Positions 1 through 58,471 of a DNA stretch of 58,471 nucleotides are shown here, one piece after another. The stretch is from the NCBI GenBank assembly GCA_044352465.1, contig JBILDU010000005.1, positions 1 to 58,471 on the forward strand, read 5' to 3'. Within the stretch, counting starts at the first letter, position 1; the number at the start of each line of letters is the position of its first letter. A program made the translations under genes and the position numbers. Under the pieces are notes generated by a model. The model did not search any database. It saw only the letters and a program-made list of their open reading frames with translations, and had not been told where the DNA came from. This DNA comes from Bdellovibrionota bacterium (GTDB taxonomy: Bacteria > Bdellovibrionota_C > UBA2361).

Positions 1-97
1 GACACACGAACGCCACAAGCTCGAGCGCGGTGCCGAGGAGGAGAAAAGCGATCGGAAAATGAACGAGTGGCGGATGGAGCAGCTCGATCCGCCACAT
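1..97 (-). CDS. DUF2231-like membrane protein, 5' part only (runs off the window)
   Basis: Not in the ORF track. Manual translation from ATG at 97 gives MWRIELLHPPLVHFPIAFLLLGTALELVAFVC; the HPxxVHFPIA motif followed by a hydrophobic helix is typical of DUF2231. Confidence 0.7.
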   Translation of the reverse strand, partial: MWRIELLHPPLVHFPIAFLLLGTALELVAFVC

Positions 98-114
98 GTC
101 TGGAGGGACGGGGA

Positions 115-471
115 TCATTCGAGGATCTTTACCGCTGTTGGATCGAGTCGTTTACCGATCTTGTTTGCGGTCACCTTGACCTTCATTCCGGTCTTCAGAT
201 CGTCGAATTGAGCGGCTGAATTACCCTTCGTCACGGTCGTAGTATCGTTGAAGTAATACTCGTGTTTCTTTTCGGCAGAGAGCACGTAAATCTCTCGCTT
301 TGCGGGGACGATCTTGACGATCTCGCCCTCGATTTCAGAGGTCTTCGCTGCAACACTTTCGGCAGCAAACGCGCTCTCGTGAGGTGTCATTATTCCACCA
401 TTGAGGGTTAAAACGCAGGCGAGGACACACAGCGAGCGGAGGAATGTGTTCATAGAAGATACTCCACGCAA
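115..471 (-). CDS. Small exported protein with a beta-rich OB-like fold (DUF5666-like); start probably the ATG at 453
   Basis: Signal-peptide-like N-terminus; pattern EGEIVKI...TTTVTKG...FDDLKTGMKVKV. Confidence 0.55.
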   Translation of the reverse strand: MRGVSSMNTFLRSLCVLACVLTLNGGIMTPHESAFAAESVAAKTSEIEGEIVKIVPAKREIYVLSAEKKHEYYFNDTTTVTKGNSAAQFDDLKTGMKVKVTANKIGKRLDPTAVKILE

Positions 472-626
472 AAAAATTCCCAGAGGGAGAATTATCTTAA
501 ACAGGCTGATTACGCCAGAGTTTGGATCGGAAGGCTCGTTCGCTACAGGCTGCGCTTTGTCATACTGAAAAAGCTGTCTCCCAAAGACACTGCCGTCTGC
601 GAGTAATACTTTTATGTGGCAACACG

Positions 627-1106
627 ATGAAAAAGCACTGGTTTATAGTGGCGAATCGAAGTGGGATGCGGGTATTTGAGCAGCGCGGACTCGAACCTCA
701 CGCGCACCTTATCGAGACGATCGATAATCCCGACGGAAAGCTGCAGGTGCGGGAATTGGTGTCAGATCAGCAGGGAATCGCTGAAGCTAGTAAGCTTTAC
801 GGTGGGAGCGCGGTCGGGAACGAGCAGGCTCCGAAGCGGCGCATCGAAGATCGCTTCGCCCATGAAATTCGGGACTATCTCGATAGTCGGGCTCATGCCG
901 GGGCCTACGACTCCCTCTGCGTGATAGCCGAGCATCATCTCTTGGGACGGATTCGCGATCTCCTCGGCTCTCCCTCCCGAGAGCGGCTCACCTTCTCGAT
1001 TGCCAAAGACTACGGCTACCTGACCGACAACGAGGTCATCGAGCGTTTAAAACCATTGCTTTTCGAGCGAGAGCCGGTAACTGCGGCGCCCCAAACCGCC
1101 GGCTGA
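627..1106 (+). CDS. Host attachment protein (baeRF12/AtsE-like)
   Basis: From ATG 627: WFIVAN..., LVSDQQG, RFAHEI, YDSLCVIAE..LLG.IR, KDY motifs of the Host_attach family. Confidence 0.75.
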   Translation: MKKHWFIVANRSGMRVFEQRGLEPHAHLIETIDNPDGKLQVRELVSDQQGIAEASKLYGGSAVGNEQAPKRRIEDRFAHEIRDYLDSRAHAGAYDSLCVIAEHHLLGRIRDLLGSPSRERLTFSIAKDYGYLTDNEVIERLKPLLFEREPVTAAPQTAG

Positions 1107-1122
1107 CCTCTCCGGTCTTACG

Positions 1123-2667
1123 CTACATCGTTCGGAATTGGTGCCCCCGTCGTTTCGACCAGTCGACGAGCGGGAAGTTTTTGAGCTCCTCTGGAAGCTC
1201 AGTTAAAAGCCCCACCGGCCCGGAGCCAACCTTGGGGATGTAATCCTGCTTCCGGGCGTACAGGTATAAGCTCATGAGGCGTTCATTGGACTCAACCTCA
1301 AGAAGTCGGTCGGTCGAAAGACGAGCGGGGTCGGCATTGAAGCGCTCACCCAGAGATGCTGAAAGCTCGGCTAATTCTACTGCCACCGCCGCTACCCGCA
1401 CTGCCCGTTCACTCTTTCTTAAGTCGGCCGAGCGGATCTCTTGAAAAGCCGCGACGATGCTCGGAAGAATCTGCTTCGCAGTGCGATCGAAGTACGGATT
1501 ATTGGCATTGAGCCACTCAATCATCGTTTCGTAACAACCGTTCCGAATCTCCCGTGCGAGCGCTTTTTCGGCATCGGTCGTCGCAGCGGCAAACATCTCG
1601 GGAATCCCCGACTCGGTGTAGTCCATGCCACGCCTGATGCGGTAGCTGGTCATGAGCGAAATAGGGACGGTGGAGAGCCCGTGCTCCTCGTGGAGCGCGG
1701 CGAGATTCGGCTCGCGCTCAGACGGAAAGGTCGGCGTGCTAAAAGCGACGATCGGAATATACCACGGATCTTTTGTACAAAACCGCATTAAATGGCGAAT
1801 TCCTTGGGTATGCTCGATAACTTTTACCGCGTTCGCGATGAATTGCTCGCTCGGCGAAAGTGTTAACGCGGCGCGCATCTCAACCGTATCGAAGATCTGC
1901 ATAAACCGAGCCTTTCGCGCGGCTGATTCCGCTGTGAGTGGGCGTCGGGGGAGCACCTCGCTCGAAAACTGATCGAGGATATTATTGAGTGCATCGATCG
2001 ATACCTGATCGGCTTTGCCGATACGGGCGCGCTCGCGTAGTTCAGCGATCGCCCGATAGAAAGAGGTTGGCTCCCGCTCCTGAACCGCGAACACTGCAAG
2101 GTGGAGACCCACCTCGATGACCCGTCGTTCGATTTCGGGCAGCTCTTGGAGCTGTGAATTCTGGGCACGTTGGCTGAGCGTCGTAAACTCACCGAGGATC
2201 TCCCCCATGTCGTGCACAAGGCATCCGATGGTCAGGGCACGGTGAAGATCAAGAACCTCATTCGTTTGACGTTCAATCTTGGTGAGCCGGGCACGACGAA
2301 ACATATCAGTTGCAAGAATAACGCAATGGCCTGAATGCACCGCGGTGTTTTCGCCGAGCCATGGCTCGAGGTGGAATTCCCCCTTGAAGCGTTGGGTTTG
2401 TGAGAGCGCGGTAAGCATGAGCCCCGCGGTCTCGATGTCCCCCTGGTCGAGGTTAAGATGGCACCGTTTGTTGAGCTCGTGCGTCGCTGCGTTGAAGTCG
2501 TAGGCGTTATACTCATACGAGCCGAAAAGCGGCAGGAGTTGTCGAACCGTGTCGCGGTAAAAGCCCTCCGGGAAGTCCGGGAGCGGTCGTCTCGGTAGCG
2601 ACGCCCCCTCAAGCGGAGTTCGTTCGGCGTGTAATCCGAGGATATCAAGGGACTCTGAAGGCATCAT
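1123..2667 (-). CDS. Divergent HD-domain phosphohydrolase (YfbR/HD_3-like) with long extensions
   Basis: ENTAVHS...CLVHDMGEILGE resembles the YfbR-type ExVAEHS...LxHDxxExxxGD motif; 514 aa. Confidence 0.6.
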   Translation of the reverse strand: MMPSESLDILGLHAERTPLEGASLPRRPLPDFPEGFYRDTVRQLLPLFGSYEYNAYDFNAATHELNKRCHLNLDQGDIETAGLMLTALSQTQRFKGEFHLEPWLGENTAVHSGHCVILATDMFRRARLTKIERQTNEVLDLHRALTIGCLVHDMGEILGEFTTLSQRAQNSQLQELPEIERRVIEVGLHLAVFAVQEREPTSFYRAIAELRERARIGKADQVSIDALNNILDQFSSEVLPRRPLTAESAARKARFMQIFDTVEMRAALTLSPSEQFIANAVKVIEHTQGIRHLMRFCTKDPWYIPIVAFSTPTFPSEREPNLAALHEEHGLSTVPISLMTSYRIRRGMDYTESGIPEMFAAATTDAEKALAREIRNGCYETMIEWLNANNPYFDRTAKQILPSIVAAFQEIRSADLRKSERAVRVAAVAVELAELSASLGERFNADPARLSTDRLLEVESNERLMSLYLYARKQDYIPKVGSGPVGLLTELPEELKNFPLVDWSKRRGHQFRTM

Positions 2668-2679
2668 AGCAACAGTCCT

Positions 2680-4620
2680 TTACGCATCATTCATTTTTTT
2701 AACGTTCGCTCGCCCCGCAAAATACTGGGGTTCGTAGTGCTTCGTCGCGAGGTCGATAATCTCGGCACCCGCTCCATCTCTTCCGGCTCGGCCCGTACGC
2801 TGGGCCCATCGAATCGCCTCGGGGGTCTGGATGTAGTTGATGATCCGTCGGGCGGTTTGGGTGTCTTGTCCCACCTCCAGCGCGCTCGTCGCCACGATAA
2901 CGTGCGCGGCGCCGCTATCGAAGGCGCGGATGGCTTCGGTCCGACTCATCTCCACATCGTGTCCTGCTCCGACGCAAAGGACCGCACGGGTTTCGATATC
3001 CTTGGTGGTGTGAATTCGGTCGACTAAGAAGCGCGCCGCCTCGACCTGCTCGACGAAGATAATCGTGGGCTTCCGGTCGGGGCGCCCGGCGTCGCGTGCG
3101 AGAATTGAAAAAACCGCAGCTTCCTTCGGGTGATCGGAGTAGTCATGCCAGGCGAGTCGTTGGCGCAGGGCGGCGAGGAGGTCTTGGCGCAGCTCTGCCC
3201 CAGCGAGTCCGATTCGAGCCGGTCCCCCCGGTATCGCCCGCAGCGCCGCCGCTACCGTGGCGAGCTTGGGAACTACCTCGAAGGGTGTTCCCGCAGCGAC
3301 GGCGTGGTAAGCCTCAAGGACGTCGTGATCTCGATACACGTAGTGGACGTAGCGCGGTAGACTCGCCCGTGTTCGTTGGGCGGTTTTTGCGGTTTTTTCC
3401 TCGCGCAGGTCAGGAATATTAAGGGCGAGGAGCTTGTCGGCGGCAAGACGTAAAAATGCGTACCGTCCAAACCGAGTGAGTCGATCGTGAAGTTGCTGCA
3501 CCTGATCGAGTGCATGCGCCAGGGTCGCTGCCTGATAATAGGCGCCGTTACTGGAATGGAGAGCCACAAGCTCGCGTATTTCTCGGTGGATAGTCAGGAT
3601 CGCTTTCTTTACCGGCATCGCGAAGCGGGGGCCGGCAAGGTGGCGCTCGCGAATGGCCTGCGAGACCTCACCCGTATCTTCGTCGCCGAAATCAACAGCG
3701 AGGCCGTTCAGGTGCTCGGTAAGCGCGGTGAGAATACTTTTCGCCACGCTCCCCAGCTGCTCAGCGGCGAGGGTTAGGGTGGGATCGAGTTCGACGATCT
3801 TTGGGGGAAGAACCGTCTGTTTTAATACCGGGGTGGCGAGCGAGTATATCTCATTCACCCCTATATTTTGAAGAATGATAGCCCGCTGGGCTTTGTCTTT
3901 CCCCATCGTTCCCGTGAAGCCTAGGAGCCGCGCACCGCTTGTCGTAAAACGTTCCATAAGCTCAACGTAGGGAAGTTTGCCGAAGGCGAGGTGACATTCA
4001 TCGAAGATCGCGAGTTTTAGACGGGCAATTTGGGTCGTGTCGATGCGCCCAGCAATGATGTCGTTGAGGATTTTGCCCGGCGTTGTGATGACGAGGTGTC
4101 CCCCGGGGACTGCGAGGTCAACCGAGTAGAGACGCCCCCTTTTTTTTGGAGTCCAGTCGTCTCGCACCGTGTGAATCCGTGTCTCCTCAATTAAGAGTAT
4201 CTGCGCGGCACGCTCGGCTGTCTGACTAACCAGGTTATCGAAGGGAGTGAGGTAGATGACCGATTCGCCGCGCGAGAGGTATTGCGCCGCCACCGCGAGT
4301 GCCACGTTCGTTTTGCCGCTTCCAAGTGCACCTTTAACAGCGAAGTTCTTCGGCGTTGAGCAGATATCGTAGATACATTCGACCTGGCCTCTGCGGTAGC
4401 CGAACCGGTTGCGGTCGAGGAGAGACAGATTGCAACGCTCGATAAGTGCCCCGATAGTTGGGGGAAGGGGGTCGGAGGAGCTGGAGGCCGGAGCGGGAAG
4501 TCTCGTCTCGTCTCCCCAATCTGTGTTTAGGTTCAACGGAGCAGGGGTTGTTCTATTCACCCGCTTTGGTTCATCGGGGAAGAGGAATCCCTGACCGGGA
4601 GCATCGTGATGGCGTGGCAT
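2680..4620 (-). CDS. SF2 DExH helicase, Hef/FANCM/Mph1-like, without a nuclease domain
   Basis: Walker A GSGKT; TPGKILNDIIAGRID; IFDECH; FTGT; IIFVE; VATSALEVGQD; QRTGRAGR; helical insert between the RecA domains. Confidence 0.8.
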   Translation of the reverse strand: MPRHHDAPGQGFLFPDEPKRVNRTTPAPLNLNTDWGDETRLPAPASSSSDPLPPTIGALIERCNLSLLDRNRFGYRRGQVECIYDICSTPKNFAVKGALGSGKTNVALAVAAQYLSRGESVIYLTPFDNLVSQTAERAAQILLIEETRIHTVRDDWTPKKRGRLYSVDLAVPGGHLVITTPGKILNDIIAGRIDTTQIARLKLAIFDECHLAFGKLPYVELMERFTTSGARLLGFTGTMGKDKAQRAIILQNIGVNEIYSLATPVLKQTVLPPKIVELDPTLTLAAEQLGSVAKSILTALTEHLNGLAVDFGDEDTGEVSQAIRERHLAGPRFAMPVKKAILTIHREIRELVALHSSNGAYYQAATLAHALDQVQQLHDRLTRFGRYAFLRLAADKLLALNIPDLREEKTAKTAQRTRASLPRYVHYVYRDHDVLEAYHAVAAGTPFEVVPKLATVAAALRAIPGGPARIGLAGAELRQDLLAALRQRLAWHDYSDHPKEAAVFSILARDAGRPDRKPTIIFVEQVEAARFLVDRIHTTKDIETRAVLCVGAGHDVEMSRTEAIRAFDSGAAHVIVATSALEVGQDTQTARRIINYIQTPEAIRWAQRTGRAGRDGAGAEIIDLATKHYEPQYFAGRANVKKMNDA

Positions 4621-4625
4621 GGTTA

Positions 4626-7436
4626 CTACTCCGTTGGCCGTCCGGTACGTTTCCGTCGATTATCGCGCCGAATCTCGGCGAGATCTGATCGCCGTAGGTG
4701 TCGGGGGTGCCCCTCGATTTGTTGAGCCACCCGGTGGGCGAGCCGAAAGTCGCCGAAATCCAGTACGAGGTCCTCACGGTGCACCGCCGGATCCGCGGCC
4801 ATGGCGTCTTCTATCCATGCTGCCTCAGGCTTAGCGCTGAATTCGTGTTGGGTGAGGCGTCGCACGATAGTCCCGTTTCTCTGATTGACAAGGTTTATCG
4901 TTGCAGCGACATCGAACATCGTCCCGTCGAGATCGAAGAAAACGATCTCCCGCGCTGAATGGTGAGGTTTCACCTCACCGTTGCGAAGAGTTTGACAGAT
5001 CCCCCGCCAAATTCGTTCGGGATCGATTCGGTTGGCGTCGATAATCACGAGACGACCGGCGGGGAACTGCCGTGCCTTCTCTCGGGCAGCTTCGAGGTTG
5101 CGTTGCTCGTCCTCATAAAAGATAACTCGATCGTAGCGGCGGTGGAGCGGCTGTATCTCTCCCGTGGCGGTACGGTACTCTCCAGCGGCGAAATCCTCCA
5201 AGATCTGCGCCTTGCGAGCCGCCCCGCTGGGGAGATGACGAACCCGTAAGTTTAGCGTCTCGTCCGATACAAAATATAGATTCCGTTGCATGAAATCGTA
5301 CCCAGCGAATTGAGCGAGAGCATTGATATGTCCGAGGTTGCCTTCCCGACCACTTCGCAGGGTCAGGACTCCGAGCTCAGCACCCCGTATCTTAGCGGCG
5401 AGAAGGGCGAGGTGAGCCGGTTTGTAGGTCTTCAGGACATCGAAGACGATATCGCCTGTCGCATCGTAGAGCGCCGGGTCGACGAGGCAGCGGCTGAATT
5501 GGGCTCGAACGATGCGGGGTTCTTTCTCCTTATACGCCCGATAGAGTGGGTATATCTGGCTTGTATCGGTACGGTCTTCTTTGACGAAGGTGAGGTTTGC
5601 GAGAACCCACGCCCGTTCCCCGCCAGTCATCTGGTCGAATCGTTCCGCCATGAAGCGTTCAAATTGCTCACGTCGCTCCTGGGGGACGGGCCTGTGAACT
5701 TCGGTCGGCACCTCGTGGCGTTCTCGGGAGGTTCGGCTCGTTGAGACGAGCGCCATGATCCGGGGATTCCGGGCGTATTTCTGAAAATGCTCCTCAAGGA
5801 GTAAAAACTTCGAAGGAGCGAATTCGGCGAGTTGGCGGGGGAGACGAAAGTACTCCGCAAAGCTTACCGCGAAGTCCTCGCTCGGGTTAGCTCGGCTGTA
5901 GTCATCGATGCTCCACTCCGCGCGCACCGGATGACTAAACATCTTACGAGTATCGGCGTGGTAGACGAGAAAGACATCTTTTCCCTCGAGCTTAGCCACA
6001 TCATGGGCGACACGATATGAAACGCCATCGATAACCGCCGATTTCCCGCCGTGAGTAATGCGATATTTCGACGGCTCAACCACCGACCAACCGGAGATCC
6101 GGCGATATTCGCTCGAGTGAAAAAGTGGGGGATTGCGGCCATCCTCAAGTTTGGCTTGAGCTATGTCGTATCCCCGATCGCTCTCGTACACGTGAGCGAA
6201 CTCGTGGGTAAGGATGACCCCCAACGGACTTTTATTGCCGTAGGCTTTGCGGGTCTCGCTATCGACGTGGAGCCCCTCTCGTAGTTGGATCGTACCATCC
6301 TTAGCGATCCACAATCCGAAGACCGTCTCGGTCGGAGTAGAGAGCTCGTCATCGGGAGTTTTTCGGATCGTCTCCAAGTGTTTGCTCAAAACGACGAGAC
6401 ACTCCGGAAAACGCCGTAGGGTCCGATCAATTTCGGCGACCTCGGACGTGGACCAGAGATCTACCAGTCTTTGACCGCGTTCCTGGCGCAGCGTTATGGC
6501 GACACCGTATCGAAATTCGAGCTTAAGTTTCGCCGCAATCGAGTTGGCAAGCTCGCGAAACTCTGCCGCGTCGTCAGCCTCCTCCCGTTCCCGTGCGATG
6601 AGCCGAATGTTCGCGTCGATAATGTTGCGCATGCGCTTACCGAAGGGGGTATGGGCGAGTAGGGGATCGGAACGAACGATGCGGCGTGCTTCGCGGAGCG
6701 TTGCATCAAGTTCGTCGAGGTACAGCTCGGCCTGGTCTATCTTCGCGCAGCTCATGAGGGGGCACGGAATACGCAGATCGCGGAGCGAATCGATGATTTC
6801 GTGCCGTGCCAGGATATCAAGCATCTGAGCGCTTCTGGTGCGGCGCATAATCTGGGAGCCGACGTTGCGACACAATTCTTTGAGATCGGCGAGATCGTCA
6901 CAGGCGCGAAAAATCTCAGCGGCTAACTCATACCGGTCGCGGCGGCGTCCCGCGGTGTGGTCGAAGAGGTGTCGTACGAGATCTCCTTTCTCATCGTTCG
7001 AAAGGTGCTGAAGGAGAAACGGGACTTTGTCGCGGACGTACGGTCGAAGGTGCGCTTCCCCAAGACTCGCAGTGATAAAGGGAGTGATGAAAGCTACCCG
7101 TTTATCGGCAGGGGCGTTTTCGAGCGCTTTGGCGAGCTGCGGGAACGGCATACTGGCCCGGAGGATGATGGCGGGGTCGCTGGAGGCCCCGAGGCGAACG
7201 AGGTCGCGGCGGGTCTCTTTATCGAAGGTGCGAAGTTCCTTCAGCGGATCGAGTGCTTTGGTGACGTTGCCGGGGGTCGCGGCGGTATGAAGGCTCGGCG
7301 GTCCATCCGCACGATGGTTGGATTGAGGTGTGTGGTGCCCGAGATCGTTCATACAGCCGGTAGATCGTCGCGCGTCTTGACGCCGGGGCGAGTATACATG
7401 AGACCGCGAGCTTAAAGAAATTTGAGTGCCGCTCAC
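4626..7436 (-). CDS. Large fusion protein: zincin metallopeptidase-like domain plus C-terminal HAD-like domain; true start possibly 7352
   Basis: THEFAH followed by YSRANPSEDFAVSF (zincin); VLTLRS, K, FYEDEQRNL and FFDLDGT (HAD motifs). Confidence 0.65.
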   Translation of the reverse strand: MSGTQISLSSRSHVYSPRRQDARRSTGCMNDLGHHTPQSNHRADGPPSLHTAATPGNVTKALDPLKELRTFDKETRRDLVRLGASSDPAIILRASMPFPQLAKALENAPADKRVAFITPFITASLGEAHLRPYVRDKVPFLLQHLSNDEKGDLVRHLFDHTAGRRRDRYELAAEIFRACDDLADLKELCRNVGSQIMRRTRSAQMLDILARHEIIDSLRDLRIPCPLMSCAKIDQAELYLDELDATLREARRIVRSDPLLAHTPFGKRMRNIIDANIRLIAREREEADDAAEFRELANSIAAKLKLEFRYGVAITLRQERGQRLVDLWSTSEVAEIDRTLRRFPECLVVLSKHLETIRKTPDDELSTPTETVFGLWIAKDGTIQLREGLHVDSETRKAYGNKSPLGVILTHEFAHVYESDRGYDIAQAKLEDGRNPPLFHSSEYRRISGWSVVEPSKYRITHGGKSAVIDGVSYRVAHDVAKLEGKDVFLVYHADTRKMFSHPVRAEWSIDDYSRANPSEDFAVSFAEYFRLPRQLAEFAPSKFLLLEEHFQKYARNPRIMALVSTSRTSRERHEVPTEVHRPVPQERREQFERFMAERFDQMTGGERAWVLANLTFVKEDRTDTSQIYPLYRAYKEKEPRIVRAQFSRCLVDPALYDATGDIVFDVLKTYKPAHLALLAAKIRGAELGVLTLRSGREGNLGHINALAQFAGYDFMQRNLYFVSDETLNLRVRHLPSGAARKAQILEDFAAGEYRTATGEIQPLHRRYDRVIFYEDEQRNLEAAREKARQFPAGRLVIIDANRIDPERIWRGICQTLRNGEVKPHHSAREIVFFDLDGTMFDVAATINLVNQRNGTIVRRLTQHEFSAKPEAAWIEDAMAADPAVHREDLVLDFGDFRLAHRVAQQIEGHPRHLRRSDLAEIRRDNRRKRTGRPTE

Positions 7437-7581
7437 TTCGATGAACGGACGGACTCTAAGTCGGCGTTACGATGGTGTTTTTTGATTATAGGGGTGGAGT
7501 GAAGAGAGCTGATTCGAAGTAACTGCCGACCGGGAGGGGGAAAAACACCACCACCCGGTCGGCATGAAACGGCCCCGGCTC

Positions 7582-7836
7582 TCACCACCGACCGGTGACG
7601 ACGAGACGGGTAAGGACGGCGAGGGCGGAGAGGCCGAGGAGCGCCACAGCGACCCCCACCACACTCCACGCCCCCGAGCCCATGAATCCGAGGGTGATGC
7701 CACACAAGATCATCCCCTCGAACAAACACGCCAGGACCAGTGTGCGCATCAATCGATCCTGCTTTGGCATGAAAACCTCCGTCAGTGGAATCCACCCACC
7801 GAGAATACTCCGAGTATTCCTGGTTAGGGTGAACAA
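7582..7836 (-). CDS. Small two-TM membrane protein; start probably MPKQD at 7770
   Basis: Two hydrophobic stretches; co-oriented between argS and the 936-aa gene; GGAGG upstream of the ATG at 7770. Confidence 0.45.
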   Translation of the reverse strand: MFTLTRNTRSILGGWIPLTEVFMPKQDRLMRTLVLACLFEGMILCGITLGFMGSGAWSVVGVAVALLGLSALAVLTRLVVTGRW

Positions 7837-7963
7837 ACTTGAAAACCTTGAAAGCTTCGAATCGCTCTCTTCCTCTCCCCACGGTTGCGTGGAGAGGGGA
7901 GGGGGCCGAACGACGCAAGGGGACTCCTATCTGGTCTCCGACGAGAAGTCAAAAACACCGATT

Positions 7964-10072
7964 TTACATCCGCTCAATCGTCTCGATTCCAAGCAAGCTG
8001 AGTCCGTGCTTGAGCACTCGGCCGACGCTCTCGACGAGGCTCGCGCGGGCGAGTTTTAGGTCCGGCGTTTCCGCATTCACGACCGAACAGTGCTGATACA
8101 TTCGGCTAAACGCCTTCGCTAGCTCGTAGGTATAGCCGGCAAGGATGTGGGGGGAGTAAGCGGTAAGCGACTGTTCCACGACCTCGTGGTAGCGAGTGAG
8201 CTCGAGGATCACCGCCTGCTCGGTCTCGTGGGTCAGCAGGTCGTAATTTGCCGTCGTGGGATCGAGCGCTCCGAGCTCCCGCATGATAGAGCGGATCCGA
8301 GCATAGGCGTACATCATGTACGGCCCGGTGTTGCCGCTTTTATTGGTCCACGCCTCGAGGTCAAAAACGATCTTGGTATCGGCCGCTTGGTTGAGCATAC
8401 CATAGCGCATCGTGGCGAGGGCGATGCGGTGGGCGGCAGTCGCGATCTCCTCAGCTGGCCATTCGCCTTTGTATTTGTCGAGGAACTCTGAGTTAATCCG
8501 GTTTAAGAGGCGCTCTTGAAGCTCCGAGAAGTAGATAACTGAGCCCTTACGGCTACTCATCTTTCCGCTTGGAAGGACCACTTGGGCATAGGCCAGGTGA
8601 AAACATTTCTGTACCTGCGCATAGCCGGCGAGTTCGAGTACCTTGAAGACTTGTTTGAAGTGGTGAGTCTGTTGATCGTCAACAACGTAGATCGACCGAT
8701 CGATCTTATATTGCTCAAACTTTTTGCGGGCGAGTGCTAAGTCGCGGGTCGCATAGTTCGCCGTGCCATCTCGTTTAATAAGGATGCAAAATCCGAGGCC
8801 GTAGGTCGTTAGATCCGCCCCGACGGCTCCCGCCGAATCGATCAAGAGCCCGCGCTTCTGAAAATCTCGGGCGATCTCTTTGCCAGCTTCCCCGAACTCG
8901 GACTCGTAAAAGTAGTGGTCGAAGCGACAGTTTAGCCAACGATAAACTTCGTGATACTCCTCCATCGACCACTGTTTGGTCTCTTTCCACAGTGCGTGGA
9001 TCTCGGGGTCGGGCTTTTCGAGGCCTTGCAAAATAGCTGAGACCTCTTGTTCCCGTTGATTGAGTTCGGCGAGTACGGAGCGCCCTTCCGGGACCGCCCC
9101 GGCGATCCGACCCAGTTCAACTACGGAGGTGCCGAGTGGGGTAGTGGGGGGGAGCTGCGCTAGTTTGAGATTGTCGGCGCTCTCGGCGTACTCGAGTTCG
9201 CTCAGCACCATCCCGGTGCTGATGACGCCCCCCTTGTCGACCTGCCCCACAATCTTCCCGTTGAATTCAACGCCGACCGGCACGTAAGGAACGATATCGT
9301 TCGGAGCAGCACCTTGTCCCGCAGTGACGACCGTGACGGTATTCCCCGGAATATCGAGGCGCAAGACGCTCCATTTCGCCTCCTTAGGGTGGACGTCGAC
9401 CGTGCCTACTCGCGCGGCGATGACCCCCGGAAACGGCTTCGTGGTGAGCGAGCCGAGGTCGAGAAGGGTAACCGCTTGGCTATAGAACCTACCTAAGAAC
9501 TCCCCGCGGTGGTGCGCCGGTGGTGTCTCTTTTGAGCGCCGGTAGAGCCACAAGCATTTGGCGACGTGGGCACCTTCGTCCCCGATATAGTTCACCGGAA
9601 TCGTCGTGTGCCCACACCATTCGAACAGCCGCGTGAGGCTGTCGCCGAGGGAGGCGTTGCGCACGTGTCCGACGTGAAAAGCTTTATGGGTGTTAGGTTG
9701 CGAATACTCGACCATAACTCGGTCGGATTTACTGGTCCGCGGTGCGAGGTAGGTGCCGCCCAATATTGTCGGGAGGAGCTCGTGGGCGAGCATCGCTTTA
9801 TTAAGGAAAAAATTAAGATACGGACCGACCGGGTTCACTCGGGCGATGAGGCTAGTCGTAGCGACCGCCCCGGCGAGCTCGCCAGCAAGCGCTGGTGGGG
9901 GACGCCGGAGTGATTTCGCGAGGGTGAAACAGGGGAGCGCTAGATCTCCGTGCGTTGGGTCTTTCGGAGACTCTAACAGAGTAGCCAGATTTCCGATCTC
10001 GATAGCGGTTTCAGGGAAGGTTTTCTTGATGGCGTCGACAACGAGCGTCGCAACACGAAATTTAATATCCAT
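7964..10072 (-). CDS. argS: Arginine--tRNA ligase with an inserted OB-fold tRNA-binding-like domain
   Basis: GDLALPCF N-domain; VEYSQPNTHKAFHVGH (HIGH); KMSSRKG; GNTGPYMMYAYARI; DALR C-terminus ending ERM. Confidence 0.95.
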   Translation of the reverse strand: MDIKFRVATLVVDAIKKTFPETAIEIGNLATLLESPKDPTHGDLALPCFTLAKSLRRPPPALAGELAGAVATTSLIARVNPVGPYLNFFLNKAMLAHELLPTILGGTYLAPRTSKSDRVMVEYSQPNTHKAFHVGHVRNASLGDSLTRLFEWCGHTTIPVNYIGDEGAHVAKCLWLYRRSKETPPAHHRGEFLGRFYSQAVTLLDLGSLTTKPFPGVIAARVGTVDVHPKEAKWSVLRLDIPGNTVTVVTAGQGAAPNDIVPYVPVGVEFNGKIVGQVDKGGVISTGMVLSELEYAESADNLKLAQLPPTTPLGTSVVELGRIAGAVPEGRSVLAELNQREQEVSAILQGLEKPDPEIHALWKETKQWSMEEYHEVYRWLNCRFDHYFYESEFGEAGKEIARDFQKRGLLIDSAGAVGADLTTYGLGFCILIKRDGTANYATRDLALARKKFEQYKIDRSIYVVDDQQTHHFKQVFKVLELAGYAQVQKCFHLAYAQVVLPSGKMSSRKGSVIYFSELQERLLNRINSEFLDKYKGEWPAEEIATAAHRIALATMRYGMLNQAADTKIVFDLEAWTNKSGNTGPYMMYAYARIRSIMRELGALDPTTANYDLLTHETEQAVILELTRYHEVVEQSLTAYSPHILAGYTYELAKAFSRMYQHCSVVNAETPDLKLARASLVESVGRVLKHGLSLLGIETIERM

Positions 10073-10538
10073 GGCGCAATTTCATAACGGGTAATCGATT
10101 GCACTGTACGGTATTTCGTTTCGCTGTGGCAAACCAGAGGGAGCAAGGTGTCGAGTCAGCAGTAGCTCTTTGAGTAATGAATCGCTGTTCGTTCGCCGAT
10201 GCCGCCCTGAGCTTGGAGCGTTGCCGCGAGGTTAAGAGGCTTATCCCCTGTGCAACTTCTCAAGATCAAAGCCCCTTCGTTGATGTTAAGCTTTTGAAAT
10301 CATTTCAATTGTAAGCCCGGCGCAGAGGCGAGTTGGAGTTGTGAGAGCGTGCTGCGCGATTGCATGGTGGGGTTCTTGAGACGCGCAGTCGCGCAGCTCT
10401 AAGACACACCGATAGCTAACCTCTTTTGAATGATTCTGGGACAACTCTGTGACAACTTCCTCCGCCGATTTAGGTAGCTTCCGGCTTGTTTGAAAGGCTG
10501 AATCAATTAGGACGCGTCGATGAAGCACGGGGGGCGCT

Positions 10539-11303
10539 ATGGTAGATTTTTCATTCGAAAATCGTGAAGAAGAGTTTAGGCTCGATGATGAATCGATTCC
10601 TGGACGATCGGGGCTGGTTTTCGGATTTGCGCCGAGTGCTTGGGATAAGGTCGTCGCTGCGTCCCTTTTTGATCCCAAAATCGCTGCGCAACGTCAGCCC
10701 GAGGGGGAGTTCAAGGGGGGGAGGGAGACGACGTCGGAGGGCAGCCAGCCTCCTCCCGCTGTGGCGAGTAGCGGATCGACACAGCCGCTGCGTGGACCGA
10801 CCAAGCTCTCGAATCTGACCTTCTCGAGTAAGAGTGAGGCGGTGTGTGGCCTAATGCTCGAAAAGTATATCCCCGGATTTCAGCTCGTCGCGGGAGAGAC
10901 TTTTCAGGTTGCAGTGGGGTCGAAACGTTTTGATTTCAAAGTGGTGGGCGTCTTTATCGAGTTTCATCCGGTCCAGTTGCGCCACGATTTCACCTCCCAA
11001 AATGCGTACCAGAAGTTTCTGAGTGCGCTCGGACGTCTTCCTGAGTGGCAGCGTAATGAACTCGCCGACATATTGCACGAGGAGTTTGCCGGTCAATACG
11101 CCAAACGTCGACGCGATGTCCTGAATTCATTCGAGCAAACGAAGAGCGCTGAGCTGGTTGTCTGTCACGATCGAGGGGATTTCGTTCGCAGGGTGATCCG
11201 ACGTTTCGGTGGGGCGGGGGTTCCCTCCGAGACAAAGCTCTTACGCGAGTTTGAGGCTCTGTATCGAAGGATGCAGCGCCGATTCCACCAGGAGGACTGC
11301 TAG
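10539..11303 (+). CDS. Hypothetical protein, possible PD-(D/E)xK nuclease-like fold
   Basis: SKSEA helix followed by FDFKVVGVFIEFHP, resembling a DF..(I/V)ExH nuclease core. Confidence 0.45.
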   Translation: MVDFSFENREEEFRLDDESIPGRSGLVFGFAPSAWDKVVAASLFDPKIAAQRQPEGEFKGGRETTSEGSQPPPAVASSGSTQPLRGPTKLSNLTFSSKSEAVCGLMLEKYIPGFQLVAGETFQVAVGSKRFDFKVVGVFIEFHPVQLRHDFTSQNAYQKFLSALGRLPEWQRNELADILHEEFAGQYAKRRRDVLNSFEQTKSAELVVCHDRGDFVRRVIRRFGGAGVPSETKLLREFEALYRRMQRRFHQEDC

Positions 11304-11317
11304 TCCTTCGACCAATA

Positions 11318-11347
11318 AGTTTTTTCACTCCCGCGGAGTGAAAAACT
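11318..11347. terminator. Bidirectional intrinsic terminator-like hairpin
   Basis: agttttttcactcc-cgc-ggagtgaaaaact, between convergent genes. Confidence 0.6.
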
Positions 11348-11476
11348 AACTCAGGACTAGTGGTGAGCATAAATTCTATTACCTTGCAGGTGAAAGAATT
11401 TGATGGTCGAACCACTAGTTCGCCTTCGGGCTCCGCTCGGCTGAGTGTTCGAGTGAGCTCACCCCGACGCTAGATA

Positions 11477-11528
11477 CCAGCGCCTCGCTTCGATATTTGC
11501 CCGGGCACCCTGGCAGTGCTCGTGTCTC
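11477..11528. repeat. Degenerate REP-like dispersed repeat, related to 52628-52687
   Basis: tgcccgggcaccctggcagtgctcgtgtctc aligns with tgcccggccatccctggccgggctcgtgactc. Confidence 0.45.
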
Positions 11529-11570
11529 GGCCCCAAAACCCCTACCAGGTGACAAAAATTATCGGATGGA

Positions 11571-12482
11571 CTACGCACTGCCCTCCAAAATCAGGTCTTC
11601 AAAAGCGACGTCGAGCGCTTCGGCGATCCGCATGACCGCCCCGATCGATACGTTATGTTTGCCGTGCTCGACCGCGCTGATGTAGGCCCGATCGAGGCCA
11701 GCGGAGTGGGCGATGTCTTGTTGGCTCAACCGTTGGGCGCGCCGATGCTTCTGGATCATCTGCCCAATATGGAGCAGTCGTTGATCGAGCGAGGACGCCG
11801 AGGGCGGAAGCCCCACGAGTTGGCGCGCTATTTCGATCGAGTCCTGAGCTGAGGTGGTGAGACTATCAGCGCCGAGCGCATCGATCTCGCCCCGCGCCGT
11901 CGTCGTTGCTTGACCTCCAATAAGAATCTTTGGGCGGTTGGGGAGGGTTTTAAGAAGTCGGATCGCCTCTTTCGCTCCGGGAAGCCCCGCCTTGACCGTT
12001 ATTGAAAGCCCCACAACGTCGACTTTTTTCTCCCGCGCGACCTGGAAAATCTCACCGGGGGGGGCATCGGCTCCCAGGAAAACTACCGACCATCCATCCA
12101 TGTGGAGGAAGTCGGATATCATCCGTCCCCCGATAGAGTGCATGTCGCCGGCGGGAGCGGCGATAAGGATCTGTTTGTTCAGTCGGGGGCGGGGCTTCAA
12201 CATCGGACGGAGTCGCCCCATCTCGGAGAGGGTAATCTGGGTGCCCATGTGTTCTTGGGCGATCGAGATTTTTCCCTCGACCCACAGAGCGCCGAGTCGG
12301 GCTTGGCTCGGCATCAAGATGTGCAGATAGACGTTTTTAGGAGTCACCCCGGATGCGAGCGCCTCGTTGATGGCGCGAGTTGCACTTTCTGCGTTTCCTT
12401 CCAGAAGCGCTGCGATGTAACGCTCCCGGTTCTGCAGGATGGTTGAGCCGCGCTTTTCGGAGACCTTTGGAGACATAAGCAT
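11571..12482 (-). CDS. Cobalamin-binding regulator: B12-binding_2 + B12-binding + C-terminal XRE HTH
   Basis: W-x9-EH (WVEGKISIAQEH); DMHSIG; VVGLS; ILIGG; C-terminal LSQQDIA...DRAYISAVEHGKHNVSI. Confidence 0.85.
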   Translation of the reverse strand: MLMSPKVSEKRGSTILQNRERYIAALLEGNAESATRAINEALASGVTPKNVYLHILMPSQARLGALWVEGKISIAQEHMGTQITLSEMGRLRPMLKPRPRLNKQILIAAPAGDMHSIGGRMISDFLHMDGWSVVFLGADAPPGEIFQVAREKKVDVVGLSITVKAGLPGAKEAIRLLKTLPNRPKILIGGQATTTARGEIDALGADSLTTSAQDSIEIARQLVGLPPSASSLDQRLLHIGQMIQKHRRAQRLSQQDIAHSAGLDRAYISAVEHGKHNVSIGAVMRIAEALDVAFEDLILEGSA

Positions 12483-12571
12483 AAGATTGACCCCCTGTTA
12501 TGGCTGTATTATAAATATATCATATCAGCCAATTCTGTTGAAAGTGTACATCATCAGCTAAGCGCGGGGCA
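12483..12571. promoter_or_regulatory. Divergent AT-rich promoter region with an inverted repeat (candidate operator)
   Basis: TGGCTG-N19-CAGCCA at 12501-12531 around an AT-rich core; a second ATCAGC at 12553-12558. Confidence 0.4.
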
Positions 12572-13324
12572 ATGGGTATAACTATGCTTAAGAACAAGTC
12601 TTTTGTGGTTTTTGGTGGCTCTGGAGGGGTCGGTAGCTGTGTGGCTCGTTTGTTAACTGAAGGCGGAGCCCGAGTCGCCGTGCTCGGCCGTTCGGAGGAG
12701 CGCCTTCAGGCGGTGTGTGCGGAGCTGGGGGTAGAGGGGCACGTTGTGAACGCCACCGATGCAGGTGCGGTCGCGGACATTTTGACGAAACTTAAAAATT
12801 CCTACGGTGAGATACACGGGGTAGTCAACTGTGTGGGCTCGCTGTTGTTGAAGCCGATCCACCTGACATCACCGGGGGAATGGGCGGAGACGATGAATCA
12901 AAATCTTGGGTCTGCCTATGCGGTCATGAAAGCTGCGGTGAAAACAGTGGTAGCGCCAGGCGGATCGATCGTACTCGTTTCCTCTGCCGCGGCCCGCACG
13001 GGGCTCGCCAACCATGAGGCCATCGCCGCGGCTAAAGCCGGAATCATCGGATTAACGTTGTCTGCCGCGGCGACGTATGCTTCACAGGGCATCAGAATAA
13101 ACTGCGTTGCCCCAGGTCTTACCAAGACACCGCTCACCCAGCGTATCGTGAGTAACCCGGAGAGTGAGAAATTCTCCCGCTCAATGCATGCGCTGGGTGT
13201 TCTAGGCGAACCTGAAGATGTGGCAAAGATGATAGTCTTCCTCCTTGGGGAGGATTCCCGCTGGATTACCGGACAAGTCTTCGGAGTCGATGGCGGACTC
13301 GCGACGGTGCGGAGCAAGGGATAG
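12572..13324 (+). CDS. Short-chain dehydrogenase/reductase
   Basis: GGSGGVG Rossmann motif; IAAAKAG in place of YxxxK; NCVAPG; ITGQVFGVDGG. Confidence 0.9.
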   Translation: MGITMLKNKSFVVFGGSGGVGSCVARLLTEGGARVAVLGRSEERLQAVCAELGVEGHVVNATDAGAVADILTKLKNSYGEIHGVVNCVGSLLLKPIHLTSPGEWAETMNQNLGSAYAVMKAAVKTVVAPGGSIVLVSSAAARTGLANHEAIAAAKAGIIGLTLSAAATYASQGIRINCVAPGLTKTPLTQRIVSNPESEKFSRSMHALGVLGEPEDVAKMIVFLLGEDSRWITGQVFGVDGGLATVRSKG

Positions 13325-13414
13325 GTCGCCCGCGTGCTCGAGCACCCGTAGACGAATCACTCTGAGGCTATGCTCGCTGTGAGGAGATGCTCACTCTAAA
13401 GTCATGCGAAGCGC

Positions 13415-14092
13415 TCAGTAGGGGGGTGCCGCAGCGCCGAGCCCCCGCTCCGCTGCGGTCAGATAACGCTCAAACCACTGCACCGCGAGGGTGGCGACTT
13501 GGTCAAGCGCACCGGGCTCTTCGAAAAGGTGAGTGGCGTCGGGCACCGTGCGGAGGTCCCGTTCACAGCTCAATGCTCCGTACGCGGACTCGTTGAGCTC
13601 AATTACCCCCCGATCGTTTCCCCCAACGATAAGAAGGGTCGGGGCACGGACCCGGGCGAGGTAATCCGCTGCGAGATCGGGGCGACCTCCGCGCGAAACC
13701 ACCGCGCGGATATCGGCGGGTAGACCCGCCGCAGTAATGAGTGCAGCCGCCGACCCCGTGCTTGCCCCGAAAAGTCCGATCCCATTCCCGCCGAGACCGG
13801 TATGCTTGACCCATGCGACAACCTCGCTCAATCGCCGGGCAAGGAGTGGGATATCAAATCTTTTGCGTGGGGTCGTATCTTCAGCGGGGGTCAGCAGGTC
13901 GAAGAGGAGCGTTCCAAACCCCTCTTGGGCGAGCCGATAAGCGACGTAGCGGTTGCGTGGACTCTGGCGTCCGCTCCCACTCCCGTGGGCAAAAACAACA
14001 ACACCGCACCCTCGAGCGGCGGGGGTGAGGTCCCCGACGAGCTCGACTTCGGATAAAGGTAGTTTAATCTCTTGAGGGTTCGGTGCACGCAT
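13415..14092 (-). CDS. Dienelactone hydrolase-family alpha/beta hydrolase
   Basis: FAHGSGSGRQSPRN; GLFGASTG; VSRGGRPDLA; ATHLFEEPG. Confidence 0.9.
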   Translation of the reverse strand: MRAPNPQEIKLPLSEVELVGDLTPAARGCGVVVFAHGSGSGRQSPRNRYVAYRLAQEGFGTLLFDLLTPAEDTTPRKRFDIPLLARRLSEVVAWVKHTGLGGNGIGLFGASTGSAAALITAAGLPADIRAVVSRGGRPDLAADYLARVRAPTLLIVGGNDRGVIELNESAYGALSCERDLRTVPDATHLFEEPGALDQVATLAVQWFERYLTAAERGLGAAAPPY

Positions 14093-14100
14093 AGCTTCTC

Positions 14101-15021
14101 CTACTCAAATCGTGGAGCAACACTTTCAGCGATGCTGGCTGAACACGGGATGATCTCGATGCGCTTGTCGGCCGGAATTACGCCGGATCCGACCGAATCG
14201 GTCGTATAAATCCGTTCGACCCCGAGATCCCACAACGCCGCCCACCTCGTCCCGGTTAAAAGTGCGTGAGTAACGCATATGATCGTGTGTTCCGCGCCGC
14301 TCTCCCGTAAAAATTGTGCCGCGGCAAGCATGGTTCCGCCCGTATCGAGGATGTCGTCTACGATCACAGCCCATGAGCCGCTCCAGGGGGGGAATTCGGT
14401 CGTGACGCCGTCTGGCGAGCGCCGTTTTTGGCCATGAACGACAGGTGTCTGTATCCCCAACTCTCGCGCGAGCGCTTGCGCACGCGCACGTGCGCCCTTA
14501 TCAGGGGCGACGATAGTCGCGTGTTCGAACGGGGTGCCGCGTAGTCGTGCGGCGAAGAGCGCTGCCGCGGGGAGCGAATCCAGTTCCACCTCAAAGTCGA
14601 CGAGCGCCTCGGGGTGGTGGATATCGAGCGCGGTCACACGCTGAACGCCCGCTGTGAAGAGCAAACGGCCCAGAAAAAAGAACATCTGCCCCACTCCGGG
14701 GTCGCCCCGATCGTGCCGAGCGTACGCGAGGTAGGGTACGACAAGTTCGATCGATCGAGCCCCGCACCGCTGGAGTGTGTCGATAAGATAGAGCGTGTGG
14801 ATAAATCGCTCCGCGGGCGGAGTGAGTGTGGCGACGACGATGACGTCATGATCCTCGACGGTGCTGACTACTTTCACGGTGAGCTCGCCGTTGGGAAATG
14901 CGCCGACCGTAAACTCGCCACACACGCTCCCGCGAATCCGTGTCATCAGCGCCCCACCGACCTGCGCGAGGGCGGGCGGGAAAAACACAAGGGGGGGAGA
15001 CCGCGGTCCAGGGGGAAACAT
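14101..15021 (-). CDS. prs: Ribose-phosphate pyrophosphokinase (divergent)
   Basis: FPNGE; PYLAYARHDR; DIH; VAPDKGA; VDDILDTGGT; THA. Confidence 0.8.
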   Translation of the reverse strand: MFPPGPRSPPLVFFPPALAQVGGALMTRIRGSVCGEFTVGAFPNGELTVKVVSTVEDHDVIVVATLTPPAERFIHTLYLIDTLQRCGARSIELVVPYLAYARHDRGDPGVGQMFFFLGRLLFTAGVQRVTALDIHHPEALVDFEVELDSLPAAALFAARLRGTPFEHATIVAPDKGARARAQALARELGIQTPVVHGQKRRSPDGVTTEFPPWSGSWAVIVDDILDTGGTMLAAAQFLRESGAEHTIICVTHALLTGTRWAALWDLGVERIYTTDSVGSGVIPADKRIEIIPCSASIAESVAPRFE

Positions 15022-15032
15022 CGCTAACGGGC

Positions 15033-15713
15033 TTAGCTGGGGTGAGCAGACTCAGCCGGAGCGTACGGCTGCGGGCGTTGTACGAGAGAGAGATAGCGTA
15101 ACACCTCATCGTCCGACACCTGCGGAAAATCGCGGTACCATACTCCCACCGCCCAAAAAGGCTCGGGGGTCGTGTGGTGACATAAGAGCAGCGGCTTCTC
15201 CTCGGTCATAATAAGATCGCACGCTTCCCGGCTAGCCACAGGCGCAGCGACGATGATTCCGCCGGCTCCACGAAGCTTTGTCCATTCGATCGCGGCACGC
15301 ATGGTCGCTCCCGTCGCAAGCCCATCGTCGACCAGGATGACCCGTTTGCCATGGAGTTCCGGGTACGGACGACCTTGCCGATAGATCGCTTCCCGCCGCT
15401 CAAGCTCCTGGCGCTCCACTTGCTCAGCCATCGCGATCATATCGCTTGAAAGAGCGTGATAGGCGACGACCTCAGGATTCAACACTCGAACACCCTCAGG
15501 CGCGATCGCTCCCAGGGCGAGCTCAGGCTGACCGGGTGCCCCAAGTTTACGCACCACGATGACATCCAGTGGTACCTGGAGCGATCTCGCCACCTCAAAA
15601 GCGACCGGAACCCCTCCGCGCGTCAGCCCCAAGACGATGACGTCAGGTTGTCCCCGAAACTGCTTGAGTTGGGTCGCGAGAATCCTTCCCGCCTCTTGTC
15701 GATCCGCGAACAT
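15033..15713 (-). CDS. Type I phosphoribosyltransferase
   Basis: MFADRQEAG; RGGVPVA; VRKLGAP; VDDGLATGAT; AAGGAG RBS upstream of ATG 15713. Confidence 0.9.
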   Translation of the reverse strand: MFADRQEAGRILATQLKQFRGQPDVIVLGLTRGGVPVAFEVARSLQVPLDVIVVRKLGAPGQPELALGAIAPEGVRVLNPEVVAYHALSSDMIAMAEQVERQELERREAIYRQGRPYPELHGKRVILVDDGLATGATMRAAIEWTKLRGAGGIIVAAPVASREACDLIMTEEKPLLLCHHTTPEPFWAVGVWYRDFPQVSDDEVLRYLSLVQRPQPYAPAESAHPS

Positions 15714-15790
15714 AGGTTCACACTCCTTTACGCGCATACTCCGACCGGAAAGTTCTTTCCCCTGAAAGCAGGTCCGGGGGCGCTGTCCGT

Positions 15791-17020
15791 CTAAAGACCA
15801 ACAACGCGATCCTCCGACCATCGAGCGGCGTATTCAACTGCTTCCTCCGCCCCACCTGTAACGTTGCCAGCGACGTAGGAGTGAGCACCGGTTCCGGCGA
15901 GGACACCCTTATCGACGATAAGGTATTCCGAACGGATCGGTTGCCCCGCGAGCCAACATTCTAGGATCTCGCGCACTCCCGCGGCGTAGCGCGCCTGTGC
16001 GGGAAGGCTCGTACCGGCGATGTGTGGTGTCATGCCGTGATGGGGCATGGTGCGCCACGGGTGGTCGTTCGGAGGAGGTTGAGGAAACCAGACATCCCCG
16101 GCGTACCCAGCGAGGTGACCGTTACGGAGCGCTCGCGCGATCGCATCGCGATCGCAGATCTTTCCCCGGGCGGTATTGACGATGTACGCTCCCCGCTTCA
16201 TCTTTCCGATGAGGCTCTCGTTCACCAGATGTTCGGTGCGTGGATGTAGCGGACAGTGAAGTGAGACAACATCGCTGATCCGCACGAGCGAGTCGATATC
16301 GCTATGATAGGTGAGCCCCAGCTCTTGCTCCGTTTCGATGGGTAGACGGTGAACGTCGTAGTAGTGGAGCTCCACATCGAATGGTTTGAGCCGCTTCATG
16401 ACGGCGAGTCCGATTCGTCCGGCTCCAACGATCCCCACCTGCATGCCCTCAAGGTCGTACGAGCGCATCGCACAGTCAGCGATGTTCCACCCTCCGCGAA
16501 CTACCCAGCGGTACGAATCGATATAATTGCGCACGAGGGCGAGAATCTGCATGACGGCGTGCTCAGCAGTGCTGATGCTGTTACAGGAGGTGACCTCGGT
16601 GACGGTGATGTTTCGTTTCATCGCTGCCGAGAGATCCACGTGATCGGAGCCGATTCCGGCAGTGATGGCGAGCTTCAACTTCGGCGCGCGGGCGATCCGT
16701 TCCGCGGTAAGGTACGCTGGCCAAAAAGGCTGGGAGATGATCACGTCAGCGTCGGCAAGTTCACGATCGAGTGTGCTCTGAGGCCCATCCTTATCCGCGG
16801 TGACCGTCAGTGTATGTCCACCCGCCTCAAGAAATTTTCGGAGCCCGAGTTCTCCAGAGACGCTCCCCAAAAGAGCTCCCGGTTTGAAATCGACTGCGCT
16901 CGGGGAGGGGAGCTTTTGCCCATCTGGGTAGGAGTGTAACGCCGGTATACTATCGCGCGCATACGATTTTGGATAACCACTGATAGGATCTTCGTACAAA
17001 ACACACACGACTTTCGCCAT
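15791..17020 (-). CDS. fdh: NAD-dependent formate dehydrogenase
   Basis: MAKVVCVLYEDP; GELGLRKFLE; SQPFWPAY; GIGSDHVDL; GAGRIG; GDVWFPQP; MTPH. Confidence 0.95.
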   Translation of the reverse strand: MAKVVCVLYEDPISGYPKSYARDSIPALHSYPDGQKLPSPSAVDFKPGALLGSVSGELGLRKFLEAGGHTLTVTADKDGPQSTLDRELADADVIISQPFWPAYLTAERIARAPKLKLAITAGIGSDHVDLSAAMKRNITVTEVTSCNSISTAEHAVMQILALVRNYIDSYRWVVRGGWNIADCAMRSYDLEGMQVGIVGAGRIGLAVMKRLKPFDVELHYYDVHRLPIETEQELGLTYHSDIDSLVRISDVVSLHCPLHPRTEHLVNESLIGKMKRGAYIVNTARGKICDRDAIARALRNGHLAGYAGDVWFPQPPPNDHPWRTMPHHGMTPHIAGTSLPAQARYAAGVREILECWLAGQPIRSEYLIVDKGVLAGTGAHSYVAGNVTGGAEEAVEYAARWSEDRVVGL

Positions 17021-17157
17021 CGCTTCACCCCAATAATTTAACTTCGCTGAGTCTATCCGATAGTTCGGTACAGTCGCATGACGACCCTCACGGGGACTGG
17101 GGCGTGTGTCGCGCATACTCGACGCGAGTTCAAGCGTACACTTCCGGGGAGCGAGCG

Positions 17158-19257
17158 ATGGAGAAGAACCGCGGCATAGGCTGTCTGCAGTCCCCTCGCT
17201 CCGTGGCGGTCGTCGGTGTGTCGCATGATGAGAGCAAGATCGGCACCCGAATCTTTCGTAACATTCAGAGGAATGGATTTAGCGGCGCGGTATATCCGGT
17301 CAGCCGTAATCCGTTCGAACTCGATGGGCACCCGACATACCGCTCGCTCACCGCGATCGACGGCCCGGTGGATCTGGTGGTTATCTGTGTACCCAACACC
17401 GCGGTTGAGGCTGTGATCGCTGAGGCTGTCGCCATGAAGGCTGGTGGTGCCTGCGTTATAACCTCCGGTTTTGCCGAAGTCGGGGAGCAGGGCGGCGAGC
17501 TCGAGCGGCACATCGTCTCGGTGGCGCGGCGTGGGGGGCTGCGGTTGATCGGACCTAATTGTTTCGGAGTTATCAACGGAGATCCCTCAGTTCAGTTGGT
17601 GGCAACCTTTGGTCGGGCCCCACGGCTCAACGGCACCACCGCGATCGCGACTCAGAGTGGCGCGTGTGGCATCCTCATCCTCGAGGGGCTCGCTGCCGAA
17701 GGTTTAGGGGTGGGACGATTTGTTTCGCTCGGCAACTCAGCCGATCTCGCGGTGGCTGATTTTTTAGAGATGTGGGGCGAAGACCCGACGATCCAGGTGG
17801 TTGCGCTGTATCTCGAGGGACTGCCGGACGCTAGCCGATTCATTCGCGCGGCACAGGCTGTGAGTGCTCGCAAGCCACTCCTCGTCATGAAAGGTGGGCG
17901 AACGAGTGTCGGTGCGCGGGGAGCCGCCTCGCATACTGCTGTGGTTGCAACCCCATCCCGAGGAACAAGCGCGGTATTTGAGCGGGGTGGCGCGGTTGAG
18001 TGTACCTCACTCAGTGAGCTCATCGGAGCAACGGCATTAGCAGCGCGGTGGAACGGGCCCCCACCGCTCACTTCAAACGTCGCGGTGATAACTAATTCAG
18101 GTGGTCCGGGAATCTTGTTTGCCGACCGGGGAGAGCCGCTCGGACTCCTTTACCCCGAACCGTCACCAGCCCTGCAAACGTCCCTCCAGGTGCTCGTTTC
18201 CCCTCAGGCTGGCCTGACGAATCCTTTCGATCTTACCGCGGCAGCGTCGCCAAGCGACTTCGTTGCGGCGCTTGAAAGGTGTGCCGCCGAGTACGCTGTG
18301 TTGGTAGTGCTCCTCGTTGATATCGGCTTATTTCCCTTTGATGCCTATTGTGAATCGCTCGTCCGTTTGGACGCTATGGTCAAAAATCGCCTCCTCTTGG
18401 TTCTTCCGAACGCACCGCGGGAGGGCTACTTTTCCGATGCTGTCGGCAGTTTCCCGGTCTTCCGGGATATCGATGCGGCGGCCACCGCGCTCGCAGCATT
18501 TCTCAAGACGCGCGCTTATCGAGAGCGGCTCTCTTGCGAGCCGTCGGCGGTTACGGTGAAGCCGCCTCGGGCCTTGAGTGCACTCCGCACCCCAGCGGAG
18601 GAGCGCTGGCTTCGATGGGAGGAGGTTGTTCGTGTCCTGCGCGATTTTGACCTTCCGTGTGTCGAGGGGAAAATCGTCCCCATCGACGACGCGGGCATGG
18701 CGGCCGCCGCGCTGGGTTTTCCCGTGGTGCTTAAGGCCCACGCACCAGCGCTCATACACAAATCCGATGTTGGCGGAGTAATCCCCGATATTCGGGATGC
18801 GTCGATGCTTGCCGGGGCGATTGAACGGCTTAAGCGTATTACCCTTGAGTCGGGTCGAACGATCGAGAGCGTCCTTGTGCAACCGTTCGTCCCGGAGGGC
18901 TTGGAGGGCTATATCGGCTTCTCACGGGACCGGAATCTTGGACCTCTCCTTTCGTGCGGTTGGGGGGGGACCACAGTTGAAGTTCACGCTGACATCGCCG
19001 TGGGCGTGGCTCCGGTGACGCATAGAGACGCCCACCGCATGGTCGATACGGTAAAGTTTGCGCGCTTACTCACTTCGTTTCGTGGTCGGCCACCAGCCGA
19101 TCGAAACGCTTTCGAAGACGCGATCGTGGGCCTTGGTCAGCTCGCGATCGCGCGGCCGGAGATCGTTGAGTGTGACCTCAATCCGGTGATGGTCCTACCG
19201 GAGGGCCAGGGTATCCGCATCGTCGATGGCCGGATGCGTCTTGGGATACCCCGTTGA
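17158..19257 (+). CDS. Acetate/acyl-CoA ligase (ADP-forming), fused alpha-beta
   Basis: CoA-binding domain; GPNCFG; QSGA; AASHT catalytic His; NPFDL; HKSDVGGV; DLNPV; no GNAT domain. Confidence 0.9.
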   Translation: MEKNRGIGCLQSPRSVAVVGVSHDESKIGTRIFRNIQRNGFSGAVYPVSRNPFELDGHPTYRSLTAIDGPVDLVVICVPNTAVEAVIAEAVAMKAGGACVITSGFAEVGEQGGELERHIVSVARRGGLRLIGPNCFGVINGDPSVQLVATFGRAPRLNGTTAIATQSGACGILILEGLAAEGLGVGRFVSLGNSADLAVADFLEMWGEDPTIQVVALYLEGLPDASRFIRAAQAVSARKPLLVMKGGRTSVGARGAASHTAVVATPSRGTSAVFERGGAVECTSLSELIGATALAARWNGPPPLTSNVAVITNSGGPGILFADRGEPLGLLYPEPSPALQTSLQVLVSPQAGLTNPFDLTAAASPSDFVAALERCAAEYAVLVVLLVDIGLFPFDAYCESLVRLDAMVKNRLLLVLPNAPREGYFSDAVGSFPVFRDIDAAATALAAFLKTRAYRERLSCEPSAVTVKPPRALSALRTPAEERWLRWEEVVRVLRDFDLPCVEGKIVPIDDAGMAAAALGFPVVLKAHAPALIHKSDVGGVIPDIRDASMLAGAIERLKRITLESGRTIESVLVQPFVPEGLEGYIGFSRDRNLGPLLSCGWGGTTVEVHADIAVGVAPVTHRDAHRMVDTVKFARLLTSFRGRPPADRNAFEDAIVGLGQLAIARPEIVECDLNPVMVLPEGQGIRIVDGRMRLGIPR

Positions 19258-19402
19258 GAATTCGAGCCCCCTTGCCCTTACGAGTATGGGCAAGGGGGGG
19301 GAGCCCAGCTCGCCAAGGCCTCATTATGTTACGCGCACAAAATATACAGTTCAGCGGCATTCTGGCATATTACCGGCCGGATAACTATTCGAGCGTATCA
19401 GC

Positions 19403-20650
19403 ATGAGTAACGTTATTATCGTCGGAGCAGGGCTCAGCGGTCTTGCCTGTGCGCGTGAGCTTGCTCGTCATGGAATCACGGCAACGGTCTTCGAGGAGCA
19501 GACGCAGGTCGGCGGACGGGCATCGACGCTCCGCACCGATAGCGGATTTTTACTCGATCGCGGTTTTCAAGTGCTTTTAACCGCTTACCCTGAGGCTCAA
19601 CGAGTGTTCGATTACGACGCGCTCGAGCTCGGATTTTTTCTTCCGGGCGCACTCGTGCGATGGAATAAGCGGTTTTACACCGTTGCCGATCCGCTCCGGT
19701 CGCCCCGTTACCTCCTCCAAAGCGCGCTTGCCCCGATCGGGTCCCTTGGCGACAAACGACGCATCGCCCAGCTCCAATTCGAGGCGTTGCGCCCCCGATT
19801 CGGAGATTTCTCTGGCCCTGAAACGACTACCCTCGAGGCGCTCCAGCGGCGGGGGATGAGCCCCACGATTATCGATCGATTCTTTCGCCCCTTTTTCGGG
19901 GGAATATTCCTCGAGTCCGAACTCTCGACGAGCGATCGGATGTTTGAATTTGTCTTTAAGATGTTTAGTCTCGGCTTTGCGGCTCTGCCGAGAAACGGCA
20001 TGGGCGCTTTGGCTGAAGCGCTGCGTGATCAGCTTCCCGGGGATCGGGTGCGCTGTTCGACACCGGTGAGTCGGGTGAGCGCCCACGCGGTGGAGCTGGC
20101 CCATGGAGAGGGGGTAAGCGGTGACGCGGTCGTCGTTGCTACCGATGGGGTTGCGGCTCACCATCTGATTGGTATGGACGCCCAGCCACTTCGGGGGGTA
20201 ACGAATCTTTATTTTAGCGCCACCCGTTCGCCCCTTGAAGCCCCGTTTCTCGTGTTGAACGGCGAGGGGCGTGGTCTCATCAATAATCTCGCTGTTCCAA
20301 GCGACATCGCCCCCAGTTATGCGCCGCCCGGTGCCGCGCTTATCTCGATAACGGTCCTGTCGGAGAAGGCGATGGGACAAAGCGCTCCAGAGCTCAGCAC
20401 CGCGGTGTTGAGCGAAGCGCGTGAGTGGTTTGGTAAGACGACTACCGATTGGGAATTCGTGGGTGGATTCTCGATCGAGCGTGCCTTGCCGATTCAGAAG
20501 CCTCCGTATTTTTCGCGTTCACCCGGTCTGCCGGAGTCGGTTGATGGAGTTTTTCGCTGCGGAGACTATCTGACCAACGGTTCGATACAGGGTGCGCTTC
20601 TTTCTGGAAGGCTCGTTGCGGAAAAAGTGATCGGACACTTACGGGGATAA
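19403..20650 (+). CDS. FAD-dependent oxidoreductase (amine oxidase/phytoene desaturase-like)
   Basis: GAGLSG; GGR; LDRGFQVLLTAYPE; CGDY..GSIQGALLSG. Confidence 0.9.
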   Translation: MSNVIIVGAGLSGLACARELARHGITATVFEEQTQVGGRASTLRTDSGFLLDRGFQVLLTAYPEAQRVFDYDALELGFFLPGALVRWNKRFYTVADPLRSPRYLLQSALAPIGSLGDKRRIAQLQFEALRPRFGDFSGPETTTLEALQRRGMSPTIIDRFFRPFFGGIFLESELSTSDRMFEFVFKMFSLGFAALPRNGMGALAEALRDQLPGDRVRCSTPVSRVSAHAVELAHGEGVSGDAVVVATDGVAAHHLIGMDAQPLRGVTNLYFSATRSPLEAPFLVLNGEGRGLINNLAVPSDIAPSYAPPGAALISITVLSEKAMGQSAPELSTAVLSEAREWFGKTTTDWEFVGGFSIERALPIQKPPYFSRSPGLPESVDGVFRCGDYLTNGSIQGALLSGRLVAEKVIGHLRG

Positions 20651-20653
20651 AAG

Positions 20654-21079
20654 ATGCTGCTTACGGTGCTCTATGTTCACGCGGTGACGACTCTCCTGAT
20701 GGTGGGGGTCATTTGGGTTATTCAGCTCGTGCACTATCCGCTGTTTGAACTGGTGGGTCGGGAGAACTTCGTGGCTTACGAGAGAAGTCATACCGTTCGG
20801 ATAGGTCTCATCGTGATCCCGACGATGTTGCTTGAGGCGCTCACAACGATGCTCCTTGTTTTACTGGACGGGCAGCTCCTGACTATTTGTGGGGCGGCGA
20901 TTCTCGTGGTGATTTGGGGTGCGACCGCGCTTTTTCAGGTGCCGTGCCATGAGCGGCTAGCGCTCCGTTTTGAGGAGGCGGCGTGGCAGCGGCTGGTGCG
21001 CACCAATTGGATCCGAACCTTTGGATGGACTACTCGCGGTGGCATCGCCATCGCACTCCTTCACCAAATCGTCAGATAG
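20654..21079 (+). CDS. Conserved membrane protein, coupled to the oxidoreductase
   Basis: GVIWVIQLVHYPLF; QVPCH; LVRTNWIRT; four hydrophobic segments; 3 nt after the upstream stop. Confidence 0.8.
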   Translation: MLLTVLYVHAVTTLLMVGVIWVIQLVHYPLFELVGRENFVAYERSHTVRIGLIVIPTMLLEALTTMLLVLLDGQLLTICGAAILVVIWGATALFQVPCHERLALRFEEAAWQRLVRTNWIRTFGWTTRGGIAIALLHQIVR

Positions 21080-21274
21080 TTCGATATTCATACGCGCGGT
21101 GTCTTGGAGCACCTCAGGTGTCGCACCCGCGGTCCGTGTCCGCCAAGCACCCTTGATTACTCATTTATCTTTCAGTTCAGGGGCTATGACTCCGCTTCCT
21201 CGACCTATTCCGAAGCTGTGTGGAAGTTTTCTTAGGAAATGGATTTGAGGCATCTTCGTGCGCTATAATGGGAC

Positions 21275-22093
21275 ATGGATTTTGCGAAAAGCATGAAGGC
21301 ATTGCAGTCCGGCACCGACGATGCCTCGCTCGGTTCGGCGGGCGAGTTCCACCGCCGCCTAACCCTTGTTTCGCGCGACATCGTTGAGACGACCGATGCG
21401 CTGCGAGTTGCGCTCATGGGGCTGGAGCAATCTTCCGTATCAGCCATCTTCGAGCGGAACGGACGACCGCCCAGTCAGATTGAGTTTCATTGCGATACGG
21501 TCGACGGGCAATCCGACGTCCGTCTGACGCGTGGGGTTCGGGTTCTCCGTGGTGCCGAGATGATCGCCGCTGAGGAGCGGGCCGCCATAGAGTATGCGGA
21601 GAGCGATAGAAATGGGCTCGGACTCCTGCCGGAGGCTTCGACGGACGATTTTCTTCGAGCGATGACTCGTGAGTTCGAGCGGGATCCGCTACGGGGAGGG
21701 TTTTTCATGCGGGGCTTTTGCGGGATCGATGGGGGAGAGCTCCCCTACGAGGCGCTCGCTCGAGCTGGGCGTTTTGAGGATCGGGGCGGCGAGTATCGAA
21801 TTGAAAAGCTTGCCGGGAGTTCAGAGATCGATGTTGACCAGTCGTTCGATGATGCGGGGCGACTCAACGCTCCAATGGTGTATGGTCAGCTTGAGCCCGC
21901 GAAGCGATATCGTGTCGACCTTGCGACGAATGAACTGAGCTTTAATCTCCCGGTCGCTGAAGATGAGACGTGGGGTGATTTTGAGCCTTTGGCTCCCACT
22001 GCCGCTGAAGCCGCTTTGATCCTCGTCGATCTGAACGACCTCGATGCTGCGCTCAGAGCCGCGCTCGCGCAGGTTCGCTCGAAATCAGGGTGA
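21275..22093 (+). CDS. Hypothetical protein
   Basis: 272-aa ORF filling the gap between recognisable genes; TATAAT just upstream; no recognised motif. Confidence 0.6.
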   Translation: MDFAKSMKALQSGTDDASLGSAGEFHRRLTLVSRDIVETTDALRVALMGLEQSSVSAIFERNGRPPSQIEFHCDTVDGQSDVRLTRGVRVLRGAEMIAAEERAAIEYAESDRNGLGLLPEASTDDFLRAMTREFERDPLRGGFFMRGFCGIDGGELPYEALARAGRFEDRGGEYRIEKLAGSSEIDVDQSFDDAGRLNAPMVYGQLEPAKRYRVDLATNELSFNLPVAEDETWGDFEPLAPTAAEAALILVDLNDLDAALRAALAQVRSKSG

Positions 22094-22203
22094 GTGCACC
22101 GCTGGTTCGCGTTCTCTCTTTCCTCAGGTGACGCGCCTCGTTACTATCTCGCTGGACGGACGATTTTGACGGAGGTCCGTGTAGCTTTGGGGGGCAAGCG
22201 AAC

Positions 22204-22614
22204 ATGAGTGTGGCGCAATCTGTATGGGAGAGGCTTGAAGCCGCGGCCCGCAGCGTTATCGTTAATTCATACTCGCCCTACAGTCGCTTTCAAGTCGCTG
22301 CGGCGCTTCTCACCGATCGCGACGAGATCGTCACTGGGGTAAATGTCGAGAATGCCTCGTACGGCTTGACGATCTGCGCTGAGCGCTCCGCCGTTTATGC
22401 GGCCATCTCCGGAGGAGCTAAGAGCGTCCACGCGCTCGTGGTGTATACGCCGACTCTAACCCCGACCTCTCCATGTGGGGCGTGTCGGCAGGTTTTAAGG
22501 GAGTTCGGACCCGATTATCCGGTACGTTCGATCTGCGCAACGAAGCAGTTACTCGAGTGCTCGATTGCGGACCTTCTCCCCCACGCGATGGGGGCATCGA
22601 ATCTTAAAATGTGA
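22204..22614 (+). CDS. cdd: Cytidine deaminase (homotetrameric type)
   Basis: YSPYSRF; NVENASYGLTICAER; PCGACRQ. Confidence 0.95.
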   Translation: MSVAQSVWERLEAAARSVIVNSYSPYSRFQVAAALLTDRDEIVTGVNVENASYGLTICAERSAVYAAISGGAKSVHALVVYTPTLTPTSPCGACRQVLREFGPDYPVRSICATKQLLECSIADLLPHAMGASNLKM

Positions 22615-22624
22615 GTCCTTGAAG

Positions 22625-23716
22625 TTACGAAAGTTCCGCTTTTAACCGCGCGTGTGCAGTAAAAACAGCCCCGTCGAGCGGCGTGACAACACTTGGAGTG
22701 AGACGGGCTGCAATCCGGCGAATCCTTTCGAAGCTTTCGAAGAGGCGCTCCTCGGTAAGAATTTTCTTGGCGAGGCACGACGCCATCGACCGCGCCAGAT
22801 GAAGGGGGCGCTCGGAGGTCCCATCAGGGTAGCGCGCGATGCAAAACATGTCGCACCCTGCGTTCATGGCGAGTGCTACCGTGTCGTTCGCATCAAATCG
22901 TTGCGCGATCGCCTTCATGTCAAGGTCATCGCCGATAATGACATTACGAAACCCCATTCCCTCACGGAGAAGTTCGCCTAAGATTCTCGGCGACAGCGTC
23001 GCAGGGAAACGGGGATCGATTTTGGGAAATAAAATATGCGCTGTCATCACGAACGGAATATCGCTCTCGACCAGAGCTCTAAAAGGAATCAACTCGCGGT
23101 GTTTCAATTGCTCGGTAGTCAGGTCAAGTGTCGGAAGCTCGAGGTGTGAATCGACCGACGTATCTCCGTGGCCGGGAAAGTGCTTGGCGCATCCTAAGAC
23201 ACCTTGCGCCATGAGCGCTTGAGCAAAGCTCAGTGCCTGACGACCGACCGTCTCTGGGTCGCTCCCAAATGACCGATCGCCGATGACCGGATTGGTCGGA
23301 TTTGAGTGAATATCCGCCAGCGGTGCCCAATCGACGTTGACACCGATCGAACGGAGTTCAATGCCGATCGCTGTGCCGACTTCGGCCGCTCTTGCACCGT
23401 ACTTTGCAGGAGCGGGGAAGGCGGTGAGGGGAGGCGGGGTGCGCATCACTCGTCCCCCCTCATGGTCAATAGTGACGAAGAGCTCCTCGCGCTCGGCATA
23501 ATTTCGAACCGCAGCGAGAAGCGCCTGTAATTTCGGGAGCCAGACCTCGTATGGCGAGGCGTGATCAAAGTTGCGTTTGAGCAGCAATATTCCTGCTGGC
23601 TTCACTTTAGCCAGCATGCGCTTATCGGTATCATCGAGCGTGAGCCCGGAAAGTCCGATGAGGATGTGGTTACCGAAATACTCAGGCTTATCACCGGTGC
23701 GAAACTCAAGATTCAT
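22625..23716 (-). CDS. nagZ: Beta-N-acetylhexosaminidase (GH3)
   Basis: DHEGGRV; KHFPGHGDTSVDSH; MTAHI; DDLDM. Confidence 0.9.
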   Translation of the reverse strand: MNLEFRTGDKPEYFGNHILIGLSGLTLDDTDKRMLAKVKPAGILLLKRNFDHASPYEVWLPKLQALLAAVRNYAEREELFVTIDHEGGRVMRTPPPLTAFPAPAKYGARAAEVGTAIGIELRSIGVNVDWAPLADIHSNPTNPVIGDRSFGSDPETVGRQALSFAQALMAQGVLGCAKHFPGHGDTSVDSHLELPTLDLTTEQLKHRELIPFRALVESDIPFVMTAHILFPKIDPRFPATLSPRILGELLREGMGFRNVIIGDDLDMKAIAQRFDANDTVALAMNAGCDMFCIARYPDGTSERPLHLARSMASCLAKKILTEERLFESFERIRRIAARLTPSVVTPLDGAVFTAHARLKAELS

Positions 23717-23945
23717 AGCAGGTGCGATTATTTAGCTTGTGGGGCTTGTCAGCCGCCTGAGCATACCGTGCGGTGGTCAGGCCCGTCTATGCTCCTAACT
23801 GACTGACTTTAAATCTTTTTTTCGCCCCCACTCTTGTCCCTTACCGTTCCCTAACGGATTTCTCACCTTCTTCTTGCCGGTGCGAGACTGCCTTTGGAAG
23901 TATAATGAAATTGGTTCGTTTGAGGTTCTTCCGTTCATTACTTCC

Positions 23946-25454
23946 ATGCCAGGTCTTGCTGCCATCGATATCGGTTCAAATGCGATCCGTTTGGGGATCG
24001 GGTTTCTTGACCGTGAGCTCAGCCTAAAGTTTATCGAGGAGATCCGTGAACCGATTCGCCTCGGTGATGAGGTGTTCAAGTCCGGGATGATTTCCGAGCA
24101 GGCGATTCAGCGAGCTGAAGCGGCGTTTGCTCGTTTCAAGGGGGCATTCGAGCGCCATGCCGTGACTCGCTATCGTGCGGTTGCTACCAGTGCGCTGCGG
24201 GAGGCCCGCAATCAAAGTGAGTTTATCGCTCGTATCAGGCAGGCCTCAGGCATCGATATCGATGTCATTAGTGGAGAGGAAGAAGCCCGACTTGTATTCC
24301 TCGCCGTGCATCAAGTTTGTAACCTTAAGGGTAAGCTCGCTCTCCTCGTTGATATCGGTGGAGGAAGTGTTGAGGTCTCGATAGTCAAGAAGTCCGAGGT
24401 AGTCTTTTCCGAAAGTCTCAAGATGGGGGCGGTGCGACTGCTTGAGCTCTTTCGCGGACGACCAAACGGTGAAAAGATCTGCGCCCGGATCGTCAAAGGG
24501 TACGTGGATGGCTTGCGTCGTCGACTGAAGCGAGAGCTGCGCGGGCGCAAGATCGATCTTTGTATCGGCACTGGGGGAAATATCGAGGAGCTCGGTGACC
24601 TCCGAGTTCAGCTATGCGGTCGACGAGGCAATCGCGAGATCGATCTCAAAGAGCTCGACCGAGTTATCCAGAGGGTAGGAAAACTCTCCTACGGTGAGCG
24701 AATAACTGAATTAGGGCTTCGGCCCGATCGCGCCGATGTTGTCATTCCCGCAGCGCTCATGGTCCGGGAGGTGCTCCGACACGCGCAGCTTCACCGGCTA
24801 ATGATTCCGCGCGTCGGGCTCAAAAACGGTGTCTTGGCGGAGCTTATCGCTCGAACGGGCGCACACTCTCCCCGCTCGGAGCGTCGGCAGGCGCGGACCT
24901 ATGCAGTCGAGGTGGGACGGCGATTTAATTTCGACGAGCCCCACGCCGAAGCAGTAACGAAGTGGTCACGAAAGCTTTTTGTCGATTTGGCGAGTATCCA
25001 TCGGTGCGACGAGGAGCTGCTCCTCCCTTTCGAGATCGGAGCGTTGCTGCACGATATCGGGCATATCGTGAATGTGAATGGCCACCACAAACATTCGTGT
25101 TACCTGATCCTCTCTTCGCCGTTACTCGGACTCACCGAGCGCGAGCGGCGGATCGCGGCGTGTATAGCCCGCTATCATCGCAAATCTTTTCCCAAGTCAG
25201 AGCATCCCGAGTTTGCGGCGCTCGACCCGGTCGATCGCATTGCAGTGACCAAGCTCGCTGCACTTCTGAGGATCGCCGACGCATTAGATAGTGGGCATAC
25301 CCAGTCGATTCGTTCGATCGGGTTGGAGCTCTCAAAGAGCGACTTGTCGATAAAACTTCGGGGGGACGGCGATCTCGTGCTCGAGCGGTGGTCGATCGTA
25401 CAGAAGGCGAATCTATTTGAGTCAGTCTTTGAACGGAAAGTGATCGTAAGGTGA
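23946..25454 (+). CDS. ppx: Ppx/GppA exopolyphosphatase with C-terminal HD domain
   Basis: IDIGSNAIR; ATSALREA; GEEEA; DIGGGSVE; RADVV; LLHDIG; HHKHS. Confidence 0.92.
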   Translation: MPGLAAIDIGSNAIRLGIGFLDRELSLKFIEEIREPIRLGDEVFKSGMISEQAIQRAEAAFARFKGAFERHAVTRYRAVATSALREARNQSEFIARIRQASGIDIDVISGEEEARLVFLAVHQVCNLKGKLALLVDIGGGSVEVSIVKKSEVVFSESLKMGAVRLLELFRGRPNGEKICARIVKGYVDGLRRRLKRELRGRKIDLCIGTGGNIEELGDLRVQLCGRRGNREIDLKELDRVIQRVGKLSYGERITELGLRPDRADVVIPAALMVREVLRHAQLHRLMIPRVGLKNGVLAELIARTGAHSPRSERRQARTYAVEVGRRFNFDEPHAEAVTKWSRKLFVDLASIHRCDEELLLPFEIGALLHDIGHIVNVNGHHKHSCYLILSSPLLGLTERERRIAACIARYHRKSFPKSEHPEFAALDPVDRIAVTKLAALLRIADALDSGHTQSIRSIGLELSKSDLSIKLRGDGDLVLERWSIVQKANLFESVFERKVIVR

Positions 25455-26197
25455 CTATGCTACAGCAAACTCGTGGAGCGCTCGCTGGTAAACTTATCGC
25501 CGTTGAGGGGCTTGATGGATCGGGTAAGTCGACCCAGATTTCTCTCCTGCGTCGGTGGCTCGAGCTTGAGTCGTATAAAGTGTACTTTACGGAGTGGAAT
25601 TCGTCGTCGCTCGTGCGGAAAGCCACCCGCAAAGGGAAGCGTCGGAAGATGTTGACGCCGACGACGTTCTCGCTGATTCACTGCACCGATTTTGCCGACC
25701 GATACGAACGACAGATTATGCCCCTTTTGCGGGCAGGATACATTGTCCTTGCCGATCGTTACGTCTATACCGCATTTGCGCGCGATGCCGTGCGGGGGTG
25801 CGATCCCGAATGGCTGCGTGAGTTGTACAGCTTCGCCCGTCCACCGGATATCACATTCTACTTCGATGTGCCCCTTGAGACCGCACTCGACCGGATCTTA
25901 CGCGGGCGCCCGGAGCTCAAATACCACGAAGCGGGGATGGATCTTGGTCTATCGGAGGACCCGTATGAGAGTTTCAAGATCTTTCAAGGTCTCATCCAAA
26001 AGCGTTACGAAGGGCTAGCCGATGAGTTTCGATTTAAGATCGTTGATGCGACTGAAGCTCCGGAGCAGCAACAGGAGTATATGCGGCGTATTGTCGGGGC
26101 CACGATCGATCTCGCAAGCTTTAAGTCGAAAGTGTCCTTTCGCTCGCCGGGTGCCCCCGCGGCGAATCGGCGTGATGTTTTAGGGGGGACTCGATGA
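25451..26197 (+). CDS. Thymidylate-kinase-like protein, intact P-loop (candidate PPK3 subunit)
   Basis: EGLDGSGKST; DFADR; LADRY; LKYHEAGMD; GTGA overlap with ppx. Confidence 0.85.
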   Translation: MTMLQQTRGALAGKLIAVEGLDGSGKSTQISLLRRWLELESYKVYFTEWNSSSLVRKATRKGKRRKMLTPTTFSLIHCTDFADRYERQIMPLLRAGYIVLADRYVYTAFARDAVRGCDPEWLRELYSFARPPDITFYFDVPLETALDRILRGRPELKYHEAGMDLGLSEDPYESFKIFQGLIQKRYEGLADEFRFKIVDATEAPEQQQEYMRRIVGATIDLASFKSKVSFRSPGAPAANRRDVLGGTR

Positions 26198-26919
26198 AGA
26201 GCTTTTACGGTCACGGCATTCCTCGGGTTGATCCGAAGGATCTTCGAGGGCATCTCATCGTGGTTGAGGGAGCTGACGGCGCGGGGCGTTCAACGCAGGT
26301 CCAGCTCTTGCGCGATTCCCTCGAGCGGCTCGGTTATCCCACCGTTGAAATCGGATTGAAGCGTTCCGCGCTCGTTGGTGCTGAACTTCAGGAGGCGATG
26401 CAGGGAAACATCCTCTGTCCACTGACGTTGAGCCTTTTTTACGCAACGGACCTTGCCGATCAGATCGAATCGAATATCATTCCAGCCCTCCGAGCCGGGT
26501 TTGTGGTTGTTGCAGATCGCTACATTTATACTTTGATGGCGCGTGATCTTGTGCGGGGAGCTTCGATGAGCTGGCTTCGGCAGGTCTATGGCTTTGCGCT
26601 TGTTCCCGATCTGGTCATTCATTTAAAGGTCCGTCCCGCGATCTTAGCTGAGCGGAGTTTTCAAAAAGACGGTCAACTCGATTACTGGGAGTCGGGGATG
26701 GACATCCAGCGCTCCGGGGACATGTATCAGTGTTTTGTGCGCTACCAAAACAGGATCGGTCGGGCGTATGCCCGCATGAGTAAGGAGTACGGTTTTTCGA
26801 CCGTCGATGGGAGCGGTGAGCCGATGGCGGTCCACCGAGCTATTCGAGATATCGCCTGCCCCATCGTGACGAGCGGCGCCCCGCCCCGATCTGTCGCGAC
26901 CGGTGCGCGGCGCTCTTAG
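26194..26919 (+). CDS. Second thymidylate-kinase-like protein, P-loop Lys replaced by Arg (candidate PPK3 subunit)
   Basis: EGADGAGRST; DLADQ; ADRY; DYWESGMD; ATGA overlap with the preceding gene. Confidence 0.85.
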   Translation: MKSFYGHGIPRVDPKDLRGHLIVVEGADGAGRSTQVQLLRDSLERLGYPTVEIGLKRSALVGAELQEAMQGNILCPLTLSLFYATDLADQIESNIIPALRAGFVVVADRYIYTLMARDLVRGASMSWLRQVYGFALVPDLVIHLKVRPAILAERSFQKDGQLDYWESGMDIQRSGDMYQCFVRYQNRIGRAYARMSKEYGFSTVDGSGEPMAVHRAIRDIACPIVTSGAPPRSVATGARRS

Positions 26920-27033
26920 GTGCCTGAAAAGCCATTCTTTGCCCCTCACAGGTAAGTAACATAGTCGCTTTTCCAGTGAGTTAAGCCGAGTTGCCCATCG
27001 ACGGTGTCCGCCCGATGGTGAAAGAAGGAGAGC

Positions 27034-27195
27034 CGTGCTTTACTTGGGGAGCCGGATTCGTCGGGTCGTCGAGAAGTTGTCCGCTCGGAAAGCTTCCCGT
27101 GGCCGCGTGAGTTGTTGAGCCGTTGAGAGAGATCCGACGAGCTGCGCCCAAAAACAACCGTATCCGGTGAGATCAAACAAGCACGTTACTGTTTT
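27034..27195 (+). promoter_or_regulatory. Structured leader upstream of panB (possible cis-regulatory RNA)
   Basis: Nested complementary segments cgtgctt/aagcacg, ccggat/atccgg and tcgtcgggtc/gatccgacga. Confidence 0.3.
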
Positions 27196-27204
27196 TTAAC
27201 AGAG

Positions 27205-28086
27205 GTGACTTCCATGACCGATCCGCAAAAGCGGGCACGCGTGCGTGTCCCAGATATCCTCAATCGAAAATCGTTGGCCCGCTCAACCGACGATAAAATC
27301 ACCGTCATTACAGCATACGATTTTACGATGGCGCGTCTCCTCGATAACGCCGGGGTCGATGTGATCTTGGTGGGAGACTCACTCGGCTCTGTCGTCCAAG
27401 GAGAGACGACCACGATTCCCGTGACGTTGGATCAGATGGCGTACCACTGTCGGTGCGTGACGAAGGGAGCCGAATACGCGCTCGTCGTTGGTGATATGCC
27501 CTTCATGTCCTACCAGGTTTCACCGGAGCGCGCAGTCGAGTCCGCGGGAAAGCTAATGAAAGACGGTGGTGTTGGCGCGGTGAAGCTCGAGGGGGGCGTC
27601 CATATGGCCCCAACGATCGCACGGATTACCGCGGTCGATATTCCGGTCATGGGGCATGTGGGGCTCACACCTCAATCGTACCACCGCATGGGCGGCTATA
27701 AGATTCAAGGTACCGGTGGGGGAATCGAGGGCCGACCCAGCGCTCCTGGCTCAAGAAGTCGGGTGATCGAAGATGCGCTCGCGGTTCAAGAGTCGGGAGC
27801 TTTCGCTGTGGTACTCGAATGTATCCCCATTGATCTCGCCCAGGAGATCACCGCCAAGCTTGATATTCCTACCATCGGAATCGGCGCGGGGCCCCACTGC
27901 GACGGTCAGGTGCTCGTCTCAGCCGACATGTTCGGTTTTCAGCCGCGGGTTCCCAGTTTTGTGAAACGGTACGCTGAGCTTGGTCGCGCGATTGAAAATG
28001 GGGCGCGGGCCTATATCGCTGACGTTCGGGATGGAGCATTTCCCCCGCTCGACGGCGAGACGTCTCGCCGTGCCACCGCGAAGTAA
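27205..28086 (+). CDS. panB: 3-methyl-2-oxobutanoate hydroxymethyltransferase
   Basis: [45 protein letters not shown]. Confidence 0.97.
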
Positions 28087-28168
28087 GCCGAGAAGTCATT
28101 TCAGAAATCAGCCGGGGCCGGCCTTGAAGGCCACTTATAATTGTCCCCGCGAGAGGAGAGGATTGTTT

Positions 28169-28552
28169 ATGCGTCGCATGCTTCATTCAAAGATACACCG
28201 AGCCACTATCACCCACGCGAATCTCGACTATGAGGGTAGTATCACCATCTCGCCTGAGCTTCTCGCCGCCGCCGATATATTGCCCTTTGAGGCGGTGAAT
28301 ATCTGGAATGTGACCTCGGGGACTAGGTTCGAAACGTATGCGATCGAGGGGCTCCCCGGTTCAACCGATATCTGTGTGAACGGCGCTGCGGCGCACCTCG
28401 TGACACCCGGTGATATTATTATCATCGCCTGTTTTGGGCTGATGTCAGAGGAGGCAGCGCGTGAACACACCCCGCGGGTGGTTTTTGTTGATGCTCATAA
28501 TCAGATAGTGCACCGTGGGCCAGAGATACCAGGGCCTCTGCTCCGAGTGTAA
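28169..28552 (+). CDS. panD: Aspartate 1-decarboxylase
   Basis: [15 protein letters not shown] cleavage site; RFETYAI; NGAAA. Confidence 0.97.
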
Positions 28553-28563
28553 TATCGCTGGGG

Positions 28564-28591
28564 AAAGAGCCTCCGGGCAGGGTGGCTTTTT
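28564..28591 (+). terminator. Weak terminator-like hairpin after panD
   Basis: aaagagcc...ggcttttt. Confidence 0.35.
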
Positions 28592-28644
28592 GGCGCCGCT
28601 CCTTGCTACACTCTGCGTGAACAAACGGATAGGTCCAACATCCC

Positions 28645-29124
28645 GTGAATAAATCGAAGGTCGAAAATGAGGGCATCAAGCTCATCGCGGCGAACAAGAA
28701 AGCGCGCTTCGATTACCACATCATCGAGACCGTTGAAGCGGGTATTGTCCTCACCGGGGCGGAGATAAAGTCGGTACGGGCCGGGGGGATCAGTATCGCC
28801 GAGAGCTATGTGGCACCGGGTGAGGATGCTCTCTATCTCCTGAACGCCCACATTAAGCCTTACTCCTTTAGTGGTGCGAAAGAGTACGATCCGATACGAC
28901 GGCGAAAGTTGCTCCTTAAAAAGAGTGAGATCGATAAATTTCGGGGCCGGGTCGAAAAAGCTGGTCTTACGATCGTACCGCTCCAGGTCTACCTCAAGGG
29001 CGGCTATGCCAAGGTCGAGATAGCTCTCGCGAAAGGGAAAGCTGCGCCGGATAAGCGACAGACTCAAAAACGGAAAGATGCCGACCGCGAGATAGCTCGG
29101 GCGGTGAAAGGGAGAGGTTCCTGA
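28645..29124 (+). CDS. smpB: SsrA-binding protein
   Basis: NKKARFDY; EAGIVLTGAEIKSVR; RKLLLKK; KGK..DKR. Confidence 0.97.
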   Translation: MNKSKVENEGIKLIAANKKARFDYHIIETVEAGIVLTGAEIKSVRAGGISIAESYVAPGEDALYLLNAHIKPYSFSGAKEYDPIRRRKLLLKKSEIDKFRGRVEKAGLTIVPLQVYLKGGYAKVEIALAKGKAAPDKRQTQKRKDADREIARAVKGRGS

Positions 29125-29370
29125 CGGAATTCGCTTTTGGGATACATCAAACTCCCCTCAAATTAGCGCCTTGGCGTGCCTGAATAGAGCTGCATAAAGA
29201 AACGTGTTGTATTTGGCGTTGAGATAGAAATGCGTTTTGATGCGCCCACCCTGATGCGTATCATACTGCCATCATCACCCCCGGCGAATTATATGGCGGT
29301 GAGAAAAGCATGGAAAATGAGACCGAACCCTTCGAATCCTGGTCAGCGGACCTGCGTTCAGGAGCTACGG

Positions 29371-32352
29371 ATGACCCCATTGTGGCTTATCCTCGCGATA
29401 TTTCTTTTCGTCACAAATGTCCTGGGGATACTGCTGTTGCGCCAGTGGAGCGCCTCAGTCAAAGCATGGATTGCCCCCACCGATGAGCTGATCGTGGCGG
29501 TGAACCAGGCGACGAATCTTATTAATGAGGCCGTGAGTGCCCGAAATCTCGGGTTGATCCGAAACGATATGTCGCTCGCTGCGGTAGCAACTTGGAACAA
29601 GCGCACCCTCGAAGAGGAGATCCTTCCCCAAATCGCCCGTCTTACAGCAGACGAACCGGATCAGCGGGGGCGGGGAACGGAGTTTATCGCAGCGATACGA
29701 CACCAGCTACTATCTCTCTTCGAGGAGCTCCCCCTGAGCGGCCAAGCCGAAACAACTCTTCGGGCGATGGAGCAGAGCGAGGCTAACCGTCTCGGTGCCT
29801 CGATTCAGCGACTGAGTCAAGAGTTGCTTTACGGTCAAGATACCCTCAGAGACCGTCGCGATGATGCATTCGCGCGCTCTTTATCGCGATATATCTGGCT
29901 TATCGTCGTTTGCAGCTCGATGCTCACGATTCAGGTGATAGTCGCGATTCGTCGGCTACGCCGCGAGTTGGCGCTGCGAGAGCGTGCAGAGGAGGTGGCA
30001 CGAGAGAGCGAGCTTCTTGAGCGCGATCGTGCGATCGAATTACAAACCCTGCTCGATACGGTACCGGCAGTTGTTCTCATCTCCCACGATGCGGATTCGC
30101 GCATCGTCAGTGGAAGTCGTGAGGCTTACGCCTCGTTGCAGCTACCGATAGGAGCGAATACATCAAAGACGGCTCTCATCGCTCCTCCGCAGCACTTTCG
30201 AATCTTTCAAAACGGCCGCGAGCTGCCGTACGACGAGCTCCCCATTCAGTTTGCAGCCCGCACGGGGAAGCCGGTCCGTGATGTGGAGCTCGAGGTCGTC
30301 TTTAAAGATGGAGCGGTGCGCCATCTCTTTGGAAGCGTTGAGCCTCTCTTTGATGGGGAGGGGAAGTCGCGAGGTTCCATCGCTGCGTTCACTGATATCA
30401 CCCAGCGTCGCGAAGCTGACCTCCTGCTGAAGGCGAGCGAGGCGCGGTGGAAGTTCTCGCTCGAGACCGGGCAGCTCGGATTTTTTGAATACGATTATGA
30501 TCAGGGTACGACGCGCTGGAATGATAGTGAATACCGTCTCATTGGCCGCGAGCCAAGCACTATTTCCGCCAGCCCCGAGGCTTTTGTTTCAGCGGTACAT
30601 CCGGACGACCGTGATCGCTTGAAGGGCGATTGGGCTGTCGCGCTCCAAAAGGGTAGCCTTGATACTGAGTTTCGAGTCGTCAGACCGGATGGTGAGGTGC
30701 GCTGGCTGGTCGGTAAAGGGACCGTGATTCAAGATGGCGCGGGCCGAAATCGGTGGTTCACCGGTGTAAATATCGATATAACGAAGGCCAAACGTATAGA
30801 GGAGGAGCTCTCCCGTGCTGTCCGAGAGCGAACTGAGGCGCTCAATACCCTTGACGCCTTCATGCGGGCGGCACCGATGGGGATGGGGGTTCTCGATCGA
30901 GAGGGGCGGTGTCGTTTCATCAACCGACATCTCGCCGAGATGGTGGGGCAGGCACCAGAGGAACAGCTCGGGAGGTTGATAGAGGAAGGGAATCCCGAGG
31001 TACTTGCGGCCGTCCTCCCCCGATTTAAAGAAGTTCTAGCTAGTGGCATAACGATCCAAGAGTTTGAGTTCGAAGGAGATTCTCCGACTCATCGAGGAGA
31101 TCCCCGAGTCTGGGTAGGAAGCTGGTTTCCGATCTACGGTGGTGGGAACGGGATCAGTGGCGTGGGAGCGATTATTCAGGACATCACCGAAAAAAAGCGC
31201 TCAGCCGATGAACTGTCACGGCACCGCGACAAGCTCCAAGATATCGTCGATAAAAAAACTCGAGAGCTCGCCGATTCTCTTCAGCGCCTCCATTCGAGTG
31301 AGCGACTTGCGGCGCTCGGGACTTTGGCTGCTGGTCTGGGGCACGATCTCGCGAACCTCGTCCTCCCGATCCGTGCGCGACTCGAATCGCTTGCGGTTGC
31401 GCCGGCGACACCGGAGATGCGGGGCGATATCGTTGCTATCGGCCAGGCGCTCGATCACTTGAGTAATCTCTCTGCGGGGATGCGACTGATGGCGCTCGAT
31501 CCGACGCGCTCTCGTGCAGCCTCAGAGGCGACGGACCTCTCGGTTTGGTGGACCGAGGCGCAAGGAGTTCTACGGGGAGTCCTACCCCGTAGTGTGCGTC
31601 TTGAGGCAAAGATCGCCGGCGGCCTCGGAGTGGCGCTGCCCCGTCACCAGCTCCTGCAAGCCGTATTCAATCTGGTTCAAAATGCGGGTGAGGTGCTCGA
31701 TCACGATGCAGATGGATGGGTGCGGGTAGAAGTCGAGGCAGACCCCGAGGATGCTGGTGAATTCGTCCTCATCTCAGTGCGTGATAACGGGCCCGGCATG
31801 ACCGACGAGGTCAAATCTCGCTGCTTCGACCCGTATTTTTCGACGAAAGGTCGGTCGATTTCGACCGGCATGGGACTTTCCCTTGTGAGAGGGCTCGTTG
31901 AGTCTGTGAAAGGCTCAGTTTCGGTTGAATCGCGTCAGGGGGGCGGTACGACATTTACGTTGCGACTGCCACGTTTTTCACCTTTGAAGGGGCTCCTTCA
32001 TCGTCGGAGTGGGGCGGCACGTTCGGCGGCCATCTCGATTACGGAACCGCGCCAGGCGGCTCTAGCGACGATGATCGCCGAGCGGCTTGACCTTAGAGTG
32101 GAAACTCTCCGCGATCGAGCCACGCCGCAAGCAGAGGTATGGATAACCGATGCAGCTTCGCGTGGAGAGGTGGAATATTTCCTCGCCGAGGCCGAGGAGC
32201 ATCGGGTTGTCTATCTTGGAAGCCGCCACTTCGATCCGGCCACGTTGAATGATTCTGAACGGTATCGGGGGCGGGTTGTCGTCTTACCCTTTCGGCCTGC
32301 TCCGATTATTTTACGTGAGACCCTCTTGCGGGTTGTTGAAGGTGGCGCGTGA
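29371..32352 (+). CDS. Membrane sensor histidine kinase with three PAS domains
   Basis: Two TM segments around a CHASE3-like region; PAS/PAC motifs DITQRR, VHPDD, DITKAK, DITEKK; AAGLGHDLAN; NLVQNA; DNGPG; FSTK; GMGL; AGGAG before ATG 29371. Confidence 0.9.
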   Translation: MTPLWLILAIFLFVTNVLGILLLRQWSASVKAWIAPTDELIVAVNQATNLINEAVSARNLGLIRNDMSLAAVATWNKRTLEEEILPQIARLTADEPDQRGRGTEFIAAIRHQLLSLFEELPLSGQAETTLRAMEQSEANRLGASIQRLSQELLYGQDTLRDRRDDAFARSLSRYIWLIVVCSSMLTIQVIVAIRRLRRELALRERAEEVARESELLERDRAIELQTLLDTVPAVVLISHDADSRIVSGSREAYASLQLPIGANTSKTALIAPPQHFRIFQNGRELPYDELPIQFAARTGKPVRDVELEVVFKDGAVRHLFGSVEPLFDGEGKSRGSIAAFTDITQRREADLLLKASEARWKFSLETGQLGFFEYDYDQGTTRWNDSEYRLIGREPSTISASPEAFVSAVHPDDRDRLKGDWAVALQKGSLDTEFRVVRPDGEVRWLVGKGTVIQDGAGRNRWFTGVNIDITKAKRIEEELSRAVRERTEALNTLDAFMRAAPMGMGVLDREGRCRFINRHLAEMVGQAPEEQLGRLIEEGNPEVLAAVLPRFKEVLASGITIQEFEFEGDSPTHRGDPRVWVGSWFPIYGGGNGISGVGAIIQDITEKKRSADELSRHRDKLQDIVDKKTRELADSLQRLHSSERLAALGTLAAGLGHDLANLVLPIRARLESLAVAPATPEMRGDIVAIGQALDHLSNLSAGMRLMALDPTRSRAASEATDLSVWWTEAQGVLRGVLPRSVRLEAKIAGGLGVALPRHQLLQAVFNLVQNAGEVLDHDADGWVRVEVEADPEDAGEFVLISVRDNGPGMTDEVKSRCFDPYFSTKGRSISTGMGLSLVRGLVESVKGSVSVESRQGGGTTFTLRLPRFSPLKGLLHRRSGAARSAAISITEPRQAALATMIAERLDLRVETLRDRATPQAEVWITDAASRGEVEYFLAEAEEHRVVYLGSRHFDPATLNDSERYRGRVVVLPFRPAPIILRETLLRVVEGGA

Positions 32353-32774
32353 GTGGAGATGGCGCGCTCCGTATCGTAGCGGTAGATGATAATCGCCTCG
32401 CTTTGTCGGCGATCGAGCGATGGCTTTCGAAGAGCGATAACTTCCGTTGGCTGGGGGGCGCTGAGAACCCCATAGAGCTATTCGAGATCTTGAAGCATGA
32501 GGAGCCGGACCTCGTGCTGCTCGATGTCGATATGCCGGGAATCGACACGTTCGAACTTCTTACGCAAGTGGCCGACCGCTATCCACGAGTTAAGGTCGTT
32601 ATGTTTAGCGGATATGTTCGAGCTGATTACGTTGAGCGAGCGCTTGCAGCTGGTGCGGTTGGATACGTTATAAAGGACGAGTCGATGGCCACGATCCTTG
32701 ATCTCTTGCGCCGCGCAGCCCTGGGAGAGTGCGTGTTAAGCGACTCCGCCGCTACGGCGTTTCTGCAGGGTTGA
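32349..32774 (+). CDS. Stand-alone response regulator receiver (NarL-type, no HTH)
   Basis: VDDN; LLDVDMP; GYVIK; overlaps the kinase stop codon. Confidence 0.9.
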   Translation: MSGDGALRIVAVDDNRLALSAIERWLSKSDNFRWLGGAENPIELFEILKHEEPDLVLLDVDMPGIDTFELLTQVADRYPRVKVVMFSGYVRADYVERALAAGAVGYVIKDESMATILDLLRRAALGECVLSDSAATAFLQG

Positions 32775-32846
32775 GTCTAGTCCAGACTCCACAGGCTGTG
32801 ACTAACAGGCTGAAATCACGCTATTCTTCTCGATGGATGCAAAAGA

Positions 32847-33680
32847 GTGGCGACTCGACTATCATCCCCGATCTTATCCGTAGAGGAGGGGAGCTGTCTG
32901 AGCCCAGATCCGTTTGATAAACGCCCGACGCCAGCCGAACAAGCTGAGCTGCTGCTTTCTTCGATCGAATTGACGTGCGAGATCGAGGCAGAGATTCTGC
33001 GCGATTGTTTCCGGGGACGTGCGCTGCGGGCGGTTGAGCGAGACGGTCCGGTGGCGATGGCGGATAAAGCGCGGGGCCGCTATGAGTCGCGCTTTCGAGA
33101 GCTAGTCGATGAGCATCTCGGTTCGGTCTTTGAGTTTCCTGAGAATTCGGGTTCGATCATTGAGTCGCGGGTGGTTTCTGAGTTTTCCTTTCGTCACGGT
33201 AACTCCGCGACTCCAGAGGTGCTCGGCCTCATCGAGCTTACCGCTCCGGGAAATCGAAGTGTTGTACTGACTGAGACGAAGCTTTTCACCCTCGACGCAG
33301 GTGTCGCCCTCGTGGAAGGGCGATCATTCGACGATGGCAATAGCTTTGAGGTGCGGCCGCTTTTTTCGCCACGTGCTTATGCAAGCGAGCTCGAAAACTT
33401 GCGGGGGCTAGCTGAGGAGACCCGCAAAGACCGTCATGTGCTTGAGCGGTTAGAGGATCGTTCGCTGCTTTATTACCTCATCCGTAAGGAGTTGGCTGAC
33501 CGACACGGCGTTGCTGCTTCGTGGTATCGAGAGGTGGGTTATCTCGCTCCGATCGGGTTCCCGGATCACCCTGCTTTCGAAATGCTCTTGACCCCCAACG
33601 GTAAGTTTATCGCTCGTCCACTTTACGAGCCGTCGTCGTGCCGGGTCTCAATCCAAACACGTTCCAGCACCCAGCACTGA
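32847..33680 (+). CDS. Hypothetical protein
   Basis: 277-aa ORF co-oriented with its neighbours; no recognised motif. Confidence 0.55.
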   Translation: MATRLSSPILSVEEGSCLSPDPFDKRPTPAEQAELLLSSIELTCEIEAEILRDCFRGRALRAVERDGPVAMADKARGRYESRFRELVDEHLGSVFEFPENSGSIIESRVVSEFSFRHGNSATPEVLGLIELTAPGNRSVVLTETKLFTLDAGVALVEGRSFDDGNSFEVRPLFSPRAYASELENLRGLAEETRKDRHVLERLEDRSLLYYLIRKELADRHGVAASWYREVGYLAPIGFPDHPAFEMLLTPNGKFIARPLYEPSSCRVSIQTRSSTQH

Positions 33681-34017
33681 ACGGGTTGTTCAGTGCGTCG
33701 CGCGTGGCCGGCCACTATTTTGCCTCGCTGCGGAGCCGCCCACTCCCTCCCGGGGCCGCGATTATGTGCTTGTTCCAGCGAGTTATTGCCGGATCAAAGG
33801 GAGCCGGGATTAGATGGAATAAGGGGCGCCAGCGCAACCGGCCCCTTGGCGAGGTGGCGCAGATCCGTTATTCTACGAGAACGCTCCATTGAGCCCCCAC
33901 CGTTCTTTAATCCTCTCATCATCCCGAAATCGCGGTTACGCCGGTCCGATACTCGCGCGATGAGTGAAGTTGTGTTTCCAAACTGGTCTAATTCGCGGTG
34001 GGTAAGGGCGTAGTTGT

Positions 34018-35490
34018 ATGAACGGAATCGACCCCATTTCCGGTGCAAACGATACCTCTTCTGAGGTACCCAAAGCGCTCTCGCCTGAGGCGCAGGGGGC
34101 CAGCCGTTTGGAGGGGGAGTCGATGGGGCGGGGGGCCGCTGAGGTTCGACAGCTCTTTCGTCAGGAGTTGGCCCTTCGAACTCAAACCCTTCTCGACTCT
34201 TTAGCTGGACTTGATATCGAGGGCCTTAAAGGGGTCAAGGATGGGTTAGTCGTCGCGATGCATCCGAAGCTTATCGAGGCTGCGCGTGAGGGATTCGGCC
34301 TTATCGTGCAGGATGGTGCCTCGCCAGGAGCTATCCCGAATGCACTCACCCGCATGAATGGGGCTGGCCGGTATTTACGGGGTGGGGTCACCGTTTTTAG
34401 CGCTGATGCGCGCCTTCTCTTCGGTGAATCGGACAGCGCCACCGCCTCCTTTCATTCCGTGGAGACCGGTGCGCGGATGCAATTCTTTACCGGTGCATTC
34501 GGAAAAATTCATAACCTACCAGGGACAACTATCCTCGGCGTTAACGGTTCGATCGATAGTCGTCGGGTGACGGTCTATCTCTCCGACCGCGGAGCCGATG
34601 GTTCGGTGAGTCAGTTTTATTTTCCGCCGTGCGTCGAGCGGGATCCCATCAAGGTATGGCGGGCCGGTCAGATTACCGCCGCGATTGCGGGGTTACATTA
34701 TCTTGAGGGGTGGCTAGAGCAGCGCTCGCAAAGTCGGTGTGTTTTACAGAGTCATTCGGCCGACATCTTGCTTACCGAGCGGCCACGCGGTGCTCCGGAG
34801 CATGAGGCCTCGATTCGTCTCATCAAAACAACGAACGATCAGTACTTTCGCCAATTGAGAAGTCTTATTCGGAGTGGGGGACACGAGGGCTTTATCTTTG
34901 GTGAGAGCTTTACCGGTGGGGCGATTAATTCCCTTTTCCAATCGGTCCCTCGCATGGCCCGTTACGTTGATTATGCCGTCGTCTGGTATGCCCCTGAGTT
35001 TAAAGAGGTCTTTGGAGTCGATCGCTCGTATCTAAACACTCAAACGATCGCGACGCCCCGCACCGTTGAAGAGGCGGCTTTAGGGCTGCTTGCGAATCCA
35101 CCGTCGATCGTTCCGTCGCCGTACCGGGCTGGGATTGTGGGTACGAAGGGGGCTCATACGGCGGTGACGACAAGTGGTTGGGCGAGCCTCGATATCCCGG
35201 GTGGGGTGGATAATTTTTCTGTGTGTGTCCGCTCTTTGTGGGGCGGGCGAGCTGTCACGTATACCGGCCAGTTGAACGTGGAAACCTCGCGAGCGCTCCC
35301 GCCCTGCTACGCTCGGAAGGAGATTACGAAACAGCTGGGTGTCACGGTAGCACTCTATCTTGTCGGTCGTGCGCTTGCGGATCTGAATCAAACGACCCCG
35401 GTGGCTTTTAAGCGAACGACGGCAGCGCTCGGTAACTTTATCCGGGGCCACGCGGGCTCTTCGCTTAACGTCGGGCGGGAGATGAGCTGA
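34018..35490 (+). CDS. Protein with two divergent CinA/PncC-like domains
   Basis: GESFTGGAINS..VPRMARYV..AVVWYAPEFK..FGV and DGASPGAI..MNGAGRYLRGGVTVFSADAR. Confidence 0.6.
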   Translation: MNGIDPISGANDTSSEVPKALSPEAQGASRLEGESMGRGAAEVRQLFRQELALRTQTLLDSLAGLDIEGLKGVKDGLVVAMHPKLIEAAREGFGLIVQDGASPGAIPNALTRMNGAGRYLRGGVTVFSADARLLFGESDSATASFHSVETGARMQFFTGAFGKIHNLPGTTILGVNGSIDSRRVTVYLSDRGADGSVSQFYFPPCVERDPIKVWRAGQITAAIAGLHYLEGWLEQRSQSRCVLQSHSADILLTERPRGAPEHEASIRLIKTTNDQYFRQLRSLIRSGGHEGFIFGESFTGGAINSLFQSVPRMARYVDYAVVWYAPEFKEVFGVDRSYLNTQTIATPRTVEEAALGLLANPPSIVPSPYRAGIVGTKGAHTAVTTSGWASLDIPGGVDNFSVCVRSLWGGRAVTYTGQLNVETSRALPPCYARKEITKQLGVTVALYLVGRALADLNQTTPVAFKRTTAALGNFIRGHAGSSLNVGREMS

Positions 35491-35516
35491 AAGAAGGACC
35501 GCGAGTCCTTCTTTCA
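35488..35516 (+). terminator. Intrinsic terminator
   Basis: Perfect 12-bp stem tgaaagaaggac/gtccttctttca. Confidence 0.7.
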
Positions 35517-35678
35517 TACACCCGGGTGCCCCCGCTCCCTCAGCCCCTTTAAGCCTATTATCCCCAAGGATTCGCGCGTTTTTGCAAGAGCGCATACGCT
35601 GAGATGACGCGGGAGTGGAAAATTACTATTCCTGTGGTTATACTTATAAGGAAACGCCGTCCAAGCGGCCTTCCATGA

Positions 35679-36061
35679 GGGGGTGTACCGGTTTCGACGG
35701 GATGTACTGAGGTGATGGTAAGCACGTCCAGGGTCCGCAGGCCTGGTAAAAAAGCGGAAAAAAATCAAACGCAAACGCTGATGATTTTGCGCCTCGGGCA
35801 CTCGCTGCCTAAGGCACTAAGACCCACTGCATAGCTTTGGGTCGGTTGAGTAACGGCGCGCCCGTAACTGTTATTCGGCTTAATATTCTCGGGCTAGCGA
35901 CCTGAGCCTTGCTCTAGGCTTAGGCGCAAAACACCAAGAGCTGGCGCTCCGGAATCTTGTGACCTTGAGTCCGTAGCGTGAGATTAAATCGGCCACTAAA
36001 CGTGTAGAAGGCCATCGCTGACGCTTCTCGGACGGGGGTTCAATTCCCCCCACCTCCACCA
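35679..36061 (+). ncRNA. ssrA: tmRNA; tag reading frame 35771-35812 encodes ANADDFAPRALAA*
   Basis: 5' GGGGGTG..GGTTTCGAC; 3' GGGTTCAATTCCC-CACCTCCACCA with the Ala G-U pair; tag ends in LAA; smpB nearby. Confidence 0.95.
36044..36059 (+). repeat. att core, tmRNA-side junction
   Basis: TTCCCCCCACCTCCAC. Confidence 0.9.
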
Positions 36062-36215
36062 TCTAGGGTATTTTACCTAATCATTTTAGTTGGTTAGGTA
36101 TGTAAAAGTTAGGGGTTCGCTCAGGTGGTACACCGACTGGTACACCACCTGAGACACTGACCAACCCTCAAATCGCTCTTCTAGGGTGCTTTACGCGCTT
36201 TAGGAGAGCATCTAT

Positions 36216-37721
36216 TTGAACCACTACACCCCATCATTTCTCATCAAAAACCGCTTCGGTACTTACTATTTTCGCTACTTAGTACCTAAGAAATTCACAG
36301 GTTATTCCGATAAACGCTTTGAGATCAGAAGATCACTTGGAACGAATCTTCGTAGTCTTGCTGTTGAGCGAGCACGAAGACTTCTAGTCAGCATTGAAGC
36401 GTTAATCACTGAATACGGAATGAAGCAGCAGCAACAAGATAACCCGATTGAATGGTTGAAGCGCACCATCACCGAACTAATGAAGCGCGATGAGATGGAA
36501 CGCGAACAGCGTCAAGATTTCTTTGCGCGTCTACTTGCTGAAGCAACTAATAAACTTGAAGCACCACTTGAGGTAATGCATTTCTCTGAACCTTCTCGCA
36601 GAAGACAGGAACGAAAACCTCGTCTTTCAGGGCTTTTGGCGATGCGGCTCTCAGAAGTGATTGAAAAGTATTGTATGGAAAGTCGTGTTCATTGGCGACC
36701 AAAGACTGAGTTTGAAAATAGATTTCTACTTGACCTGATCACAGATGCTCTTGGCGATAAACAGATCGGTTCGCTGACACTTGAAGATATGCGGGCTTAT
36801 AAAGAGGCGGTGCTATCTTTACCAAAAAACAGATCAAAGATGCCAAAATATCGTGGCAAGTCAGTGGCTGATCTGATCGCAATGAACATACCGCAAGAAG
36901 AACGGCTAAGCGGGCGTAATGCTCTCAAGTATCTTTCACGTGGCAAAACATTCTTCACTTGGGCTCGGCTCAACGGTTTTATGACGACTGAGATCGGGAG
37001 TGTGCTTACCTATAAATTACCCGTTGGTCAGATCAAGACGCGAGTACCTTTCAATCATAAAGAACTTAGATATCTGATTAAGTCTGAAGAGTATTTGAAA
37101 GGTCTTCATAAAAACCCACATCATTTCTGGCTACCACTGCTTGGAATGTTCACTGGCGCGAGACTAAATGAACTCTGTCAACTTCACTGTAAAGATATTG
37201 TTCGGCGTTCAAACATTTGGGTGATCTTAATTCGCGATGGTGATGATAAACGAGTGAAGAACCGCACCAGCATCAGAGATGTACCAATTCACAGTAAACT
37301 TATTGAACTTGGTTTCTTGAACTTTGTTACTGAACAAAAATCACGCGAAGAAGAAAGGCTCTTCACGCATTTGAAAAAACATCGTGATGGGTACGGTGGC
37401 AGTGCTTCAAAATGGTTCTGTGAGTATCAAGAACGGTGCGGAGTAAGACCTCTTGACCCCAAGCGCGAACTGAAAGGCTTTCATTCCTTCAGGCATACAG
37501 TAAGCACGGTGCTGGCAGCGAAAACCGCACCTCTATTACACGAGAGAGTGATTAATCAACTTCTTGGGCACGAAAAAGGTCAGTCGGAGACGATGAAGAC
37601 CTATGCTCATACGATAAGTATTAAATCGCTTCACGAAGCCGTGGAACATCTCAAGTATCACTTGGATTTTTCACATTTATTGAACCCGAAGATCAATAAG
37701 TGGGTTATTAGAGTTTCTTAA
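36216..37721 (+). CDS. Tyrosine integrase with a DUF6538-like N-terminus
   Basis: YYFRYLVP..EIRRSLGT; GARLNE; VKN; FHSFRH; LLGH; KTY. Confidence 0.92.
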   Translation: MNHYTPSFLIKNRFGTYYFRYLVPKKFTGYSDKRFEIRRSLGTNLRSLAVERARRLLVSIEALITEYGMKQQQQDNPIEWLKRTITELMKRDEMEREQRQDFFARLLAEATNKLEAPLEVMHFSEPSRRRQERKPRLSGLLAMRLSEVIEKYCMESRVHWRPKTEFENRFLLDLITDALGDKQIGSLTLEDMRAYKEAVLSLPKNRSKMPKYRGKSVADLIAMNIPQEERLSGRNALKYLSRGKTFFTWARLNGFMTTEIGSVLTYKLPVGQIKTRVPFNHKELRYLIKSEEYLKGLHKNPHHFWLPLLGMFTGARLNELCQLHCKDIVRRSNIWVILIRDGDDKRVKNRTSIRDVPIHSKLIELGFLNFVTEQKSREEERLFTHLKKHRDGYGGSASKWFCEYQERCGVRPLDPKRELKGFHSFRHTVSTVLAAKTAPLLHERVINQLLGHEKGQSETMKTYAHTISIKSLHEAVEHLKYHLDFSHLLNPKINKWVIRVS

Positions 37722-37826
37722 ACACAGAGTTCAAACTCATACTTTGCTAAGTATCATCAAACGCACTTATATGTTATAAGTGCTCCATTACATTGCTGAT
37801 TTAATTTTCAAACTAACGGAGCAATT

Positions 37827-38852
37827 ATGGCTAGCTTCTCTCGGCGTAGGGCGATCTATTATTTCATTCTTACACTTCTGGTTAGTTTTGGACTGACTCA
37901 CACGGTAGCGGCTGAATCTGAGTCAAAGACCACAGAGGTGAAGACCGAAAAGGTTGTTATCTCTCAATTCGGCAAGGAAAAGTTTCTTCTCTATCTACCT
38001 CTCTATATCGCAATGGAAGAGGGGCTGTTTGCGAAGAGGGGTTTAGACATTGATCTAAGATTCGTGGGAAATGATGATCAGATTTTTGCTACCGTTATTA
38101 GCGGTGATGCGATGTTCGGAGTCGGCGACCCAGTGTTCGCAGCGATCTCAAGAGAGAAAGGTGGACCTGGCAGAATCGTTGCGATGATGATCACTAAATT
38201 AGGATTGTCAGGATATACCAACAAAAAAGAGATCCCAGACGTTGTTAAACCTGAAGACGCAAAGGGCTTAAGGATCAGTTCGTTTTCAGCACCATCTACC
38301 ACCTACACGCTACTAACAGAGTTCGTCAAAAATCACGATCTAGCTAAGTCTGGTACGAGAATTGTTCAGGCAGGTGTAGGTGCGCAACTCGCAACACTGG
38401 AAGCGGGACAAGTAGATATAGCAGTGGATCTTGAACCAACGGTTTCAATCGCAGAAAGCAAGGGCTATAGAGTAAACTTTTCTCTTGATAAGTTCACTGA
38501 TTCACAGGCTATCACTGGGATTTCAACTCTTGAATCAACGATTAAACAACGACCTGACTTAGTTCAGAAAGTCGTATCAAGTTTACAAGAAGCACTAGGG
38601 CTCTTACACAGCAATCGGGAAGTCTGTTTGCGAGTATCAAAAAAACTTTTCCCAACTTTGACCGAAGCGGTTGTGAGTAAAGCAGTAGATCGGATGCTAA
38701 GTCTCGGAGTTTACCCGAAGTCAGTTAAGGTTGATGACTCTTATTGGCAGCGGACGCTTAAGACACGTCTTGATTCTGGCGAGCTTAAGAAACCTCAGGC
38801 AACTGATTTCACAGTGGATAATCGCTTTGCTGAACAGGCGCTGAAGGAGTAA
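37827..38852 (+). CDS. ABC transporter substrate-binding protein (NMT1/THI5, NitT/TauT family)
   Basis: Signal peptide; YLPLYIAMEEGLF; GDP; PSTTY; GQVDIA..EP. Confidence 0.85.
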   Translation: MASFSRRRAIYYFILTLLVSFGLTHTVAAESESKTTEVKTEKVVISQFGKEKFLLYLPLYIAMEEGLFAKRGLDIDLRFVGNDDQIFATVISGDAMFGVGDPVFAAISREKGGPGRIVAMMITKLGLSGYTNKKEIPDVVKPEDAKGLRISSFSAPSTTYTLLTEFVKNHDLAKSGTRIVQAGVGAQLATLEAGQVDIAVDLEPTVSIAESKGYRVNFSLDKFTDSQAITGISTLESTIKQRPDLVQKVVSSLQEALGLLHSNREVCLRVSKKLFPTLTEAVVSKAVDRMLSLGVYPKSVKVDDSYWQRTLKTRLDSGELKKPQATDFTVDNRFAEQALKE

Positions 38853-38857
38853 GGCGC

Positions 38858-39652
38858 TTGGTGAGCGAGGATAGTAATATCATTTTATCAATTGAGAACC
38901 TCTCTAAGTCTTTTTCAGACAAAGGAGGCAATCTACTGGCTGTTATTGATGGGCTTACTCTCTCGTTATCGCAGGGAAAGATTACAACAATTCTGGGTGC
39001 GAGTGGGTGCGGGAAAACCACACTTCTAAAGATGTTGGCGGGGCTGGAATTACCCGATGGTGGTTCAGTTCACTCAAACATTACACGACCTGGAAGAGCT
39101 ATTGGCTATCTTCAACAATCTGAAAGATTACTCCCTTGGCGAACTGTTCTTGAGAATGTCGCATTAGGGTTAGAACTTATCGGTGAAGATAAGAATCAAG
39201 CACAGATTAAATCACGGGCACTACTTGACGAAGTTGGGATGCTAGACTTTTCATCGGTATACCCATCGCAGTTGTCTGGCGGGATGACTCAACGAGTATT
39301 GCTGGCACGCACTCTAATCACGGAACCTTCACTGCTACTACTAGATGAACCCCTTGGACAATTAGATTTAGTGGCGCGTAAAGAACTCGCTAGAACTATT
39401 CGGAACTATGTACACGAACACGCTGCGGCGGCGTTGTTGGTAACTCATTCTGTGGAGGAAGCGGTTTTTATATCAGACGTAGTTTTTACTCTAAGCAGAA
39501 GACCGTCAAAGATAGTAGAAAGATTTAATCTTGTCAGTGGCGCGGACGCGAAAGCAGATGGATCCTTAGACCGACAATCTTCATTTGATTTTATTCTTCA
39601 GGCACTTCTGAGAGCATTGGGCGCAAGTGGCGGCTCAGCGGGGGTGTTATGA
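38858..39652 (+). CDS. ABC transporter ATP-binding protein
   Basis: GASGCGKTT; LLPWRTV; LSGGMTQR; LLLDEP; VTH. Confidence 0.92.
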   Translation: MVSEDSNIILSIENLSKSFSDKGGNLLAVIDGLTLSLSQGKITTILGASGCGKTTLLKMLAGLELPDGGSVHSNITRPGRAIGYLQQSERLLPWRTVLENVALGLELIGEDKNQAQIKSRALLDEVGMLDFSSVYPSQLSGGMTQRVLLARTLITEPSLLLLDEPLGQLDLVARKELARTIRNYVHEHAAAALLVTHSVEEAVFISDVVFTLSRRPSKIVERFNLVSGADAKADGSLDRQSSFDFILQALLRALGASGGSAGVL

Positions 39653-40401
39653 AGAAGGCAAAACTCTTTATAGGATTTCTACCAGGCATTCTGTTTCTTT
39701 TGCTTTGGGAGTATTTTGTACACAATGATCAACGACTTCAGTTTCTTTTTTCCTCCCCATCTTTGATCGCTGAAGTCGCATACGCTGAACTTCAGGGCAC
39801 TTCGATCTGGAATGACATTTTTATCACCTCTTATGAAGCGATACTGGGACTGCTTTTGGGGTCTACTATTGGCACTCTGATCGGATTACTGCTTTGGACA
39901 AACGAAGCAGTCGCTAAAATATCTAGACCATATATTGTGATTCTTGGTTCTATACCGATATTTGCTATCGCACCGATGCTTATTATCTGGTTTGGCACTG
40001 GATTGCTTTCTAAGGTGATTATGTCGGCGTTCGCTGTTTTCTTTGTGGCATTGGCACAAGCATACGAAGGAGCACGACACTGTTCTGCGGAGTATTCGCA
40101 ATATGCGAGAACACTGAACGCTTCACGGTTTATTCTCATCAAGAAAATAATTGTTCCTGGTGCTTTACGTTGGGTATCGGCGGGTTTCAAAATGAGTATC
40201 GGGCTCGCGATTGTCGGAGCTTTTATTGGTGAGTTTGTTAGTTCGCAGGCGGGGCTCGGGCACTACATTCTAGGTGCTGGCTCGCTTTACGATATGGCGC
40301 GTGTAGTGTTTGGCGTTGTTCTCATCTCGGCGCTAGCACTGACTTTAACCTCGGCGGTTTGGCTCATTGAACGATGGAAACCGCACCTTTTTGCGCGTTA
40401 A
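39649..40401 (+). CDS. ABC transporter permease (NitT/TauT family)
   Basis: IPIFAIAPMLIIWFG; GAFIGEF..SQAGLG; ATGA overlap with the ATPase gene. Confidence 0.92.
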   Translation: MKKAKLFIGFLPGILFLLLWEYFVHNDQRLQFLFSSPSLIAEVAYAELQGTSIWNDIFITSYEAILGLLLGSTIGTLIGLLLWTNEAVAKISRPYIVILGSIPIFAIAPMLIIWFGTGLLSKVIMSAFAVFFVALAQAYEGARHCSAEYSQYARTLNASRFILIKKIIVPGALRWVSAGFKMSIGLAIVGAFIGEFVSSQAGLGHYILGAGSLYDMARVVFGVVLISALALTLTSAVWLIERWKPHLFAR

Positions 40402-40416
40402 TTTGGTTAGGAAGGT

Positions 40417-40782
40417 TCATTGCTTTTTTGATTTCGCTGACAGGATTTTCTCAATCGTTTTCTGAATATTTTCAGCATCAAGAACACCAGTAGTGCTAAT
40501 ATTATTCGTGCTCGCGGACATCTCAGCATAAATCTTCATCGCACCAGCAAACTCAAACGCAACCTGAAAAATCAGATCAATCTTTTTATTCTGATCATCT
40601 TCGCGCACCCCTTGACGGCAATCGTTCTGGATCTGACTAAGTGCGCTAAGAAGTTTTGTCTTATTGGCGGCGTGTTGACGGTTTTGACCTATGGCAAACC
40701 CCTTTCCGACAAGGCTTTCATCTATTTTGCTCTCTGGGCGGTTATCGGAGATATGCTCGGCGAATGATTTTCTCGGTTTCAT
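40417..40782 (-). CDS. Hypothetical element protein
   Basis: 121-aa ORF, 4-nt overlap with the upstream small ORF. Confidence 0.55.
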   Translation of the reverse strand: MKPRKSFAEHISDNRPESKIDESLVGKGFAIGQNRQHAANKTKLLSALSQIQNDCRQGVREDDQNKKIDLIFQVAFEFAGAMKIYAEMSASTNNISTTGVLDAENIQKTIEKILSAKSKKQ

Positions 40783-40976
40783 TTTATCTTGATTGAAATC
40801 AATATGACGTCTCTGTGATCGGCAAAGTGCGCTTTGGCTTTTTTGATAAACGCACTAATTTTAGCGTTCCTTTGTGGATCAGGTTCAGCGCGCTGGACGA
40901 GTTCGGTTATCACCTCTAAAATGTCGGCTTTGTTGATCTGGCGCAGTAGTTCAGCTTTGGATATTAACTTCGGCAC
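40779..40976 (-). CDS. Small hypothetical element protein
   Basis: 65-aa ORF tightly packed between its neighbours. Confidence 0.45.
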   Translation of the reverse strand: MPKLISKAELLRQINKADILEVITELVQRAEPDPQRNAKISAFIKKAKAHFADHRDVILISIKIK

Positions 40977-40977
40977 T

Positions 40978-41223
40978 TTATCTCTCTCTATCGGATAAGT
41001 GCTGCTGAAGGCGGCGGTGTGTTCGGTCTTTGCGATCTCGTTCTTGGAAATAGATTTCTAACTGGCTCAACTCTTGGTCAATTTGATTGCGCAGGTACAG
41101 TCTTATCAAAGCTAGGCGAGTGGTGTCTCTTGATGTGGCTATAGTGTCTAACTCTTCTACCATCTCACTTGGAATTAAAAGTCTAAGTTGGGCTATCTCT
41201 TTCTTGTTAATGGACATAGGCAA
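40978..41223 (-). CDS. Ribbon-helix-helix (CopG-like) protein
   Basis: QLRLLIPSEMVEELDTIA...TRLALIRLYL beta-alpha-alpha pattern. Confidence 0.65.
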   Translation of the reverse strand: MPMSINKKEIAQLRLLIPSEMVEELDTIATSRDTTRLALIRLYLRNQIDQELSQLEIYFQERDRKDRTHRRLQQHLSDRER

Positions 41224-41449
41224 TGCTCTTTTAATGTTTTTAATTTTATATACTTTGTATTTATAGGATCGGGTCTTGAAGAATTGAACTTGCTGGCGCT
41301 ACGTTCAATTACTCGCTTTGCTCGTTGGCATCTGTTAATGACTTTGTTTCAGATTTTGGATAAAGCAATGACACTGCGGCACTCAAACCGATAAGGAAGC
41401 AAGACGACCGCGGCAACGAAAACAGCGTAGCTGATACCCAGTGTGGTCT

Positions 41450-41944
41450 TTACGAGCAAAACTCTGTGGAAATTATGAAGTTCTCAAAGTTTTGCTCTAT
41501 GAAGCAGTCTTTTGTCGTATAGAAGGAGACCTTTCGTAAATCTTCTTCAGTGTTAATTAAATCAATTTTGATATTACCTGCTGGACAAAGTTTCTTCCAA
41601 ATCGGGTTGGCGATTTCAATAAAATGCTCAGTTTTACCGATAGGTGGAGTCAATAGAAGGTGATAATGAAAGTTGGAGTTCAGTTTTTCTGGAAAAGCAA
41701 AGAAGAAGGTTCGCTTGCTTTTGCTTACCCTATAGAAGTTCTTACCGTAAAACGTATAGTCAACATTTTTGTGAAATCGCTTGATGAGGTTTCTTGCTCT
41801 TTCGGGTGATGAGAAATCATTGATAACTGCTGTCGCGAAGACCTTTGGGTGAGTTGAATGGACAAGTTGTCTAATCGCTTCTTTAAGTTCTTTGCGGCGG
41901 TCGTAGAAACTTTTGCTTTCGTAATACATATTTTTAACCTTCAA
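41450..41944 (-). CDS. Small HUH endonuclease (rolling-circle Rep/relaxase-like)
   Basis: FFAFPE..NFHYHLLL (HUH), W, and FYTTKD (YxxK candidate catalytic Tyr). Confidence 0.65.
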   Translation of the reverse strand: MKVKNMYYESKSFYDRRKELKEAIRQLVHSTHPKVFATAVINDFSSPERARNLIKRFHKNVDYTFYGKNFYRVSKSKRTFFFAFPEKLNSNFHYHLLLTPPIGKTEHFIEIANPIWKKLCPAGNIKIDLINTEEDLRKVSFYTTKDCFIEQNFENFIISTEFCS

Positions 41945-42251
41945 AAAATGGTTGGTGTCTCAACGCTGTACACAGAATATTTAGGCAACAAAGGGTCAGT
42001 TTTTTGGTCATTGGAGAACTTTTTTTGAAAAATTGACCTGAAAAGATCGTTATTTGACCGATTTAAGGGTCTTAGTCGGGGGTTCGTGATCTTGGATAGC
42101 TCTAGACTGATAACAGAAGACACAATATATGACGCTCTGACCTAACCCATCTAGGCGACTTGGCTTTTACTTCGTGGCAGGCAGACGTTCATTGGAACTG
42201 ATAATCTTACGATACCTCCTTCAGAAATAATGACATTCAAGTGAGGTTTTT

Positions 42252-42848
42252 ATGTTGAAGAAGCAAGCAAAGGTTTTAAGTGATCAGCAGGTGAAAGCGG
42301 TTCTCAAATATCTTGAAAGTTGTCCACGCAACTCACTACGAAATCAGGTGATGTTTTTACTTTCTCTTCACGGTCTGCGAGCAAAAGAGATTGCTGAACT
42401 ACAGGTAAGTATGATCGTGAACTCTAACGGTCAAATCAGCGATGTAATCGCATTGGAAGATAAGGCTTCAAAGGGCACCTCTGGCAGGCTTATACCGATG
42501 AATAAACTGCTTAGAACTCGTCTGAGTGATTATCTTGGAGATCGGCTTAACGCTTTTTCAGATTATGTAATTCAAACCGAACGATCAGGAAAGTTCAGTG
42601 CTAACGCTATCGTGGTGCTATTCAAAAGGCTCTATTTCAAGCTGGGCTTTGTCGGTTGTTCATCTCATTCGGGCAGACGAACCTTTATCACTAACTGTGC
42701 GCGGCGTACTTCAACTGTCGGTGGATCTCTTCGTGATGTAATGGCACTTGTCGGTCATAAAAACTTGGCGGTGACCCAACGCTATGTAGATGTTAATTCT
42801 GAAGCACAACGCGCACTCGTGGATGGTCTATATTCTGGAATTAAGTGA
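42252..42848 (+). CDS. Short tyrosine recombinase/resolvase (catalytic domain only)
   Basis: GLRAKEI; KG; SSHSGRRTF; VGH; TQRY. Confidence 0.9.
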   Translation: MLKKQAKVLSDQQVKAVLKYLESCPRNSLRNQVMFLLSLHGLRAKEIAELQVSMIVNSNGQISDVIALEDKASKGTSGRLIPMNKLLRTRLSDYLGDRLNAFSDYVIQTERSGKFSANAIVVLFKRLYFKLGFVGCSSHSGRRTFITNCARRTSTVGGSLRDVMALVGHKNLAVTQRYVDVNSEAQRALVDGLYSGIK

Positions 42849-42964
42849 AGAGTTGCATTGTGTACCACTTTTTAGCACACTTAGTGGCACACTTTAGGGT
42901 AGAGCGGCTTAAAAATCTTCAATACTCCTGAATGGTTAGGTACGAAAATGGTCAAAGTAATCGT

Positions 42965-42980
42965 TTCCCCCCACCTCCAC
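42965..42980 (+). repeat. att core, distal junction (displaced tmRNA 3' fragment)
   Basis: TTCCCCCCACCTCCAC. Confidence 0.9.
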
Positions 42981-43197
42981 TCGACTCGCTCCGCTCGCTC
43001 GTGGCAGGCCACTCAACCCTTGAGCGAGTCGAGTGCCCTGAGTAAGGGAGCGTAGCGACCGCATCGAAGGGCTGTCTGTAAATCGCTCCGCTCGCTCGTG
43101 GCAGGCCACTCAACCCTTGAGCGAGTCGAGTGCCCTGAGTAAGGGAGCGTAGCGACCGCATCGAAGGGCAGGCATGCGACCGTGTGAGCGAGTCGAG
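42980..43197. repeat. REP-like palindromic repeat cluster: two identical 87-bp copies (42986-43072, 43083-43169) plus a partial third
   Basis: Direct repeats with 97-bp period; inverted repeat ctcgactcgctc/gagcgagtcgag; partial tgagcgagtcgag at 43185-43197. Confidence 0.85.
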
Positions 43198-43205
43198 CGG
43201 TCCTT

Positions 43206-43490
43206 TTATTTTACCGTTCTCCTGGCAAGCTCCTTAAGCGCTTCCAAATTTCCAGAAACTAAAGCCAGCTTCTTCTTCCCACTCCATCTCTTGATCTGTT
43301 TTTCCCTCTTCAGGGCGATTTGTTGGGATTCGTGGTGCTCGTGATATACGAGCTCCCAGGGTCTGAACTTCGCAGTATGAGGTGATTTGCCTTGATTATG
43401 GGCAATCAGGCGAGCAGCTAGATCAGTGGTGCTGCCGATGTACAGCTGCCCCTGCCACCCAATACTTCTCAAGATATACACATACACCAT
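43206..43490 (-). CDS. Small GIY-YIG nuclease (YhbQ/Slx-like)
   Basis: YVYIL; LYIGST; RL..HN; RPWELVY; ALKREKQIK.W. Confidence 0.92.
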   Translation of the reverse strand: MVYVYILRSIGWQGQLYIGSTTDLAARLIAHNQGKSPHTAKFRPWELVYHEHHESQQIALKREKQIKRWSGKKKLALVSGNLEALKELARRTVK

Positions 43491-43541
43491 GCCTATTTAA
43501 TCGGTATGGACGCATGAAAGTTGCTATAGCAACATAAGTCT

Positions 43542-43960
43542 TCAGATTTTCTTCCTCATAAGAATCATCTGACCTCCCACCGCACCATAGGTATCTGCTT
43601 GCGGGTGATATCCAATTCTTTCGTAGAACTTCTTCGAGGTAATACTCGATCGCAGAGGTACCTCAGTAGCCCCTCGACTCTTTGCAAAATCCTCAAGATG
43701 TCTCACTAGGAGCTTGCCACACCCCATGCCGCGCTTCGACGGATCTACGAAAAACTGCCCGAGCCTCTTCTCCTCGGCGTATGCCGGTAGCAACTATCGT
43801 ATTATTCGAAACCGCACCGAAGGTTTCAGCTCCCGCGAGCCATTTCGCTCCATAAGCGAAAACGAGCGTCGAACGCCCTCCCGTGGCGTGTCCCCCTCCG
43901 ACGGCACGGACAGCGATCTCTCTGAGCCGGCACGTCAATAGCATGGACGTTCGCTCACGA
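43542..43960 (-). pseudogene. Frameshifted GNAT acetyltransferase
   Basis: ETFGAVSNNTIVATG..EARAVF lies in one frame and VDPSKRGMGCGKLL..KKFYERIGY in another; one extra T in the T run near 43750-43754; the 5' end looks decayed. Confidence 0.7.
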
Positions 43961-44088
43961 CGAGCTGGTGCGCGTCTTTCGAGATGCGATTTGACTATAC
44001 CGGGAAGACGGTAAGTGCGCTGGCTATGACGGGCGGCGGTCCGCAGAGGTATTTTTAGTTGACTTTCCGGTTCAGTACTTATATTTCT

Positions 44089-44113
44089 TATCGTATAACT
44101 ACGATATACGATA
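44089..44113 (+). promoter_or_regulatory. Candidate ArsR operator
   Basis: TATCGTA-taac-TACGATA inverted repeat plus a second TACGATA directly before the arsR ATG; TTGACT upstream. Confidence 0.6.
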
Positions 44114-44455
44114 ATGGTCGCCCCAAAGAAAAACGATTTCCCGGAGAGCGATGTCACCCTTGCTGAGCTAGCGCGGGCGCTTTCGCATCCTGCTCGGATT
44201 GCAATTCTCAGGGTGCTCGCCGCTCGACGTCGATGTATCTGCGGGGAGATAGTGGATGAGTTACCGCTATCTCAGTCGACGGTTTCCCAGCATTTAAGGG
44301 CCTTGCACCTAGCCGGTTTGATAGAGGGGGAGTTCGTTGGCCCTAAGACGTGTTATTGCCTTAACGAGGCAGGGATAGCGAAGCTTCAAAAGGTCTTTCC
44401 GGCGTTCGTTGGCCGGATACACGCGGGGGTTGTAAAGTTAAAGAAGTGTTGTTGA
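44114..44455 (+). CDS. arsR: ArsR-family metalloregulator
   Basis: [28 protein letters not shown]-terminal CC. Confidence 0.9.
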
Positions 44456-44469
44456 TGAAGGAGGACGTG

Positions 44470-45294
44470 ATGGAATCTGCCGAAGAGCTCAAGAGACTCG
44501 TCCGTGAAAAATATGGTCAGATTGCTGGCGGGTCGAGCAGTTGCTGCTCAACGACGTGCTGTGGTGTCGCTGAGACGAATGCGGCTGACTACACCATCTT
44601 TGCCGAGGATTATTCGCATTTGACGGGGTATACTGCAGCGGCAGACCTCAGACTCGGATGCGGTGTCCCTACCGAGTACGCGGCGATTAAGCCGGGAGAT
44701 GTGGTGGTCGATCTCGGCTCTGGCGCCGGTAATGATGCGTTTGTTGCCCGAAGTCTTACCGGCTCGGCTGGCAAGGTAATCGGTATCGATATGACCCCCC
44801 AGATGATTGAGAAGGCGCGAGCCAACGCAACAGCGCTCGGGGTCCAGAACGTAGAGTTTTTGCTCGGTGAGATAGAGGCGATGCCGCTGAGCGAGAAGAG
44901 CGTCGATGTTGTTATCAGTAATTGTGTTCTCAACCTCGTTCCAAACAAAGCGGGCGCTTTCCGCGAAATTTTTCGAATACTAAAGCCGGGCGCTCATTTT
45001 TCGATCTCTGATGTCGTGCTTGTATCGCCGCTTCCAGGGGAGCTACAGCGCGCAGCGGAGATGTATGCAGGGTGTGTCGCTGGTGCGATGTTAAAGACGG
45101 ATTACCTGGCAACTATCGAGCGCCAAGGGTTTCAAAATGTGAGGATTCAGATCGAGAAGCCGATCTCTATCCCCGATGATGTTCTGGCCAAGTATCTTGA
45201 TGCAACGGCGATGCAAGCCCTGAAGTCGCAGGGGCCGGTGATCTGGAGTTTGACCGTATACGGGGAGAGGCCGGTTGAGAGTAGGGAGCGGTAA
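44470..45294 (+). CDS. arsM: Arsenite S-adenosylmethionine methyltransferase
   Basis: N-terminal CC..CC; LGCGVP; DLGSGAG; SNCVLNL; AGCVAGA. Confidence 0.92.
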   Translation: MESAEELKRLVREKYGQIAGGSSSCCSTTCCGVAETNAADYTIFAEDYSHLTGYTAAADLRLGCGVPTEYAAIKPGDVVVDLGSGAGNDAFVARSLTGSAGKVIGIDMTPQMIEKARANATALGVQNVEFLLGEIEAMPLSEKSVDVVISNCVLNLVPNKAGAFREIFRILKPGAHFSISDVVLVSPLPGELQRAAEMYAGCVAGAMLKTDYLATIERQGFQNVRIQIEKPISIPDDVLAKYLDATAMQALKSQGPVIWSLTVYGERPVESRER

Positions 45295-45344
45295 CCCCTC
45301 TGACGTTAATACGATCGTCTCTTCGTGCAGATGGAGATTAAAGT

Positions 45345-45527
45345 GTGGGGGGCGTCACTGCTGCGGAGAGACATAAACGGGTTCTCTTCTTTTGCACCGG
45401 GAACTCGTGTCGTAGTCAAATGGCTGACGGATTGGCAAATCATTTGTATGCGGACGTCTTGGAGTCTTGCTCCGCTGGCACACGGCCGCACGTAGTGGCC
45501 GTACGGTATCGGGGCATTTTTTGTTAG
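45345..45527 (+). pseudogene. arsC: Truncated arsenate reductase (LMW-PTP/ArsC type)
   Basis: VLFFCTGNSCRSQMADG..SAGTRPH, then premature stop at about 60 aa. Confidence 0.75.
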
Positions 45528-46054
45528 ACTCGCTAGTTTCAATGGGTGGTTCGTGGATCTCGCATTGACTGAGCACCGCAGCCCGACGATCGAGGCGCGT
45601 CCGCATGAAGTGGGGCTCCAGTTTGAGGAAGGGATCGCCGCCTCGCCGGCCGCGTTCGTGGATAGTATTGCGCTCTCCCTCGAGCTACGGGGGCGTCGGC
45701 GGATCTCAATCTTGCTGGTCTCGATGTGACGAAGCGGTGGTCGGTGAAGGCTGCTTTTCTCCGGCTCGATGCGCCGGAGCTTGATCAACACGGTGAGGTA
45801 ACAGGGAACGATAGTCGCTTCTCGATAGGGCTCAATCCCTTAAAGCCAGGCCTGTAGCTGGTGTGGACGTGGCTTGAGCATGCGGGGGCGCCTATTTCTT
45901 TGAACGCTATGCAACGCTCCGAGGTGTTTGATCGCGTTGCGTCGATGATCTGAATTTTAACCCCGATTCGCGGCATCGCCTAGCAGGAGATTCCCGGTGC
46001 GAGGGGAAGTCCCGGTGAATGCGACTCTCAGCGCGCCAGCCTCGTGCAGGCCGG

Positions 46055-46972
46055 CTAACTGCGGATAAACACTTTCTTCCCGGCTGGCGTTGGGGTGGCT
46101 CCATCTGGAGGTGTCGGGGTTGGGGTCGATGTTGATTCCGGAGGGGGCGTGTTCGTCGGAGTTGGGGATGGTATTGGTGTCGGCGTCGGCGAGCCGTCAG
46201 GGGTGCATTGGAGCTTTATTCCAGGGCATCGACATACATACAACACGGCCAAGCACCCTGAGTTGGGGTAAATAACTTCGCACTGCCCGTTAAGTTCGCC
46301 GCCGTCACCGGCCCACGGCTCGCATCCGGAGATATGCGAGCCTTCAGGGCAGCAGAGCGTGGCACTTGAGGAAGCGCTCCCTGCCGACGCATTTAAAGTA
46401 ACGCAGCGGCGCTCTTCGCCGCCAGCGATCTCGGCTTGAAGCATACTGCAGACCGAGCCGAAGAATTGCTCGAAGAACGCACAGAGCGGACCACAGTCAA
46501 ATAGGGAGGTAAAACCGCAGTCCTCGCCCGGACACTCGCTTGGCAGGGGGCAGCATTGATCGGGGTTCCGTGGAAGCGTATTTTCCGGACAGGGGCACTG
46601 GGCGTTAAGCCAGGCGATACAAGCATTTTGGTAATTCTCGTAGGTGTTCATCCCCTCCGAGGTATAGCCGCACAGTGGTCCGTTGGTAGCCGGATCGCAG
46701 CGACACGAATTAAACATCGATGCTGGGCAGTTAGAATCTCGGTACGATTCGAGGTTCGGAGCAGGTGGTCCACCGAATTGGCCCGCGCAGTGACACGGGC
46801 AAGGTTGAGGGGCGGGATTGGAGTCCGGTGTCGCCGTTGGGGCCGTCAATTGCCCAAGCAGCTCAAGGGGGAAAAGGCAGAGAATGACCCACAACGTCCT
46901 TATGAAAAGTGGCGAGCCTACGTTGGCGCTGCCCCTCAGAGGTTGAACTGGATGGTTAGCGTGTGGCGCCAT
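46055..46972 (-). CDS. Secreted Cys-rich protein with a Pro-Thr repeat tail
   Basis: Hydrophobic signal-like segment; 27 Cys counted by hand; PTPTPIPSPTPT tail. Confidence 0.65.
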   Translation of the reverse strand: MAPHANHPVQPLRGSANVGSPLFIRTLWVILCLFPLELLGQLTAPTATPDSNPAPQPCPCHCAGQFGGPPAPNLESYRDSNCPASMFNSCRCDPATNGPLCGYTSEGMNTYENYQNACIAWLNAQCPCPENTLPRNPDQCCPLPSECPGEDCGFTSLFDCGPLCAFFEQFFGSVCSMLQAEIAGGEERRCVTLNASAGSASSSATLCCPEGSHISGCEPWAGDGGELNGQCEVIYPNSGCLAVLYVCRCPGIKLQCTPDGSPTPTPIPSPTPTNTPPPESTSTPTPTPPDGATPTPAGKKVFIRS

Positions 46973-47132
46973 GATGTGTTAAAACATAGGGCTTAGGGGA
47001 AGAGCGGTCAAGTTGGTTATCGGCGGAGTGCGCTCTTTTGAGCGTTTCGACCTTTGCTGAATCTATTGAGGCGGTTTTAAGAATGGGCAGGCGCGCACTT
47101 TTCAAACCTCTTCAGGCTGAAGGTAACTTTGA

Positions 47133-47510
47133 ATGAGCGTTTATAAGCTGTCGATCTTTGCATGTCTTGGTGTCCTTCTCGTCGGTGTGGCAGCTCTCGC
47201 CGGCTGCCGACGAGATGAGACCGCCACAGAGACGGAAGCGGTCGGGGTGCCGTCTTCCGCTGAGAACGATCGCGGGTCCAGCCCGGCGAGTGCGGTGATT
47301 TCTCTATCCCCACGAGTGACGATGCAATCGGATGGACGGAGTGAGCCGAAACCGGTCTTAAAGATTGAGATGCTCGGCAGCTCGGGGGAGCAAAAAGCAC
47401 TCGATATCCCGGTGGAGGGGCTAAAGGATATCGGCTCGCAGGTGCGGTTCTCGGTTGAATTCGGTACCCCGGTACCGGGGGGCGCGAGTGGAACCACGTC
47501 GAGCCCCTAA
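47133..47510 (+). CDS. Putative lipoprotein
   Basis: Hydrophobic stretch followed by an LAGC lipobox. Confidence 0.6.
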
Positions 47511-47529
47511 TCCGGATTCGGAAAGTGAT

Positions 47530-48423
47530 ATGAAGAACGAGACTAATTCCGCTCTGCGCGGCATCATCCTGGCGGGTGGCTCGGGGACTCGACTGCATCC
47601 GATTACTCACGGCGTGAGTAAGCAGCTCCTTCCGATCTTTAATAAGCCGATGATTTATTACCCGCTCTCGAGCCTCATGCTCGCGGGGATCCGCGATGTC
47701 CTCGTGATCACGACACCTCACGACCAAGAGTCGTTTCAGCGGGTCCTCGGTAATGGGGCGTGGCTCGGGATGAATATCGAGTACGCAATCCAGCCCAGAC
47801 CTGAGGGGCTCGCGCAGGCTTTCCTGATCGGCGAGCGATTCATTGGGCGTGATCGTGTCGCGCTAGCACTCGGAGATAATATTTATTACGGCCACGGTTT
47901 GCCCGATCAATTCCGTTCGGCTGCGGCACGAACCGCCGGTGCAACGGTCTTCGGCTATGAAGTGAAAGATCCGGAGCGGTACGGAGTTGTCGAGTTCGAT
48001 GCGCACGGTCGCCCGGTTAATCTGATTGAGAAGCCCACGAAAGCTCCCTCGCCGTATGCGGTAACGGGGCTCTATTTCTATGATAACGAAGTTGTTTCGA
48101 TAGCTCAGAACCTTAAGCCCTCACCCCGGGGGGAGCTCGAGATTACCGATGTTAATCTCGCTTATTTGAAGGCGCAGAAACTTCATGTTGAGCGGCTCGG
48201 TCGTGGAGTGGCCTGGCTCGATACCGGTACCTATGAGTCGCTCCTGCAGGCCTCTGTTTTTGTCCAAGCGATCGAAGAGCGCCAGGGTCTCATGGTAGCG
48301 TGTGTTGAAGAGATCGCCTATCGGTTGGGTTACATCTCCGCCGAGAAGCTCTCGGAGCACGCTGAAAGCCTCAAGAAGAATGCGTACGGACAGTATCTGA
48401 AGCGATTGCTCCAGGGGGCCTAA
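47530..48423 (+). CDS. rfbA: Glucose-1-phosphate thymidylyltransferase
   Basis: [41 protein letters not shown]. Confidence 0.97.
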
Positions 48424-48447
48424 AAAGAAGCGCCTCCGCCCCTGTTC

Positions 48448-49845
48448 CTATTTCCTAAGCCAGATCTGTTCACGTTCGTTGAAGGTCGCACGCTGAGCGA
48501 TCAATGAGCGAATTTCTGCGGCGTCGAAAAAAGGTAAGAGCGCTGCTAATTCGTCGGTGACCTGCTTCGCGGGTAGAGGCAGGGCGTTGAGAAGTCGGCG
48601 CACGACGAGCTCCGCTGCCTCGCCGGTCTTGGTATAGTAGCGTTCGCAAGTGCGTCCAAAGATCGTTGGATGCGTCGCTCCGAGTGCACTCAAGACTATC
48701 CGTCCCAGTCCGCTGTTCACTTCGAGGGGTAGAGGCTCCGCGGGGTAGGGGGAGAGGAGATGATCGAGGGTGATACCAGGGCCCTGGAGGGCGAGAAGCC
48801 AGCTCCGATATTCTCGCGGTGCCACCTCATGAAAAACCTTGGCAATCTTAGTATTTGCGCTCGCGAAAAGCTCGTTGGTAATAACTGGAGCGAGCTGCAG
48901 AACAGTTGCAACGACATCGTTTGTTGAATCCTGGCGAAACCAGGCTACGGCTATCTCCGGGGCGGTGACAGTTGCGGGGAGGTTCGCGAGGAGGCGCGCG
49001 AGCGGATGCTCGCTGTTGCCATACGTGGCGATGAGCGTCTCGAGGTACCGTAACGCCGCTACCGCGTGAGCGGGGAGTTTAGTGTTCGTTCGATCGGCAA
49101 ACGTGAGCTCCGGAGTGACGGAAATCTGTCGATTCGTTCGTGCCTGTTCCTCTCGCCCTGTGCTGGCATCGATATGTTTGCTCGGTGTAACACTCGCGCT
49201 GGCACGTTCGAGCGCGTGAACCACATTCAGTATTTTTGCTCCATTGAAAGAGCGTTTTTCGAGCATCACAGCGACCTTCATCTCGGTGATCTGTTGGAGG
49301 GTCAGCGCTTCCTCGAACGGAGCGCGGGGCCACCCCTCGTCCCAAAAATCGCCGAGGCGGGACAGCTTGATGCGATGAAAATTCGGTGCGTTCCTCAGCG
49401 CCGTGATCGCCGCCGTGAGGCGCTGCTCCGCCTCCACTGAACTCAGACGGGGTCCGTCCTGGCTGCTTGGGCGCTGTGTCTCTTGGGGCGGCGGGATCGG
49501 CTGGAGGGGGGCCGCCGGACCAGCCCCGAGATCGGAGAGGGTCTTTAAGAGCTGCTCATGGTCCTCCGGTGCGAGCATGGCGATATCCTCACCGAGTGAT
49601 TTGGAGTCACGCAGCCGCTCGCTCAGATCGCCCAAGGTGACCCCAGTGAGCGAGGTCGATTTTCGCGCGGCGGTAAACTCTGCAACGATCAGGTTCTTGA
49701 GAAAGTCGAATCGCGGCGAATCAGCGAGCCGGCTGATCGCTTCTTCAAGTTCACCTAAAAGAACGATGTCGGTTGGGAGACGCTTTTGACGGGAGCCTTT
49801 TCGGGCCTTCGTTGATGGGGGTGGGGGGGTCTTCTTGCGTGCCAT
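48448..49845 (-). CDS. Hypothetical protein with a possible RNAP alpha-CTD-like HhH segment
   Basis: LTLQQITEMKVAVMLEKRSFNGAKILNVVHAL weakly matches the alpha-CTD pattern. Confidence 0.5.
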   Translation of the reverse strand: MARKKTPPPPSTKARKGSRQKRLPTDIVLLGELEEAISRLADSPRFDFLKNLIVAEFTAARKSTSLTGVTLGDLSERLRDSKSLGEDIAMLAPEDHEQLLKTLSDLGAGPAAPLQPIPPPQETQRPSSQDGPRLSSVEAEQRLTAAITALRNAPNFHRIKLSRLGDFWDEGWPRAPFEEALTLQQITEMKVAVMLEKRSFNGAKILNVVHALERASASVTPSKHIDASTGREEQARTNRQISVTPELTFADRTNTKLPAHAVAALRYLETLIATYGNSEHPLARLLANLPATVTAPEIAVAWFRQDSTNDVVATVLQLAPVITNELFASANTKIAKVFHEVAPREYRSWLLALQGPGITLDHLLSPYPAEPLPLEVNSGLGRIVLSALGATHPTIFGRTCERYYTKTGEAAELVVRRLLNALPLPAKQVTDELAALLPFFDAAEIRSLIAQRATFNEREQIWLRK

Positions 49846-49940
49846 GCGAATCACAAGGGTTGGTGGATTGCGGGGGCTCGTTAAGCCAGCGATTTGGCTT
49901 TATCTTACCGCAGGACCGGTTCCTTACGCACCGCTCTTCT

Positions 49941-50384
49941 TTAAGCTCGTAGCGGCACAACGGCGAGGGTGCAGCGCGACATACAGACGAGCTCCCCAGC
50001 CTCCGTGGACAGTCGAATCTCCCAAACTTGAGTCGAACGGCCCCGATGAACAGGCAGAGCTACGCCACGAACGATACCGTCGCGAACCCCCTTCATGTGG
50101 TTGGCGTTTATCTCGATTCCAACCACTGCGAATCTGGTTTCGTCTACGTTGAGCCAACCGCCCACCGATGCAAGCGACTCAGCGAGCACCACCGAGGCTC
50201 CCCCATGAAGGAGACCAAACGGTTGTTTCGTGCGTGAGTCGACCGGAATCGTTGCAACGACACGCTCAGTATCGAGCTCCTCGTACACCATGCCAATTGT
50301 ATGGCCAAGGGTCTCGTTCGAACGAGCCTTCAGCCAGGCTACTTTGGCCTCGAGTTCGGACTTTACCTTCGCCTTGAATTCCAT
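49941..50384 (-). CDS. PaaI/MenI-like hotdog thioesterase
   Basis: QPFGLLHGGASVVLAES; GIEINANH; GRSTQVW. Confidence 0.92.
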   Translation of the reverse strand: MEFKAKVKSELEAKVAWLKARSNETLGHTIGMVYEELDTERVVATIPVDSRTKQPFGLLHGGASVVLAESLASVGGWLNVDETRFAVVGIEINANHMKGVRDGIVRGVALPVHRGRSTQVWEIRLSTEAGELVCMSRCTLAVVPLRA

Positions 50385-50459
50385 ATGGAACACGATAGAC
50401 TGCCTGATATCGAAAGGAAAGCATGGTAGTGCGAAGCCGGTAACGGAGGATTTTTCGAG

Positions 50460-51224
50460 ATGGTCAATGAGCTTGGAGCGGTAACGACTGCGGTGACAGA
50501 AAGGGTCGCAACGGTGTCGTTTTTTCACCCTCGTAGCAACTCGCTCCCGGGGGCTTTGTTACGCCAAATCGCAGCAGCGATCGATCAAGTTGGGGAAGAT
50601 GCGGCGGTTAAAGTTGTGGTGCTGAAGAGTGAGGGCGATAAGGCTTTCTGCGCAGGTGCCTCGTTCGATGAGCTGTGTGCGGTTAAAAATCTCGAGGAAG
50701 CAAAGTATTTTTTTAGCGGCTTTGCCACCTTAATCCTGGCGATCCGTCGGTGTCCCAAGTTCGTTATCTGTCGGGTGCAAGGTAAGGTTGCTGGAGGTGG
50801 GGTCGGTGTCGCGGCGGCTGCGGATTATACCTTAGCAACGGCGACGGCTTCCGCACGTCTGAGCGAGTTGGCGATCGGAATCGGTCCATTTATTATCGGT
50901 CCAGTCGTTGAACGTAAGATCGGATCGGCTGCATTCGGGGAGATGGCCATAGACGCGGATTGGCGCGAGGCGTCTTGGGCGAAGGCGCGTGGCTTGTATG
51001 TAGACATCTATCCATCGATCGAAGAACTTGACACCGCCGTCGCCGCGATGGCGCGTCGGCTCGCGGGCTACCATGGCGCCGCGATGGGTCACTTGAAGAC
51101 GGTTCTGTGGGAGGGCACCGCGCACTGGCCGGAGCTGTTGCCGGCGCGTGCTGCGATCACAAGTGAGCTTGCCCTGACCGATTTTGTGCAGCAGACGGTG
51201 GCGGGGCTCAAGGGGGGCGCGTAG
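50460..51224 (+). CDS. Enoyl-CoA hydratase/isomerase family protein
   Basis: AFCAGAS; GKVAGGGVG; LSELAIG. Confidence 0.9.
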   Translation: MVNELGAVTTAVTERVATVSFFHPRSNSLPGALLRQIAAAIDQVGEDAAVKVVVLKSEGDKAFCAGASFDELCAVKNLEEAKYFFSGFATLILAIRRCPKFVICRVQGKVAGGGVGVAAAADYTLATATASARLSELAIGIGPFIIGPVVERKIGSAAFGEMAIDADWREASWAKARGLYVDIYPSIEELDTAVAAMARRLAGYHGAAMGHLKTVLWEGTAHWPELLPARAAITSELALTDFVQQTVAGLKGGA

Positions 51225-51434
51225 TTCCACAGAGCGCGCACCGTTAACTCTCTCTGTCTCCGCGCGGACTTCTCGAGCCACTCGTCAGGAGGCGATCGAT
51301 CGAAAATACGATCACACCGTTGAGAGCCCTCACAGGATGATCGGGCAATTCCAGCTCTCGCGGGCTTAGAAGAGTCTCTCGTAAGCACCGCGTAGATCAG
51401 AGAGTCCTCGTAAGATGCGGAGATCGTCCGTGCG

Positions 51435-52328
51435 TCAACGGAGGTCGAGTTCGGCGGCGGCAGCTCGGTCGACAATAAAAGTCACCTCGGGATGGAGTTG
51501 GAGGTACGATGCGGGGCAAGCTGAATTCACCGGACCGGTGAGCGCCGCTCTCACTGCCGCAGCTTTGCCCGCTCCGCTCGCAAAGAGCACGATGCGCTTG
51601 GCTTCCAGGATAGTTGCGATTCCCATGGTGAGCGCATATCCGGGTACCTCGTCCAGGGAGCCAAAGAATCGCGCGTTCACCCTCCGAGTAGCTTCGTCGA
51701 GTTTCACCACGCGGGTTCGTGACCATGGAGATGCCCCCGGCTCGTTGAATGCGATGTGCCCGTTTTGACCGATTCCAAGAATCTGAAGATCGATCCCTCC
51801 CGCTTTCACGATCGCTTGCTCGTAGCTGAGGCAAGCCTCACCGATCCGTTTGTCGGCTGCGGCTGGTACAAAAGTTTGGCCCCACCGGGCCCCTTCAATT
51901 GGGGTCAACGTCAGATCAACATGCTGAAAAAGCTTCTCGAGCATGAAGCGACGGTAGCTTTGGGGGTGCTCCGCCTCGAGCGGAAAATATTCATCGAGGT
52001 TGAAGGTCGTAGCGTTTTGAAAGGAGAGTTTTCCCGCTTGGAATCGGCGAATCACCTCGGGGTAGAGCGATTCCATCGTTCCGCCGGTGGCGAGTCCGAG
52101 CACAGCGTTGGGCTTTTCCCGAAGCGTTTTCTCGAATTCGTCAGCACCTTTCAGCGCCATCGCTCGAGCATCGGGAACGATGATCAGCTTGACGTTTTGA
52201 GTTTGAGGATTTGCGGCGTTCATATTGGTGCGAGCTGGACCAAGGAGCTCAAACGCTGCCGGGCGCGGGGGCAGTGTGGCGTTGGTGAATGCAGCGGTTA
52301 CCGTTGTGGTGATATGCGGTGTCGTCAT
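51435..52328 (-). CDS. nagB: Glucosamine-6-phosphate deaminase, with N-terminal extension
   Basis: LGLATGGT; FNLDEY; GIGQNGHIAFNEPG; TMGI; PASYLQLH; GGAG RBS before ATG 52328. Confidence 0.93.
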   Translation of the reverse strand: MTTPHITTTVTAAFTNATLPPRPAAFELLGPARTNMNAANPQTQNVKLIIVPDARAMALKGADEFEKTLREKPNAVLGLATGGTMESLYPEVIRRFQAGKLSFQNATTFNLDEYFPLEAEHPQSYRRFMLEKLFQHVDLTLTPIEGARWGQTFVPAAADKRIGEACLSYEQAIVKAGGIDLQILGIGQNGHIAFNEPGASPWSRTRVVKLDEATRRVNARFFGSLDEVPGYALTMGIATILEAKRIVLFASGAGKAAAVRAALTGPVNSACPASYLQLHPEVTFIVDRAAAAELDLR

Positions 52329-52434
52329 GGAGCCTCCTCAGGGAGTGTAACGTAGAAGCGGGTAGGGGGAAATCCGTCACCATTCGTTCGGTGTATTTTG
52401 AGTCAGCGGATTTCTCCGATCCCGTCCCGTCAGT

Positions 52435-52468
52435 TTTATCACCTGCGAGAGTTTATCACCTGCGAGAG
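52435..52468. repeat. Perfect 17-bp tandem repeat upstream of nagB
   Basis: TTTATCACCTGCGAGAG twice. Confidence 0.8.
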
Positions 52469-52627
52469 GTTTTTCGGGCAGGCTCGTGCGCTTTCAATAG
52501 GTTTTTTCACCATGCAGCGTGAAAGGCGCACTCGTTTTTTAGCGGCTTTCCCCCGGACCTCCTGTCCTGCGGAAAGCACGCTCCAAGCTTCGAAAAGGCC
52601 GATAACGGGCCTGTTCTACGCGTCGCT

Positions 52628-52687
52628 CCAGCCGCCTTCGCTCCGCTACGGCGGCTGCCCGGCCATCCCTGGCCGGGCTCGTGACTC
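52628..52687. repeat. REP-like double hairpin
   Basis: cagccgcc..ggcggctg and gcccggcca..tggccgggc stems. Confidence 0.6.
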
Positions 52688-52722
52688 TCTCAGAAAGTGA
52701 AAAAACTTTCTGAAAGAGTCAC
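52681..52722 (-). terminator. Long hairpin overlapping the stop of the 709-aa gene
   Basis: gtgactctctcagaaagt/actttctgaaagagtcac, 18-bp stem with one mismatch on the + strand. Confidence 0.6.
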
Positions 52723-54848
52723 TCGTCACCGGGGGGTCGCTCAGAAGTGCGGATAAGCGTTCGAAGAGCGGGATCGGAGGGGACCTCGGCAACGATTCGC
52801 TCTAGCGGAGCGGTATCGAGGAGAGCTGTCAGTTTCTGACAGATCGGCGCGAGGGTTTGAGGATCACACCACCCTTCGATCTCTGGCCGAGCCTCCTCAC
52901 GGAGGCGTCGTCGGGTAATCTGATCAAGGTCACGCGCAAACGCCAGCCCCATCGAGGCGACTGATAGATCCAGATTCGCACGATCGAGGAGTGTCTTTTG
53001 GAGTGAAAGCGGTATGCCAAGTTGCCACAGTTGAAGCTGATGCTGCAACCGTACCGCGATCTCACGGAGTTTCACGGGGTCGAACGCCGTAATCTTAAAC
53101 TCCCCGCTGGAGACATCGACCGTCAAAACGCCTCGTCGTTCAAGTTCCTGAAGGACACCAAGGGTCGCTCGCTCAAGCGCTCCCGCCCCTCCTGAGCGGA
53201 GCGCCAGCAGGGCTTCGTACCCCGCCAGGATGTTGAGAACTAGTTGAGCCGTTGCGGGATCATAGCGGGTGGCATTCCCCACCGCCCCGGCGATCACGTA
53301 GGCGTGAGCGGCGATGTCTCCAGGAAGTCCCGAGATGTAGCGCGCATCGGAGTCGGCTGTGTTCGCTGCCTTGAGGCTGTCGGCGATAATACTGGCTCGG
53401 GCGAGCTCGTCGATGAGCGTTGGGGGAATCTCGCGGAGGGATGCCATCGCGTGGGTCACACCGAGGGGAACTACGTTGACGAAAACAGGTCGTTTAATGA
53501 ATTCGACCGTTTGCTCGGCTGAGCCGAGAGCGTTCTCCCGCGGAGCAACCGGCGTTATCGATTCTTCGCGTGAGGCGGCTCCGTAGCGGGCGGCTCCGGC
53601 GCTGTCCAAAAGACGCAGGAAGGGTGTTTGCACTTCGGGGGAGCCGAAACCGTGCGGGAACGAGGTCGGGGGTAGGTCGAAGCCTTGTGCCCGCACTTCC
53701 TCGGCGGGGAGATATTGGGCGATGATGAGTTGGAAATTTCGTTTCTCTCCGACGAGAGCAACCATCTCGCCACAGTTAAACTGAACATCGAGAACGGTGT
53801 TGGAGTGGGTCGTGTCGATCCATGCTTCGCTCGGCAGGCCCCACTGTGGGGTGGTACTCGGAGCTAGGCACCAGCCGACTTGGCTTTTGATAAGCTCTCG
53901 CAGCGGCGTTGCTTCGGCGGGCAGGAGATTTTCAGCGGTCAAAAGATGGCCGCTCAGACGAGTGAGCTCCGCGCGGAACTCACCCGAATAGGGGACCACC
54001 GTAATTTCGGGAGCAAGGCCAGGGCGGATCTCGATATAGACGCGGGTGCACGGATCAAAGGCTCCGTGGGCTTTCGCAAGAAGGTCCTCAAGGGTAGCCT
54101 CTTGAGCGGTGAGAATCTCACGACTGAGCGTTTCATAAGTCGATAGTTCCGCGGGGGAGATGTCGCCGGTCGCGATAGCCGTTTCAAATATCGAGCGGAG
54201 CTCTGCGGTGGTGCGCGCAATCTTTGGGTGGTGCGCCTCAACAGCCTCACAAAAGTGATCCCAGTCAGAGCGCGCTTTAAAAACAAAGTGGCCTTGGCCG
54301 ATCGAGGGGCGCGGATCGTAGAGATGGGTTAAGACGGTGGCGAGATCGAAGTGGGGGTGTTGCAACTCGGGGACATTGGCGAGAGCGGTCGCTAGTGCCT
54401 CTCGAGGCACCGGTGGGATAATAACCGCGCCGCTCACACAATCAATCGCGCCACCGGCAGAGAGGATTCGGTAGAGGTAGCCATCGAGCTTGGTGGTCAG
54501 TTGAGCGGGAAGAGCAGTACGGTGTTCGATGATTCCACGAACAAGCCCGATCGTTTTTCCATCCAGTGGATCCATTAAGCGATCGGCGAGCGATTGGGTG
54601 AGGCGGGCCGCCTCGGACATAACCTTCACGGCGGCGTTGTATTCATTCGCGGTTTGAGGATCGCGGGGAACGAACTCCGTATTCGGTACAAGTGCGACTC
54701 GCACCGTCTCCCCCGAAACTTTGAAGACCGCTGAGGATTGGGTAGGGCTACGCACACTCGACCAGGCGAGCTCGGCTCGATTCGGTTGATCGGTCGCAAC
54801 AACCTTAAGGTCGACGAGATCGTTTGACGCCGTTACCATGACAGGCAC
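52719..54848 (-). CDS. Degenerate peptidase M49 (DPP III/NUDT3-like) homologue
   Basis: VVPYSGEF..L..LSGHLLTA; EAWID..LDV; GEKRNFQ; KRPVFVNV; no HExxH motif. Confidence 0.55.
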   Translation of the reverse strand: MPVMVTASNDLVDLKVVATDQPNRAELAWSSVRSPTQSSAVFKVSGETVRVALVPNTEFVPRDPQTANEYNAAVKVMSEAARLTQSLADRLMDPLDGKTIGLVRGIIEHRTALPAQLTTKLDGYLYRILSAGGAIDCVSGAVIIPPVPREALATALANVPELQHPHFDLATVLTHLYDPRPSIGQGHFVFKARSDWDHFCEAVEAHHPKIARTTAELRSIFETAIATGDISPAELSTYETLSREILTAQEATLEDLLAKAHGAFDPCTRVYIEIRPGLAPEITVVPYSGEFRAELTRLSGHLLTAENLLPAEATPLRELIKSQVGWCLAPSTTPQWGLPSEAWIDTTHSNTVLDVQFNCGEMVALVGEKRNFQLIIAQYLPAEEVRAQGFDLPPTSFPHGFGSPEVQTPFLRLLDSAGAARYGAASREESITPVAPRENALGSAEQTVEFIKRPVFVNVVPLGVTHAMASLREIPPTLIDELARASIIADSLKAANTADSDARYISGLPGDIAAHAYVIAGAVGNATRYDPATAQLVLNILAGYEALLALRSGGAGALERATLGVLQELERRGVLTVDVSSGEFKITAFDPVKLREIAVRLQHQLQLWQLGIPLSLQKTLLDRANLDLSVASMGLAFARDLDQITRRRLREEARPEIEGWCDPQTLAPICQKLTALLDTAPLERIVAEVPSDPALRTLIRTSERPPGDE

Positions 54849-55097
54849 CTTGGGGTGGGTGAAGGCCGCCTTCGACCACGGGTTACACGCGCGGATTTCT
54901 TGTTCGGTGGGTGTGGAGGAGCTGATGCGCTTTTACAGCACCGAGGTACCCGCCACTCTGGCCGGTCCGAAAAGAGCATCCGCAACACTCTGATTGTACT
55001 GATGTTTCGTTCTAAAGTCACCGCGGTGCCCCGTGCGGTTCGAGCGGATCGCCTAACTAGCTGATGACGTTTGATTTTCAGTTTTTTGTCGCCCTCA

Positions 55098-56597
55098 TCA
55101 GCCGAGCTTGAGGCACTCGTTGAAGGTCTGAGAGATCGCCTTAAAGTGGACCATGAAAGCGGCTGAGCTTTGGAGAAAGCTTTCCCGCGGAACCTCGAGG
55201 TAAACCACGCCAACCCGCTGCGAGTATCCGAGCACTCCGGCGATCGACACGATTCGATGCTCTTGAACGGTGTATTCGGTGGTGATCGGAGTAATACTCT
55301 CAAACGCTCGGGCCACCGGTTCGGAAAGCACCTGCGCATCGATCCACTCGTTCGACTGTCCGTGGCGTTGTCCGAAAAGAAGCTGAGGCACGAGTCGTAA
55401 CACCGCCGGCTCGATCGTGTAGACAATGCCGCCGCTAAAGCCGGCAGACGGGATAATCTCGTGGGCGAGTGTCGCGATCTGTTGCTGCGATATGACCGGC
55501 GATCGGGCGAGCTCTTCGTAGAACGCCGTGAGTCGCTTCTCGAGGTGTGGTCGACATTGTGCGATGTATGGATTGCGCTGAATAAGGCCGGTGTGGCGAT
55601 GAGAATATTGACGATACTCCGGGTCGAGCATCGTTCCCCCGCGAAAGATCGCGCGCACGACGCCGACGTACCCAGCACAACTCTCGAGGAATATCGTTCG
55701 AATAACCCGTAAACCGTCGGGCCCGAGTTGCTGAGAGATGATCGGCTCCGCGTGGTCCCAGTCTTTTTCCGCCGATGGATAAACTTCAGGGTGATTCGCT
55801 CGGGCAAGCGCCTCGGCGACGGTGCAGATGCTTGCAAAAGTAGGTGCCGCTGTTGCACCCAAGAGCGCCTCGCTTTCGAACCAGTCCGGCTCGACCGGTG
55901 CGATCGCGCTCACGAGTTCGGTATGGAGTCCCCAGCTTTCGAGAATGCGTATCGCGAGGAGCGCGGGGGAGTAACCTAAGATCTCGGTGATCGCGATGTC
56001 CAGATCCCCGGTCTTATCGAGCGACTGAATCGCGTTTTCATAGACGGTGGGATAGTTCCACGCGATTAAGGTGAGGCCGAGCTGCCGGAGGAGCGCGGCT
56101 GAAAAACAAGCATTCCCATCGAGATTGTGGCTCGAGGCGAGAACCTGCGCCGTGCTGGCGCTCAGGAGCGCTTCCTCGAGTCGACTTTGCTGCAGAGGGG
56201 TAATCGTCTTGAGGCGATGGAGTGAAAGCTCGCTCTCCTCAACGCTGAGAATCTCTTTGAGGCTCTCGATACCGGCTCCGAGAAATAGATCCTTGGGACT
56301 TACCGGAACCTCCGCCCCAACCGCTTGAAGCATCGCTCTGAGTTCGCGCAGGCAGTACAGAAAGAGGGAAAAGTCTTGGCGCACGTCGGTAAAGAGCGCC
56401 GCGACATTTTGGTCGTACATGCCGCGGGAGAGATCGTCTTTGATACGGCCGAGCAATTCCGGATTCACCGGAAACCAACGGTCCGACACATAGTCGACCG
56501 CCCGTTTCACCCGTCGTTCGGCAAACGACCTTTCGCGTGATTTGTTGTCCATGAGCCATTCCACTCCGCAGGGGGTACCTTCGTGGGATTGAGCCAC
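55098..56597 (-). CDS. HDOD-domain protein (degenerate HD) with a C-terminal GAF-like region
   Basis: CFSAALLRQLG replaces GLLHDIG; EILGYS..LA..ILESWGL..ELVSAI. Confidence 0.65.
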   Translation of the reverse strand: MAQSHEGTPCGVEWLMDNKSRERSFAERRVKRAVDYVSDRWFPVNPELLGRIKDDLSRGMYDQNVAALFTDVRQDFSLFLYCLRELRAMLQAVGAEVPVSPKDLFLGAGIESLKEILSVEESELSLHRLKTITPLQQSRLEEALLSASTAQVLASSHNLDGNACFSAALLRQLGLTLIAWNYPTVYENAIQSLDKTGDLDIAITEILGYSPALLAIRILESWGLHTELVSAIAPVEPDWFESEALLGATAAPTFASICTVAEALARANHPEVYPSAEKDWDHAEPIISQQLGPDGLRVIRTIFLESCAGYVGVVRAIFRGGTMLDPEYRQYSHRHTGLIQRNPYIAQCRPHLEKRLTAFYEELARSPVISQQQIATLAHEIIPSAGFSGGIVYTIEPAVLRLVPQLLFGQRHGQSNEWIDAQVLSEPVARAFESITPITTEYTVQEHRIVSIAGVLGYSQRVGVVYLEVPRESFLQSSAAFMVHFKAISQTFNECLKLG

Positions 56598-57071
56598 TCA
56601 ATCCCACGGCGAGCGTCCCCTGTCATAGGCCGCCGGGTTCAGCACCGACCTGCCCAGTGGGACAATCGGCACTTTCGGTCCGAAGAATGAGCGGATAAAT
56701 GGGGTGCCGTTTTATATTTACACCGAATTCGTAATAACCTGATTTTGCTGTATTTTTAGTTGTTTGCGCGGGGTTTCAGGAGGGTAAAGCTCTGCAGTTT
56801 GTTCATACCGCTGAGTAGGGTCCTTCCTTGGGCTCGGCTGGTGGGGGTCCTAAGCGGGTATTAGAGCCGCGATAATCGATCTCCCGGTCGATTCTCGCAA
56901 CGCCACGGTTGGAACGGGGATTGCTCCCTCGTCTATCGCTGCATGATTGCGTTTGCTCCTACACCGACGACGGGGTGGAAGCGTTGCGAGAGTGCCAGTC
57001 CCTCCATTCGCAGAGTTCCGTTGCTCAATTCGTTGGGGCGGTGTCGCGTTGTCCACGGCACCGCCCCTTTT

Positions 57072-57914
57072 TTATTTCGTGGTCCGCACCTTGGGGGGGC
57101 GGGGGAGTTGCTGAGCCTTTCGCTGACAGTTGGGGCAATAGTGGGTCGAGCGTTGCCCGACGATAGTTCGACGCACCGGTGTGCGGCATGCCCGGCACGG
57201 TTCATCAGTACGACCGTAGACCGCAAAATGCTTCTGAAATTCACCACCACGATAGACCGCATCAAAAGAGGCGCCTTTGAGCATGATGCCCCGTTTCAGG
57301 ACCGTTCGAATCGCTCGATAGAGTCGGAATATCTCCACGTCGTTGAGCGTCTGCACCTGGCGTAGCGGACTGATGCCGGCGTGGAAACAGCTCTCATCCG
57401 CATAGATATTACCGATGCCGGCGATAAATTCCTGTTTCAGCAGGAGCGCCTTTAGGCATCCTTTGCGCCTCTCAAAGAGCGCTTTGAATCGCTCCGGTGA
57501 AAAATTCGGATCGAGTGGCTCGGGGCCCAAATGCCCCACGACGTCGTTGGGATCGCGCACAAAAAACACCCGTCCGAACTTCCGCGGATCTTTAAAGCGT
57601 AGCTCGTGGGCATTATCGAGGGTGAATGCTGTATGCACATGTGGGGGGCGCGGGGTCGCCGTCCGCTCAACTAACAGATCACCACTCATTTTAAGGTGTA
57701 CCAAGAGGGTTCGCTTATTGCTGAGAGAAAAGAGGAGATATTTCCCCCGGCGCGTCAGAGCCTCGATACGCTGGCCGGGGAGATCGCGGATAAGCTCGGC
57801 TGGAGATGTGCCGATTGAATTACGCCAGCCAACGTGAACTCCCGTAAAAGTTCGGCCAAGGAGAGCTCCTTGGAGACCTCGAACGATCGTCTCAACTTCG
57901 GGTAACTCTGGCAT
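57072..57914 (-). CDS. mutM: Formamidopyrimidine-DNA glycosylase
   Basis: MPELPEVE; RRGKY; HLKMSG; DPRKFG; GIGNIYADE; C-terminal zinc finger CRAC..CPNCQ. Confidence 0.97.
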   Translation of the reverse strand: MPELPEVETIVRGLQGALLGRTFTGVHVGWRNSIGTSPAELIRDLPGQRIEALTRRGKYLLFSLSNKRTLLVHLKMSGDLLVERTATPRPPHVHTAFTLDNAHELRFKDPRKFGRVFFVRDPNDVVGHLGPEPLDPNFSPERFKALFERRKGCLKALLLKQEFIAGIGNIYADESCFHAGISPLRQVQTLNDVEIFRLYRAIRTVLKRGIMLKGASFDAVYRGGEFQKHFAVYGRTDEPCRACRTPVRRTIVGQRSTHYCPNCQRKAQQLPRPPKVRTTK

Positions 57915-58030
57915 GGTAGTCGAACTCTCTCTTCTTCGGGTGGCTTAAGCAGTCGATGACTTTACGGGATTTTATAATTAGTCGGGAGAATAAGGCCACA
58001 TAAAGCAAGCCAAGATCGTTTTGAGGCTGC

Positions 58031-58471
58031 TCATTCGGGCACCGTAGCGCCGCGATGATTCGGGAAATAGCGGTCGATTAACCCAAATAGCTGGTCACCC
58101 CGAACTGGTTTGGTGAGGAGTTCGTCCATGCCGGCTTCGTGGCACCGGGTTTGGATGTCCTCATCGAGGTACACCGTCATGCCGAAGATAGGAGTATACT
58201 TCCCCCCACCGCGCTCGGCTCTCCGGATCTCTCGGGTAGCCGCATAGCCGTCCATGGTGGGCATCTCACAGTCGATGAGCGCCAGGTCAAAGGAAGCAGT
58301 CGCTAAATGACCGGTAGCCTCGCGCCCGTCAGCCGCGACGACGATGTTGTATCCTCGGGACCGCAGGATATCTCCGATCATCCGCTGATTGAGGCGATTA
58401 TCCTCGGCTAAAAGAACCCGCAACGCCGCGGGTGTGATGGGGGCGGTGATCGGCGCTGTCTGCTCTGGCGG
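58031..58471 (-). CDS. C-terminal receiver domain, probably of a hybrid histidine kinase continuing beyond the window
   Basis: LLAEDNRLNQ; DCEMPTMDGY; AGMDELLTKP; frame stays open to the window edge. Confidence 0.85.
   Translation of the reverse strand, partial: PPEQTAPITAPITPAALRVLLAEDNRLNQRMIGDILRSRGYNIVVAADGREATGHLATASFDLALIDCEMPTMDGYAATREIRRAERGGGKYTPIFGMTVYLDEDIQTRCHEAGMDELLTKPVRGDQLFGLIDRYFPNHRGATVPE

Follow-up and report, generated by a model that had tools for sequence, protein, structure and literature searches.

The sole arginyl-tRNA synthetase (ArgRS) of a freshwater bacterium of the phylum Bdellovibrionota_C carries, inside its catalytic domain, an OB-fold domain of the B2 type known from the N-terminus of the beta subunit of phenylalanyl-tRNA synthetase (PheRS-beta; PheT). 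It is close to certain that the ancestor of one ArgRS clade captured a complete B2-type domain in the loop that caps the Ins1 helical hairpin, and that the OB-bearing clade afterwards dispersed patchily over several phyla. The gene lies in the window (the whole stretch of 58,471 nt that was analysed) of a draft genome of 170 contigs and 94.9% completeness, and its open reading frame (Table 1) agrees with the 702 aa given in a preliminary description of this DNA. A profile search of the genome returned this argS locus and no second ArgRS, and the protein scored 394.3 bits against the NCBIfam equivalog argS (TIGR00456), above the cut-off of 261.65. Its Pfam domains are Arg_tRNA_synt_N, tRNA-synt_1d and DALR_1, plus tRNA_bind, and the class I signature is present, with the HIGH and KMSK-like motifs and the Add1 and DALR domains all intact; within Add1, N87 is invariant over 50 relatives and Y85 nearly so. 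Five further genomes likewise have an OB-bearing enzyme as their sole ArgRS, and three of these are represented by single chromosome-sized records. The 702-aa protein is the organism's housekeeping ArgRS, and its status as the only argS product here and in those five genomes suggests that it arginylates tRNA-Arg.

Table 1. Features of the argS gene and its product, with positions in the window
Feature	Residues	Position	Strand	Basis
argS coding sequence	702 aa + stop	7964..10072	(-)	Open reading frame list; TIGR00456; single argS locus in genome
Add1 N-terminal domain, ArgRS-specific, tRNA D-loop binding	9-90	9803..10048	(-)	Pfam Arg_tRNA_synt_N (PF03485), E 1.6e-14
HIGH motif (HVGH)	133-136	9665..9676	(-)	H133, V134, G135 and H136 invariant in 50 relatives
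Ins1 hairpin, native helix 1	189-204	9461..9508	(-)	DSSP of AlphaFold model; common to insert-less relatives
Inserted segment, short linkers and OB domain	~206-332	9077..9457	(-)	Alignment against insert-less relatives
OB-fold core, tRNA_bind / PheRS-beta B2 type	219-315	9128..9418	(-)	PF01588, pheT_bact, AlphaFold, Foldseek
Ins1 hairpin, native helix 2	333-352	9017..9076	(-)	DSSP; common to insert-less relatives
KMSK-type motif (KMSSR)	504-508	8549..8563	(-)	K504, M505 and R508 invariant, S506 and S507 nearly so, in 50 relatives
DALR anticodon-binding domain	586-702	7967..8317	(-)	Pfam DALR_1 (PF05746), E 7.3e-31

Approximately 125 extra residues are located at the tip of the Ins1 hairpin, a place occupied in insert-less relatives by no more than a short loop. 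The preliminary description had placed the insert at residues 212-322 (9107-9439), interrupting the catalytic domain after the HIGH motif; that mapping is exact, the letters quoted for it were confirmed, and the interruption is evident in the sequence, the profile matches and the predicted structure, but the true insert is slightly wider because insert-less relatives pass directly from the first native helix to the second. The length of the region corresponding to residues 186-352 is bimodal across the alignment, being 160-208 residues in 29 rows and 35-52 in the other 74, and residues 190-349 stand in place of residues 188-216 of the Escherichia coli enzyme. Ins1 of E. coli ArgRS comprises residues 164-221, of which 178-187 and 203-204, around the insertion point, are disordered (PMC3956977). 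Solved bacterial ArgRS chains have 578-592 aa and the open frames of canonical ArgRS in genomes of the same order about 570-636 aa, in keeping with the earlier figure of about 550-590 aa for a typical bacterial ArgRS.

The assignment of the insert to the PheRS-beta B2 type, as a PheT-B2/Trbp-like OB fold had already been proposed, was upheld by sequence, by profiles of both PF01588 (tRNA_bind) and PheT, and by predicted structure. A PF01588 match nested in the ArgRS covers profile positions 3-95 of 96, scoring 20.5 bits when the full-length protein is searched, whereas the insert by itself scores 26.0 bits (E 9.8e-6); the nested match expected from the preliminary description was thus found, although the window's own protein falls just short of the Pfam gathering cut-off of 27 bits. 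The same domain was detected at E<=1e-3 in 48 of 50 aligned relatives (best 1.2e-12), and among the matches listed for the ArgRS, 98 of 120 have a precomputed PF01588 annotation. Against pheT_bact (TIGR00472), the window's insert aligned to profile positions 42-152 (E 5.4e-6) and the inserts of related ArgRS to positions 41-158 (E 1e-24 to 4e-5). The AlphaFold model has a pLDDT of 93.7 over the full length and 94.0 over the insert, with the beta strands between residues 218 and 310 at 94-96, and together with Foldseek it identifies the insert as a five-stranded OB beta-barrel. Foldseek returned 25 matches to the folded insert at E<=1e-3, of which the top six were all PheRS-beta chains or models, the best being 4p71_A (E 7.4e-9), 6oz5_B, 1b7y_B and 1pys_B; the superposition on the Thermus PheRS-beta chains 1b7y_B and 1pys_B has an rmsd of 1.8 A over 112 columns at 33% identity. 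YtpR, MetRS-C, Trbp111 and CsaA rank after PheRS-beta. A search of the 111-aa insert against 1.84 billion representative sequences gave 99 matches; an ArgRS core was present in 44 and a PheT core in 32, and the other 23 were mostly fragments of either kind, the non-ArgRS matches being PheT N-termini. The B1 domain, which precedes B2 in PheT, is absent, and the insert is flanked by the native Ins1 helices of ArgRS; the inserted piece, although B2-like, is housed in a new protein and is not a PheT.

An assembly or binning artefact that fused pheT-derived sequence into argS would be conceivable in a draft of 170 contigs, but its probability is negligible. Both junctions are bridged with zero differences by contigs from three other runs, none of which was flagged as the possible source (X5, 8884-9800; X6, 8800-9590; X7, 9016-9589), and in these contigs no joints or indels were seen, and the reading frame is open throughout. 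Further, three genomes with complete chromosomes, those of Saltatorellus ferox Poly30, of Sulfidibacter corallicola M133 and of a Bdellovibrionales MAG, show the same layout. The bridging contigs and complete genomes together dispose of the misassembly that the preliminary description had named as grounds for abandoning its reading.

An ArgRS tree was computed with the insert columns removed, following exclusion of rows that were truncated or odd (L023, L046, L051, L061, L074 and L081) and of L047, which lacked a frame of at least 300 aa. All 29 insert-bearing rows formed one clade (SH-aLRT 99), requiring one change on the tree. Insert-less relatives surround this clade, a placement that indicates a single gain. 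The excluded row L023 also looks insert-bearing, judged by match length. Among 124 genomes of the window's own phylum, 24 had an OB-bearing ArgRS; in the other phyla sampled it was found in 6 of 301 genomes of Planctomycetota, 2 of 301 of Acidobacteriota and 4 of 301 of Bdellovibrionota, as well as in one protein of the eukaryote Chromera velia. Given this patchiness, the insert marks a horizontally spread type of ArgRS rather than an organismal lineage, and the suggestion that it might serve as a lineage marker did not hold in the form proposed: it marks one ArgRS clade, present in under a quarter of the sampled genomes of its own phylum and in three other phyla.

No loss of the insert was observed among the 29 clade members, although they have diverged to 44-55% identity and have been transferred from phylum to phylum. 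The OB domain has a mean pairwise identity of 0.38 and Add1 one of 0.37, compared with 0.57-0.60 for the catalytic core; between the window's genome (G000) and G001, dN is 0.24, whereas dS is saturated at ~2.6 and for residues 2-188 has no defined value, which leaves only dN and identity usable. Within the OB core, S285, G287 and G314 are invariant over the 50 relatives and H228, G282, M288 and E294 nearly so. Judged from sequence conservation, the inserted domain has been retained under purifying selection in every clade member sampled. This bears on the reading of the insert as a tolerated passenger, captured once through recombination at a flexible surface loop, without a specific role in aminoacylation and kept since its removal was unselected or would destabilise Ins1. 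A passenger would be in line with the disorder of the corresponding E. coli loop (PMC3956977), with the insert-less sisters being functional housekeeping ArgRS, and with the faster evolution of the OB domain relative to the catalytic core. However, the absence of losses over such deep divergence and interphylum transfer, the preservation of the tRNA_bind core motifs, and a level of conservation equal to that of the functional Add1 domain all argue against it, and it is considered unlikely.

Of the known systems, B2 of PheRS-beta shares both the fold and the motif set of the insert (HP..., VVCG, GD.VA.A, G.xSxGM..S..E, LP...G..AE), is its best profile and structure match, and has a similarly acidic net charge. 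The two differ in context, with B2 of PheT following B1 whereas the ArgRS insert sits, without B1, at the Ins1 tip within a class I enzyme; by eye, PheT rows also have a basic K.KIRG before GxxSxGM where ArgRS rows have ..DK.G. OB domains of the Trbp111, CsaA, YtpR, MetRS C-terminal and EMAPII types belong to the same Pfam family and fold and are auxiliary to synthetases (Foldseek matches of the insert to other tRNA_bind proteins were 3bu2, 5h34, 1mkh, 8vtz, 3ers and 1gd7), but they are free or terminal and match the insert more weakly than PheT B2 does. The better-studied Trbp111/EMAPII-type domains are dimeric and bind tRNA. A two-copy complex prediction for residues 207-331 of the ArgRS, made from a 50-row alignment, scored 0.00, a value that, with no controls alongside, gives no answer either way on a homodimer. 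Relative to canonical ArgRS (E. coli 4OBY, yeast 1BS2/1F7U, Thermus thermophilus 1IQ0), the five-domain plan is unchanged, comprising Add1, the catalytic domain with Ins1 and Ins2, and Add2/DALR, with HIGH and KMSK in both (Foldseek E ~3e-34, TM 0.8 on target); the window's enzyme differs in the additional residues at the Ins1 tip and in its identity of only ~20-23% to the solved chains, and represents a separate subfamily. This subfamily has the motifs EYSQPNTH and KAFHVGHxR and also occurs in some Bdellovibrionota, Nannocystaceae, SAR324/Lambdaproteobacteria, DPANN archaea and Patescibacteria, according to NCBI labels.

Relocation of B2 has precedent in CPR bacteria, in which it was captured by TyrRS (B2-TyrRS) and LysRS (LysRS-B2) and in which many PheRS-beta of the same organisms lack B2, as described by Mukai et al. 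2017 (PMC5370408). The PheT of the window's genome, of 696 aa, is likewise without B2. The CPR fusions are N- or C-terminal and made via a long helix, whereas in the window's ArgRS the insertion is internal to the catalytic domain; no mention of ArgRS was found in the text of that study consulted. The OB/EMAP carriers tabulated in AARS Online, a curated overview from 2024, are AsxRS, AspRS, AsnRS, LysRS-II, MetRS, PheRS-beta and TyrRS, with ArgRS absent (PMC11580382), and in the available text of the open-access literature searched nothing was found that describes ArgRS with an inserted OB or tRNA_bind domain.

The role considered likeliest for the domain is that it would sit on the stalk formed by the two Ins1 helices, next to the catalytic pocket and at the entry of the tRNA acceptor end, and there provide an extra contact in cis for tRNA-Arg that aids tRNA capture or positioning. 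Ins1 and Ins2 are reported to influence how the catalytic pocket opens and how the acceptor stem is bound (PMC11152978, with reference to Kim et al. 2014), and because arginine activation by ArgRS requires bound tRNA (PMC3956977), such a contact would also aid activation. Binding of tRNA in cis is a plausible predicted role for the domain, but the contact mechanism itself is held only tentatively, at somewhat short of an even chance; the explanation as a whole, a B2 domain captured once and acting as a cis contact for tRNA-Arg, is slightly favoured. Several points count against a tRNA contact: the OB core is acidic, like PheT B2 and unlike the basic Trbp111-like domain of the same genome, the insert-less sister enzymes evidently function without it, and B2 is not known to touch tRNA-Phe in the Thermus PheRS crystal complex. 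The net charge of the OB core averages -2.6 over 27 ArgRS inserts (range -8 to +3) and -3.8 over ten PheT B2 domains, and is +4 for the free-standing Trbp111-like domain. An unusual tRNA-Arg as the reason for the insert was considered and rejected. ARAGORN predicted 44 tRNAs in the genome, including four tRNA-Arg genes (CCG, CCU, UCU and ACG) of 74-77 nt with an ordinary D-loop (GGAUAGAGC), so that there is no missing identity element that would demand an extra binding domain.

The acidic charge is also relevant to a different role, in which the OB domain would be a docking or scaffold module for protein-protein contacts rather than an RNA binder, tethering ArgRS to a further component of translation such as the ribosome, an elongation factor, PheRS or some other synthetase. 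B2 has, to our knowledge, no established tRNA contact in PheRS, and we know of no contact between B2 and tRNA-Phe in the Thermus crystal complex, so that a tRNA role is unproven even for the donor domain. In a set of 41 genomes from the window's order, PheT was B2-less in 32, of which three were judged on fragmentary matches and one, G022, has both kinds, and B2-containing in 9; G002 yielded no PheT body in the same search. All seven OB-ArgRS genomes of the order in which PheT was found have the B2-less form, leaving B2 only on ArgRS there, which would favour docking. However, B2-less PheT is the rule in the order regardless of OB-ArgRS, with 25 of the B2-less genomes lacking OB-ArgRS, while three of five OB-ArgRS genomes outside the phylum retain a normal B2-containing PheT, and no docking partner was identified. 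A docking function is considered rather improbable in general, and the specific version in which B2 on ArgRS serves as a physical handle to a PheRS whose beta subunit no longer has a B2, or to some other part of the translation machinery, highly so. The same figures, which are given as counts without statistics because related genomes are not independent, led to the rejection, as a rule, of compensation for a lost PheT B2. Were such a handle nevertheless real, a relocated PheRS domain would have given rise to a bacterial assembly of several synthetases or to a device for handing over tRNA.

Synthetases have repeatedly gained tRNA affinity or partners through appended OB domains of the Trbp111, EMAPII and B2 kind, and the known cases in the literature searched, to the extent of its accessible text, are terminal extensions or free proteins, whereas here a B2 domain lies inside the catalytic domain of a sole ArgRS. 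The OB-ArgRS clade is monophyletic, has crossed between phyla, at least four of them bacterial, and is reported in one eukaryote. The insert also serves as a clean marker with which to trace horizontal replacement of an essential gene. Many PheT of the phylum are without B2, and ArgRS offers a second, simpler host in which to learn the role of this domain. If the domain, close to the active site, does contact tRNA, it would constitute a natural experiment in the tuning of a class I enzyme by additional tRNA contacts.

The match to tRNA_bind (PF01588) nested within tRNA-synt_1d, for which the preliminary description had proposed a Pfam scan, was recovered in the 702-aa ArgRS, at scores under the Pfam cut-off of 27 bits (20.5 bits when the entire protein was scanned, 26.0 bits and E 9.8e-6 when the insert was scanned separately); the coordinates given there, residues 212-322 and window 9107-9439, agree exactly with each other, and the quoted sequence was confirmed. 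The whole protein scored 394 bits against the NCBIfam argS model (cut-off 261.65), and the motifs HVGH (133-136) and KMSSR (504-508), together with the pair Y85/N87 of the N-terminal domain Add1, which aligns with the A20-recognition motif of E. coli ArgRS (PMC3956977), were invariant or nearly so among 50 relatives. The source genome, G000 (3.13 Mb, 170 contigs, 94.9% complete), holds a single argS. Near this gene, a 303-aa protein resembles a cobalamin-dependent, possibly light-sensing, transcription regulator.

Location of argS, its domains, neighbouring frames, junction-spanning contigs and related genes
Feature	Location	ArgRS residues	Remarks
argS	window 7964..10072 (-)		702-codon open frame
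Arg_tRNA_synt_N		9-90	Pfam
tRNA-synt_1d			Pfam; two pieces, tRNA_bind between
tRNA_bind (PF01588)		219-315	Pfam; profile positions 3-95 of 96
DALR_1		586-702	Pfam
Insert	window 9107-9439	212-322
Captured piece	window 9077-9457	~206-332	OB domain and short linkers
ORF flanking argS	window 4626..7436 (-)		936 aa; no Pfam match at E<=1e-3
ORF flanking argS	window 10539..11303 (+)		254 aa; no Pfam match at E<=1e-3
B12-binding/HTH_3 protein	window 11571..12482 (-)		303 aa; B12-binding_2, B12-binding, C-terminal HTH_3 (Pfam)
Contig of run X5	window 8884-9800		spans both junctions
Contig of run X6	window 8800-9590		spans both junctions
Contig of run X7	window 9016-9589		spans both junctions
PheT of G000	G000:C46:7285-9228 (locus L005 1477..3567, -)		696 aa
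Free-standing tRNA_bind protein	G000:C159 (locus L003 1489..1911, -)		140 aa; PF01588 94.7 bits

Contigs from three sequencing runs other than any flagged as the possible source crossed both junctions with 0 differences. A fourth run (X9, freshwater) contained a close strain variant of argS that, in window 8800-9800, differed by 8 substitutions, all within 9068-9795, and had no indels, so that the insert is stable between strains. No joints or indels were seen in the argS region among the matching run contigs, and the runs listed as holding the gene are all lake or freshwater metagenomes according to their records. The architecture recurs in three complete chromosomes, from Saltatorellus ferox Poly30, Sulfidibacter corallicola M133 and a Bdellovibrionales MAG; in each of these, and in two further genomes, the OB-bearing argS was the only argS. 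The insert-bearing argS is, as judged from sequence, a real gene with a predicted functional product.

Profile, structure, alignment and library matches agreed in identifying the insert as a predicted B2-type OB domain of PheRS-beta. In NCBIfam, the insert matched the bacterial pheT model over positions 42-152 (E 5.4e-6) and, more weakly, the TapR and YtpR models; the inserts of relatives matched pheT positions 41-158 at E values of 1e-24 (in genome G002), 7e-19, 7e-15, 1e-13 and 2e-11, those of five genomes of other phyla did so at 1.6e-20 to 8.8e-13, and PF01588 was found at E<=1e-3 in 48 of 50 aligned relatives (best 1.2e-12). AlphaFold, given an alignment of 50 rows, modelled the full-length protein at mean pLDDT 93.7 and pTM 0.88, with beta strands from 218 to ~310 (pLDDT 94-96) between two helices, and residues 186-352 folded alone reached 94.0. 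Foldseek against the PDB returned 25 matches for the insert at E<=1e-3, headed by the PheRS-beta chains 4p71_A (E 7.4e-9) and 6oz5_B, with 1b7y_B and 1pys_B (rmsd 1.8 A over 112 columns, 33% identity), 2iy5_B and then M. tuberculosis PheRS-beta chains also present, and followed by YtpR (3bu2), MetRS C-terminal domains (5h34, 1mkh), Trbp111 (8vtz, 3ers) and CsaA (1gd7); the whole-protein model also found 4p71_A (E 1.6e-7), below its ArgRS matches. By sequence against solved structures, P. aeruginosa PheRS-beta 32-147 matched query 204-318 (E 0.0025), and alignment with ten PheT N-termini revealed common motifs across the entire B2 domain. The 111-aa insert had 99 matches at E<=1e-3 among 1.84 billion representative proteins, 44 with an ArgRS core and 32 with a PheT core, the remaining 23 being mostly short pieces of these kinds plus two long low-complexity proteins; no third architecture carrying such a domain was present at this sensitivity.

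Sequence comparison with solved structures paired query 48-189 with residues 45-187 of E. coli ArgRS and query 350-702 with its residues 217-578, leaving ~160 query residues (190-349) where the E. coli enzyme has only ~30. Ins1, one of two insertions in the catalytic domain, comprises residues 164-221 in E. coli, with its tip disordered in the crystal (PMC3956977). In insert-less members of the subfamily the helix equivalent to 189-204 leads directly into that equivalent to 333-352, indicating that these two helices are the native Ins1 hairpin, and the length of region 186-352 was bimodal among 103 aligned ArgRS (160-208 residues in 29 rows, 35-52 in 74). The earlier reading of a PheT-B2/Trbp-like OB-fold within the catalytic domain is thus upheld, with the insert at the tip of the Ins1 hairpin.

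The PheT of G000 has B1, B3/4, B5, the core and FDX-ACB, with B1 leading directly into B3/4 and no B2/tRNA_bind (Pfam: B3_4, B5, tRNA_synthFbeta and FDX-ACB only), and beyond ArgRS the genome has tRNA_bind in a single free-standing protein, which together suggested a relocation of B2 from PheT to ArgRS. As a rule this is ruled out, since PheT lacks B2 in 32 of the 41 genomes analysed from the order, with or without OB-ArgRS, B2 loss thus being general there, and three of five carriers elsewhere have a normal PheT; outside the order, Sulfidibacter corallicola and a Holophagae MAG likewise have the B2-less form. The free-standing protein has a proline-rich N-terminus and an OB part of net charge +4, and similar frames of 129-171 aa occur in many genomes of the order. 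By our reading of the ORFs, its gene presumably lies between DNA polymerase III delta'-like and TatD-like genes, where metG often sits.

A word-indexed search with residues 150-400 returned 153 proteins; the 120 listed were nearly all 700-720 aa, 98 had a precomputed PF01588, and source names included Planctomycetota, Acidobacteriota, Oligoflexia and Chromera velia. Scanning species-representative genomes for two subfamily motifs yielded 591 relatives, and 22 of the best 80 were of the long form by match length, labelled by NCBI as Planctomycetota, Holophagae/Acanthopleuribacteraceae and Bdellovibrionota; the insert-less ones were labelled Oligoflexus, Bacteriovorax, Nannocystaceae, SAR324/Lambdaproteobacteria, DPANN archaea and Patescibacteria. 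A tree was built from 103 ArgRS, comprising 73 of the best-80 loci (7 truncated loci being left out) and 30 from the window's order (IQ-TREE quick, LG+G4, insert columns removed, midpoint root). All 29 insert-bearing sequences formed one clade (SH-aLRT 99, one change), nested among insert-less subfamily members, with the canonical ArgRS of the order beyond the midpoint root. A single gain is the simplest reading, and as the root was not inferred it leans on the canonical enzymes as outgroup. Phyla were interleaved inside the clade, indicating horizontal movement of the gene. Within the order, 8 of 41 genomes carried OB-ArgRS and 2 the insert-less subfamily form, most having a canonical ArgRS (~580 aa, ~30% identity). 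OB-ArgRS was patchy in the small GTDB phylum to which the window belongs (24/124 genomes; 16/73 high-quality ones) and present in three others, at 6, 2 and 4 of 301 sampled genomes each in the phyla of S. ferox, Sulfidibacter and the Bdellovibrionales chromosome, respectively, with one further match in each of the first and last being a PheT. What the insert marks is therefore a clade of enzymes and not a lineage of organisms, contrary to the earlier suggestion of a possible lineage marker.

Among the database proteins P0062, P0116 and P0118 and representatives of 846-903 aa, the OB insert common to the clade was seen in a protein of 720 aa named by UniRef as from Chromera velia, some longer relatives (785-903 aa) had N-terminal extensions, and P0116 had a lysine-rich low-complexity stretch within the OB domain. 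These findings point to eukaryotic and possibly organellar copies of this bacterial ArgRS type. Another long ArgRS form occurs in five genomes of the order (G003, G004, G006, G026 and G037; frames of 690-731 aa, with a fragmentary match of 534 aa in G003), is 26-28% identical to the window's ArgRS over the C-terminal part and gave no match to the OB insert. Genome G035 has two ArgRS genes (contigs C13 and C54), one insert-less subfamily form and one canonical, and G022 two PheT genes (C28 and C30), one with and one without B2; these pairs could reflect either duplicate xenologs or contamination of the bins.

The OB domain is complete and folded, and it is under constraint. Across 27 members of the clade, pairwise identity averaged 0.38 in the OB domain, equal to Add1 (0.37) and lower than in the C-terminal anticodon-binding domain (DALR, 0.49) and the catalytic core (0.57-0.60); between G000 and its congener dN was 0.24 in the OB domain against 0.07 in the remaining C-terminal part, dS being saturated, and no sampled clade member of the tree has lost the domain. 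Placed, as predicted, on the two-helix stalk of Ins1, the domain may offer tRNA-Arg an extra contact close to its acceptor or T arm. Such a contact would be the most economical function given this site, the position of Ins1 and Ins2 bordering the catalytic pocket and affecting acceptor-stem binding, according to a citing paper (PMC11152978), the minor-groove approach that class I enzymes such as ArgRS make to the acceptor stem (PMC9908026), and the requirement for tRNA in arginine activation by ArgRS (PMC3956977). The proposal is tentative, at somewhat less than an even chance, and several observations count against it: the OB core is acidic (mean net charge -2.6 over 27 inserts), similar to PheT B2 (mean -3.8, n=10) and unlike the Trbp111-like free-standing domain of G000 (+4), the tRNA-Arg genes of G000 are ordinary, and sister enzymes work without the domain. 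Likewise, B2 is not known to contact tRNA in the Thermus PheRS complex. A role in protein docking is unlikely, and it is similarly improbable that the domain is a tolerated passenger.

Synthetases with appended OB domains of B2, Trbp111 and EMAPII type are well known. A 2024 overview, in the text available, places OB-type domains on AsxRS, AspRS, AsnRS, LysRS-II, MetRS, PheRS-beta and TyrRS, with ArgRS absent (PMC11580382), and Mukai et al. 2017 described B2 at the TyrRS N-terminus and LysRS C-terminus, as well as PheRS-beta without B2, in CPR bacteria (PMC5370408). No description of an OB domain inside ArgRS was found in the portions of the literature searched, nor is one mentioned in the available part of a chromerid synthetase paper (PMC6723311). 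The architecture is visible in databases, since automatic Pfam annotation marks the domain on many entries; what seems new is its description as a B2-type domain inserted internally at the Ins1 tip, gained once and spread across phyla.
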